Shown piece after piece: positions 1 to 64,000 of a DNA stretch of 64,000 nucleotides; within the stretch, counting starts at the first letter, position 1; every line of letters begins with the position of its first letter. The stretch spans positions 45,818,001-45,882,000 of the forward strand of contig OX597834.1 in the NCBI GenBank assembly GCA_951406725.2, written 5' to 3'. The stretch is from Octopus vulgaris. Taxonomy: Eukaryota. The notes beneath the pieces were generated by a model. It worked only from the letters and a program-made list of their open reading frames with translations, was not told the origin of the DNA and did not search any database. The position numbers were made by a program, and so were the translations under genes.

Positions 1-118
1 GCTGTGAGAGGAAATCGTCGGATCACCATCCGTCAGTTATCAGATTAGTTACGGTTCAATTGCAAACTAAACCATTGGACCTTACAGCTGTAGCAACAAA
101 TCTTTGCTCCGTACTCTT
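1..118 (+). mobile_element. Decayed mariner transposase N-terminal (HTH) fragment
   Basis: Frame 1 reads AVRGNRRITIRQLS, then ISYGSI after a frameshift, resembling the mariner ..DRR.T.RE(I/L)A....ISYGSV.. segment. Short and truncated by the window edge. Confidence 0.5.
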
Positions 119-251
119 ATTAAATGTCTTTAAGAAGTTATATTACATAACACACACTAACCCCTTTCTCTCACTCGCTTTATACATATGCAAGCACAAA
201 CGCATACAGGCAAGAATATATATACATATATATATATACACACACACACAC

Positions 252-286
<35 letters not shown>

Positions 287-695
287 AAAACTACAAACTG
301 GGACAGGTACGCAAAACATTTAGAAGACGATACAAAAAACACGGACGGGACATTCGAAGCCTTCAATCTTCAGTCAAGAACCGGATCATCTTCGCAATTG
401 CGGCTGATTAATATATATATATAGATACATATACACACACATATATATATATTTGTATATATATATATACGTATCATATTAAATTAGAGATAAAACCACT
501 ATTAGGCAATTGGAATTAATTTTAAATCTAATTTTTCCCTATAAGTTTGGATTTACTCCCTAATATTATTATTATATATATACATATATATATTTATACA
601 TATATATACGTATATATTATATATATATAAGTGTATATATATATATATATATCATATATATATATATATTATATATATATATTATAAATATATAA

Positions 696-760
<65 letters not shown>

Positions 761-767
761 CATATGC

Positions 768-837
<70 letters not shown>

Positions 838-1385
838 GTGGCTTCGGATGGAAAGTGTGTGGAGTGGGTGCAAGTGAGAGATGGGCAGTGGGACAGAAAG
901 AAAGCAAGACCGGGTCTTTGCTAAGTGGAGCCAGATGCGGTTGGGGAATGTCTTAGAGTCGAAGTCAATCACAACATCTGTTTGTATGGTTGCTGAACAC
1001 AACTCCTGCTATTGTTATGACCTTTCACAAATGTCAGATCTTCTTATCGATGCGCCGAGAAAGAAACAGCGCCACCACCACCACCACCACCACCGACAAC
1101 AACAACAACAACAACAGCAACAATGACAACGAAAGCGACTGCAATGGCAACAACAACAACTGCAACAAGTATACCAACGAGAATGACAGCAACTGCAGCA
1201 AAGGCGGGAGCAGCATCGCATAGGAGATGTATGGAATTTTTTTGCGCTCGTTCTGCTTGAGTTATTTCGATTGTGTTCAGTGATATTTATTTGCCAGATG
1301 CCGCCAGCAGAAACGCTTCTTTCCACCATATTTGACATTTTATGGAGACTGCCACTGACTTTGAAGTACAAACCATTGTTTCCCA

Positions 1386-1465
1386 TCTCTCTCTCTCTCT
1401 CTCTCTCTACCTCTCTCTCTCACTGCCTCTCCCTCCGAACCCATATCCTTATTTCTCACTCCTTT

Positions 1466-1508
<43 letters not shown>

Positions 1509-1648
1509 TCTCTCTCTCACTTTATATGTGTACGTGTGTGCAGGTGTGCCTGTGTGTGTGTGTGTGTGTGAGTGTGTGAAGTGTGTGTATTCCGTTCGTT
1601 TTTCACGCTTCCCTTTTGTCAATGTTTCACTCTGTCAGTCCTTCTCAG

Positions 1649-1681
<33 letters not shown>

Positions 1682-1880
1682 TTCTATCTCCCTCTCTATC
1701 TCTCCTTTCCTCTCGGCATATTTCTCTGTCTCTATGTCGCCCTCTCTCTCTCTCCTTCTCTCTCTCTCACCTTTCCTCTCTGCTTATTTCTCTGTCTCTA
1801 TGTCCCCCTCTCTCTCTCTCTCCTTCTCTATCTCTCCTTCCCTCTCTGCATATTTCTCTGTCTCTGTGTCCCTCTCTTTC
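1386..1880. repeat. (CT)n-rich low-complexity tract with (GT)n and a ~65-bp higher-order unit
   Basis: A unit like ctttcctctctgcatatttctctgtctctatgtc recurs near 1706, 1771 and 1838. Confidence 0.85.
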
Positions 1881-2555
1881 TCATAGGCCCACAGTTTTTG
1901 TCCTGCTCCTTCCTCACTTTCTCACGCCTACGAACCTACCTGCACGCACTCGTACGCATTCGCACTCACACAGCAGGAAGAATTGACACACATGCACGCG
2001 CATATTGTTTATCGATCTAATTTATTTCTTCAGAACACACGGAGGTCGGTGTCTTTGTCAGTGTGTGCATATATAAAGATATGAGTGTATGTGTGTAGAC
2101 GTTTGTGTAATTTTCAGTGTATGTGTTTGGGCATTTCTGTGTGTATATATATATGTGTATGTGTGCGTGTCTGTAAGATTGTAACTTAGTGCATTTCCGA
2201 CTGTGTGTGTGCGTGCGTGCGTGCATGTGCAATTATACGTGCGTATATGTGTGTGTGAGTGTGTGATTGTTTCTCTGTAGATGTGTGTGATTGTGTGTGC
2301 GTTCGTGTGTCTGTGTGTTATACTTTTATTTGCGTGTTTATGTATGTGACTGTGTGTTGCTGTCGACTACGTAAGTGTGTGTTAGTGTGTGTATGTATGT
2401 GAATATGTGTATGGGCACGTGTACATCACTGTCAGATTATGTGTAGGTTCGCGCACCTGGATGTGTGTGGCATCTGTGTTTGCATATTTATAATTGCGTA
2501 CATGTATGCGTGATTTCGGGTGGGTATACTGGTGTGTGTCTGCGTGTGTGTATTT

Positions 2556-2613
<58 letters not shown>

Positions 2614-3179
2614 TTGTGTGACTGCGTGTATCTCTTTAACGGACACGCAATCTAATTCAGAAACCCACCCCACCCAACGCCAGATTTAGAATAAGGTCAC
2701 ATGTCTAAGACTCTTAACAGATTGTGGTGTAGGTCTGACACGCTTTGCGACTGTTCTGATACAATCATAATTGTAGCAGACGACCATCTTGTGTAATAAG
2801 ACACGCGCCTACTACGTCCACGTGACCGGAACATTATGTCACGTAAGGGAAGGTGTTGTCTCTTATCTCTTATTGATTTTTGTACTTACTTCAGATAATG
2901 GAGTGCGGCCTTCCTGGGGCAAGATCTAGATATGTTTTAAACCAACAAATCGACAACACATACTATTTAAGCCTAGCACTTATTCTATAGGTGACTTTAG
3001 CCGAACAGCTCGGTTACGGACACGAAAATGAACCAACACCTGTTGTCTAACTGTGAATAGAAACAGAAACGAACTTAAGCAAGAACAAACAGTCACAAAT
3101 ACACACACACACACACGCACATAAACACACAAACGCGCGCGTGCATACATACATACATACTTACATATATATATATATA

Positions 3180-3364
3180 CCGGAGTAAACACATAAATGT
3201 GAAAGAAGGTGGAAAAAAGAATACTCAAATACCAGTGGTAGAATAATATGCTTTATTTAAAGCAGCAGAAAATTCAACAAGATTCTAGCAAAAACTGTCC
3301 GATGAACGGCAACGTGAAACTCAGAGTAACTGGTTTTGTTGAATTTTCTGCTGCTTTAAATAAA

Positions 3365-3366
<2 letters not shown>
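3180..3366. mobile_element. Fold-back Penelope-like pLTR remnant in (TA)n, copy 1
   Basis: 3251-3280 is the inverted complement of 3336-3365. The spacer holds an HHR motif, both flanks are (TA)n, and a closely similar copy lies at 23307-23450. Confidence 0.7.
3291..3337 (+). ncRNA. Minimal type-I hammerhead motif, CCGAUGA core variant
   Basis: aaaactgt-CCGATGA-acg gcaa cgt-GAAA-ctc a gag-TA-actggtttt: stem II with GNRA loop, near-palindromic stem III, GUA cleavage triplet at 3326-3328, interrupted stem I. Confidence 0.65.
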
Positions 3367-3433
<67 letters not shown>

Positions 3434-3514
3434 CGCACACACATATATATGCACGTACATACATAACATACATACATACATATACATATGCATGTATATG
3501 TGCATATGTATATT

Positions 3515-3725
3515 AAGGGTACAAGCTGGAACGTTAGCGAGCTGGGCGACATGCTTAGTGTTATTTCGTCTGTCTTTACATTCTGAGTTGAAGTTCCGTC
3601 GAAGTCGACTTTGCGTTTCATCCTTTTTGGGTCGATAAATTAAGTACCAGTTGTGTATTGGGGTCGATGTAATCGAGTGACGGCCTCCCCTAAAATTTCA
3701 GGCCTTGAGTCAAGAGTAGAAAAAA
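3515..3725 (+). mobile_element. SINE family C copy
   Basis: B-box-like gagttgaagttcc plus body gtcgactttgc..tcatcct..gggtcgataaattaagtaccag, repeated many times in the window. Confidence 0.8.
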
Positions 3726-3743
3726 TATATATAAATATATATG

Positions 3744-3864
<121 letters not shown>

Positions 3865-4490
3865 TATTTATATTATCATAAGTTTGAACGCCACGCATCC
3901 TCTTTCAAATAAGTTTTATCTTAATAATTCTGATGCGCATTCTGTGCGATCTTTTTCCTCTTTCGGATTCTCTCTTTTTCTCTCTCTTCCTCTTTTGCCT
4001 CCTCTTCTCCCACTATTCTATGCTTTTACATTGTCATTAACTCTCCCTCATTCCTCTCCCCTTGGATCCCAATTGATCATCGGCCATCTCTCTTTCTCTC
4101 CATAGTAGCTGGAACAAGGAACACGTGTTCTTGTTTGTCTCTTGTCCTAGCTTGATTTACGCATTGGCCACCACAACCTCGTTTAGCAGCCCCTCCTGTT
4201 TGTTTTCACTGTCCTGTTTGTGTTACCTATTTTGACCCTCCACAAAATCCCAAATATTATCTAATTTACTTTGCGGGAGCAACTGTTTTATGGCAAACGT
4301 ATATTGTTGTTAAATACTTGAAACACGAGACTAGAAAGCAGCCAAAACCTGATGAAGGATCCTTCTTAATGTTGTTTGTTTTGTTTTGCACTTGAGTCTT
4401 TCATTCTTCGAAAGAAACGTTCTTGTTCCATGTACTCGTGCTTCGTACTTTTTTGCTGTACACATTTCATGACATCCTATGCCCACATAA

Positions 4491-4532
<42 letters not shown>

Positions 4533-4597
4533 ATGTATGTACATAGACGTATGTATATATGCGTATATGTATATATGTATGTGTGTGTGTGTGTGTA

Positions 4598-4640
<43 letters not shown>

Positions 4641-4643
<3 letters not shown>

Positions 4644-4895
4644 TCATTTACATAATTTACATTTGACGGATATTTGTCCTCATCTTGTTTGTTGTTATCA
4701 CAACGTTTCGGCTGATATGCCCGCCAAACTTTACCAGGTGTCTAGGGGAAGTTTCAAACCTGGGTTCTCATTCTTAAGGTATTGTGGGATGTTATTATTA
4801 CTATCATTATTATTATTAATAGGTCAGTGCTTGGAATCGAACTCGCAATCTTGGGGTTGGGAGCCTGCGCTCTTAAGCACTACGCCATATTCCCG
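4641..4895 (-). mobile_element. tRNA-headed SINE-like element with decayed hammerhead in its tail
   Basis: Minus strand: A box TGGCGTAGTGC, B box GAGTTCGATTCC, (AAT)n spacer, then ACAC-CTGGTAA-A-GTTTG..CAGCC-GAAA-CG-TT-GTGA at 4741-4698. Confidence 0.6.
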
Positions 4896-5013
4896 TGAGC
4901 ATATATATTATTTATATTATTATATAATTGAAGACTACGCATCCCCTTCCAAGTAAGTTTCATATATATATATATATTCACATGCATACATGCATGTCCT
5001 GGTGTGTGTGTGT

Positions 5014-5045
<32 letters not shown>

Positions 5046-5899
5046 ACGTACGTGTGTGTGGTGAGATACATTGTTATAAAAATCTGAAGATTTTCTAAAG
5101 GCAATAAAACGAAAGGAATATTATTCAGGAGATATAGGAATTCGGGGAGGGCAGCATTTATGCGAAACTATCGCTGATTCAATAAAAGATTTTACCGGTG
5201 TCGGGGCGAGATTGACTGTGCCATGGTTGCAAGGAAATTCCAAGGGCGATGGTTAGAGGAGAGAAAGGAAAACATAAATAAAGGATCTCGAAGTAATGAA
5301 ACTATAGTAATATAACTCTAAACCATTTTATGGCTGCATTTTCGTTTAGATATGAGGCCTTTAAATTCACTGATACGCAAATGGAAATATTGTTATTCAT
5401 ACTGTTGTTTAAGGGAGCAAGATTAGCAGAATCGTGCCTTATGGATATCTTCCAGTTCTTTACTTTCTGAGTTCGAATCCAACTGAAGGCAACTTTACAG
5501 TCCACCACATTTAGGTCCATGTATTGAAGTACAAGCCAAGAACTAGATGTAATGGAGGCGACCAATTCACGGACATAAATTCGAAATTACTTGCGTTTTA
5601 TCCGATATTATAAGCAACTATTAGTGTATTTATTTATCCACAGAAAATGACCGAATGTGTTCTATCAAGGACAGTACCGTCGGTTTATATATGAGGGAAT
5701 GCATCAAATGCGGAAGGTATAACTGCAGGAAGATTTCAATCATATCCCGCAGGTTAAGGAATAAATGAAGAAAACTAAATGTACGTAGATAAACATATTT
5801 TTCCCTTTCGCAACCGCATAAATCTCGCCTTGAAATTGAGTTCAATATCTCACTTCAAATTCTATATTGTTAGTTCTGTAATATATGAATATATATATC

Positions 5900-6558
5900 T
5901 CCTCTCTCCCCTCCTCCTCCTCCTCCCCACTCTCTCCCCCTCTCTTCTCCCCCCTCTCACTCTCCCCACAACCCCCTCTACCCCAACCCCCATCCGAAAC
6001 CACAACCCACCTGGACTTTCCCCACTCTCGTCTCCCCCAGCTCCCCACAACATCACACCACACTACACTACACCATACAACATTACACTCACATCACGAC
6101 ACACTAACCACAGCACACAGCCCACACACCCTTCCACACATCTTTACACATACACATATCACATCACAACACACCACCCACACACCCATCCCCACATCTC
6201 CACACACACGTCCAGACCACCAGCCCTCTTTCACACACACATGCATACTCTCTTATACACACACGCACCTTTGTGTTGGGGGCACCTTCGTTTTGGAAGT
6301 CACTTGACCCTGTTATCTCCCCTACTGTCCCTCTAGCGTCTGACCACTGCCCCAAGTCAGGACGCCATGATAGATCGTTAGCTCCCCAACGCATATTTTT
6401 CTCTCCTTGTTTCTTTTCTGTGTGTCTTTCTGTTGAAGAGCGTAGGCTCGAAACGTAAAAGACTTGTTCTATTTCTATTCCTGAGCGCCATACTAATACA
6501 ATTGTTTGTTTGTACTCCACCTGCCTTCGTCTTTTGTTTATTTTCGTAAACCTTCCCG

Positions 6559-6560
<2 letters not shown>
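5900..6560 (+). mobile_element. Probable Penelope-like 3' UTR/pLTR remnant
   Basis: C/A-rich low-complexity leader, pyrimidine-rich segment and HHR motif at 6424-6463, ending abruptly in (TA)n. PLE assignment is inferred from this architecture. Confidence 0.5.
6424..6463 (+). ncRNA. Minimal type-I hammerhead-like motif (A6U, extra A after A9)
   Basis: gtcttt-CTGTTGA-A-gagc gtag gctc-GAAA-CG-TA-aaagac: perfect 6-bp stem I, perfect 4-bp stem II, palindromic ACGT stem III. Confidence 0.65.
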
Positions 6561-6602
<42 letters not shown>

Positions 6603-6799
6603 GCATAATACACACACACAGAGGCATGCACATATGTATCTATATATGTGTGTGTATACATATATATGCATATATATATGTATGTTTATATAAATAGATA
6701 TACACATACAAAAATATATGAGTATATTTATATATATTTATTGTTCTGTTATTTATTATACTTTTATTTTGGGATTTCCTTAAGGGTAGCTTTCAAATT

Positions 6800-6943
6800 A
6801 CGTCTACTAAATCTACTCACAATGCTCTAGTCGGCACGAGGCTATAGCAGAAGACACTTGCCCAAGGTGCCACGCAGTGGCACTGAACCCAACACATTGT
6901 GGTTCGTAATCAACGAACTTACAACACACCCACTCCTGAGCCT
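6800..6943 (-). mobile_element. SINE family B, 5' part
   Basis: tRNA-like head plus ccactgcgtggcaccttgggcaagtgtcttctgctatagcc on the minus strand, same as 54496-54653. Confidence 0.85.
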
Positions 6944-6995
6944 GATATATATATATACATATAAATATATATATGTATATATATACATATATATA

Positions 6996-7042
<47 letters not shown>

Positions 7043-7313
7043 GTATATAAAAGTGTATATGCGTGGATGTAAGTAAGTGCATTTAGGTATGTCCTTTGAA
7101 TGCATGTGTGCACGCGCATTTACTCAATTATGGCGAAATTCAATTTATCTAATTAACTCAAATGTATTTTTTCCTTTGGTGTTTTTCGCTGTTTTTTTTA
7201 CCGCTCTTACAATTTTCGCTCTTCGCATTTTTAATGTTTTTTATCTCTTTCTGACATTTCAAAATGAGATCTGCTGTAATGGTAAAACACGGATCCATGC
7301 ATACACGTATAAA

Positions 7314-7394
<81 letters not shown>

Positions 7395-7710
7395 TCATAA
7401 GTATACACATACATACGCACACACACAGTATTAAGTTATTATTATTATTATCATTTTAATTGCCAAGCTATCTGGAATAAAAATAAGTATATTACATTCC
7501 CTGTTGTCTATTTCCATTAACTCCGGCATTTAAAATGGCATTTCAGCTTCCATTTCCCGCCTTCGATTGACCGTAAATTAAATTCAACAAGACCCATTTA
7601 TATTGTTCCTCTCTGGCTACTTGCGATATATCATACATTAAGAACTGTCTTCTGTTTCTTCTTCATAAATGTATATACATACATTCACACATACATATAT
7701 ATATGCATAC

Positions 7711-7747
<37 letters not shown>

Positions 7748-7841
7748 AATGTAAATACATTTGATTGTATTTTTGTATATGTGCATGTATGTATATGTAT
7801 ATGAATATACATCAACCTATCTGTCCCTTTCTCTCTCACTG

Positions 7842-7874
<33 letters not shown>

Positions 7875-8596
7875 ATGTGTGTGTAAAATAAAACGGTTTT
7901 GTAATTGAAGAGTTATAAATACCTGTTGATTTGCGTGGCGTTAAGCATAAAGATAAAGCGTAGTTATTTCTTGTGGTGTGAAGACAGAGAAGAAAAATTC
8001 TACGCTGAAGAGTTAAACAATGATGATCCTCCAGATTTGTTAGTCTTCCAAATCTCTCCTTCCCTCAATTAAATATCCAGTAAAACAATCGTACAATTGT
8101 ACGACAGTACGCTTTAATGCTGCGCGTAAGACATATTTGTTACATCAACGAAGGTTTTTGTGTTGTAATTTACTAAGTTATAAACCTCGTGAGTTTAATT
8201 AATTTCTTGTTTCCCAGACATTACTGAACCGAGATTAAGGTCAAACCTGGCGTTTCAATATTCTTTTTATATTTAGATACAATGCCAGATAATTTCATAG
8301 AAGGGTGTTGCCTGTTGTCATCAGACTATACTATATGTTTTGTAAGGTAAAAGAAGTAAAGTCAAGGTTGATCTTGATGTGCTTTGAACTCAGATAGGAA
8401 ATTGTCTAAACAATTATTGCAAAGTAAGAGAAAATAATTCTGACCGTGCATCAACCTACAAGCAACAATATTAATGATTTCTAAAAGACAACGAGTTAAT
8501 AAAGCATTTCTAAAAGTTGAAGCCCGGGTTCGATGTAATCGACTGACACCTTCGCTGGCCTTGTGTCTAAATATGAAGCCAAAATTAATGACTTGC

Positions 8597-8807
8597 AAAA
8601 GACGACCAACTGGCAGACTCGTCAGCAGGCTTCGCAAAATGTTTAATGACATTTTGTCGGTCTTGGCGCTCGGAGTTCTAATACCACCGAGGTCAACTTT
8701 GATATTTTCCGAGTCGAGAAAATAAGTAACAATGGAACACTGGGGTTGATGCAAGTCAAATTACCCCGTCTCTCAAAATTCCTGGCCTTGTGTGAAAATT
8801 TGAAACT
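8597..8807 (+). mobile_element. SINE family C copy, diverged
   Basis: ctggcagactcgtcagc..ggagttctaataccaccgaggtcaactttg..ggccttgtg. Confidence 0.65.
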
Positions 8808-9565
8808 AAAAATTAATGATTTCTTAAATAATTAGAAAAACAAGGATTTTTATTCAGCTCGACTGCGACGAAATTTACAACCCTGGCAGAATTTGAACAT
8901 GAAACGTAGCATTTCTAATTTTAAATAAACCTTCTCGATGTTTTTTTTTTTTTTTTTTGTCAGCCAGCGATCTAATAATTACACCATCACGCTGATTTTG
9001 TTATTTAGTTATTACAAGAGCCCGTACGTGAAAACCAGTTTAAACTCTATAAACCGTACCCTCCACTACGATACCCCGATACATCCAAGGTTGATTCGAC
9101 ATGAACGAATGACTTGAGTGAATTTAATTCCATTTACCATTTTTGTTGATGCAAATTTAGGAAACCAAAATAACTTCATTGTAGAAAGACAGAAAAACAT
9201 TAAATTTATTGATCAAGAAACCAAGTTTGAAAAATTTCAGCATCTTTACACTTTCGTGTTGGTGTGTGTGTCTATGTGAATGTGTAACTCTGATTTGCTG
9301 ATACTGTTTTTGGTGAGTTATTTTTCGGTATTTATACATATATATATATTTTTTTTTTTTTTTTTGGCTATTGATGTTGCTGCTGCTGTTTATGTAGTTC
9401 TAAATATTTCATTTATTTAATTGAAAATCTTTAATGAAAAACAGTTTGATAAACAAATTTTGATTTTCGTTTTCTTGATTTTATTCCACACATCATTTGC
9501 GATTAGGAGTGGGAGAACGGGAACGATCATCACCGTGATAATCAAGCCTTCAGCCACAAGATATA

Positions 9566-9600
<35 letters not shown>

Positions 9601-9746
9601 CCGATGAAACGATGTACGTGCGTGTGTAATTATAGACAGCGTGCTTTAAAAACGACACATGTTTCGGAGTGGTAATGTGTACCTGATACCTTAGACACCA
9701 AACACTATGTATTCAAAAGTGCTCCATGGAAACTGTGCGTCATAAT

Positions 9747-9791
<45 letters not shown>

Positions 9792-10336
9792 GCACTTCGG
9801 ATTTGGTTTGCAAGATACTTTACGTGAGTTCGTGTCTTGAAGCATATTTTGTGGTGTCTGGGGAGAGTGATTCTCGTTTAGTGCCTTATAATTTAACACA
9901 CTCACCGGTAAAGTTTCCACTCATTTACTTATTTATTTTTCCTACACTTTTCGTTGCGTCTTGCAACATTTCAATTGTCATTGATTGTGTCAGATATCCG
10001 AGCTTGTGCGCCTGTGTATGGGATAGTGTGCGTGCGCATTCGTGTGTACGTATGCATGCATGTGTTTGTGCGTATATATATATATATGTGTGTGTGTATA
10101 TATGTATGTATATATATATATGTATGTATATATGTGTGTACGTTTGTATGTGTTCTGCATAGTCATGTGTTAGTGTGCTCATGTTTCTGTGTTTTTATGT
10201 TCGTGTGTGTGATTGCAACGGAAACTTTAGGAAAAATAAATAAATGAGTGGAAATCTTACTGGCGAGTGTTTTAAATAAGAAGTCACTAAAAGAAAATGA
10301 CTCTCCCCAGACGCTAAATATGTGTGTGTGTGTTGG

Positions 10337-10469
10337 TGGAGGCGCAATGGCCCTGTGGTTAGGGCAGCGGACTCGCGGTCGTAGGATCGCAGTTTCGATT
10401 CCCAGACAGGGCGTTGCGAGTGTTTATTGAGTGAAAACACCTTAAAGCTCCGGCAGTGGGTGGTGGCGA
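10337..10469 (+). mobile_element. SINE family A, 5' part (tRNA-derived head)
   Basis: A box tggccctgtgg, B box gtttcgattcc; closely similar to 54178 onward. Confidence 0.85.
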
Positions 10470-10475
10470 TATATA

Positions 10476-10529
<54 letters not shown>

Positions 10530-10784
10530 GATCACATGCTATATATGTATGCATGTATATACGTATATAAGTAAAGGTAAGATCCAAGGATTAAGGCGTA
10601 GGAAATTAGTAATCTTCGAGAGGTGTGTATAGGTAATGAAAAATAATATTCAGAAAGAATGGCGGTTTATTGACCTAGAGAGTTGTAAGTGTTTCCCATA
10701 TCAATATTCGATAATCTAAACAAAAAAATCCTTTTAAAGCTAACGGTTAGCAGCTGGGGTTAAATTCTATGTGATTAAATATCC

Positions 10785-11152
10785 AAAATTAGGCAATGGA
10801 ATAGATAAAAGCCAGGCTCCATATATTTCATAGCTAGCAGCACCTCGGAAATAATCATCCAAAGGCGGGTGATACGCAAACTACTCGTCGTGCGAAAGAT
10901 ACCTTAATGAATTGTAGTTTACATTGTAGTCAAGAGATCCCTTGTTAACTCGCAGGATATCCGTGGAATCTGCGATTGAATCTCCTCCGATGGAACATGG
11001 GATCCCTTGAAGACAACGTTAATTTCATTCAAGTTAACTTGTCCGGACGAGTGGCTAGCGGTATACCCATCGTTTTGTCATTTACTACTTCCGATGTTCT
11101 ACTAGCTATGAAACATGTAGCCGGCATTTTATCGAAACCATTCCATAATTTT
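10785..11152. repeat. Diverged ~105-bp inverted repeat (fold-back)
   Basis: 10785-10889 aligns by eye to the reverse complement of 11046-11152, e.g. tttcatagctag / ctagctatgaaa and actcgtc / gacgagt. Confidence 0.7.
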
Positions 11153-11269
11153 CAATATATATATCTTAATTTATATCTTAAATTTTATACATGCAATACA
11201 GAACACACATGAAATCAGGGAATGCCCTGAAGCTAACGTTGACAACACTCAATGAATAACATTCATTTA

Positions 11270-11523
11270 AAGGATAAAATGCAGAGTTCATATAATAAAA
11301 TGGGGAATATTTATAATGAAGATAATTAAAAATTCACATAACGAATAAGATGATGGATCATACAGCGAATAAGATGAAAAATTACGTAACAAATACAATG
11401 AATATTTCTTATAACGAATAAGATGAAGAATTCATTCGATGAATAAAACTTTAGAAATTTTGTAAGGAATCAGGTGACACATGAGCATTACGAATAAAAT
11501 GAAGAATTCATATGAAAAATAAG
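11270..11523. repeat. Degenerate ~25-bp tandem repeat, about 10 units
   Basis: Unit about AACGAATAAGATGAAGAATTCATAT, starting at 11341, 11365, 11389, 11414, 11439, 11465, 11490 and 11515. Confidence 0.75.
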
Positions 11524-12009
11524 TTTTCAGAGAACTCAGATTTCTTTCGTTTTAGAATGTTTTTGATCAGCAATTTTAAGGGCAGGATCAGCTTGATTGC
11601 ACCAAACCTAGTATTTTTCTGTCACTTTGATTTATTGACCTAAAATATCGATTCTAAACGGCTGCCGACCCCATTTTCATGGTTTTAGATTTACACTCGA
11701 CACGAGTAAATTTGATAAAAGAGTGTTGCTTGTTATCATCAACCTTAGACAGCTTTTGACACTTATAGAGTTGGACTGTTCTATACACGCAAGCAAATTT
11801 GCACACGGTAGTGTGCGTGTCCGCGATTGTTTGCGTGTAAGTCTGTGAAAATTAATAGAAAGATACGAAGATACCAGCATAGTAGAATAAAAGAAAATAT
11901 ATCAATGAATATATAGACATAGATATATAAACTAATCACACATCCATTCATATATATATATATATATATATATGTACATGAGTGTGTGTGTGTGTATATA
12001 TATATACAC

Positions 12010-12042
<33 letters not shown>

Positions 12043-12112
12043 CATACATATATATATGTATATAAGTATGATCTTATATATGTATATTGGTAGGCATATA
12101 TATATATGTATG

Positions 12113-12164
<52 letters not shown>

Positions 12165-12707
12165 CCTAATTATATGCGTTTAAATCGCTAGATAAAAGAT
12201 ATACATGTGTGTGTATATATGTGTGGTGATATATCCCATACATTTATGTAAGTACGAATGCATACATACAAAACATACACACACATACGTAAGTAAATAC
12301 ACACACATCATACTAACGTTTGTCTTACTCTAACAACTAAGTAAATAACTAAAGCGTATACAACAAAATGGTGGATATAAAAAAATTACAGGTTAGCTTT
12401 TATGTATTGAAATTAAAACACTCGAAATAAAGTCTTGTTTAATTTTTTTTCCTTTTACTGTTTGCATGAATAACAAACGTTTTAATTCCTATTGAAGTTT
12501 CATAAATTCTATAGAAATTTGATTCAGTTAATATCAATTAGTAAATTATCAACCAAGTTTATTCTATATTTTAAATGTATTCTGTTTTATTTGGCTTTTA
12601 CTGTTTAGTATAATCTGATTTGTCGTTTAGTTTAATATATACACGCATAATACAAAACATATATAGATACATACATACAGTTAAACATATATATGTATCT
12701 ATATGTA

Positions 12708-12749
<42 letters not shown>

Positions 12750-14746
12750 GTAGGAAACACATGCACTCACACACACATCTTTGAGTTTATTTCATTTTAA
12801 CATTTCTAGTGCACACAGCCATCTTCATCTTTCTATTAAAGAATCAGCAGCTACGCCACTACTACTACTACTACCACTACCACTACTACAACTTCTACCA
12901 CTACCACTACTACTACTATTATTATTATTACTACTATTTACTCTCCTGCTGCCGCTGATGATGATAATGATGCTGCTGCTGCTGATGATGATGATAATGA
13001 TGATGATGATGATGATAAGGTTGCTGCTGCTGACCCTTCTGTACCTCTCGAAGTTTCTGTTTCTATGTTTCTCATACTTTCTCTCCCCACCACCCATCCA
13101 CCAGTTTAATCTCTTTCGTTTCGCTTTCGCTCTCTCTCTCTCCCTCTCTCTTTCTCTCTTGTTTTACATGATTTCTTTGTATGCCATACTCCCAACGATT
13201 TCCTTTACCTTCCTCTACTCCTCTCGCTCCCCCCCCCGTTGACTTCCCGAATCCTGCCGCCGCCGCCGCTCCGCAGTCGATGCCGACATTACATTCTCAC
13301 ACTGTTTTCTTGAATGACGTCGATGAGGACGGCTGTTCTTAAATTCCTCTCCTTCACTTTTCTATTTGATTCCACCGATGTTCCTTCGCTCTGGCAGCTT
13401 TGTCTTTTGTAGGCGCTCAATCAATTACTAAAATACAAAGAATAATCTAAATATATTTCTGGGTTTTTCTTTTGTGCGCGTTTTGTATGTTTCCTCGAAC
13501 TTCTTGACCAACAGTATCTTGGTTCTCTCCATGTTCTAAACCACTTGCACTTTCTTCACTATTTGAAACTCATAGGGCAGTAAGTTCGGGTTCACTTTCA
13601 CGCCAGCTCAATTCATCATCAAAATCGTCTTTTCTAACCTCTAGCCTCAACAGAACCTGAAATCAAAGAATTATATATTTATAACATACATGGTGCGATA
13701 GTGACAATTTGACATCGACCCTAATAATGGAATCATAATAATAATAACAACAGAGACAGAATTGCAAAACTGTAAAATGTTAATAAGAGCTTTAAAAAGA
13801 ATGCAATATTGAATCGTAAAACCTGTCAGTTTGAATCATCTGGTGTTTTGAATAAGGCTGGGGTTATGTTGACCCCATGCTACCGGTTAAGGGATAAAGG
13901 AATACTTATAGCAAAGAGACCACAAGTTATAAATTTTCACAGATAACATCTGTATTTAACATATATATTCTTATCATCAGCTGCACATCGGATATCATTA
14001 TGGTTTTGACACATGGGAGATATCATTCTATCCAATGGTATTAACAGCGTTAAAGGCAGAAAAGTGGTTAGGAATTAATAGCCAAGGAACAAAAGTAAAA
14101 CATTAACGTAATATATCCATTCCATCAACAACTGCTCATTATTACAACTGCTAACGCCAGATCTCAAACATAAATTATAAGCAAGTTTGTATATATCTCT
14201 ATCTATCTATGTAAATCTCTCTCTCACATACACGCACATACCTGTATATGTGTTTGTGAGTGCGTGGGTGTGCGTGTGTGCATAATCTTATACAAGGTTA
14301 GGTGTAATCTTTTAGACTTTATGATGTACCTGTACCTGTGAAGGCATAAGATCAAGGGAAGATGAAGAATCGCTATAGAAATTAGTTTTCTAAATAAAAG
14401 TCGAGATGATTGTAACTGTAAGACGAGTCTAAACAATATAAAGTGGCAAGGATATTTGAATGTTGATAAGAGACTGTTTGAATAGCAGGATTAATAGCCG
14501 CACGTCCTGATCAATACGTGTTCACCACCTCATCAATCAACCTTTACAGCGTGATAATTCCTTATTGTCAGCTTCCTGGATGTAATTCTGTCAGGAAATG
14601 CGTGCCAAGTCAGAGATTATAGTATTACATAATGTCTACTTTATGTTTGGAGACAGGCAGGCTTATTAAGAAAAGCAATAGGGGGTCGCCCAATTTGCTA
14701 GAAATGATAACCTCCTCCTTCTTCTTCTTCTTCTTCTTCTTCTTCT

Positions 14747-14780
<34 letters not shown>

Positions 14781-14998
14781 GGGAAGAACTATCCGGATTG
14801 AAATGTTTTGCTTTAATATTCTCTGACAGGAGAATTGATTCAAAATGGTGAATGCCGTGGGACTATTCCCCACGTGCGTCTGCTCAGCCCAATGGAGGTT
14901 TTGGGCTGGTTTTAAAAAAAAACTGCCAATACTGCAACTTATAGCAAAAACAACAATATCAACAACAACAACAACGAGAACAGTAATATAAATGAAAT

Positions 14999-15213
14999 TT
15001 CCATTCTGTTATAGGCACAAGGCCTGAAATTTGTGAGGAGCGGACTGATCGATTACATTAACCCCAGTGTTTGACTGGTACTTAAATTATCGGACCCAAG
15101 GGTTTAGAAGCAAAGTCGACGCCGGCGGCATTTGATCTCAGAACACGAAGACAGACGAAATGACGCGAAGTATGTCGCCCAGCATGCTAATGATTCTGTC
15201 AGCTCTGCCGCCT

Positions 15214-15214
<1 letters not shown>
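14999..15214 (-). mobile_element. SINE family C copy
   Basis: Full-length minus-strand match from aaggcggcagagctgacagaatc to ggccttgtgcctataac. Confidence 0.8.
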
Positions 15215-15249
<35 letters not shown>

Positions 15250-15544
15250 GTAATAATAATAATAATAATAGTAATAATAATAATAATAATAGTATTAATA
15301 ATAATAATCATCATTTCATTTCTAATAAAGGCACAAGGCCTGAAATTTTGGTAAATCAACTTAGGCGGAATTTGAACTCAGGACGAGATGACGGATTAAA
15401 TACCTCCAAACATCTTATTTTACAAGCGAACATTAACACTTCGGGTAACTTTGCTGATTTAGTATTTGGATTCGGTGTTATTCTATATACTCTCACACAT
15501 TTCGTTAATGCCTCGTCATTATCTACCTGGTTCCTACCTTTTCT

Positions 15545-15870
15545 TAGAGTTCTTTTGGACGTGCCGACAAAACTTTCCCTCTGACCATTTGACCTCGATA
15601 AGGATGTGCTTTATGGCATGAATTTTGTAGAAATTTCTGAATTCATATCCCGCGAATAGTGTTCCAGTATCTGAAGCTAACGTGTCTCGAACACCATATC
15701 GAGAAAATAACTCAAGTAGGAACTCTATAGTTGACTTTGCTGTGTATTTATTGCATCTGCATGCCGGTGGCCACTTTGTATAGCCATCGGCAACGATTAG
15801 ATAGTATGCGCAGTTCACTGGTCCAGCGTAGTCGATAGGTATTCTGGCCCGTGGTCTATCGGTGTTTGCA
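15545..15870 (-). pseudogene. Ty3/Gypsy integrase (rve core) fragment
   Basis: ORF 15534-15890 has RIPIDYAGP..YLIVADGYTKWP..FSRYGVRDTLASDTGTLF..EF, matching the Gypsy RIHIDFAGP..VDAYSKWPE..FG.P..LVSDNG.QF pattern. No LTR or RT nearby. Confidence 0.9.
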
Positions 15871-15980
15871 TAGAGGCCTAATTTGTCCAAAGAGTAGTTG
15901 CGGAAACGTCGGCGGAAGTCGTCCGCAGAACGTAAAGACAGGCGAAATGCCGCTAAGAATTCAGCCTGGCGTTCTAACCA

Positions 15981-16217
15981 TACTTACTTCTTTATTGCCC
16001 ACAAGGGGCTAAACATAGAGGGGACAAATAAGGACAGACAAACAGATTAAGTCGATTATATCGACGTCAGTGCGTAACTGGTACTTAATTTATTGACCCT
16101 GAAAGGATGAAAGGCAATGTCGACCTCGGCGGAATTTGAACTCAGAACTTAACGGCAGACAAAATACGGTTACGCATTTCGCCCGTCGTGCTAACGTTTC
16201 TGCCAGATCGCCGCCTT
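15981..16217 (-). mobile_element. SINE family C copy (variant tail)
   Basis: gtcgacctcggcggaatttgaactcagaac core; tail ...tttagccccttgtgggcaataaagaag on the minus strand. Confidence 0.9.
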
Positions 16218-16548
16218 TAGATCAAATACTATATTAACAACAGAAGGTAGTTGCACGCAGCTGATTAGCTTTCATAGCAACAAGCAGGACCCGTGAATAT
16301 TTCACGGGATTAATGATAAATCTACTGGGTTATTTCTGAAAACTGTATCTACAAAAAGCCTGTGTTGTGTCTGTATGGAAAGATAGTCGCTCATCTGCTA
16401 CTCATTGAAAAGTGAAAGATATTGGGATTCGATGATTACTTAATGCGCTTCATACTTACATTTTATATCTTCTTAGTTTATTCACAATTTTATAGATTCA
16501 AAACACACGATTCAAAAAATAATTATTCACTCCTATTTTTTTTTTTCT

Positions 16549-16607
<59 letters not shown>

Positions 16608-17327
16608 CCTTAACCCCGCCATCAGAACAACACCCTTCTGCTGAAATTACATTTTAAAATCTCCTCCACCTTCAACAAACTTTTTAACCACCTAATAAAT
16701 ATTATTTTCCCCCTACCTCACGTCATGGACGCTTTTCTTTCCCTTTTTTTACTTTGTCCTGTCTTTCTGGCTCACTCTTCGGCTTATCCTCTTTTTCTCT
16801 CTCCTTTTCTTTTCTCCTTTCTTTCCCTTCAACAATTATATTCCCTTAACCTCACGTCATGGACAATTCTCTCTCCATCTCTTCTCCCTCCCACTTTTCT
16901 CTTTCCTTTTCTCCCTCCATCGCTGCTTTTCTTTTCCCTTTTCTTTCACCCACCCTCTTTTCTCTTTCCTTTTCTTTCTCCCTCTTTTTCTCTAATAACG
17001 TGAAAGCCTTCCTTTGGGGTAAGTAACGCAATGTCAATCAGAATTATTGTAAGAACCTATTCTACACACGCACATATAAATACAAACAAGAGAGTAGAAT
17101 ATTTGCCTCGCAACAATACATTTCACATTTATTTTTTCCTGAGAGAGTCTAAAACCCAAAATGTCTACTTAAAGTTACTCGTGTAAACCATTGAATTATC
17201 TCAATTCTCATAACAAGCATATTTCTGGATACTCGAAAACAGAAAAAATCATTTACAATATATATCTGTCCTTTATCGATCTATCTAATTCTCTGTATCT
17301 TTCTCTCTCTGTCTCCCTCTCTTTGTT

Positions 17328-17423
<96 letters not shown>

Positions 17424-17427
17424 TGTA

Positions 17428-17642
17428 TACGAGGAGTTTTGAAACATTTACTGGCTTTAAGGTTATCGCAGAAAGCCTGGTTGGAGCGCCAGTCATCAGA
17501 GTTCTTTTGCAGGGCTTAGAGGAAGTGAGGGACTGCTGCAATGTGGGAATCGGAGATGGGAATGTGCTAGATAAAATCATAATTAACTGATCTTCCTGTA
17601 TTTTCTAATACCCAAAATCAGGAACTTTTCAGCATTGCCTAG
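17428..17642 (+). mobile_element. Mariner-derived MITE (internally deleted)
   Basis: Imperfect TIRs tacgaggagttttgaaacatttactggcttt / aaaatcaggaacttttcagcattgcctag. Interior resembles a decayed mariner C-terminus, and a related TIR fragment lies at 29572-29599. Confidence 0.55.
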
Positions 17643-17868
17643 GGCAAAAGGACGCAGAGTGTAACTGACATAACGCACTGAAAGCTTTCGGTGCCATAGA
17701 CACACAGACACACACACACACACACACATACACACACAAAAAATATGCGTGCCTGTGTATGTATGTGCCCAATATGTATCAAACGTATAAGCAAACAACC
17801 CCTCACACATATGCCTGTCTGCTAATATCAATATATATATATATATATAATCAAATGTATACATACAT

Positions 17869-17904
<36 letters not shown>

Positions 17905-18814
17905 AATATATACATACCTGCTCACATTCATACTCGCACGCACACAAACACACATGTGCGCACACACACACTCACACACAGCTATATAATATACTGACAC
18001 ATATATATGCTATTCACAATATTTCCACGGAATATTATGCTTTCGTTTTTTCATACAGACAAAAAAAAAAACGAAGTATCTTCGTATTTCAGACAATGGC
18101 TAAAATTCTTATTATTTATTTACTAGTTATTGATTGTTATCATAATGTTTTTTTTTGTTGCTGTTTTCTTTTCTATTTATTTCATTTTACGTATGTTTTT
18201 CTTTATAATCTTTACATTCGATCGAACGAAATAAAAAATAAACGAAAAGAAAACGAAAGCCAAACGAAAGGACACTGGCTTTTGTTAGCCATTGTTTGTG
18301 TATCTTTGTGATGTCTATTTAATTATTACTTTTATTTTGAGAAGAAATAAAAAGCAAAATACAACCTATTTTCTTTAGTTGAAAGAAGTGTTGTGACAAA
18401 ACGAAAAAAATGGTGATTCCTTTATTGAATTTCGTGCTTGAGACTAATACGTAACGGGTTTATTAATTCCAAGTATTTTTTTTAGCATTAACAAGACAAG
18501 AACATCGAAACTATAGCTTTACATTATATATTGTTGAGACAAATAATTATATATTTCTATTGATGAATAGAAAGACAAGTGTTGGCAGATAAATTCGTAC
18601 GTTTTTTTTCTTCTATCTAATGCATTTTATAGACATATGTCTGATAAAACTTAAAATTTATTCAAAATTCAGAAACGTTAATCAAAAATAGTTGAAGAAT
18701 AGAGTTGCAATAAAATATTTTTTGAATTAATTCAAATAATTTTGTGTCAGACAACTTCGTTCGTTTTTTTCGTACTTCGCATTCTTTCATTGTCGTTTGT
18801 CTAAAAGGGGTTTG

Positions 18815-18991
18815 CTCTTTTACTTGTTTCAATCATTCCACAGTGGCTATGCTGGAGCAACGCCTTTATTCGAGCAAATTATTTGTAAGCCTAGTATTTA
18901 TTCTATCGGTTTCTTTTGCCGAACCACTAAGTTACGGAGACGTAAACACTCCAGCATCGGCTGTCAAGCGATGTTGTGGGGACAAATACAA

Positions 18992-19043
<52 letters not shown>

Positions 19044-19208
19044 GTATTTATTTACGACTGGCTTATTTCCGTTTCCGTCTACCAAAACCCCTCACATGGC
19101 TTTGGTCGGCCCGAGGCGATAGCAGAAGGCACTTGCCCAAGGTGCCACGCAGTGGAACTGAACCCAGAACCATGTGGTTGGGAAGCAAGGTTCTTATCAC
19201 ATAGTTAC
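18815..19208 (-). mobile_element. SINE family B, near full length with internal (TA)/(TG) microsatellite
   Basis: Head, cttgggcaagtg body, internal microsatellite and tail ggcgttgctccagcatagcc..gaaacaagtaaaag. Confidence 0.9.
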
Positions 19209-19363
19209 AGATACATAAATACGCACATGCACACACACATAGATGTGGTTCTCACATCAATTCTTTTGTACTTGGGCTTCAATAATGATATGCACTTCTT
19301 GTCTCGTGTGTAACATTTGTATAACTGTTCTCAGTACAGACGTGTTCTTTACCAGGACGTGCA

Positions 19364-19416
<53 letters not shown>

Positions 19417-20033
19417 GCCAGCTCGTACGGCCGTTTTACTTCAGTTAGAGAAGTAGTGTATGTATAGAGTGTGAATAGAGAAGGAAAACTTGAGGAAGAA
19501 CTAGGGAATGCTCCAGATATTAGGTGAAAGGAAAGGCTAAGAGCGAGAGCAAAAGACGGTGAGGGAAAAGAGAGAAAGAGAGAAGTATTGACGATGTATT
19601 GTAGGGTAGAGAGGGAAAGGTATAGGAAAAGAGATATGATTAGAATACAATGTTTAGATAAAGAGGATTATGTTCTTGTGGTCAGGTTAAAAATAATGTA
19701 GAGAGAGATGAACACGGAAGACAATCAGGGAGAGAAGTAGATAGCGTTTGTCTTGTCAGAAGAGAGTACTTCGATAGCGGGAAGAAGTAGATATTTAAAA
19801 CAAACGGCTGGACTGAAATGAAATGAAATTGGCTTTGTTACTTAAATTTATTGCGTGAAGAGAAAGATAGAAATATAAAGTGCTTAGCAGAGGGACATTT
19901 TAAAATCATATGATATATTATTGTCGCTCGAAGTGAAATAAGTTAACAAAATAAAAATAAAAATAATTCCTTTTTTCTTAAATACATTATCTTAACTTTT
20001 TTTCCATCTGTGGAATTTCAAAGAAATCCACTA

Positions 20034-20080
<47 letters not shown>

Positions 20081-20094
20081 GAGAGAGAGAGAGA

Positions 20095-20310
20095 CCAGTT
20101 GTATACTGTCAACTTAACGTGACAGTCCCATAAAGGGAATCACACCCACCTCTATTTAGCCCTAGGAAGCATCAACGCTTCCTGACGGCCTTGACACATT
20201 TCCTGTGTGCTTATGTTTACAAAGGGGAGACAAGCACTCCCAACAGCTAAGCCTGCCACCAGAGACTAGTTTCTGAGACTTGCTCGTCATCAGTCTGGAG
20301 TAGCATGGTT
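20095..20310 (-). mobile_element. Hairpin-rich HHR-bearing unit (retrozyme-like or PLE-derived)
   Basis: HHR at 20298-20259 followed by five short perfect hairpins, abutting (GA)n/(TA)n. Confidence 0.55.
20259..20298 (-). ncRNA. Minimal type-I hammerhead ribozyme, canonical core
   Basis: Minus strand CCAGA-CTGATGA-cgag caagt ctca-GAAA-CTAG-TC-TCTGG: perfect core, 5-bp stem I, palindromic ACTAGT stem III, GUC triplet. The only defect is a C.A mismatch at the base of stem II. Confidence 0.85.
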
Positions 20311-20877
20311 TGCTTTTCTCTTTATTATAGGCACAAGGCCTGCATAGAGAGGGGACATAACAAGACAAACGGGGACATAAAACAAATGATGTATGATTGA
20401 TGGAATGATTAACAATAATGGGAAGGAGACGGTTCGACTCTCTTCCGCTGCGAGACGAACCGTCAACTTTTCACATTAATTCTCAATACCATCGGGTCTC
20501 ACTGTGAGGCGAAACCACGATGGTCTTCTTATCATTATCGTATAAAATATATCATTAATTGTTCACATTAGTCTTTCTATTTTCCTTTTCTATTATTTTT
20601 CTTTTTTTCTAAGAATTAAATTTTTTCCTTTTTGTTTACAATGCTACAAAACAAATAACGCAAGTTCAATTCTCAATTCATTCGCAGTTCAATTCACATT
20701 TTTTTTAAACATTAGTTGCATTACACTCGTAATTATACTTACCGTCTACATTTTCCAACCATATTTATTCTATATACATTTCTTTTTCCTCTCCTTCTCT
20801 TTCGTTTCTTGTGTTTTCCTTCTCGAGTCTACCGCTTCGTTCACATCCTTCTCCGTTTGTGTATCTGTAATTTCTCC

Positions 20878-21031
20878 CGGTTGCAACTCATTTCTATAGC
20901 GGAGTGAACTGGAGCAACATAAAATAATGTGTCTTGCTGGAGGACACAATACACACTCCAAGTTCGGGAATTAAACCCACTACCTCATGATTCTGAGCAC
21001 AAAACTCTAACCACTGAGCTATGCGCTTTCT

Positions 21032-21035
<4 letters not shown>
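20878..21035 (-). mobile_element. SINE family D, 5' part (tRNA head plus CORE-like body)
   Basis: tagctcagtggttagag..gggtttaattcc..gcaagacac..ttgctccagttcactccgct..aaatgagtt. Confidence 0.75.
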
Positions 21036-21102
<67 letters not shown>

Positions 21103-21129
21103 GTGTGTGTGTATGTATGTATTGTATAT

Positions 21130-21715
21130 CCAGTGTCAAGTTGATCACAAAACTTGAGGCGATCCAACGAAGCTACACGAAGAAGATAGCCTCTATGCAG
21201 AATATAAGCTACTGGGAAAGACTCAAGAGATTAAAATTATATTCCCTGGAGCGTAGGCGGGAAAGATATGCCATAATATACATCTGGAAGATCCTGGAGG
21301 GAAGTGTCCTGAACTTTGGCATCGAGAGTTACGCAAATGCCAGAACTGGGCGCCACTGCGTGGTGCCTAGGACTCCAAACTTGCCATCAAGATGTAGGAC
21401 AAGATTCTGTGATAGCCTGGGCTTCCGAGGCCCGCAGCTCTTCAATATCCTCCCGAAGAACCTGAGAGACCTGCATGGGGTGGATACAGATGTCTTTAAA
21501 ATGGAGCTGGATCTCTTCCTGTCAGGTGTCCCAGATGAACCAACTTCACGGCAGGAGGGGCAGATGAGGGCAGCTGCATCGAACTCTCTCATGCACCAAA
21601 TAGCAGTTGCTAGAAAGCCTCCATGAAGTGAAACCAAGTAGCAACACCAAATGGCGGTGCCCCAGCATGGCCACAGCTCATAAGCTGAAACTAGAATCAA
21701 TCAATCAATCAATCA

Positions 21716-21716
<1 letters not shown>
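21130..21716 (+). mobile_element. 5'-truncated non-LTR retrotransposon (CR1/L2-like group, clade uncertain): ORF2 C-terminus, 3' UTR, (AATC)n tail
   Basis: Uninterrupted frame LEAIQRSYTKKI..SYWERLKRLKLYSLERRRERY..GPQLFNILP..FKMELDLFLSGVPDEP to the stop at 21626, then a 3' stem-loop and (aatc)n. Confidence 0.92.
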
Positions 21717-22510
<794 letters not shown>

Positions 22511-23117
22511 ATAAACGGAGTAGATAAACATTTATTCATATGCGTTGATTCATGCTGTGACACACACACACACACACACACGTGTGTGTGTGTGGAACTT
22601 ATATAGTAAAAGATCAACCTAAGTCACGTAAAAAAAAAGCACCTGCATAAAAACGGTAAGAATTCCTTCATTCTTTTCTTGACGTGTGAAATCGCTTTCT
22701 GTTGTTTTTTTTTTCTTTTCTTTTTCCCGTCCTTATTGATTTTGTACGTAAGTCGAAGTGACAACCTTACGTTAAAACACACAGGAAATTAATTTCGCGA
22801 CCCACTTTGTGATATGTTGTGTCGCACAAATAAAATTATGTCAAGAGAGAAATCTATAAAAGAATATGTTATTACTAATCACCTTGTCTTACATATTATC
22901 TATCAAAATGATTCATACTTTCTTTTTTCGAAATCTTGACGACAAACTAATTTCGTAAATTTGATTTCCATATAATTACCTATAATTGATATTTCTGCAC
23001 TTTCTGTGACTTATATCTAGCAGTTCGTGAGTGATTTCTATCACATACGCACGCCCATGTATATGCGCGATCTTTACACATATGTTTAGATATATATATT
23101 TGTGTGTGTATATATAC

Positions 23118-23173
<56 letters not shown>

Positions 23174-23306
23174 GTATATGTGTGTGTGTGTATATATATA
23201 TATATACACTCATACATGTGTACGCACCCGCATGTATATGCATATTTACTTATGTATACATATATAGGCATATAAGCACATATATATATGTATGTATATA
23301 TATATA

Positions 23307-23449
23307 CTTTATTTAAAGCAGCAGAAAATTCAACAAAATCTGTCAGATTTTGTTGAATTTTCTGCTGCTTTAAATAAAGCATATTACTCTACCACTGGTA
23401 TTTGAGTACTCTTTTTTCCACTTTGTTTCACATTTATGCGTTTACTCCG

Positions 23450-23450
<1 letters not shown>
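23307..23450. mobile_element. Fold-back Penelope-like pLTR remnant in (TA)n, copy 2
   Basis: Perfect 36-bp arms at 23307-23342 and 23344-23379 with a 1-nt spacer. The long arm matches the reverse complement of 3180-3280. Confidence 0.75.
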
Positions 23451-23502
<52 letters not shown>

Positions 23503-23508
23503 TATATG

Positions 23509-23555
<47 letters not shown>

Positions 23556-23800
23556 TTATTGCACATATATTTGTTGATAATTAACGATGTTACTAATAGG
23601 TGAGCAATGTTTTTAATTAATGAGTGAAGCGTCATAAGAGATTGAGAAATGAAAAGTTCCGTTTTGGCGTTCCAATCGAACGCTCTTCGACTGCCTCCCT
23701 CGTTCCGACACTGTTCAGTCGACTTAACTTCGTTCAAAATCTTTGCATGCACATTCGCAGAGAAGTTTTCCTAAACACGCACCTATGTATCACAAATAAT

Positions 23801-23846
<46 letters not shown>

Positions 23847-24111
23847 AAACAAACAAACACATACACACTCACACACGTAGACACACATTTGTACGTACAC
23901 GTTCATACATCTTTCACTTTCTTCTCTTCCTCACTTTAAAATAAAAGTAAATAACTAAAAAAAAATTACGGAAATTAATAAACAAAAACCCGCTGATCCG
24001 GATGACAGTTCTGAGAGTCAAAGAGACGGTTATGATAGTCAAAGCGAAAGATCGCCCCAAGGGAATACCATACAAAAATTGTTTGGAGTTTATTCAACGT
24101 ATCTCAGCTCC

Positions 24112-24230
24112 AAAGATTTGGCTGCTATTTCTCGCACGCCCTGTGGCCACGTAACAAGTATTTGCTATAAAGGACCCGAAATATCTGCTATATGGTAGCA
24201 TGGCGTGCTAGAAATAGCAGCCAAGTCTTT
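24112..24230. repeat. 29-bp inverted repeat (27/29), MITE-like
   Basis: aaagatttggctgctatttctcgcacgcc ... ggcgtgctagaaatagcagccaagtcttt. Confidence 0.75.
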
Positions 24231-25814
24231 CCTTTGCTGGGGAAAGGAGCCGTTCACTCGTGATTTCGATTTCACGTTGAAATCACGCGAAATAACTTGG
24301 AAAAAGAAAAAACCTAGAAAACAAAACTCCGTTGCTGGGAAACTCAGACTTTCCAGGTCACGGGTCACGGGTAGTCTAGATTTCTACTGAATATACTTCG
24401 CATATTAAAATTAGATACGCTAAGTACTCCGTAATAATTTGAAGTGATTCGAAGAAAGTACGAATGGAGTGCATTTGTTTAAGGTAGTTCTCAGTCTGCT
24501 AAGAAGTGACCCACATGTGATTTCTTGACCTTCCTCCGCTCTACATATACAATGAGACATGCAGGATCCAGTTAAGGAAAATGCAACTGACCGACGCTGA
24601 CCTGGTCATAGTTTTGAGTGAAGCCTTCTATGGCATGTCTGTCATGCTACGTATCGTCACTCGTCCGGATATCTAAACACTTTGTAGCTCCATCCCTGGC
24701 GGTCAGGCTGATGACGAGGACCTGGCTAAGTGCGACCGATCGACATAGAACCCAGCGATGGAACAAGCGGATGATGGTTACTAGGTAGAGTGATAGAGTA
24801 AATAGCTTATTGCAAGATGATTGGATAAGGATGATGTATGGGTTGATCTAACTCATACTGTAGCCGTCATACATCTGACTATGCAAATAGATAGATAGAT
24901 AGATAGATAGAAAAAGAGAAAGGGAGAGCGAGAGAGAGAGAGAGAGATGTGTATGCATGTGTATCTGTGCTTTTTTGTGTGGAAGCGCGGATGTTTGTTT
25001 ATATATATTTTACCGATATATACGTTTCTGTACAAACCTGTATTTATGTATGTCCCGTTGTGTATACATCTTGTTATATATACATATATCTCTCCCTCTC
25101 TCTCCTTCTCGCTCTCCATCTACCACCCTCTCTTTTCATTCTCTCCTTCTCTGCTGCTCTCATACCCTCTCTTTCTCTCTCCCTCTCCCTCTCTCTTATT
25201 CCCCGTCTCTATCTCTATCCTTCTCTTTCTCATTCACTCTACTTGTAACCTCCAGGGAATGGCTAATCTCTTGTTTGTTAAAGTCCGTCTTACAAAATGT
25301 CATTCAATGTGAATTAACTCTATTATTTCTCAGGTGCGCATTACTATTTATGCATTCAGTAAAGTTGAATGAGAAATTTCTCTCTTGTATAAACTGAACA
25401 TTTGCGAAAACACTTCAAAAGTAACCTTGGTCTGCTGTTACTTTATTCCGCTAACAATGGACGACAACGAAGCCAATTTATTCCGAACGCTTTTGCACTT
25501 TGCAATCTGGATTTTAGTCGAGATGGTGATTGTTTTGTTAAGCACTTACCTCGCAATCAATCAAATTATGTCCAATTGAATTCTCCAGAAGATACTCTAT
25601 TGATTGTATTAAGTTTCGTTTGTTGGTAACCTTTAGTATTTCAAGTCGAAACCTTCGGAGAAATTTTTGTAAGCATTCCAGAGATTAGAAATCCGGAACC
25701 CAAAATTAAAGTGTTATTGACTTTCATGTTCATGGTAGTCTGCATGATATGAATATTAAAGTTGAGTTGTATTCGATAAACTAAATACCAGTAATATGCC
25801 ATCTGATGCGTCGT

Positions 25815-26302
25815 AGTGCAGGAGATACACGCATGAACGTTCCAACAAGTGGTACGAGGACCAAACTTTGCAAAAAGGGGAGAATGATTGGGTGTAACTC
25901 ATGTGGGAATACCAATCTACCAATTTATACAGATAAGAAGCCACAACATGACCAACCCAACCAGATATCACTCTCCTACGGAAGGAGTTGCAAGAATGGA
26001 TCTTCATTGACTTAGCAATACCTGCAGAGCAGAATTTTGGAAAGACGTAGAACGAGAAAGTCGGAAAGTGCCAAGACAGACCAAACATTGGAAATGAAAC
26101 GCTCTTCACAGAGTCTCAAAAGTGATCGGTGCACTTGGGAATATCTCAAAGAAAGCAAAACTCTAGCATGAAAAGCCTGAAATGCTAAACTTTATAAGAA
26201 CGTACGCAGTTGCAAAGATTCTTCGGAACACCACATGTGTCGGGAAAAATGTTGCGTCCCTAAATTGCGTGAAAGAACTGAGACGCGTAGCCCAGGAAAA
26301 CG
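25815..26302 (+). mobile_element. R4/Dong-type non-LTR retrotransposon 3' fragment (REL endonuclease), decayed
   Basis: Across stops and frameshifts: KWYED..LMWEY..TDKK..PDITLL..WIFIDLAIP..EKV.K..GALG; ends directly in (TAA)n. Confidence 0.75.
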
Positions 26303-26380
26303 TAATAATAATAATAATAATTGATAACAATAATGATAATAATAATAATAATAATAATATATAATAGTAATAACAATAAC

Positions 26381-26414
<34 letters not shown>

Positions 26415-26607
26415 GTAATAATAATAATAATAACAGTAATAGTAATAATAATAATTAATAATGATAATAATAATAGTAATAATAATAATAATATAATAAT
26501 AATAATAATAATAATAGTGATAGTAATGATAATAATAATAATAATAAATAATAATGATAATAATAATAGTAATAGTAACATCAATAATGATAATAATAAT
26601 AATAATA
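26303..26607. repeat. ~300-bp (TAA)n tract
   Basis: Directly visible between the two R4/Dong-type fragments. Confidence 0.97.
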
Positions 26608-27727
26608 ATTAACAAGGAAACCAGAAAATGCTGACAACAAGGAACTACACCCCAAACGCCGATTCTGAGAGACTGTATGTGCCCAGAAACAGGGGAGGAT
26701 GTGGCCTCATAGGATGCCAGTTTTGTGTTATCAGTGAAAAGAACAGTCTGGGATGGCACATGAAACAGCAGACTGAGTCCTTGCTTGAAGCTCTTAGAAT
26801 TGGCATTAGAAAACGTACCGAAAATCTGATACATCCACAAGCATTTAAGAAACAAAATGAAGAAAGAATAAACAATCGTAAAATAAAACCACTGCTTGAG
26901 CAAAACCTCGGTGAAATCGAAGGAAAAGATGGCTTAGGATAAGAGATCTGAAAGGATGCACTGAGGCATTGATATGCAGAGCCCAGGAACGCACTCTGAG
27001 AACTAATTACACCAAGTTCCAAAAGAGTAGCGAATCGCCCATTTGTATGATGAGATGAAGCAGAAACGAAACAATCTCACGTATCAGTGAGTGTAGTAAG
27101 CTAGGCCGGAAGAAATATAAATGGAAGCATGAAAAAGTGGCTAAGTTCATCGACTGGAGGCTATGCGAAAAGTACGGCCTAAACAGAGCAGGAAAACGGT
27201 ACGAACCTGAAGCAGAAGGAGTCACCGCGAACAAGGATTATAAGACAGTGTGGGAACTAACAGTCGAGACTCGGAGACCAGATATTGTTGTGGTAGACAA
27301 AGAAAAAAGAAAACGAAGATTGTAGATATTGCAACACTTGGAGATACACGCATAAATGATAAAGAACTAGAAAAGGTGGAAAAGTAGAGACTACTAAATG
27401 ACGAAATTGTGAGTATGTTGACTATGAGGTGAGTGTCTGTCACTGCAGTAGCTGTAGGGGCACTCGGAGGATTAAGTTCCAGAAATATGTAAGAGAAATC
27501 TGAATTGACATACGAACAGATCAAGCCCCAAATCTGCCCTGCTGGAGACAACTGGGATTTTGAGATTGACGCTTGGACGTTGAATGTCTACCACAATAGT
27601 TAAGAATCAACTATCAAAGCTTATAATGTGCGGGAAGAGAAGCCTGTGAGATCTCTGACTGCAGGATGCTCCCCTCTCACATAATCTTCCAGTGCAAACA
27701 GGATCGAGTGGTCTGAGAAGTAAAGCG

Positions 27728-27728
<1 letters not shown>
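26608..27728 (+). mobile_element. R4/Dong-type non-LTR retrotransposon, 5'-truncated (post-RT region, decayed Zn knuckle, REL endonuclease)
   Basis: PNADSERLYVPRNRGGCGLI, LRTNY, VAKFIDWRLCEKYGL, RRPDIVVVDKEK, IVDIA, ELEKVEK, VGALG; flanked by (TAA)n on both sides. Confidence 0.9.
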
Positions 27729-27768
<40 letters not shown>

Positions 27769-27772
27769 CATA

Positions 27773-27817
<45 letters not shown>

Positions 27818-28044
27818 ACAACAACAATAATAATGATGTATTTTCATTGCATATGTAATAAATGTGTTTATATAGCTATATCTGTTATACTGTTTTAAAC
27901 TTATTTGCCTGACTTTGTGAGTTAATGTAATTTCAAGGTGTTTCCTTCGTTCTCTGCCACTTTCTCTCTCACTCTCCCTTACTCGCTCTTCCTCTCTCTC
28001 TCTCTCTCGCCTCTCTCTTCCTCTCTCTTCCTCTCTCCCTGTAA

Positions 28045-28119
<75 letters not shown>

Positions 28120-28178
28120 ATAATATGTATGTGTGTGTTTATTCGTGTGTGACGTTGTGTTTGTATGTGTGTGTTTGC

Positions 28179-28233
<55 letters not shown>

Positions 28234-28893
28234 CTATTATCACGAAATTCCACTCGAGTTACTACTCTACTTTTACTGTGAACCATATGTAATCTCATAT
28301 TATTTTTCTCTCATTTGATGTCATAATATATTGATTTCTAGCTAAATTTATCCATTTCAAATAGTATAACTTTTGACTGAACACTTTATTTCGTGGTCAT
28401 TCAGCGCAACTTATTGCATATTTAGATTTTCAATATCAATACATCGCATTGTCTCGTAATATAAATATCATATTCTGAGCCATATCTTCATGTCGTTGCA
28501 TTACATTTCATAAATATCTCTACGCCGTATATTTTCTCCTCAGATATGTATATATACGCTCATTCACATATATGCACCGAGATGTGTTCATGGGTATTTT
28601 AGTATATAAATATATATGCATGTGTATTTGTGTGTGCGAGTGTGTGTGTATGTATACATATATGTATGAACATATGTATAAATATATATATGTGTGTGTG
28701 TGTGTATGTATGCATGGTGGGGTAAGTGTGGTTGGTATAAATGCGTGCTTGCTTGTGTGTGTGTGCCTGTATGTATAGGTGTATGTGTGTATCATATGGA
28801 GAACATTGTGCTCTGAAAACAATATAAAATGGAGCAATGTAGGAAGAACAAAGTTTACTAACAATGTTTTAATACTTGAATGAAAACGAGAGA

Positions 28894-28931
28894 TTCTTCA
28901 CGTTTCAGACAATTGCCCTTTATCAGAAGGA
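28894..28931 (-). ncRNA. Decayed minimal hammerhead motif
   Basis: Minus strand tcctt-CTGATAA-A-gggca at tgtct-GAAA-CG-TG-aagaa. G8A and a GUG triplet predict inactivity. Confidence 0.5.
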
Positions 28932-29596
28932 ATGACAAACTAGTGAATCATACACGAAGTGAAAAAGAAGCGTTTATATGTATAGAAAATAAAAGAAAAC
29001 GACTCACATGCATAACAAATGTGAACACAAGGTGGGAATGTTGTTTAATGCGATGAATTTAGAAGTTGTGAGTTTTGATATGCAAGTCTTTGTCTGGAGT
29101 CGAGCTTAAATTGGAGTGAAACAGCGGAACAAAGGGTGCGGCTCCTCAAACAATGATGGAAACGTGAATCTAAAACACAAGATAAGATAAAAGTGTGTTT
29201 GTGTGTGTGTATGATGAATGTTACAATCATCTCTGAGCTTTGTAATAACATATCCATGCAAGGTCCTCTGCTCTTATACGCTCATCCTTTCACCTGATGA
29301 CACGTTACGGTAGAGACGTGGGATTCCTTTGGACATGTGTTTCTGGTAATCAGACAATGAATGCCGCTGAAGGAATTACCGTCTGAGTTTTATGATATTA
29401 TCAGCCTTATATATACAAAATTGCTATTTTTTTTACCTCGGAAAATTTCAGTAAGGGCACATTTCACCAACATATAAACCTGACTACTACCACCCCCACC
29501 ATCACCACTACCACAACCCCCCACAATCACCACCACCACAACCACCACCACCACCATCACTGCCACCACCAGGCAGGAACTTTTCAGCCATCCTTC

Positions 29597-29651
<55 letters not shown>

Positions 29652-29654
29652 TAT

Positions 29655-30148
29655 ATTCTGTACTATGAGATTCTCCCAAGTAACCAGACAATTAATTCTG
29701 AGAAATACTGCACACAACTGGACGAGCTAAAAGCAGCAATTCAAGAGAAACGTCCAGAATTGGCCAACAGGAATGGTGTTGTTTTCCAGCATGATAATGC
29801 AAGACCGCACGTTTCTTTGGGAACAAAACAAAAATTGCTGCAGCTCGGCTGGGATGTGTTATTCCACCTTCCATATTCACCAGATATTGCTCCTTCGGAT
29901 TTCTACTTATTCAGGTCTCTGTAGAAAAATTTCAATTCCTTGGATGACGTAAAAGATACCTTGATGAATTCTTTGCCATGAAACCACCTCAATTCTGGGA
30001 AGAGGGTATTTTCAAGTTAAAGGAAAGATAGAATCGCATTGTGCAACGAAATGGTTCATACTTGGTTGATTAGAAATGTAATGGCAAGTATTTATTGAGC
30101 TTTTTCTTTCCTTTAAAAATCGACACGAACTTTCCGGACAACCCAATA
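29655..30148 (+). mobile_element. Mariner (DD34D) transposase 3' half with right TIR
   Basis: ILYYEILPSNQTINSEKYCTQLDELKAAIQEKRPELANRNGVVFQHDNARPH..LGWDVLFHLPYSPDIAPSDFYLFRSL*, with 34 residues between the last two Asp. Ends gaactttccggacaacccaa-TA. Missed by the ORF track (no start codon). Confidence 0.95.
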
Positions 30149-30266
30149 ATTAAGAGTAATCATAAGTAATATACGAATATGAACAATTGTTATGCAACGA
30201 TCATATAGTGTGTTGAAAGATGGTACGATCCATTAATAAGGCCTATAAGTTTGCATTTGCAGGTTA

Positions 30267-30300
<34 letters not shown>

Positions 30301-30469
30301 GTTTATCGCATGCTGAAAGGAGTTCCATCTGTATAACTATAACATCAGATTATTAGATTATTCCGGGAGATGGAATTCGCAGGTGGTAACCGACAAGAAG
30401 AAGTACAGAAGCTTCTTAAGAGTACACTACGTGACTTTTCTCAAAACTAAATTACACACATATAAATAA

Positions 30470-30507
<38 letters not shown>

Positions 30508-31005
30508 TGAATGTGAACAGGGGCTATAGGATTTCAGGCGAATAATTCGGCGGCACTCTAATTAATTAACTAATAAATCAATTATATTAATTAGTTGTTT
30601 GGATTAAGATAATTTGTAAATGTACAGTTCATTGTTGACACGGATGAAAAGGTCCTACAGGCTGTTGAAAGCATCGGAAATTTTATCAAACTTACGTAAC
30701 ACAATCTTCTCAAGTATTGCGCCATTTTTACTCTCTCTCTCTCTCTCTCTCTCTCATTCCTCCCCTTCTTTCTGTGTTTGTCTCCACCACCATCGCCTAA
30801 CAACCGCTATTGCTGTTACCATATATATTTCTAGCGGCTCGGCAAAATAGATTGATAAAATAAGTACTAGGCTTACAAATTACACGTCCTGGAGTCGATT
30901 TCTTCTACTATAGGCAGTGCTCCAACATGGCCACAGTCAAATGACTGAGACAAATAAAAGGATAAGGTAATAAAAGAAAAACCATAGTACCTAGATACAT
31001 AGGTA

Positions 31006-31298
31006 TGTTTGTTGTTTGTTCATTCTCGAGCCATGTCTGGCTCATAGGGCCTTTTACCCGGTTTCCTTGGCGTATAGGTTCTCCACCTGGACGGGACGCC
31101 GGTCAATCGCAGGTGAACTGCGAGATGCAGGAGGAAAGAGTGAGAGAAAATTGTGGCGAAAGAGTCTGCAGAAGTTCGCCAATACTTTCTCCCGGAACCG
31201 CGTGGAGCTTAGGTGTTTTCGCTCATCGCCCGGTCTGAGATTCGAACCCGCGATCCATCGACCGCGAGTCCGCTGCTCTGACCACAAATGTGCCTCCA
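31006..31298 (-). mobile_element. SINE: family A head/body with family D-type tail
   Basis: Head gcagcggactcgcggtcg as at 54178; tail gaccggcgtcccgtccag..gaaaccg..tatgagcc..catggctc shared with 31301-31550. Confidence 0.85.
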
Positions 31299-31300
31299 CA

Positions 31301-31550
31301 AATGTTCCTTCTGGAGCCATGCCAGGCTCATAAGGGCCGCTTTCTCGGTTTCAGTGGCGTAGAAATTCTCCATCTGGACGGGACGCCGGTCCGTCGCAGC
31401 GTTACTCATTTTTGCCAGCTGAGTGGACTGGAGCATCGTGAAATGAAGTGTTTTGCTCAAGAACACAACGCGTCGCCCGGTCGAGGAATCGAAACCACAA
31501 TCTTACGATCATGAGTTCAACACTCTAACCACTAAGCCACGCGTCTCCAC
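31301..31550 (-). mobile_element. SINE family D, full length
   Basis: A box tggcttagtgg, B box ggtttcgattcc, CORE-like cttgagcaaaacactt..ccactcagctg..aaatgagta. Confidence 0.88.
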
Positions 31551-32992
31551 ATAGCTATATTTAGCGTCGATGATATTCTAAAGCTAGCTTCTTATCTTTA
31601 GGTCTATTCATCACTTGTTTCTCTCTCTCTCTCTCTCTCTCTCCCGCTCTTTCGATTTCTCTCTCTTTCTTCCTTTGTCACTCTCTCTCGGACTCTCTCT
31701 CTCTTTCTGTTTCTCTCTCCCTCTCTCTATATGTATTAATTGTTCTCCCTACGCACGCATGCAAGCACACACATTCACCTATTCTTTATACACATTTCAT
31801 AATATTCTGAATACACATTTATGGTATGCACACACGCACACATACACGCAACATGTCCCCCACGCACACACATATTATAACGCACATATACATATATATA
31901 ATTATGCTGACGATTAAATACATGTATTTTGTATGTATGCATACATATTTATGTATATATGTATGTATATATTTGTATGTGTGTGTGTGTGTATGCGAGT
32001 ATGTTTGTATATTACGGAGTTAATTTCCATATAATTCTTATAAATTAACTGCATAGAAAATATCTCATGGGCATGATATCAAATCGTATTGTCTTATATA
32101 TCCTATTTGAGAATCTAGAATGTCACCGGATATTTAACATTGCCAATGATAACGAAAGATTCAAATAGTGGCATAGAAAGCGAGCAAGAGAGGGCCGGAG
32201 AGAGAAACAGAGGTAGAGGCAAAGGGCAAGATAGAGAGCGGGAGAGATAGATGGGGAGATGCTGAGAGATAGTGAGAAAGGATAATTGGAAGAGACGGAG
32301 AGTGAGAGAGGCAGAGAGAGAGAGATTAAAAGGAAGAAAGTGGTTGGTGTACTACATTATCGATCTTGAAATATCGTAAATTTCAAATAAACTTCAAGAA
32401 CACCTCTTGGCTAGCAGGTATTTGTAATTCAAATGAATGAGTTGAGAGCCTACAACGCGTACAAATAGAAACAGATTAATTAGAATCACATAAATCTGTA
32501 TTTTATAAAATAATATGGAGGATGTTACAAATGTGAAGCACACTTGAAATCCAAAACTATGACCTCTTCAACTCCCTGAATCTGATGCTTAAATCAGAGA
32601 TAATTTGGATGTTTGGAAGCTTAAATTGGGACATTACCAATATCCATCTTCCGTAATTTTATCTGATACTTAAATTTGTATATATTGAACGATTTGATTT
32701 TGACAGCCGTGTTCGTTTTACTGTGTGAAAGCGGTATATTTTTCGCTAACAACGTGTCTCAAAAATATTGGAATACTTATTTCTCATAATTCAGAAATGT
32801 ACTGCCTCGCAAGGGATTTGATCTGGGATTACAATTACAGCCATTCAAAACCACTCAAAAACTCATAACTTTTATCAAACATTTATTATTTCGTGCCACA
32901 TTTTCGTCGTCCTATCAGCGACCTGTTCACAGACACGACACATCTGCACCTATACATACACCATACACACAGACTCTCTTTCACTCTCACTC

Positions 32993-33039
<47 letters not shown>

Positions 33040-33376
33040 CCACACACATATCTAATATATAAAATGGAGATGTGTGTGTTCGCTTTTCACGGCATCACCA
33101 ATTGCTTGCGATGCATAAATAATTTGACCTGGGACAGATGTTAGGCTCTTCATTTCATATTTCTTTAAATATAAAAAAAAATTGCTTTTTGTATTAGATT
33201 CACGTCTTTGAATGTTTTTAAAATAGCTGCTTCCGGTTTTCTAGCGTCAGCGATGTATACACTGCGACGTTGAGGTATCGTAAATTTCATTATAGAGTCG
33301 AACAGAATTACACATATGTTACACAAACACACATAAACACACAGAGTTATGTATGTAGGTATATGTATACATGCAC

Positions 33377-33476
<100 letters not shown>

Positions 33477-33478
33477 GT

Positions 33479-33686
33479 AAATTATAATTTAGGTTATCTA
33501 AAAGACATCACCACGCTAGAAATAGCAACCAAAACCTGACTCTAAAACCACATAGAATGTGGTTTTCATTTTGTCTTTTTGTCTTCTCCCCTGGTGTTGT
33601 TTGAACATTGAATGTAGATTTAGAGTCAAGTTTTGGTTGCTATTTCCAGCGTGGTGGCATCTCTTAGATAGCCTAAATTATAATTT
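33479..33686. mobile_element. MITE-like fold-back with ~68-bp inverted arms
   Basis: 33479-33546 vs 33619-33686 are inverted with few mismatches; inner hairpin aaaaccaca-tagaa-tgtggtttt. Confidence 0.75.
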
Positions 33687-33760
33687 TAATAATTATTAGC
33701 TTTGAAGGTTTTTATTCCCATGGTAATCACTTGATAAGATCGATATTTAAATAACGATCT

Positions 33761-34440
<680 letters not shown>

Positions 34441-34689
34441 TTTCCCCAAATGCACCCAAGGATGTGGTCCATCCGAAGCTATAGTAAAATTCACGTGCCC
34501 AATGCGCCAGTAGTAGGACCGAACTTGGAACCATGTGGTTTGGAGCTCCCTTCTTAGATACTGTTGTCGTTGTTGTTGATATTGTTAACACTGCAGAACA
34601 GACTGTGATCTGCCGACAGGCAGCGCTATTAACAACTTTAAAACATACCAATTCCACATTATGTTCTATAAATAATGAGGCCAAATGCA

Positions 34690-35440
34690 TAGATCCATGC
34701 CTTGATATAAATGGTAGAGTGTAATCCTTGCATGAAAAAGAGAGAAAAACACTGTACAGGATCAGAAGCTCCACTTCATGCATAAACCACAACCAAACTC
34801 ATTATATCAACAAAAACTGAGCTAGGAGTAAGAAAATCAATAGAATTTATCAGATAAAATCAACGACTTCAATCTGAAGAACTGAGATTGGCACTTTGGT
34901 TGGAACAGCAGAACCACAGCGAGGTTCGTAAAAAGAAAACATATCCTCCATAAACATTTAGCAAACAAATATACACTTTTAAGAAATTAGATATAATTGG
35001 CCACTACCCATCCATTACTAGTCATACATTATTAACGGCCCTAAACTTCCCAAAGCCCATTGCACTGTTATAGATAAGGACACGTGAATAATAATAATGC
35101 TGGCTAGAAAAACCAGTAAATCGATTTCCTTATTTAATGGTAGAATAGGGAGAACAAAAAAGACGTAACATAGAAAACCCTCTTTGATGCCAGCCAGAAT
35201 TTCCGCAGAAATTTTCAAATCTAATTGGATTATATATCTTAAAGTTAATCGACAATAAATTCCGCCCTATTAACAGAGGAACCTATAAAGATGATGTTTC
35301 ATCCATCTTCACAAATCTAAACGGGAAACGGACTGATAATTTCGAGAAAGACCTAACCGAACTGTTCAATGATCTGAATCTAAAAATTATAGGAAATAGT
35401 AACTTCAAAATAGTCAATTTCTTAGGCGTGACATTTCAAG
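34690..35440 (+). pseudogene. Penelope-like reverse transcriptase fragment
   Basis: 35221-35439 reads LIGLYILKLIDNKFRPINRGTYKDDVSSIFTNLNGKRTDNFEKDLTELFNDLNLKIIGNSNFKIVNFLGVTFQ, matching the PLE GLYIL..GLYRDD..VNFLDVT pattern. Upstream remnants YPSIT, ALNF and IIMLARKT. Confidence 0.85.
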
Positions 35441-35814
35441 TTGCGTCGCTATTGGAGCCTATTTTTCTCCCTTTCTTGTGCTCATGCGTATTTCATTGCA
35501 TTCATGTGTGTTTAGTGGAAATCATTGTAAGGATTAAATTGTCCAATGATATTCAAAAAATCAATATTTTCGATTTCTATTTCCTATTCTCATTGAGGGA
35601 GTTCTGCATTGTCAGTTATAATAAAATTAAGATCGCTTCCAAGTGGGATAGGGCTATGCTTTGACCTGCTCGCTAGAATATCATGAAATGCATTTGATAT
35701 ATGTGATGTAATTTCACATAGGTTTGGTTGCTATTTCTAGCAGGCTGAAGCTCTCTTCTTGTCTCATATATTATTGAAATATATTCTAGCGTATTTTGTC
35801 ATTTATCTACTATT

Positions 35815-36215
35815 TCTTATTTCGGTCACTGGACTGCGCCTATGCTGAGGCACCAACTTTGAGGGGTTTCGTCGGACAAGTCGACTCTGAACATATTTTT
35901 GTGGTTTGGTACTTATTGCGTCACTCTCTTTTGCTCAATCACAAAGTTGTGGGAACGGAAACGAACCAAAACCTGTTGTCAAGTGGAGAAGCACAAACAC
36001 AGACACAAGGACTCAAATCCGTATATGTGTCTTTGTGTGCGCGGGTATATGTGTCTGTATACTCCGCAGGCTTCAATGTAGGTCCCCTCTACCAAAGTCA
36101 CTCACGAGGCATTGGTTGGTTCAGGAATATGCCGGAAGTCATTTATCAAATGTACCACGTGGTTGAAAGCGAAACAATAGGGTTGCGAAGCTAATTTATT
36201 AACCACACAGCTATA
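35815..36215 (-). mobile_element. SINE family B, old diverged copy
   Basis: Same module order as 18815-19208 at low identity. Confidence 0.6.
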
Positions 36216-37769
36216 CCCAACAACACATTTCATTACACATTTTATTATCTCACTTTATCATTCGATTGCACGTGCATAGGACTACAAATGCTATTAAACC
36301 CGTTTTAGAAAAGAGAGATGTTATTAATACAAACAAGCAACAGAAGACAATAAATACATAAACAAAACTTTTATTGTTCGCCATGTTGTATGTCAAGTTG
36401 ATCAAAATGATTTCTGCTTTCTCATTTCATTTCTTTCTATTCTTCCTTCTATCTCGAAAAACGACAGCAGTCCGAAACGTTTATTTCTCTCTCTTTTCTA
36501 CTTTCAGCATTGTGACTATATTAGCCTCCTACTTTTCTTTGTTTCGTTTTATTTTTTACCTTGTTTTCTTTTTCTTTCGTCTCTTAACTTATTGTTTATT
36601 GAACATTTATGCATAATCTGGAACAGGCAACGGTGATATAAAATTTCTGTTCGATGTCATGATGTCATTACTTTCGCTTATCATCTCTTCGACAAAACAT
36701 TATAGCAAATAGAAAATGTATTTATAGCTTAAATTCAAGATAAGTCCTGCCATAAATTATTTGGGTGTCTTTTTCTTTTTTGTGTGAGTGAATTTAATAT
36801 AAAATTATATACAGATATATTGATTTTCTTTATATTTGCAAATTCTTTGTTTATTATTTAAGATATTCGGTTTTTCCTTTTTGCATCCTGTACATAATGT
36901 ATCTGACTGTTGTTCTTCATATAGGTAACTTTCGGATTTGAAGAATTGAGTGTGGTTGGATGGAGGAAAGAAAATAAACTGAGATTGAGACAGGGAGAAA
37001 GGGTAACGGAGAATATATAGATCAGGTGGGGGAGACGGGGCGAAGCAGGCAGAGACAATCTCACACAGAGACAGACAAACAGATCAACGGGACGATGTAC
37101 AGTGAAAGAAATCTATTGTGAGAACGGCTGGGAATTGGATAGATTTGAAGAGAATGATAAAAAGAGGTAGAAAGATAAATTGGCAGAAATGGAGAGAGAG
37201 AGAGACAGAGAAACGGAGAGAAGAGAGTATCAACAATAATAAGAGCGAGAGAGGGTGAGAGAGAAATAGGACCAAAGAGATGGAAGGAAAGTTAAGGTAA
37301 TGAGAGATTGGAATGGAGAAAAACTGAAGAATGCAGGTGAAGGAGAAATATGAGAAAACGAGAAAATGTATGCGTACAATAGTCAGTAAAAGTGCGAGAA
37401 TTTGATAGACATTTTCAGAGAAAGAGAGGACCAGATTGACAAAGAGGGGAAAAGAGAAAGCGAGAACGGGAGAGAAACTGAATGAGACTGAAAGAAAAGA
37501 GGCCGTGAATTATAGTATGAGAACATGAGGTAGAGAGACAGCAAGGACATTAGATTGGTAGATATGATCAGAGACTGACGTAGAGAGAGACAGAGGGGGG
37601 GGATATTCAGAAAGACAAACGGTAAAAAATACAGAGAATCAGAAGAAAAGAGACAGTGACAGACAGAAGGAAACTAAGAAAGTCTGAAGGAAGAAAGAGA
37701 AACAACAGGTGGAGAATTATAGAATGAGAACGAGAGGGAGTATGCCGGAAGTCGATGGCAGAGACCGTC

Positions 37770-37800
<31 letters not shown>

Positions 37801-40089
37801 AATAGGGGAGAGAGTGACAGAATAGAGAGTTAGATAGAAGACCAGAAGAATAGACAGAGGGAAAAGAGAAGATGAAGGAGTGAGAGGGAGTGTTAGAAAG
37901 AGAGACAGAGAAAGAGGAAGGCTATCTGAGATAATGTAATGAGCAATATAAAAACTGTTTATAGTTGATAATAGTGAAAGTAAAAGTTGTTGCATAGACA
38001 TTAAGTCAGGTTTAATTCACATATCGCAGTGGCCATTACATATCGTCATACAGACCTCATCAGCGATTCTGGATGAGACATTAAAAAACAAAAACAATAA
38101 ACAAGACATAAAACAAAAACAAGACAAAATATGTCACGTGGTTCTCCATCAAATCATTAATCCGTTACTAATGATGTTCTCTATTCTGTGTCACGCCATT
38201 GATTTGTTTACAGTTCTTGTTGTTGCAGCCGTTATAGGGGGCGTCGCTGTGTTGACGTGGTTACTTTTATACAAGATTTCTTATTTTAGATCTTTTTTAG
38301 TTGTTGCTTTTTATAATGGTTGTATACGTTGTTTTGGATTGTCTGTTATATATATATATATATATATATACAGTCTTATTTACATATATATAAATATAAA
38401 TATAAAATGGCGATTGTCCGTCATGCGTGTGTTGAATATAAAAGAGTATTCTTACAACATAGTTTTGACAATGACAAGCAAGAAGGATCATCTATATCTA
38501 ATATCTGCATTAATAGCACCCAGAAATGGCGATCGTATGAATATAAAAATACTAAAAAAGCTACAAAAATACATCAATAATAAAAACAACATGAACATCG
38601 CCAACAACGAAGTCGAAATTTGCTAAATGAATGCAAAAAAAAAAAATACGCAGCAATATTATTAGAGTAATTAATGAATGAAGTTAGAAAAAATAAGAAA
38701 AAAGAAAATTGAATAAATACTCTTAGAGTGTCTGTTTTTTTTTGTTTTTTTTTTGTTTTTTTGTTGTTTTGTTCTTCTTTCTTGCAAAATTGCTTAAAAT
38801 TCTTTCTTGAAATTATTAACGAACGTAAAACGTGCGTTGCAGAAATGAAGGGTTTTATACCCGTTAATTATGTAAACGAAATTCACACTTGCAGGCAGGG
38901 AAGAGAATATGGAATACCGGCGGCGGTGGTGGTGGTGGTGGTGGTGGTCTAATGATTGCGGTGGTGATAACAGTGTGCAGGTGGTGGGGGTAGGGCTGTA
39001 AATGGTGAGGATGTTGTCATTACATCTTGTTGTACTTCTATCGTGTCATCTAATGCACAAGTAGTTTCCCTTTTTCGTCTGTTTTGTTTTTTTTCTGTAT
39101 ATTTTTATTTCTCTTCTTTGTTTTCCTCTACCATGACTGAAAAATTGAAAGAAAATTTTTTTTTTTTTTAAAAGGAGACCCTTCCCCAACACCATCAACA
39201 CCACCAGCGCCACATCATATAAAAAGCACAAATAAAACAAAAAAATGAATACAGAAACCGGCAGAGGGAACACGGAGAAATTTTTTCAACGTCACGAAAC
39301 AGGGGACACTGGGGGGGGGGTAACACGCGAGGAACTTAGTATAAATTTGTTGTTCATGATGTTCTTGTTGTTATTCTTGTGGAATTGTATTAAGAATCAA
39401 TCCATCCGTAACCACCCTGACTCTTGTTTTGTTGAGTTGCTACTATATCATGGATTACATTAAAGTTTCTTTTTTAATTGTATCTTTTAAGTTGATCTAA
39501 TATGATTTATGCGAGACACGGTTGTTAGTTCTACCAGGGTGAACCACCATATTGAAGCACTTTTGGGGGTTCGTTAACTGCTGTCATTGCTAGAGACATT
39601 ATCTCTCTTTGACCCCAGGACAACGCCAGATGAACAAACCTATAATCAAATATATTTCACGTATCACCACCCCGTACTTCCTTTGACAATTTCACATCTA
39701 GGAATTCATTAAATTATAAGTTCTTCACCTTTTAGAACGATAGGATGTAATTTGGAGATAGTTAGTCTTCTATTTCTAAAAGATCAAGCGACAAGTTAGA
39801 AGTTTCATCGTTCGTTTTTCTAATATAAACATTTATTTAGCGATGTCGCATAAAATCCTCATGCATCTTCGTTGACATAATCAACAAGTATAAAACAAAA
39901 TTAGGAATGGCATTGAATTACTGTAATTTGAACCTGGTTTGCTTGAAAGCAGGAGTGTGAAAATACTCGCCCACATTTAATCTGCCTCTTAAGGATGTTT
40001 TTAAATACCTTTACGAAGCTAAACGGATTAAGCTTTAAAACTGAAAGAGTAATTTAATATGCATCTGTAAATTTAAAGATTCATTAAAT

Positions 40090-40625
40090 TCATTGACACA
40101 GATACTACCAGATTTCCTTTTCTAGTTAAAATTCACTGGAATACAGATGCACACGAAAGTTCCTTTTCTTGAGAAATTCAATTCGCGACCAGATTGACCT
40201 TTTCTAGTTACCACATGCCCACACACACAGATGCGGTCTGAAGGAAATTTTGTAGGGAAATTTAACACCCGCGGAGAGGAGACCTAATATACCTTTTCTA
40301 ACGACAATTAAATCACTCACAGATGCCCCGTAATGTACCTTTTTTTTTTAGTTACAATAAACTCGCGTACAGATGCACCACAACATTTCTTCTCTAGTTA
40401 GAATGTCCGCAAGTACAGATGAAGCCACAAGTTTCTTTTTTTGTAAAAAATTATATTCACGTACAGATACACACAATTAACTCATACTTAGATGCGTCTA
40501 AATCGGTCTTTTGAAAGGACAATTAACCCGGGTACAAATTCGCCCAGAAGCGCTTTTTTGTAGTTACAAATCTTCCGCTTAGAGAGGTCCCTATATCTTC
40601 TTTTGTGAGACGAAAAATGTCTAGA
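40090..40625. repeat. Degenerate ~46-bp tandem array, about 11-12 units
   Basis: ACAGAT-like anchors at 40098, 40143, 40189, 40227, 40273, 40319, 40369, 40415, 40463, 40488, 40534 and 40579, most followed by a CCTTTTCTAGTTA-like block. Confidence 0.75.
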
Positions 40626-41547
40626 GACTTTGCTTTAAATAAAAGCGAAACAATCGAAAATCAAGTTATCCATTGACTTTCAGTAAACGAATGACATGGC
40701 GAACTTATGGCATTTAGAAAAAAAACCATACCAAAGAGAGAAGTATTTCGCACCAAATAAACAGGTGACACTTGTATATTTTCGTAAACGACTCACCGGA
40801 TTTTCAAAATTTCCAGTCAGCTTAGATTATTGAAATGGTTCGTGGAATGCCAACAAGTTTGTAAGCCAATATTGTATTTAATAGACAAATGTAAACATTA
40901 CACAGTATTTGTAATGGTATTAAAGGCGTCATTTGTTTTGCCAACATTTTGGAGAGGATCTACTGTTTGAGAACAAATCCTCTTTCTCGCAATAACAAGA
41001 TTCAGAGGATCTGTGCTGAGTCACGAGTATTAACTTACCACGTAGCTGAAACGTATAAAATAGGCGCGATGAGTGGAATGTGTAACATTTAGGGTTCTAG
41101 TTTTGCAAGGGAAAGTGAAGGAATGAGATGGAAAGAGAGAGAGAGAGACAAACAAAAACACAAGCAGATACAGAGGGAGATGAGAGAGCAAAATGTAGAA
41201 AGTTTGCATACTTAATTACCATGGCCCATATTGCCCTCGCCTCTTTAAACTGCTTCAGACGGTGGAGAATGAATGCTCAATAAATCTGTTAACTTATGGC
41301 GATTACTTTACTTTGACAGAGTAATGAATACAAAGAGTGAACATTTGCAGATCCTGTTCAAAATTTACAACCAAATCGCCTACGAATCACCCTTTATTTT
41401 TTTCAGAAAAAGGAAGGAATATCTTCTTATACCCTGACTGACAACGAAAGAACAAAATTTGAACGATTTCGAATGGATGAGGCGTGTCTTGGATTAATAA
41501 TAAAAAAAACATACTATAATATACAACTTACACTTCACAATTTATGC

Positions 41548-41852
41548 GAAGGTGCGTGGCTTAGTGGTTAAGGAATTCGGCTCTTGATCGTAAGGTATTG
41601 AGTTCAGTTACCGGCGACACGTTGTGTCCTTGAGCAAGACACTCTATTTCACGTTGCTCCAATCCACCCAGCTAGCAAAAATGAGTTGTACTTGTATTTC
41701 AAAGAGCCAGGCTTGTCATTCTGTGTCACGCTGAATTTCCCTGAGAACTACGTTAAGGAGCACTCAGCCATTTTCACGCTAATTTCACTAGCAAGCTGTT
41801 CCGTTGATCGGATCAGCTGGGACCTTCGTCGTCGTAAACCACGGAGTGCTCC
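41548..41852 (+). mobile_element. SINE family D head/body with a different tail
   Basis: tggcttagtggttaagg..gtccttgagcaagacac..ccacccagct..aaatgagtt, then ccctgagaactacgttaagg tail; related copy at 60440-60735. Confidence 0.82.
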
Positions 41853-42276
41853 AACAAACACCATTTATATAGAGTGTGAGAGAGGGGGAAGCTGGTGATG
41901 TGGGAAGTGGCAAACAGAGTAAAAGGAAATTGCTGTAGCGAGTGGATTTTTAAATGTTTCAAATAGAGAATTTCTTCAGAGTAAAGACAACAGGTCTGAA
42001 ACAAAACCACGACGCAGAGATCTTTAGCTGTATTATTTATAATTAAGCTGTAAAAATATGTTGTTTCCAACTGACCACCACTACTTGTCACGTTTAAGCT
42101 TGAAAAAGAACACTCTACGAAACGTTGGCTATTCCACTCCCCACGGTAATTTCCCGTCAATTTTTCCCCCAAAATATTAGTCTAGGTCTTGGTAACAGCA
42201 TCACCTAAACCAGCATCTTAATGACAGCATCATCTAGACCAGCATCACCGCATACCGTTCTACCTTTATATATACA

Positions 42277-42625
42277 TAAACTTAGATAAACTTAGATATG
42301 TTTCAACCAAAGATTGGTCCAGGCCATGTCTAACTTAATAGCACCACCTGATAGGATTATTCGAATCCTGTTTAAGTCAAGTTTTGTTTAAGTCAAGTTT
42401 TGTTCAAGTAGTGAGTTCTTGTTGGGTGAGTTGTATCCAGTTTTGTTCAAGTTGTGAATTCTTGTTGGGTGAGTTGTATCCAATTATGGGTGGCTTATCT
42501 GGTATTCTTTGAAGGAATCTATCCAGACTCTGTTTAAAGTTGATGGGATCCTTTTCCTCTTTGATCTCCCTCGGGACAATGTTAAATAGGGCAGGGCCTA
42601 TTGAGGAAAAGAAATTATGTTGCAG
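42277..42625 (-). mobile_element. Non-LTR retrotransposon 3' fragment related to 21130-21716
   Basis: HNFFSSIGPALFNIVP..FKQSLDRFLQRIPDKP; 3' UTR ggtggtgc..catggcc-stem-gaaac; (atctaagttt)n tail; small internal tandem duplications. Confidence 0.8.
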
Positions 42626-42724
42626 TGTACATGTAATGTACATATATATATACATATGTGTGTGTATGTGTCTGTGTGCACGTGTGTGTGAGTGTGTGTG
42701 TACATATACTCTTTTATTCGCTTA

Positions 42725-43131
42725 TTCTTTTACTTGTTTCAATCATTTGACGGCGACCATGCTGGAGCACCGCCTTAAAGGGTTGTTCGTCGAAAGAAAT
42801 TGACCCAGATGTATTCTTTGTAATCCTAGTACTTATTTTATGGAACATTTTTGCTGAACAGCTAAGTTACGAGACATAAATACACCACCACCTGTTGTGA
42901 TGCGAGGATAAACACAGATACAATGACGCTCACACATACATATTCTTTTATTCTGTCACTTTTTTTCCGTCATCCGACTGCGGCCATGCTGGAGCAACGC
43001 CTTTAGTCGAACAAATCGACCCCAGGACATATTATTTGTAAGCCAAAAGCTTATTCTGTCGGTTTGCTTTACGCGGATGTAAACATACTGACAGCTGTTG
43101 TCAAGCGATGGAGGGGGACAAACACACACAC

Positions 43132-43183
<52 letters not shown>

Positions 43184-43418
43184 CCGTGCTGCATATATTT
43201 TTATATATATATATATACATACATATACGGCGGGCTTCTCTCGGTTTCCGTCTATTAAATCCACTCACAAATCCTTGGTCGGACCGAGGCTATAGCAGAA
43301 GACACTTGCCCAAGTTGCTACCCTGTGGGACTGAACCCGGAACCATGTGGTTGGGAAGCAAGCCTCTTACTACACAGCCACGCCTTTTCTGCGCCTATAC
43401 TCACACACACACACACAC

Positions 43419-43451
<33 letters not shown>

Positions 43452-43628
43452 GATATAGATATATATACATGACGGACCTCTTCAGTTTCCGTCCACCGAA
43501 TCCACTCACAAGGCTTTGGTTGGCCCGAAGCTATAGTAGAAGACACTTCCCCAAGGTGCATTGCAGTAGGACTGAACCCGGAACCATGTGGTTGGCAAGG
43601 AAACTTCTTACCACACAGCTACTACTTC
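42725..43628 (-). mobile_element. Cluster of three SINE family B pieces (42725-42920, 42955-43385, 43468-43628)
   Basis: Repeated head gaacccggaaccatgtggttgg and tail ccatgctggagca.cgcctt. Confidence 0.88.
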
Positions 43629-44892
43629 GTTTGCAACATTGATTCTAGAAGCACATCACATACAAGTATAAAGAACAGCTTGTAAATATTTGGTTGAAAA
43701 TGTTTTATGGACAGGAAAAGTTGAAGGTGAACGCTGGCTTTGAACTCGCGTTTCCCGTAAGTATGGACACGTTTATTAAAATACCAACTCGATCTAGATT
43801 TGATTCTTCCTTAAAAACAAATTTTTCACTCGACGGTTGTTGGAATGTTATTGATCCAATGAAAAAACTAAACCTCATGAATGTTACAACATCACATTAG
43901 AACGCTGACTTAATTGAATCTTGTCTCCAGCGACATATCAGGTCTCAGCGAATAAATCGAAGACCTGAATAATTTAGAAGCAGTTAAGGCTTCCACACTG
44001 GAAAGCTGTGCGAGCATTCACAGAGGGATATCGGCAAGGATGGTTATGGAGAGGAACTAATAAAGCAGTTGAATGAAGTGGTCGATAATTTCAATTTCCG
44101 TGACGAGTGAAAGGCAATTCAATTTATCGAACTCTTTCATGGAGTCTTCCATGGACAGTTCAAAGTAATGGAATAAACTTGATGTTGTTACGAACGAAGA
44201 GACGTCGGAAATTTTCTGGGAAAGAAAATCTTCGTCAGAGAGACGAAGACAGAGCGAGAGAGAGAGAGTGGGGGTGGGAGACAGGTGTTGCGGTAAAGTT
44301 TTGTGTTGTTGGCGGAGTAATGACAATGGAGTGAATAATTCATGAAGGAAGAGGAGGAGGAGGAGGGGAGAGAAGGAAGAGGAGACGACCAGTTGAAGGA
44401 AAAGGATTTTGAGAACAAAAACGAAACGGAAGAGGATAGGAAGTTGGGAGGAAGGAGATAAAGAAATGGATTTGAGAATTGAGTATATAACGAGAAGACA
44501 ATAGCGAGGAGATTTGAAAGGGGGAAAGTGAGAGGGACAAGAAGGAGAAAGAGAGAAAGGAGGATGAGAAAGTGAAGAAGAGGACAATGAGTCATAGCAT
44601 AAAGGGAGGAGAAGAAGACGGCAGAGACTGGATGTGGGTGAAGAGGAAGAGCAGAGAACTATGTGCTTGTGGAGGATTATCCATTGTTTTCCTCGCTGTG
44701 TCAAGTAGAACCTCTACAGCCGATTACATTCACAGCTTTTCCTAGAACCGTGGGATTGATGACAATTTTTTGTTCCAAAATGAGGAAAGAAAAAAGGAAC
44801 ACCATTACACCCCAATCATCTGCAGTGACTAAATCTATAGTGTAAGTAAGCAGATAGGTTACTTGCTTCTTTAGGTTGGGTAAAGTGATGTT

Positions 44893-44940
44893 GACATCTC
44901 TGATGAGGCCCCAATAAAGATCGAAAGCTGTTTAGTGCTG
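44893..44940 (+). ncRNA. Decayed type-I hammerhead motif
   Basis: gacatct-CTGATGA-ggcc ccaataaa gatc-GAAA-gctgtt: intact core boxes, imperfect stem II with CCAATA loop, eroded stems I and III. Confidence 0.45.
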
Positions 44941-45829
44941 TTCATCATTTTTCCAGTCTATAGAAAAATAGGTGAAAGTGTTATGTTTGTATGTGTATTT
45001 GAAATCTACGGACTACATGTCCCTGGATTTCAAATGCATATACACTCACTCACACATACATATGTATGTATATGTATGATTTATATACCGTATATATATA
45101 TTTCCTCCACTTGTGAAAGGCATCAATGCCGCATCAAATTTTGGCTATAACATTGTGTCAAGATTCGTTCGTTCAACCGTTGTTGTTTTCTTTCAAATGT
45201 CCCTGCAAACTTCTATCATAATATGATAGCATGTCACTTCAACGTTGTAATCAAATATGGAGGAGAAGGAGATATGTGAAAGGATAAAATAACATCGGCC
45301 GCTTTGCAAACTACTTTTCCTTTGCATAATTTTTATCTCGTTTTCTTTCATCTATTTCTATATTTGTTTTGTCTACTCAAATAGAAAAATAGATTAAACG
45401 AATTTGATAGAATAACAAAGCAAAACTGAATATATTTAATGTTTCATATATCCTTCAAAGTTTATAAGTTGTTTGCATGTAACAACGAATTTTAAAAAAA
45501 TGGAAACTAAAAAAGAATTACAAGGGGAAAGTTTTTTGTTGAAATTTGTCAGTTTACTGGGTTTCATATTCGTGAAGAGCGTTCTGATAAATATTTAAGA
45601 AAGTAAAACAGCACAGAATAAAGAAATTCAAATCAATATCATAAACAACAAAACAGTGACAAATGTACGAAATGAAATATATTTGGCATTCCTTTAATTT
45701 TATATGTCTCTGGAAATGCTGAAGCAAAGATGGTTATAAATATATGTATACGCGCATCTATACCTACATATGTGTGTGTTAGTATGGGTCCTGTGTGAAT
45801 ATATATATAAATATATATGTATATATATA

Positions 45830-45886
<57 letters not shown>

Positions 45887-46205
45887 ATTTATATGTTTGT
45901 ATATATGTATATATATATAAACAAAATGTGGACATGTGTACACACACAAACACACGCACACACACAGACACAGATGCAATATTTCGAAGAATCTAAAGGA
46001 TATTACATTTGTTGTAATGAGGGAATAAATATTATACCGTTAGCTCCATTCTTAAACTTACTCATTTACACTTTGTGAATAATGAAGGATCCTTAAAATT
46101 TCTGTTTGCACGGAACTGTTCCATGGTCGAAAACGGGGTTCTCCTTTTGGTATTCGCAGTCTTGATGGCGTTCGAATAAGTCGTATGTTTAAACCAAATT
46201 TTATT

Positions 46206-46257
<52 letters not shown>

Positions 46258-46283
46258 CTGTGTGTGTGAGTATGTGTATATTC

Positions 46284-46325
<42 letters not shown>

Positions 46326-46364
46326 TTATATCTATATCTATCTATCTGTCTATCTCTCTCTCTC

Positions 46365-46434
<70 letters not shown>

Positions 46435-46693
46435 CAATAGTATATATCTGAGCGAGTTATGAACAGTAGCTGCACGACATTGTGAAGTATATTTGCCTAA
46501 CGTCAAGCCGGAGATAGGGGCGATGACTTCTCTTTGCAAATACTGATAGGGCACAGATAGTGCGTCAATAGCCAGCTAGAGGAGATGTCCTCCTGGGGCT
46601 ACAAGCTACAGTGGCATCGACCCTTGCGGGTTAGCCACATTTACGTAGTAAATATACTATATATATATACATACATACCTACAAACATATGTG

Positions 46694-46764
<71 letters not shown>

Positions 46765-47025
46765 GTATACAAGAAAGAGAGGTGGCGAACAAATATGTAG
46801 AGAAGTGTAAAGGTGGATCTCCGAGCCTCCAGAAACGGATGATTATCTGATAACACCTTTCTGTCACCCTTTTAATTTTCTCTGCTCTTTGTACTCAGTG
46901 GAAGTTGGATCTATTAATATATATATATCTATGTATTTATACCTAAAAAATTCATCAACTGTTTCTATCTTTTGATTTCGATTTCCATGTATATATACAC
47001 ACACACACGCTCATACACCCACACA

Positions 47026-47066
<41 letters not shown>

Positions 47067-48445
47067 ACGCACACACACGCATATATATATATATTGTATT
47101 ACCCGATCTATTATAGCTAATATATTTAATGCGTCTAATATGTTTATCCACATAATTGCCCATATATGTGTGTATGCATCTGTAGTTAGGTAAATAAATA
47201 GATATGCATAGATATACCGATGGGCATTCGTTTAAAATTATAAATATAACTATGTATATATTAATATACATAACCATATGTACATATATGTATATATATG
47301 TTTATATATTTATATATGCTCACGCACATACACACACACACACACACACACATATATGTATATATATACAAATGTATACATATATTTATATATATAGCCA
47401 CACACACATTTGGGTGTGCTATTATGTATCTAAGTGTAATAGGGAAAACGGATAAATGAAATTGAGTGGTAATTTCATTTAGTTTATTATTACGCTTTTA
47501 TTTAGTACGAATTCCCTCGTGTTTGCATCCATTAATGCCCATCCGCATTCTTGTAATAAACATATGTACATACAATCATGCATGCATACATGTGTGTGTG
47601 TGTGTGTATGTGTATGTGTGTGTGTCCCAAATAATGTGCTGCGAAGCATTTCTGCTTGAAGCCATTTTACTCTCCATATGACCACTAATGCTTTTGGGAA
47701 TGTTACATATGTTATAAAACTTAATCGTCCTTTTAAACTCAAATGAAGAACTTTTACATAGGATATTTCATGACAGTTTGAGTAGATGGGCTTGAAATTC
47801 GCTATATATGTGTGAGAGTATGGGCTTCCAAGTGTAGCTTTTAGCGTATACATGTGTATGAAGTGTCCCTTTAAAGAATTCCGTGCTTCCCATCAGATTG
47901 CACCACAAACGTTGTTCTGTAATGGTGGTCAATAAAGTCAACCATTACTGACAACAGAAAAAGATGAGCTACTTAGTGACATTAAACAAATTTTGGGGAA
48001 AATTCACTATGAGTTGAATGCTAAATGGTAGCATGTTATGCTAAAATATAACAGCAAACACCCTAAAATTTGTAAAACCAGAATAGCTTCAAATATTGTG
48101 TGAGATTTATTGGATAATGTTTGCGTAGACATTTTGAAATCACGGGTATCTTACAGCTGATAAAAAATAAAATTGCTACAGGTGTAAATCCTCTCAGGTT
48201 ATGATGTGGGGCTTCGGACATCTGTAGAATATAGGAAGTGTATACATTTATGTATATCTATGTATCTATCTAGCTTTATATTTTTTACAGGCAGAAACAC
48301 ATACACACACACTCACACGCACTCACCCTCTCTCTCTCTCTCTCTCTCACAGACACACAAGCATATATATGATTCAAATTTAACATTAAAGCATTAAGGT
48401 TCAGAAAATAGACGTTAAATGCAGTGTACAAACCTAGTTTAAGGG

Positions 48446-48478
<33 letters not shown>

Positions 48479-48483
<5 letters not shown>

Positions 48484-48642
48484 GGTTGGAGGAGAATAAT
48501 CTAACAGTACATAAAAACCATTTAATTCCAAGATTTATTTATGTTTAACAACCGAATGAATTTAATAAAAGCATCTGAATATGACACATGATGGAAATTG
48601 TTCAAACTGAAGTCCTTAAGCGACACATTTTTCCATTCTAAT
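48479..48642 (-). mobile_element. Possible Tc1/mariner-superfamily terminal fragment
   Basis: TA-CAGGGT terminus adjoining (TA)n; minus-strand remnant ..GLQFEQF resembles a transposase C-terminus. Confidence 0.35.
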
Positions 48643-48699
48643 CAATACAGAATTACAGGTAGTATTAACGACAGGACTTACTCCTGTTTAAGGGGAAGA

Positions 48700-48975
48700 T
48701 CCTCTGATTTGCTCTCTTTGGCTGTACCGAGAGAACTGCATTTGGAGGATGAAATATGCTATGTGTCTCTCTAATTCCGTTGGGCTGCACATGCGGGACA
48801 TGTTTTTCCTCACCCTTAAGTCTGCTATTAGAATATCCAAATTCATATATTCCTTAACAGCTGTCGTACTGCGGGTCTGGTAGAGTGGGAACGAAGTATG
48901 TGGTCCTTGTAATTTCTAGTTCTCAGTCAGATTTCTGTGTCTAAAAGCGGGAGATATAGTTAAAGTCCTTGCTTG
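48700..48975 (-). pseudogene. Penelope-like RT thumb-region fragment
   Basis: Minus strand LPLLDTEI, then LDILIADLRVRKNMSRMCSPTELERHIAYFILQMQFSRYSQRE, resembling the PLE LPFLD..IL..E.LR..N.S..H..F..M..SGY pattern. Confidence 0.55.
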
Positions 48976-49013
48976 GGTAATACATTATGTATAGATATGT
49001 ATAAATTCATAAA

Positions 49014-49061
<48 letters not shown>

Positions 49062-49388
49062 GTATGTATATATGCTTTTCTTGCTGGATTAAGTGTTCGT
49101 TTCTCTTTTTGTCTTCTGCAATTTTATTTTCGGATCTTCTACATATATGAAGAATTTTCCTCCGTCTGGCTGTTTTTCCCTCTACAAAACAGAAACTTGC
49201 ATTGTAGAACAATCATTTCAACGATTTTTTTTTATTTATTTATCACCCGACGAGATACATCTGCACCACCGCATACTCCTGAACCAGTTTTTTTTGTCCC
49301 ACGAGAAGAGTCGATGCTGGATGTGTCGAAACAATTGTTGTGACTAACAACATATTCTCGTATATTCCAGCTTCTGTCTTTCATTTGA

Positions 49389-49460
<72 letters not shown>

Positions 49461-50198
49461 TATCTATTTATCTATCTATGTATCTATGTATGCATGTATA
49501 TATATATGCTCACAATGACCCGCACACATAAGTTTAGGGAGTGAATTCTCTATTCAGTTAGTTGGGTATACACTATTTTCTTGCTTAAATGCTTAGACAT
49601 TAGAACTACGTTGAAAATATGGATCAACGCGTCCAACATATCTTATAGTCATCTCTATAGAAAATCACTCTGTATATTAAGAAACAATGTGTTTATACAC
49701 AACAATAAAAATCAATACAAATTCTCGTATATTTTCTATTTTTTTTATTATCGTAAAATTTTGTTCGGCAAAACAATTTTTTTCAATGATTTTCCGGAGT
49801 AAATCTTTTCCTATTTTTTCGACATGAAGGCAAGATAAATAATTAACAATGACAAGTCAATAATTATTGAATGAGATGTTGTTTCAATTATTATTGGGTT
49901 TTCTTTCCCTCGTTACTGCCATCCCTCGTACTTTGTGGCAATAACAGAAATCGTTAGTGATGTTGCTGTTGTTGTTGTTGCTGCTGTTTTACTACAGTCA
50001 TTGTTGCTGCTATTGTGCATATCCAAATAAATTTAATATTAATCCAATAATTCTCTCTGTCTCTCTCTCTCTCTCTCACACACACACAGACACACACACA
50101 CACATATGTATATATGTACGTATGTGTCTATCGATCTATCTATCTATCTATCTATCTGTCTGTCAAGCTCTGTATAAGCATACGTCCGGCTGTACACG

Positions 50199-50231
<33 letters not shown>

Positions 50232-50302
50232 TTATATATATATATGCATATATATATGTATATATATATATGTATATATATACATACACACACATATATA
50301 TG

Positions 50303-50344
<42 letters not shown>

Positions 50345-50426
50345 AATGTCATATATCTGATATGCTCCTCTCTCCTACTCTCTGTTTCTCTCTCTTTCTT
50401 TCTCTGTCTGTCTTTGTATATATATA

Positions 50427-50695
50427 TATTAGGTCGTCAAGTATGAAATTTGTAGAATAGAAAAGAAGTTTGCTAATGTCTTGTAAATACAATGAAAAGT
50501 TTTATTCATCAAAGTATGCACCCATATTGTCAATACACTTTTGCCATTTCAGCGGTAGCTTGTCCAGACCGGAACTGTAAATGCCTGGCAATCTAGAGGC
50601 AATAAAATTTTGGAAGGCCTGTTTTACAGCATCATCGGATTTTAATATTTTCCTTATCACAAAGTTATCCAAATTCTGGAAGGAGTGGTAAAAGA
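50427..50695 (-). mobile_element. Mariner transposase C-terminus plus TIR
   Basis: YHSFQNLDNF..DAVKQAFQNFIASR..YSSGLDKLPLKWQKCIDNMGAYFDE*; terminus TA-ttaggtcgtc in (TA)n. Confidence 0.9.
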
Positions 50696-50772
50696 TTAGG
50701 TGAGTATGGTGGATGATAGAGAACTTCCAACAGGGAATTCCCTGACTAGAACGTTCATACATACTCACCTTC

Positions 50773-50846
50773 TCTATGATGACGGAATGCCCAGTGTATG
50801 TAGATGCTAACATATCACTAGGGATATCACAGAAACAACTGTAAGA
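50773..50846 (+). ncRNA. Decayed minimal hammerhead motif with long stem II
   Basis: tct-ATGATGA-..cccagtgtatgt agatgcta acatatcactaggg..-GAAA-caactg-TA-aga; stem III is one mismatch from the palindrome ACAGCTGT. Confidence 0.45.
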
Positions 50847-51250
50847 CATCCAATAATTAAATTAATTAATTAAGTAATTAATTAATCAATTGAAATTCAC
50901 CTTTCTCTAATCAAATATTCTAACTGGCTTGAGATGCTCGTCCTGCTTTGGTTTTCTTGTCCATTTTCCTGTAATATGTCCCTGCTAAATCGGAAGCCTA
51001 CTGCGGGCCCCTAGCTCCAGCATCATCTTTGAACTTGGAACCTAACAGGTGACCAATTACAGCACTTGTGCAGTGTACGTATTCGTTTAGACAACCAGTG
51101 AACTAAATCCCTCATATTCTTTATATGTATATACATACACTCACATACACACACACACACAGATAGATGCACACATACATTCATACCTTCATACATACAT
51201 TCCAATATAAAAACGGACATAGCTCCAACATATATGAATAAGCGCAGATA

Positions 51251-51316
<66 letters not shown>

Positions 51317-51332
51317 TGTGTATGTGTGTGTG

Positions 51333-51530
51333 TCTGTGTTTGTCCCCCGAACATCGCTGAACAACCGACGCTGGTGTGTTTGCGTCCCTGTAACATAGCT
51401 GTTCGGCAAAAGAGACCGATAGAATAAGTACTAGGCTTACAAAGAATATGTCTTGGGGTCGATTTGCTCGACTAAAGGCGGTGCTCTAGCGTGGCCACAG
51501 TCACATGACTGAAACAAGTAAGAGTAAGAG
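51333..51530 (+). mobile_element. SINE family B, 3' half
   Basis: ttcggcaaaagagaccgatagaataagtactaggcttac..ggcggtgctctagcgtggccacagtcacatgactgaaac. Confidence 0.9.
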
Positions 51531-52125
51531 TGTATAGAAGCGCTTTCCACGTCGCTTCCCAAATTATTGCAAATTTGTTAAAATTGAATCGTATTTTCTT
51601 TGCAAATTGGAGTTCCTCGTTGGTCAGCTTTGCTTAGCATCTTCTTTGGCATCGAGACGATAAAATATTTTTGAGTGAAAAAACCAGAGGAAAGGAGAGA
51701 ATGGAATAACTGAAGACACACTGCTACATCATTGCTTCTCACGTCTTGTTGTCCTTTTCCTTTCTCTCGGACGGAATGTTTTAATGTGTTGTTCCAACTG
51801 CACTTACCGCTTTCGTATCCCCCCCCCTTTCTAACTACAAATTTTTCAATGTAACGACCAACAAATAGATCCAGGAAATTGAAATTGCGAAAAAAGAAAA
51901 ACTATGAAAAAACGAATAAAAAACATTATAAACAGTTCCCTTAAAATGATCTTAAGTTCAACTGTTACGACTACATTTTTACATCGATTTACGCTCCGAC
52001 TTCAAAACCGGTCAAAGTTTAATTTGTCTTTTTGCCTTCGTGGGCCAATGGAACAAGTATCAATGGACTATTAATAATTGATTGTTCCTCCCAATATAAT
52101 TTGTTACCTGATAATTCCCTTGACC

Positions 52126-52156
<31 letters not shown>

Positions 52157-52189
52157 AATGTTTTTAAATATTACTATCAAGACTTCACG

Positions 52190-52603
52190 CTGGTGGAAAC
52201 TTTGACTCTTCGCAATTAAAGCATTAGCGGTTATTTGTCTTGACATTTTACGTTCTGAATTCAAATTCCGCCTAAACAATCGTTGCCTTTCATTCCAGCT
52301 GGGGTCGATAAAATAGAGTACCAGTGAAGTACAGGGGCTGATGATATTGACTAATCACCCCCACCTAATATTGTTTATTTTGTGCCAAAACTTTCGTCGA
52401 TAAATTGAGCACAAAGAAAGGCAGACAAACGGATTAAGTCGATTATATCGACCCCAGTACACAATTGGTACTTTAGTTATCGACCCCGAAAGGAAGAAAG
52501 GCAAAATTGACCTCGGCGGAATTTGAGCTCAGAACGTTACGGCAGACGAATACGGCTACGCATTTCGCCCGGCGCGCTAACGTTTCTGCCAGCTCGCCGC
52601 CTT
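52190..52603. mobile_element. Two SINE family C copies tail-to-tail (52190-52392 plus, 52405-52603 minus)
   Basis: ttctgaattcaaattccgcc vs ggcggaatttgagctcagaa in opposite orientation. Confidence 0.8.
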
Positions 52604-52631
52604 AATTATAATATGTTGCTGTTGCGCCTGC

Positions 52632-52739
<108 letters not shown>

Positions 52740-54078
52740 CACAATCATTGCTGTTATTATTACAACTGATCCCCTAGGGCCGAACTTTAAAATATATCAT
52801 TTTTTTGTCTTCCAAACATCAACTTACGAAACATTACTTAATGGTTTCATAAACTCTACCAATTCAAAATATTTCGATGTGTTTACGTTAAAATATTTTC
52901 TGTCTTTTAAGAAGTTGTTGTTGTTGTTGTTGTCGTCGTCGACTTTGTTGTTGTTCTTATTGATATAGTTCTTGTTAATTTCGTGGCTGTTATAGCCTTT
53001 GTTCACGTTACAGTTGTCGTTTACCGATTCAACGACTTCTTATCTTTTTCTCTTGTTTTTGTTGTTGTGGTTGGCGCTACTGTTGTTGTTGTTGTTGTTG
53101 TTGTTGTTATATTTGTAGTTGTTATTGCTGCTGCTGCTGCATTTAAATGATATTGGTGCAGCCTGCAGCAAACTTAATCTTTTGCAGTAATCTTCAATAC
53201 TTGCATTATGGGAGTTTATTTTCCTTCTTCTCTTCCTTTCCTTCTCTTTTTTTCTTTTTTTCTTTCTTTCTTTCTTCCTTTCTTTCTTTCTTTCTTTCTT
53301 CCTTCCTTTCTTTCTTTCTTTCTTTCTTCCTTTCCTTTCTTTACGTTTTCTATTTCATTTTTATTCTTTCAAAGATTTATAGCTTTCGTGATAGCAATCA
53401 TCAATTTATGTGAAAACAACGAAAGAATACAAACTTGCTTCGACGTTGAATTCGAAATATGTCACGTGACACACAAATAAAGGATTTTGATAAACAAAAA
53501 AACACAAAAAGAAGACAAATGTACAAAAGCGAACAAAAACTTCTTCAATTTCTATATGTGAGCGTATATGTATATATAGATGTGTGTGTGTTTGTGTATA
53601 TGTGTTTGTATGTGAGTGTATGTGTGTGTTTATGTGAGCGTGCAAATGTGTTATGTGTGTATGTGCACTTTCGTTTATTTTACTCATTTACATCATTGGT
53701 TTGCAGCCATGCTGTAGAAATATTTTCAAGGGTTTCCATGGCTGAGTAGACCGATGTCAGTACGTTATCTCGTGCTTATTTCGTCGATGACCTAAGTTAG
53801 AAAAATCATTGTCAACTTAGCTAAATATAACGAAACTGGATACATTGCCAAACATAAATAGTCCGTTGTTTGTCGCACCGATTCACTGCACCACATCAGA
53901 CACATACAGCAGAACCCCTGCTGGTTGCACAGTTTACTTCCGGCCAAAATCTGGCACCACATAGAGCTACACAAAGGGTTGCTTTAATAAAGACAGCGAC
54001 ACAGCGGCTGCGAGTCGGAATCTATGTGATTAGGAGACACAGTTAGACTAAGCTATATATATATAGCTTATATATATA

Positions 54079-54127
<49 letters not shown>

Positions 54128-54138
54128 TATATATATAC

Positions 54139-54177
<39 letters not shown>

Positions 54178-54179
<2 letters not shown>

Positions 54180-54470
54180 GAGGCGCAATGGTCCAGTGGT
54201 TAGGGCAGCGGACTCGCGGTCGTGGGATCGCGGTTTCGACTCCCAGACCAGCCGTTGCGAGTGTTTATTGAGCGAAAACACCTAAGGCTCCACGACGCTC
54301 CGGCACGGGGTGGTAGCGATCCCTGCTGAACTCTTTCGCCGCAACTTTCTCTCACTCTTTCTTCTGTTGGCCTGCTCGTTTCCAATGATGGGTGGCGTCA
54401 TTTGAAGCGCATTGTGACCAGCGATGTGTAGCAACATCTGATAGCGTGGTCGGTCACGTGATCACGTGGT
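54178..54470 (+). mobile_element. SINE family A, full length
   Basis: A and B boxes, body gagcgaaaacacctaaggctccac, ends in the palindrome cacgtgatcacgtg. Confidence 0.88.
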
Positions 54471-54495
54471 AAATATATATATATATATATATATA

Positions 54496-54653
54496 GGCGC
54501 AAGAGTGGCTGTGTGGTAAGTAGCTTGCTTACCAACCATATGGTTCCGGGTTCAGTCACACTGCGTGGTACCTTGGGCAAGTGTCTTCTACTTCGCGCCG
54601 ACCAAAACCTTATGCGTGGATTTGGTAGACGGAAACTGAATGAAGCCCGTCGT
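54496..54653 (+). mobile_element. SINE family B, 5' half
   Basis: tggctgtgtggtaag..ccgggttcagtc..cttgggcaagtgtcttctac. Confidence 0.9.
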
Positions 54654-55384
54654 AAATATATATATATATATATATATAAGCATACACATATACATATATG
54701 TATTCACACACGCACTCACGCACACACACACATATATATGTATGATTATATATCAATTATAAGGGTGTACAAGGCGCCTTACCCGCTAGAAAGAGGAGTT
54801 AAAACCCTCATTTAAACCACCAATAACACTGAAATATACGACAGGAAATCATTAGTAGTCGGGTGTACGAGTTAAAGATTTCAAAGCAATCATAAAAGCA
54901 CCCTTATCCTTAATATAAAATTTAATTCTGTAGCTATCTAATGTTATAATAGGCCTGCAACCGCCTATATTATTGTTGTTGTTATTATCAACTGTTTATA
55001 TTACCGCAGATAATAATAACAGTAATAATATCTATATAAAGATTCACTTGTGAATATTTACTCCTTGTCGGTATATTTACACAGAAGCTGTTCTGATTTT
55101 GAAGTTAGACAATTCTGAACACCGGCTGACTTCAATGTGACGAAATGTAAACCCGGCGCGTAAAGGCGGAGGAATTGCTGTTAAGCGTTTTGCTCGGCGC
55201 GCTAATAATTCTACGAGTTCACGGCCTATACTAATATGTATAGTGATTTCAAATTATGGCACAATGCCAGCAAGTTCGGCAGATGGTATAAGTCATTTAC
55301 ATCCATCCCAGTGCTTAAATGGAACTTATTTTGTATGTGCCCGAAAGGAAAGTCGACCTCGGCATAGTCGACATGGCGGCAGAC

Positions 55385-55601
55385 GAAATACCTATTTCTT
55401 TACTACCCACAAACAAGAGCAGACAAACGGATTAAGTCAATTATATTGACTCCAGTGCGTAACTGGTACTTAATTTATCGACCCCGAAAGGATGATGGGC
55501 AAAATCGACCTCGGCGGAATTTGAACTCAGAACATAACGGCAGACGAAATACGGCTTCGCACTTCGCCCGGAGTGCTCACGATTCTGCCAGCTTGCCGTC
55601 T
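55385..55601 (-). mobile_element. SINE family C copy
   Basis: atcgaccccgaaaggatg..cgacctcggcggaatttgaactcagaac. Confidence 0.88.
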
Positions 55602-56316
55602 TATATTCATACCTTGAATATTAATATTACATGACATCAGATATTCTTGTATTAAGTTATTTCACACCTAAATCCTTCTCTGTGGACGGATAATGTATTT
55701 CGAAATCCATAAAAATATTTCCCCTATAAATACGCAACTGAAGAGGGAAGAACCTATTAAACAGCAATTCCACAAGCGATCAAATCATAGCTATTGTAAA
55801 TTTATTCATCTCATATTTTTTTCTTTTTTCGTCATCATTGCTTCCCATTTCACAAAATAAACAGAATGAGAATAAAATATAATTGTAAGACGTAAATAAT
55901 TAATTTAAAATAAATTAAGGTTTCTTGACGCCACACACACTTCAAATTTCGTTATGTCAATAAATTTCTCGCATTGCTATCAAACCTTCCCCGATGTAGA
56001 AACCTTCCTGGAAAATACATATCCCGACTACTTTTCCTGGCAAAGTTAGCAACGAAACGGCGTATTTCGCAGTCTACATTTTTCCTTGGCAAAACTATCA
56101 GCAACAGAGAAGGACTTTCTTCCAGCTGCACTGAACAAATATCGTCGAAGTAGCAAAAATGACTCTAGGAAATATAAAAGCCTTTCTTCTTCTTCTTCTT
56201 CTTCTTCTTCTTCTTCTTCTTCTTCTTTTTCTTTTTCTTTTTCTTCTTCTTCATCTTCTTCTTCTTCTTCTTCTTCTTCTTCTTCTTCTTCTTCTTCTTC
56301 TTCATACAATATGCAT

Positions 56317-56665
56317 GTTAGTTAGTTAATTATTTGGCTCAAAAAGCAAAAAGCAAGACCATGTAGGGGGACATGGAGTTATGTACAGGGTGGTGTTCAT
56401 GCAAAGAGTTCAGGCCATTTGTGGTCAAGGGAGACTTTGAACCGAGCGGTCGTCGGCATCTTCACTATCTCGTCCGACAGCTTATTCCACGGAACCGCAA
56501 CCCGGACGGAGAAAGCTCCTCTCCTTCGACTGAGATGAAATCGTCGCAGATAGAGCTTTGCGGAGTGACTCCGCAGCCGACGTTCTGGAGCAGGAGTGAA
56601 GAACAGCTCTTTCGCGAGGTTACACCTTCCGCTTATGATGTTGTGAGCAAGAATGTGATCATGTG
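56317..56665 (-). mobile_element. CR1-clade LINE 3' fragment with (TAAC)n tail
   Basis: RLRSHSAKL..RRGAFSVRVAVPWNKLSDEIV..ARFKVSLDHKW, the CR1 C-terminal FS.RV..WN.L..FK..LD motif. Confidence 0.9.
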
Positions 56666-56981
56666 TCAAATTAAAGCTCGTATGTCTTACGGAATGCTTC
56701 AGAAATGCATTCTTGACTCTGACAACAATACAAGAATTCCACAGAAGACGGTAAGACCTGGAAGTAAGTAGACGAAATACATGACGTGGCAGTGAACACA
56801 TTCAACACTGACATGATATGGAAACCGGGGCATCGATCAGAATATGAGATGGACAAACTTCTCAGAAAAGGATTATAGCCACAGTTTTAATGATCATTCA
56901 GTGACCAGCGATTCATCTCAAACATCACAAGGCACATTGACGAGTCATGGACGAAAGAGAGCGTATATCAAACAGTAACGA

Positions 56982-56985
<4 letters not shown>
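56665..56985 (+). mobile_element. Possible Penelope-like 3' remnant with decayed HHR motif
   Basis: TTGACGA-gtc atg gac-GAAA at 56937-56956 shortly before (TA)n; upstream only a vague resemblance to a GIY-YIG C-terminus. Confidence 0.3.
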
Positions 56986-57021
<36 letters not shown>

Positions 57022-57060
57022 GCATATTATATATATATATATCAATATGGAACACGGATG

Positions 57061-57099
<39 letters not shown>

Positions 57100-57196
57100 G
57101 CATATTATATATATATTTATTTATATACACAGATACATTCATTCACATTTATACATCTATCTATAAATATATATATGTGTGTGTATATATATATGC

Positions 57197-57227
<31 letters not shown>

Positions 57228-57482
57228 CATATATATATTATATATTTTACATATATATATGTGTGTGTGTGTATAGCTACATACATAATACATACATACA
57301 TTCATACGTGCATACATATATACATACACACAAACACACACACACATATATATATATGTACTTTTATCAGCTTATATACATTTAGGTATATTACTCCGGA
57401 ACTACACACGTCAGTCACTCTCAGGTGAAAATTAATGTACTGTTTCTTTCCGAGTAATTCTTTTCAGAAACATCACTGAACA

Positions 57483-57546
<64 letters not shown>

Positions 57547-58249
57547 CTACACACCTATGTATATACTCTTTATAGCCTCCACAGAAAAATTGTGCTCGTT
57601 CCTTTCATTGAAGCGTATATCATATTTTAGCGTACTGGTGCCTCACTGCAGTTTTAATGTGTACATTTACGACATTGTAAAAATTAAAACCCACTACTTG
57701 CCATGTTACATTATACGCATTGCAGTATCCAATATTCGCCTAAATGGAATTGGTCATGCTTTATATGGCTCTGCTAGTTCGTTAGAGAACAATTAGTTTT
57801 ATGCAATTCTCTACTCCAATGAAACAATAAATGAAATGACTTGGATCTCTTCAAAGAATATTGCACCTCGCATATTAAACGCAATCTCTATTTTGCATCT
57901 TCTCTCTTTTTACTGCGTGTATGTGTGTTTTATGCGTGGGTGAGGTTGGCTATGCTGGTGGTGATGATGACCGTGGTGGTGGTGGTGGTGGCAGTCGTGG
58001 TATTTTGCATTCTGGTTGTGTAAGGCATGCGCGTGAGTGCCTGTTTATATGTGTGCTAATAAATGAGAGTATATGTGTGTGCGTGTGTGTGTGTGTTTGA
58101 GTGCGTGTGTTTGGGTATGTGTGTGTGTGCGCGCGTAAGTCTATAGGAACTTAGATTTAGGCTTCCATTTATTTGATGAGTCTACTTTGAAGAATTTGAT
58201 CCCAATTGTATAATTCCGTGTGTATGTATGTGCATGTGTATACACACAC

Positions 58250-58393
<144 letters not shown>

Positions 58394-58505
58394 CAGACAT
58401 AGATGTCTCACATATATATATTTTAATTGTGTGGACTTACACGCACATGCATATATCTCTATGAATGTATATCTCTTTACGTATATGCACCTATATTTCA
58501 ATATC

Positions 58506-58536
<31 letters not shown>

Positions 58537-58737
58537 GAGAGAGAGAGAGAGGGGAGAGAGAGTGACAGAGAAAGAGTAAGAAACAGACAGACATGCAGAC
58601 AAACATGGACTGAGCGTGTGAGAAGTCCATGCACATATGTGCATACTAACGAACAAGTGAAAGCAAGTGGCGTTCAACACGTCAAGTTGAAAATGCATAT
58701 AGAGACACGCACGCACGTATACATACCTATTTACACA

Positions 58738-58769
<32 letters not shown>

Positions 58770-59617
58770 TACATATACATGCATTTATATACGCAAGTTC
58801 ATATATACTCCCGCACGTACACGTACCTATTTACACAGACACACACACATATATATACACATGCATTTATATACGCAATTGCATATATACTCATATATAG
58901 ACATATGTATATCTATGAATGCACGTGCATTCATACATGCAAACAATATAGTTAAGTGTTTAGGCTGTATTTCAACCTTATTTCTGTAACCTTGTTTTCA
59001 CTGGCAGGCTTCTCATTCCACACGCTACTCGTTATTATAAAGTTATACAGTTTCCTATTTCTATCGCCTTTCTATCTGTCAGCAGCAGATATTTGCAACC
59101 AATGTTTTCCATTGCAGTATCACAACAGTTCCCACGCATATCTACTTCTTGGTTCGGTGTTACTGTGATTGTATCAAAGGTCCACGAGAGATTCCGGCTC
59201 TGATGACAGGGTTTCTATGCGATTCTTGAGTTACAATGTCTCGTTCAATAAATGCGGTAACATATTTAGAAAGGGAGAGAGATAGAGAGAGAGAGATAGA
59301 GAGAGAGAGATATATATATATAGAGAGAGGCGGGTATAGAATCATACAATTATATATATAGGGAGAAAGAGTGGTAGGAAAGAAAAAGAGAAACAGGGAG
59401 AGTAATCTGTTGTAATATTTTGGCATGAGAAAATAACCATGTTAGTTTTGTCGTATCGGACATATTCAACAGCCAGAGTTGTATCTTGTGTGGTCTGAAG
59501 CGTCTGAAATATTCTGAACATAGATATTTGATAGATTGGCATCTTGAACGTATTCTACGTGGAACTGAAGTTCGAAGGATTTAAAGTGTGTATGGTATGT
59601 GTGCAAATATATTGTAT

Positions 59618-59953
59618 CCTTTCACCTGTTTCAGTCATTTGACTGCAGTCATGCTGGAGCACCGCCTTAAAAGGTTTTAATCCAACAGTTAGTGTTATGG
59701 GGATGTAAACGCACCAACATCGGTTGTTAAGCGATGGATGGGGGTGGGATAAACACAGACACAAAGACACACATACGGAAATACATACATATAAATACGA
59801 CGGGCTTTTTTCAGTTTCCTTACACCAAATACACTCGCAAGAGTTTCTTGGTCCGAGGCCATAATAGAAGACACTTGCCCAAGGTGCCATGCAGTGGACT
59901 GAATCCAGACCCACGTGGTTGTGAGGGAGGTTTCTCACCACACAGCGACGCAG
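59618..59953 (-). mobile_element. SINE family B copy
   Basis: Head, body and tail ggcggtgctccagcatgactgcagtcaaatgactgaaac. Confidence 0.88.
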
Positions 59954-60130
59954 GTGTGTGTATGTGTGTGTGCATGTGTGTGTGTATGTGTGTGTGCATG
60001 TGTGTGTGTACGTGTGGATATATATATATATATATGTGCATATATGTATTTGCCTGCATATATATATATAAATACATATATAATAATTGAACTATACATC
60101 TATATTTATACACACATATATGTATATATA

Positions 60131-60358
60131 TTTCTTTATTGCCCACAGAGTGCTAAACACAGAGAGGACAAACAAAAGGATTTAGTCGATTACATTGACC
60201 CCAATGCATAAATGGTACATATTTAATCGACCCCGAAAGGATGAAAGACAAAGTCGACCTCTGCAGAATTTGAACGCAGAACGTAACGGCAGACGCAGTG
60301 GGACTGAACCCCCAATCATGTGGTTGGTAAGCAAGCTACTTACCACACAGCCACTCCC
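60131..60358 (-). mobile_element. SINE family C body joined to a family B head fragment
   Basis: Junction near 60296: ..aacggcagac|gcagtgggactgaacc.. Confidence 0.75.
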
Positions 60359-60439
60359 AGAATTATTTATGTTTGCGTATTTTTGTTTAAATTATAGAAA
60401 TTTAGCTGGACCATAGATGTGTTCTGCTCTTTTTGCATA

Positions 60440-60735
60440 AGTCTAAATCTCTCGGCCACTGGAACAGCATGCTCATTGAAATAAAATCAAGTGGCTGAGC
60501 ACCCCACAAACACGCCCACCCTTATCGTAGTTCTCGGGAGATTTGGCTTGAAGCTAAACGTGAAAAAGCTGGGCATGTGAATAACAAGTACAACTCCTTT
60601 TTACCATCTGAGTGGACTGGAGTAACGTGAAATAAATATCTTATCTTAATGGAGGACACAACGCACCGGCGGTTTTCCAATTCACGATCTTACTATAGGG
60701 AGTGGAATATACTAACCACTTAGCCAGCGTCTTCA
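60440..60735 (-). mobile_element. SINE family D copy, diverged (same tail as 41548)
   Basis: cttatcgtagttctcgggag..ctgagtggactggagtaacgtgaaat..ctaaccact. Confidence 0.7.
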
Positions 60736-61613
60736 ATGCAGCTTAATACCATAATTCTTGATTAATGAAAATTATTCTCGCCATTTGACGACGTGTCATA
60801 ATTAGCAATGACCACAGAAGACCAGTTCCATATGAGAATAAGAGATACAGATACTCTCATCTATACTTACACGCACATAATGAAATATTTATATTGACAC
60901 GCATGTGGTGTAATAACATTGTAGTGTAACTGTTAACGACTTCTTAATGAGAGTTTTCCATGTTAGACTTATTAAAATTATGGAAGTATATAATGCATTC
61001 CCTTCAACTTTTGACACACGAGAGCAATCTTAAAGAAGAGCTCGGGGCGATCACATGGATTCCGGTCGGTGGTCTCCTACTTATTTTGTCGACCAGAAAA
61101 GATGAAATGCAATGTCGAACTCCGGGGAGTTTGAACTCAGAACGTAAAGACGTACGAAACGCCACTAAGCATTTTACCCCGGTCTGCTGCCAAATCTGCG
61201 AACTCACACTTTATGCAATTCTATAATGTATTGCTTTCAAATTTTGGCACAAGGCCAGCAATATCAGTGTGGGGTAGTGTATAATTTACAAACCCTGAGA
61301 GAACGAAGGCAAAAGCAACCTTGGTGAAATTCGAACCGATTAACATAAAGGTGCTCGAAATGCATTTGTCCAGCGTTTGTCAAACGTTACTGCAAGTTCG
61401 TTGCCTCATGCAATTATATAATACATCAACAGATAAATTGATGAATGCTTGTACGAAAGATTCGTATTGCCTGAGAGGAGATTTTAATATACGCCAATCT
61501 ATTATTTGTTATAACAATTATCCAATAAATGTTGCCTTTAAATCCAGTCATGTCGTACTTTCCAGATATAATATGCAGTTTGATATGAAGTTACAGATAC
61601 GTGAGCGTCCGTA

Positions 61614-61691
<78 letters not shown>

Positions 61692-62872
61692 TGTGTGTGT
61701 GTGTGTATTCGTATACATCTGCTATCTTGGTAGTTTCTAGCGGACAGTCGGGAGCTTGAACTGTTATAATGTAGCTTTCTGTCATTTACTGTTATTAAGG
61801 CGGCGATTGATGAATCTGGTTGCCGCGCAGGACAAAAGGCTCGGCAGGAAAATATTCAGTGTTCAAATTTCATCGAGGTCGGCCTTGCTCTTTGTCCTTT
61901 TCGGGGGTTGGGGGCTCAATAAAATAAGTACCAGTTACGTACTGAGAACGAGAATATTGTTATTATTGAGTGAGAGAGCAGTGCATGCCTTCAAAGTGAC
62001 ACTGGGGTAAAATATACGAAGCCCAGTATACCCATCATGACTACCCGTCTGATAAGGGTACACCAGGCACATGCATCACAACCAGATGTACGCAACATGG
62101 TGATCTTATATCAAGATAAACAGCACATGACCTTGCAGGTGGTGCCCAGTTAGAATTTTCTTCTGGTCGAGTTACCCATCCCGTTCCAAAGGTCCCTGAA
62201 TGAGGGTTGTTTAAGGGTGTTGAACGAAACACCCATGTTTCTAGAGGTGAATTATTCAAACCCCAAAGAATCCCTCTCAACATATGGCTATGATGTTCTG
62301 CTCATGATCAGAGATGCACATATCGTCAGCCACTAAGGAACATGCTCAACTGGTTAAGGTCAAACAAATGACAGGCAAATCTGTGATATTGAGCAGAATA
62401 TTTGCTGTAGACCATCGCTTATACTAAAACAAAACATGTACACGGTAATACCAGTCATTGCCTGGTACTACAGAATCTCCACAACCCCAAACATGATGAA
62501 CGGAAAACTGAACCACAAAAACACAAAAACTGTATCAGCTGACCAAGCAGATAGATACAATAATACGTAAAGATATGCATAAAAATCTGCTGACATATTA
62601 GAAAAAACTGAAGATTAGGTCTACATTGTTAGAGGCGCCATATCTGCCATGTCCTGTTCAATGTGTGGATAGAAGAAAGTGCTTCGTTCGTTAGTAAAGG
62701 GAAATAAACAAACAGGTCTTGATCAACTCGTTTAGAAAGGACACGTAATCCCAACTACAAGACAGAAAAAGAAATTTATTACTCATTTTTAGCAACGGCC
62801 TGACGCCATTTCTAGCGGACGAGTGCAGGCATACCCACACACACACCTATATATGCATGTGTGTGTGTATAC

Positions 62873-62904
<32 letters not shown>

Positions 62905-63047
62905 GAGTGTGTGTGTGTGTGTGTGTGTATACGTACACACACACATATATATATATATATATAGTTATTTATATATATATATATATATATATGTATATTT
63001 ATATTTATATATATATATGTACAAATGTTTATATATATATGTATATA

Positions 63048-63094
<47 letters not shown>

Positions 63095-63414
63095 GCACGC
63101 ACCCACACACATTGCAATAGTTGGTAATTGATTAGTTGGTTGGTTGCAAAAGAAACCAGATGGCGACATGATTAGGTCTATCTAAGTTTGAATGACTAAT
63201 GAGAAGGATCTATTTTGAATCGTATACGTTCCTAACTAGAGGCTGGCAGAGTAAGTTTGGATGGATGAGAAACAGGGAACTAGAGAGAGGGTAAGAGACA
63301 GAGACAGAGAGAGGGAGAGAAAGAGAGGGAGAGATGGAGAAATAGGGGTGGAAAGAGGAAGTTGTACCATGTGTTGGTTTTCGTTACTGTTGGTGACTGT
63401 GTAGACGGCATTTG

Positions 63415-63680
63415 TGATGGTGATGCTGCTACCGCTGCTGCTGCTGCTGCTAATGATGATGATGAAGGTGGTGATGGTGGTGATGATGATGATGATGATG
63501 ATGATGAGGAGGAGGATGGTGGAGGTGATGGTTGTGATTGTATCGGTGGTGGTGGTTATGGTATTCGTCGTCGCCGTCGTCGTAGAGGGATATGTGGTGA
63601 TGGCGGTGGTGGAGGTGATGATGGTGGTGGTGGTGGTGTTTGTGCTGGTGGTGGTGGTGGTGATTGTAATGGTTGTGGGT
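63415..63680. repeat. Compound (GAT)/(GGT)/(GCT)n trinucleotide tract
   Basis: Directly visible; explains the poly-T/H/G/D ORFs. Confidence 0.95.
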
Positions 63681-64000
63681 GAAACAACTGTATACAGAGA
63701 CTTCAAAAGTGCGGGATTTAATGCGACAAGATGTCGTCAATTTTAGAATAAAATGTAATAAAGCAAAGCAGTAAAAGCAGGAGATTAACAACAACAACAA
63801 CAGCAACAACAATGACGACAACATCAAACAAAGGAATATAATTAGTGCTGAATGGGAAATGAAATCTATGCGACTCGGATGTTATAGTATGATGTTGATA
63901 AAGGTTGGAACTCATTTTCTCTGTGACGTGTATAATTACAGCATGGCTTCGGGTAATGTTTGTGGAAACAGCAGGATTGTTGGTGTATTGGTTTAGCCAG

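Follow-up and report, generated by a model that had tools for sequence, protein, structure and literature searches.

Passages of PMC8557442 describe copies of Penelope-like retroelements (PLEs) as inverted and 5'-truncated, with optional tails and a bias towards microsatellites. The same passages state that the inverted structures cause trouble in short-read assemblies, suggest endonuclease resolution for the tails, and call the function of the PLE hammerhead unclear. According to parts of PMC3846280, palindromes occur at the junctions of inverted copies and are common. PLEs are abundant in Octopus vulgaris according to parts of PMC13282606, and the word "ribozyme" does not occur in its main text. 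For PAc (Poseidon, from Anolis carolinensis), parts of PMC11167929 report that the purified protein cleaves and extends both strands, with a preference for AT-rich targets and with two internal starts. The PAc hammerhead cuts only with the protein, the element can do without this cleavage in vitro, and among RNA-seq reads of the anole PLE none ends at the cut (same parts of PMC11167929).

We studied two copies of a repeat with a hammerhead-like motif in the window (the whole 64,000-nucleotide stretch of O. vulgaris DNA that was analyzed). Copy 2, which has a palindrome at its centre, very probably has a PLE-type architecture. As in the endonuclease-bearing PLEs described in passages of PMC3846280 and PMC8557442, there are head-to-head arms, 5' truncation, a hammerhead-like motif in the module, and a palindromic junction. 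A (TA)n target and two alternative 3' ends may be further points in common, but the 3' ends are 72 nt apart here, versus 30-40 in the published PLE tails (same passages). Those passages do not map a junction onto the cut site. Our search, mostly of openly available papers, found none in which the inversion junctions of PLEs are placed on the cut of the hammerhead. By analogy with these elements, the stump in copy 2 likely comes from the pLTR, or end module, of a PLE.

The other described systems are similar in some ways only. PAc matches the mechanism proposed for this locus in the nicking and extension of two strands, two reverse transcription starts downstream of the hammerhead, and AT-rich targets (parts of PMC11167929), so its mechanism would account for both outer ends here. 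Unlike the motif here, the PAc ribozyme has a canonical C3/G8 core that overlaps the start of the ORF, and joining of cDNA to cDNA is not demonstrated in those parts of the paper, while here we infer it. For the twister variants of Perere-3, genomic 5' ends at the cut have been read as a record of cleavage (parts of PMC8501958), and at R2 snap-back junctions, the 3' ends of cDNAs prime inverted synthesis after full-length copying (parts of PMC11371274). Both resemble the locus here, but those cases have many copies, target-site duplications beside the cut, and assays (same parts); here there is one copy and its duplication is unreadable. Animal non-LTR retrozymes are also short, non-coding, related to PLEs, and equipped with a type I hammerhead (parts of PMC7229834 and of bioRxiv 10.64898/2026.07.22.740005). 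Retrozymes are head-to-tail tandem units (parts of PMC7229834), whereas both copies here are head-to-head stumps. Within the 64-kb window there is no head-to-tail tandem and just one motif site, and on this basis we rejected a non-LTR retrozyme here.

Copy 2 is a 145-bp insertion inside (TA)n and consists of two inverted pieces of the repeat. We give positions in the arms relative to the predicted cut in copy 1, which lies between 3328 and 3329. The short arm of copy 2 (23307-23343, minus strand) covers cut+1 to cut+37 and is identical to 3329-3365 at 35/37 positions; both differences are family letters. The long arm (23344-23451, plus strand) covers cut+2 to cut+108/109, is identical to the long arm of copy 1 at 97/102 positions, and is made up of the shared 37-nt part and a 72-nt extension. 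Both arms run into (TA)n. The left flank (23280-23306, no strand assigned) is a TA-rich microsatellite, in which a target-site duplication is unreadable, and the right flank (23452-23500, no strand assigned) is a TA microsatellite.

The first-pass annotation had described a perfect 36-bp palindrome in copy 2, and this is correct: on either side of T23343, the arms 23307-23342 and 23344-23379 are perfectly complementary in inverted orientation (36+1+36, spanning 23307-23379 with no strand assigned). The palindrome is unique in the 64-kb window among those in non-simple sequence with arms of at least 14 bp and spacers of 0-3, and about 1e-15 such palindromes would be expected by chance, given the composition. 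Its apex has no self-complementary core. The GUA triplet had been placed at 3326-3328 in copy 1, with 3329 as the first base after it, and both positions are right. A gapless alignment of the right arm to 3329 had also been claimed. This is a near-match, but pairing 23343 with 3329 gives only 10/13 identities and opens with a T/A mismatch. If the left arm is read in sense instead (23343 down to 23331), it matches 3329 onward at 11/13 positions and opens with A. Since T23343 complements A3329, the left arm reaches cut+1 and the right arm begins at cut+2. By this register, the head-to-head junction (23343-23344, no strand assigned) lies at the predicted scissile bond, and the earlier placement of the apex at the predicted GUA^ site fits better than first claimed. 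The two differences that remain in this register (3331 and 3333) are family variation. Across contigs of this family from four sequencing runs (described below), 3331 is A in over 99.8% of the depth in 4/4 runs, and copy 1 is the deviant; 3333 is A in 24, 32, 49, and 36% of the depth. Both arms of copy 2 have this common variant, 3333A.

Copy 1 (3179-3365) is built like copy 2 on the opposite strand: 3171-3283 and 23459-23347 are colinear, with 94% identity over 113 nt. By sequence comparison, its long arm (3179-3280, minus strand) covers cut+8 to cut+108/109. Its short arm (3282-3365, plus strand), as defined from sequence and family contigs, covers cut-47 to cut+37 and spans the ribozyme motif. 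One additional G (3281) sits where the two arms of copy 1 meet, and these arms form an inverted pair that is identical over 30 bp (3251-3280 and 3336-3365). An inverted, 5'-truncated partner is joined head to head in 2/2 window copies, and both have the same two fixed 3' ends, 72 nt apart (cut+37 for the short arm and cut+108/109 for the long arm). The outer junctions lie in TA repeats in 4/4 cases, and a duplication within (TA)n is unreadable. We rejected a MITE or DNA transposon: the inverted repeat lies inside the insertion rather than at its two outer ends and is asymmetric, one outer end extends 72 nt further than the other, and the two copies have different centres.

The shared arm part (3251-3280, 3336-3365, and 23307-23379) is identical over 30 nt within and between copies, and its last bases, where the short arm stops, form a small palindrome (3354-3365). 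The 72-nt extension has five differing sites between the copies. All three frames are closed in the 108 nt after the cut. An ATG within the hammerhead core opens a frame across the cut (3302-3365, 3248-3370, plus strand) that stops in the long arm after 29 codons; this frame has no protein relatives. To sample junctions, we also searched with spurious proteins, which had zero matches at near and longer lengths.

A relaxed scan and folding predict a type I hammerhead-like motif at 3286-3341 (plus strand), and this is the one motif site in the window (at 3299; relaxed scan of both strands). Its predicted parts are stem I (3286-3298 with 3329-3341), the core CCGAUGA (3299-3305), stem II (3307-3314, with a GCAA loop), GAAA (3316-3319), and a palindromic stem III (3319-3327). 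The motif departs from the canonical core (CUGANGA ... GAAA ... UH) by a C at position 4 (3300), and the remaining core letters are present. No alternative letter is listed for 3300 in the four runs. Position 3315 is T, A, or G across the family, which leaves a stem II of 2 bp. These letters (U4C and a stem II of 2 bp) make the core a weak variant. U4C reduces activity in vitro and is tolerated in a viroid (parts of PMC3088659). With the family letters, stem I has 12/13 pairs, and the unpaired position is 3333 (G/A), which is the sole family-level variant listed in the first 13 nt after the cut.

In a co-folding prediction, isolated fragments of stem III form a dimer at -9.4 kcal/mol. PLE hammerhead variants that cleave as dimers are reportedly the subject of one paper. 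The monomer of copy 1 has a minimum free energy (MFE) of -8.1 kcal/mol, versus -3.4 kcal/mol for the hammerhead fold, so the MFE structure is not a hammerhead. There were no Rfam hammerhead matches in the window at the gathering score, nor any among the 31 matches to E 10 in 3150-3450. Rfam's miRNA-like matches to the hairpin of copy 1 were far under their gathering scores, and we rejected them. On paper, the motif resembles a minimal PLE hammerhead and is a putative ribozyme. It shares with the minimal, dimeric type I hammerheads described for the pLTRs of metazoan PLEs in parts of PMC4209133 and PMC6765202 the type I layout, a tiny palindromic stem III with a predicted need for a dimer, and many isolated copies. 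Unlike those hammerheads, it has C4 as the apparent family norm, a 13-bp stem I, and a 2-bp stem II that is without the usual G10.1-C11.1 pair (same parts).

For the family data, we aligned contigs from 4 of 24 public runs to 3281-3365, at 80% likeness and with a 1% share as the threshold. All four runs gave contigs (7,773 in total; 4431, 1626, 1245, and 471 per run). The hammerhead-motif family is large and is common to at least three further organisms among the four runs. A 24-nt family motif had no matches in collections of genome, viral, and metagenome contigs. The natural upstream sequence runs on before 3282 in 21, 37, 16, and 7 contigs. In 10, 10, and 1 contigs, the short arm ends into TA; 3 contigs have the form that continues.

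The first-pass annotation had named a sharp peak of breakpoints at GUA^ as support for its model, and at the 1% level we did not see one. In 4/4 runs there was no joint at 1% or above, and ends did not pile up in any of them; rare forms are dropped from such contigs, and a hairpin with a 1-nt loop may be lost by the assembler. The reference extends only 37 nt past the cut on the 3' side, and a joint lacking extra letters is listed only if it exceeds 1%. Among the 24 of 161 loose-end rows listed, none is at the cut site (before 3329 or 3330). Because contigs drop rare forms, this test bounds the peak, and a small one may exist.

Other apexes recur. Zero-spacer fold-backs at CTAG (3285-3288, cut-44) are present in 10, 12, and 2 contigs of runs X1, X3, and X6, and one contig of X3 has a zero-spacer fold-back at CG (3307-3308). 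Both of these apexes are self-complementary cores, unlike the apex of copy 2. The CTAG apex lies just upstream of stem I and has better support than the apex at the cut site. There are also three distinct single joints (3339 to 3289, 3359 to 3311, and 3337 to 3294), of which the last has 3 letters between its ends, is found in runs X2 and X3, and is in the register of stem I (offset 0). At all four spacer-bearing junctions (copy 1 and the three contig joints), one arm enters or crosses the motif, which means that the RNA copied was uncut. The other arms end at cut+8, +9, +11, and +31. The spacers of these four junctions are all 46-55 nt, which may reflect a detection bias or a true preferred loop size.

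Mixed loose ends (agreement 0.47-0.63) lie before 3286, 3289, and 3293, and one of them is TA-rich. We rejected the loose ends before 3291 (24, 23, and 12 contigs) as inverted joins, as they have no match in the reference and a sister family is likelier. Sister families keep the hammerhead core, and their sequences part from this family just past the cut (in 4/4 runs, loose ends lie behind 3328 and 3330); one sister family has G, not A, first after the cut. We also rejected depth across the cut as evidence because each contig has a single depth value and because the 5' side is inflated by sister families, which share the core. The ratios of bin 3326-28 to bin 3335-37, which we do not use, were 0.95, 0.95, 0.85, and 0.77; under a toy model, ratios of 0.94-1.01 correspond to 10% of arms cut there and 0.62-0.84 to 50%.

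We propose, with a probability of about 40%, that the apex of copy 2 arose by run-off of reverse transcription on ribozyme-cleaved RNA. Following PLE biochemistry, the element's protein would nick both strands of the target, and each nick would prime one cDNA from one of two fixed internal starts. The 3' ends of the two cDNAs would then be joined, with the loss of one base. The weakest step is that both templates would have been cut by the ribozyme beforehand, as a dimer or with help from a protein. Copy 2 has two fixed outer ends, the same as in copy 1, so the joining of two cDNAs fits; alternatively, a snap-back may have been resolved at cut+37. L1 twin priming on one RNA yields two non-overlapping pieces. 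We rejected this route since the pieces of copy 2 do overlap.

Run-off leads because both arms end within 1 nt of the bond, the apex has no self-complementary core, and the chance that an apex falls no more than 1 nt from the cut is 3-6% per copy, or 5-12% for one of two copies, before allowing for the number of windows scanned. Against run-off, this is a single copy that was picked for its match, the core is a weak U4C variant with a 2-bp stem II and a monomer MFE that is not a hammerhead, and uncut RNA was copied at four junctions. As the apex at the cut site is rare in the family (under about 1%, if contigs retain it), cleavage would be a side path and not the normal route. The first-pass annotation had interpreted copy 2 as a fossil of reverse transcription on cleaved RNA. 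The head-to-head retro-insertion stands and the joining of two cDNAs fits, but the cleavage step does not follow from our data. Nor can we agree that copy 2 is indirect evidence of cutting in vivo, given that there is no peak at the 1% level and that stem I ends at the same bond.

This last point leads to another explanation, slightly less likely than run-off, in which structure places the apex and no cleavage occurs: either joining in the register of stem I was followed by loss of the loop, or the reverse transcriptase stalled at the folded core. In any hammerhead, by definition, the scissile bond is at the base of stem I. Here stem I is a 13-bp inverted repeat that ends at this bond, so the apex could form without cleavage, and 12/13 of its pairs form with the family letters. 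Because the joint 3337 to 3294 is in exact stem I register (arm, 30-nt core, arm), a class of precursor exists, and removing the core from such a joint gives the apex of copy 2. The junction at 23343-23344 can indeed be parsed in this way, with 3299-3329 lost at a 1-nt microhomology (C): 23335-23344 is identical to sense 3290-3299 at 9/10 positions, which implies a 31-nt deletion. Also, at 3/4 spacer-bearing junctions the other arm stops inside stem I, on its 3' strand (cut+8, +9, and +11), and the mixed loose ends at 3286, 3289, and 3293 lie along the 5' strand. But only 1/4 of the spacer-bearing junctions is in exact register, and losing the loop would take a further, precise event after which the palindrome is more perfect than before. 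Deletions at the centre of palindromes usually leave asymmetry.

Perfect fold-backs might instead form at many positions in the module, so that the one at the cut site was simply picked out. We consider this unlikely. Fold-backs are also found at CTAG and CG with no listed excess at the cut, the chance for one of two copies is 5-12%, and palindromes at PLE junctions are common (parts of PMC3846280). However, both arms of copy 2 end within 1 nt of the bond, and its apex lacks the self-complementary core that the two other zero-spacer apexes have. It is very unlikely that the palindrome is an artefact of assembly or library preparation, with the ribozyme loop dropped between long arms or a fold-back chimera. 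The palindrome is known here from assembled sequence only, long microsatellites flank the stretch, inverted PLE structures trouble short-read assemblies (parts of PMC8557442), and the exact junction of copy 2 is absent from the joints listed in the contigs. But the short arm of copy 2 ends on the very base where it ends in copy 1 and in contigs of three runs, and it joins TA there. A chimera would not reproduce this shared end, which disfavours an artefact. Furthermore, both arms carry 3333A, and copy 1 was assembled intact with its loop.

The palindrome is a real feature and a known kind of structure; where its apex falls is suggestive, but this one coincidence finds no backing in the family data at the 1% level. 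It is somewhat unlikely that the U4C variant with its 2-bp stem II cuts in the germ line and leaves a small, single-nucleotide peak of cut+1/+2 junctions (from two cDNAs primed on opposite strands). If it does, the genome would hold a readable record of PLE ribozyme activity, and twin priming on two templates and a 72-nt tail would gain support. If arm ends across the genome peaked sharply at the scissile bond, this would be inexpensive evidence of cutting by PLE hammerheads, and the classes of junctions would reveal how the inverted repeats of PLEs are built. Because stem I shares the bond, tests of breakpoints need plain target junctions and controls with dead cores.

No ORF for a reverse transcriptase or endonuclease is linked to the hammerhead-motif family in the window, where both copies are stumps. 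There is a decayed PLE-like reverse transcriptase fragment at 35060-35439 (plus strand; identified from HMMER relatives), which is not linked to this family. Pfam did not name it and a word-index search missed it; its relatives were found only by a full HMMER scan, in which the part at 35188-35439 had 196 relatives at E 0.001 or better. Of four relatives that we inspected, three are ORFs of about 700 amino acids with a YRDD motif and, by eye, a C-terminal GIY-YIG-like region. A sub-threshold match to RVT_1 was found in 1/8 relatives.

The window as a whole is microsatellite-rich animal sequence with other repeats. An unrelated inverted-repeat element at 33479-33686 has arms of about 82 bp (71/82 matching) and adjoins a TA repeat; it may be either a MITE or a further stump with head-to-head arms. 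An imperfect inverted repeat at 24112-24230 (32-bp arms, 29 matching) has an 18-nt motif in common with those arms, at 17/18 positions. A set of mobile-element fragments (15537-15983, minus strand; 29484-29921, plus; 21018-21623, plus; 56400-56801, minus) includes an integrase core fragment (rve, E 1.1e-6) and a mariner-type transposase fragment (Transposase_1, E 3.2e-10). Two frames in this set have no Pfam match and look by eye like the C-terminus of a LINE. Dispersed repeat families of 150-230 bp with 70-87% identity (16024-16217, 52411-52603, 55409-55602, 3522-3707, and others) are probably SINEs.
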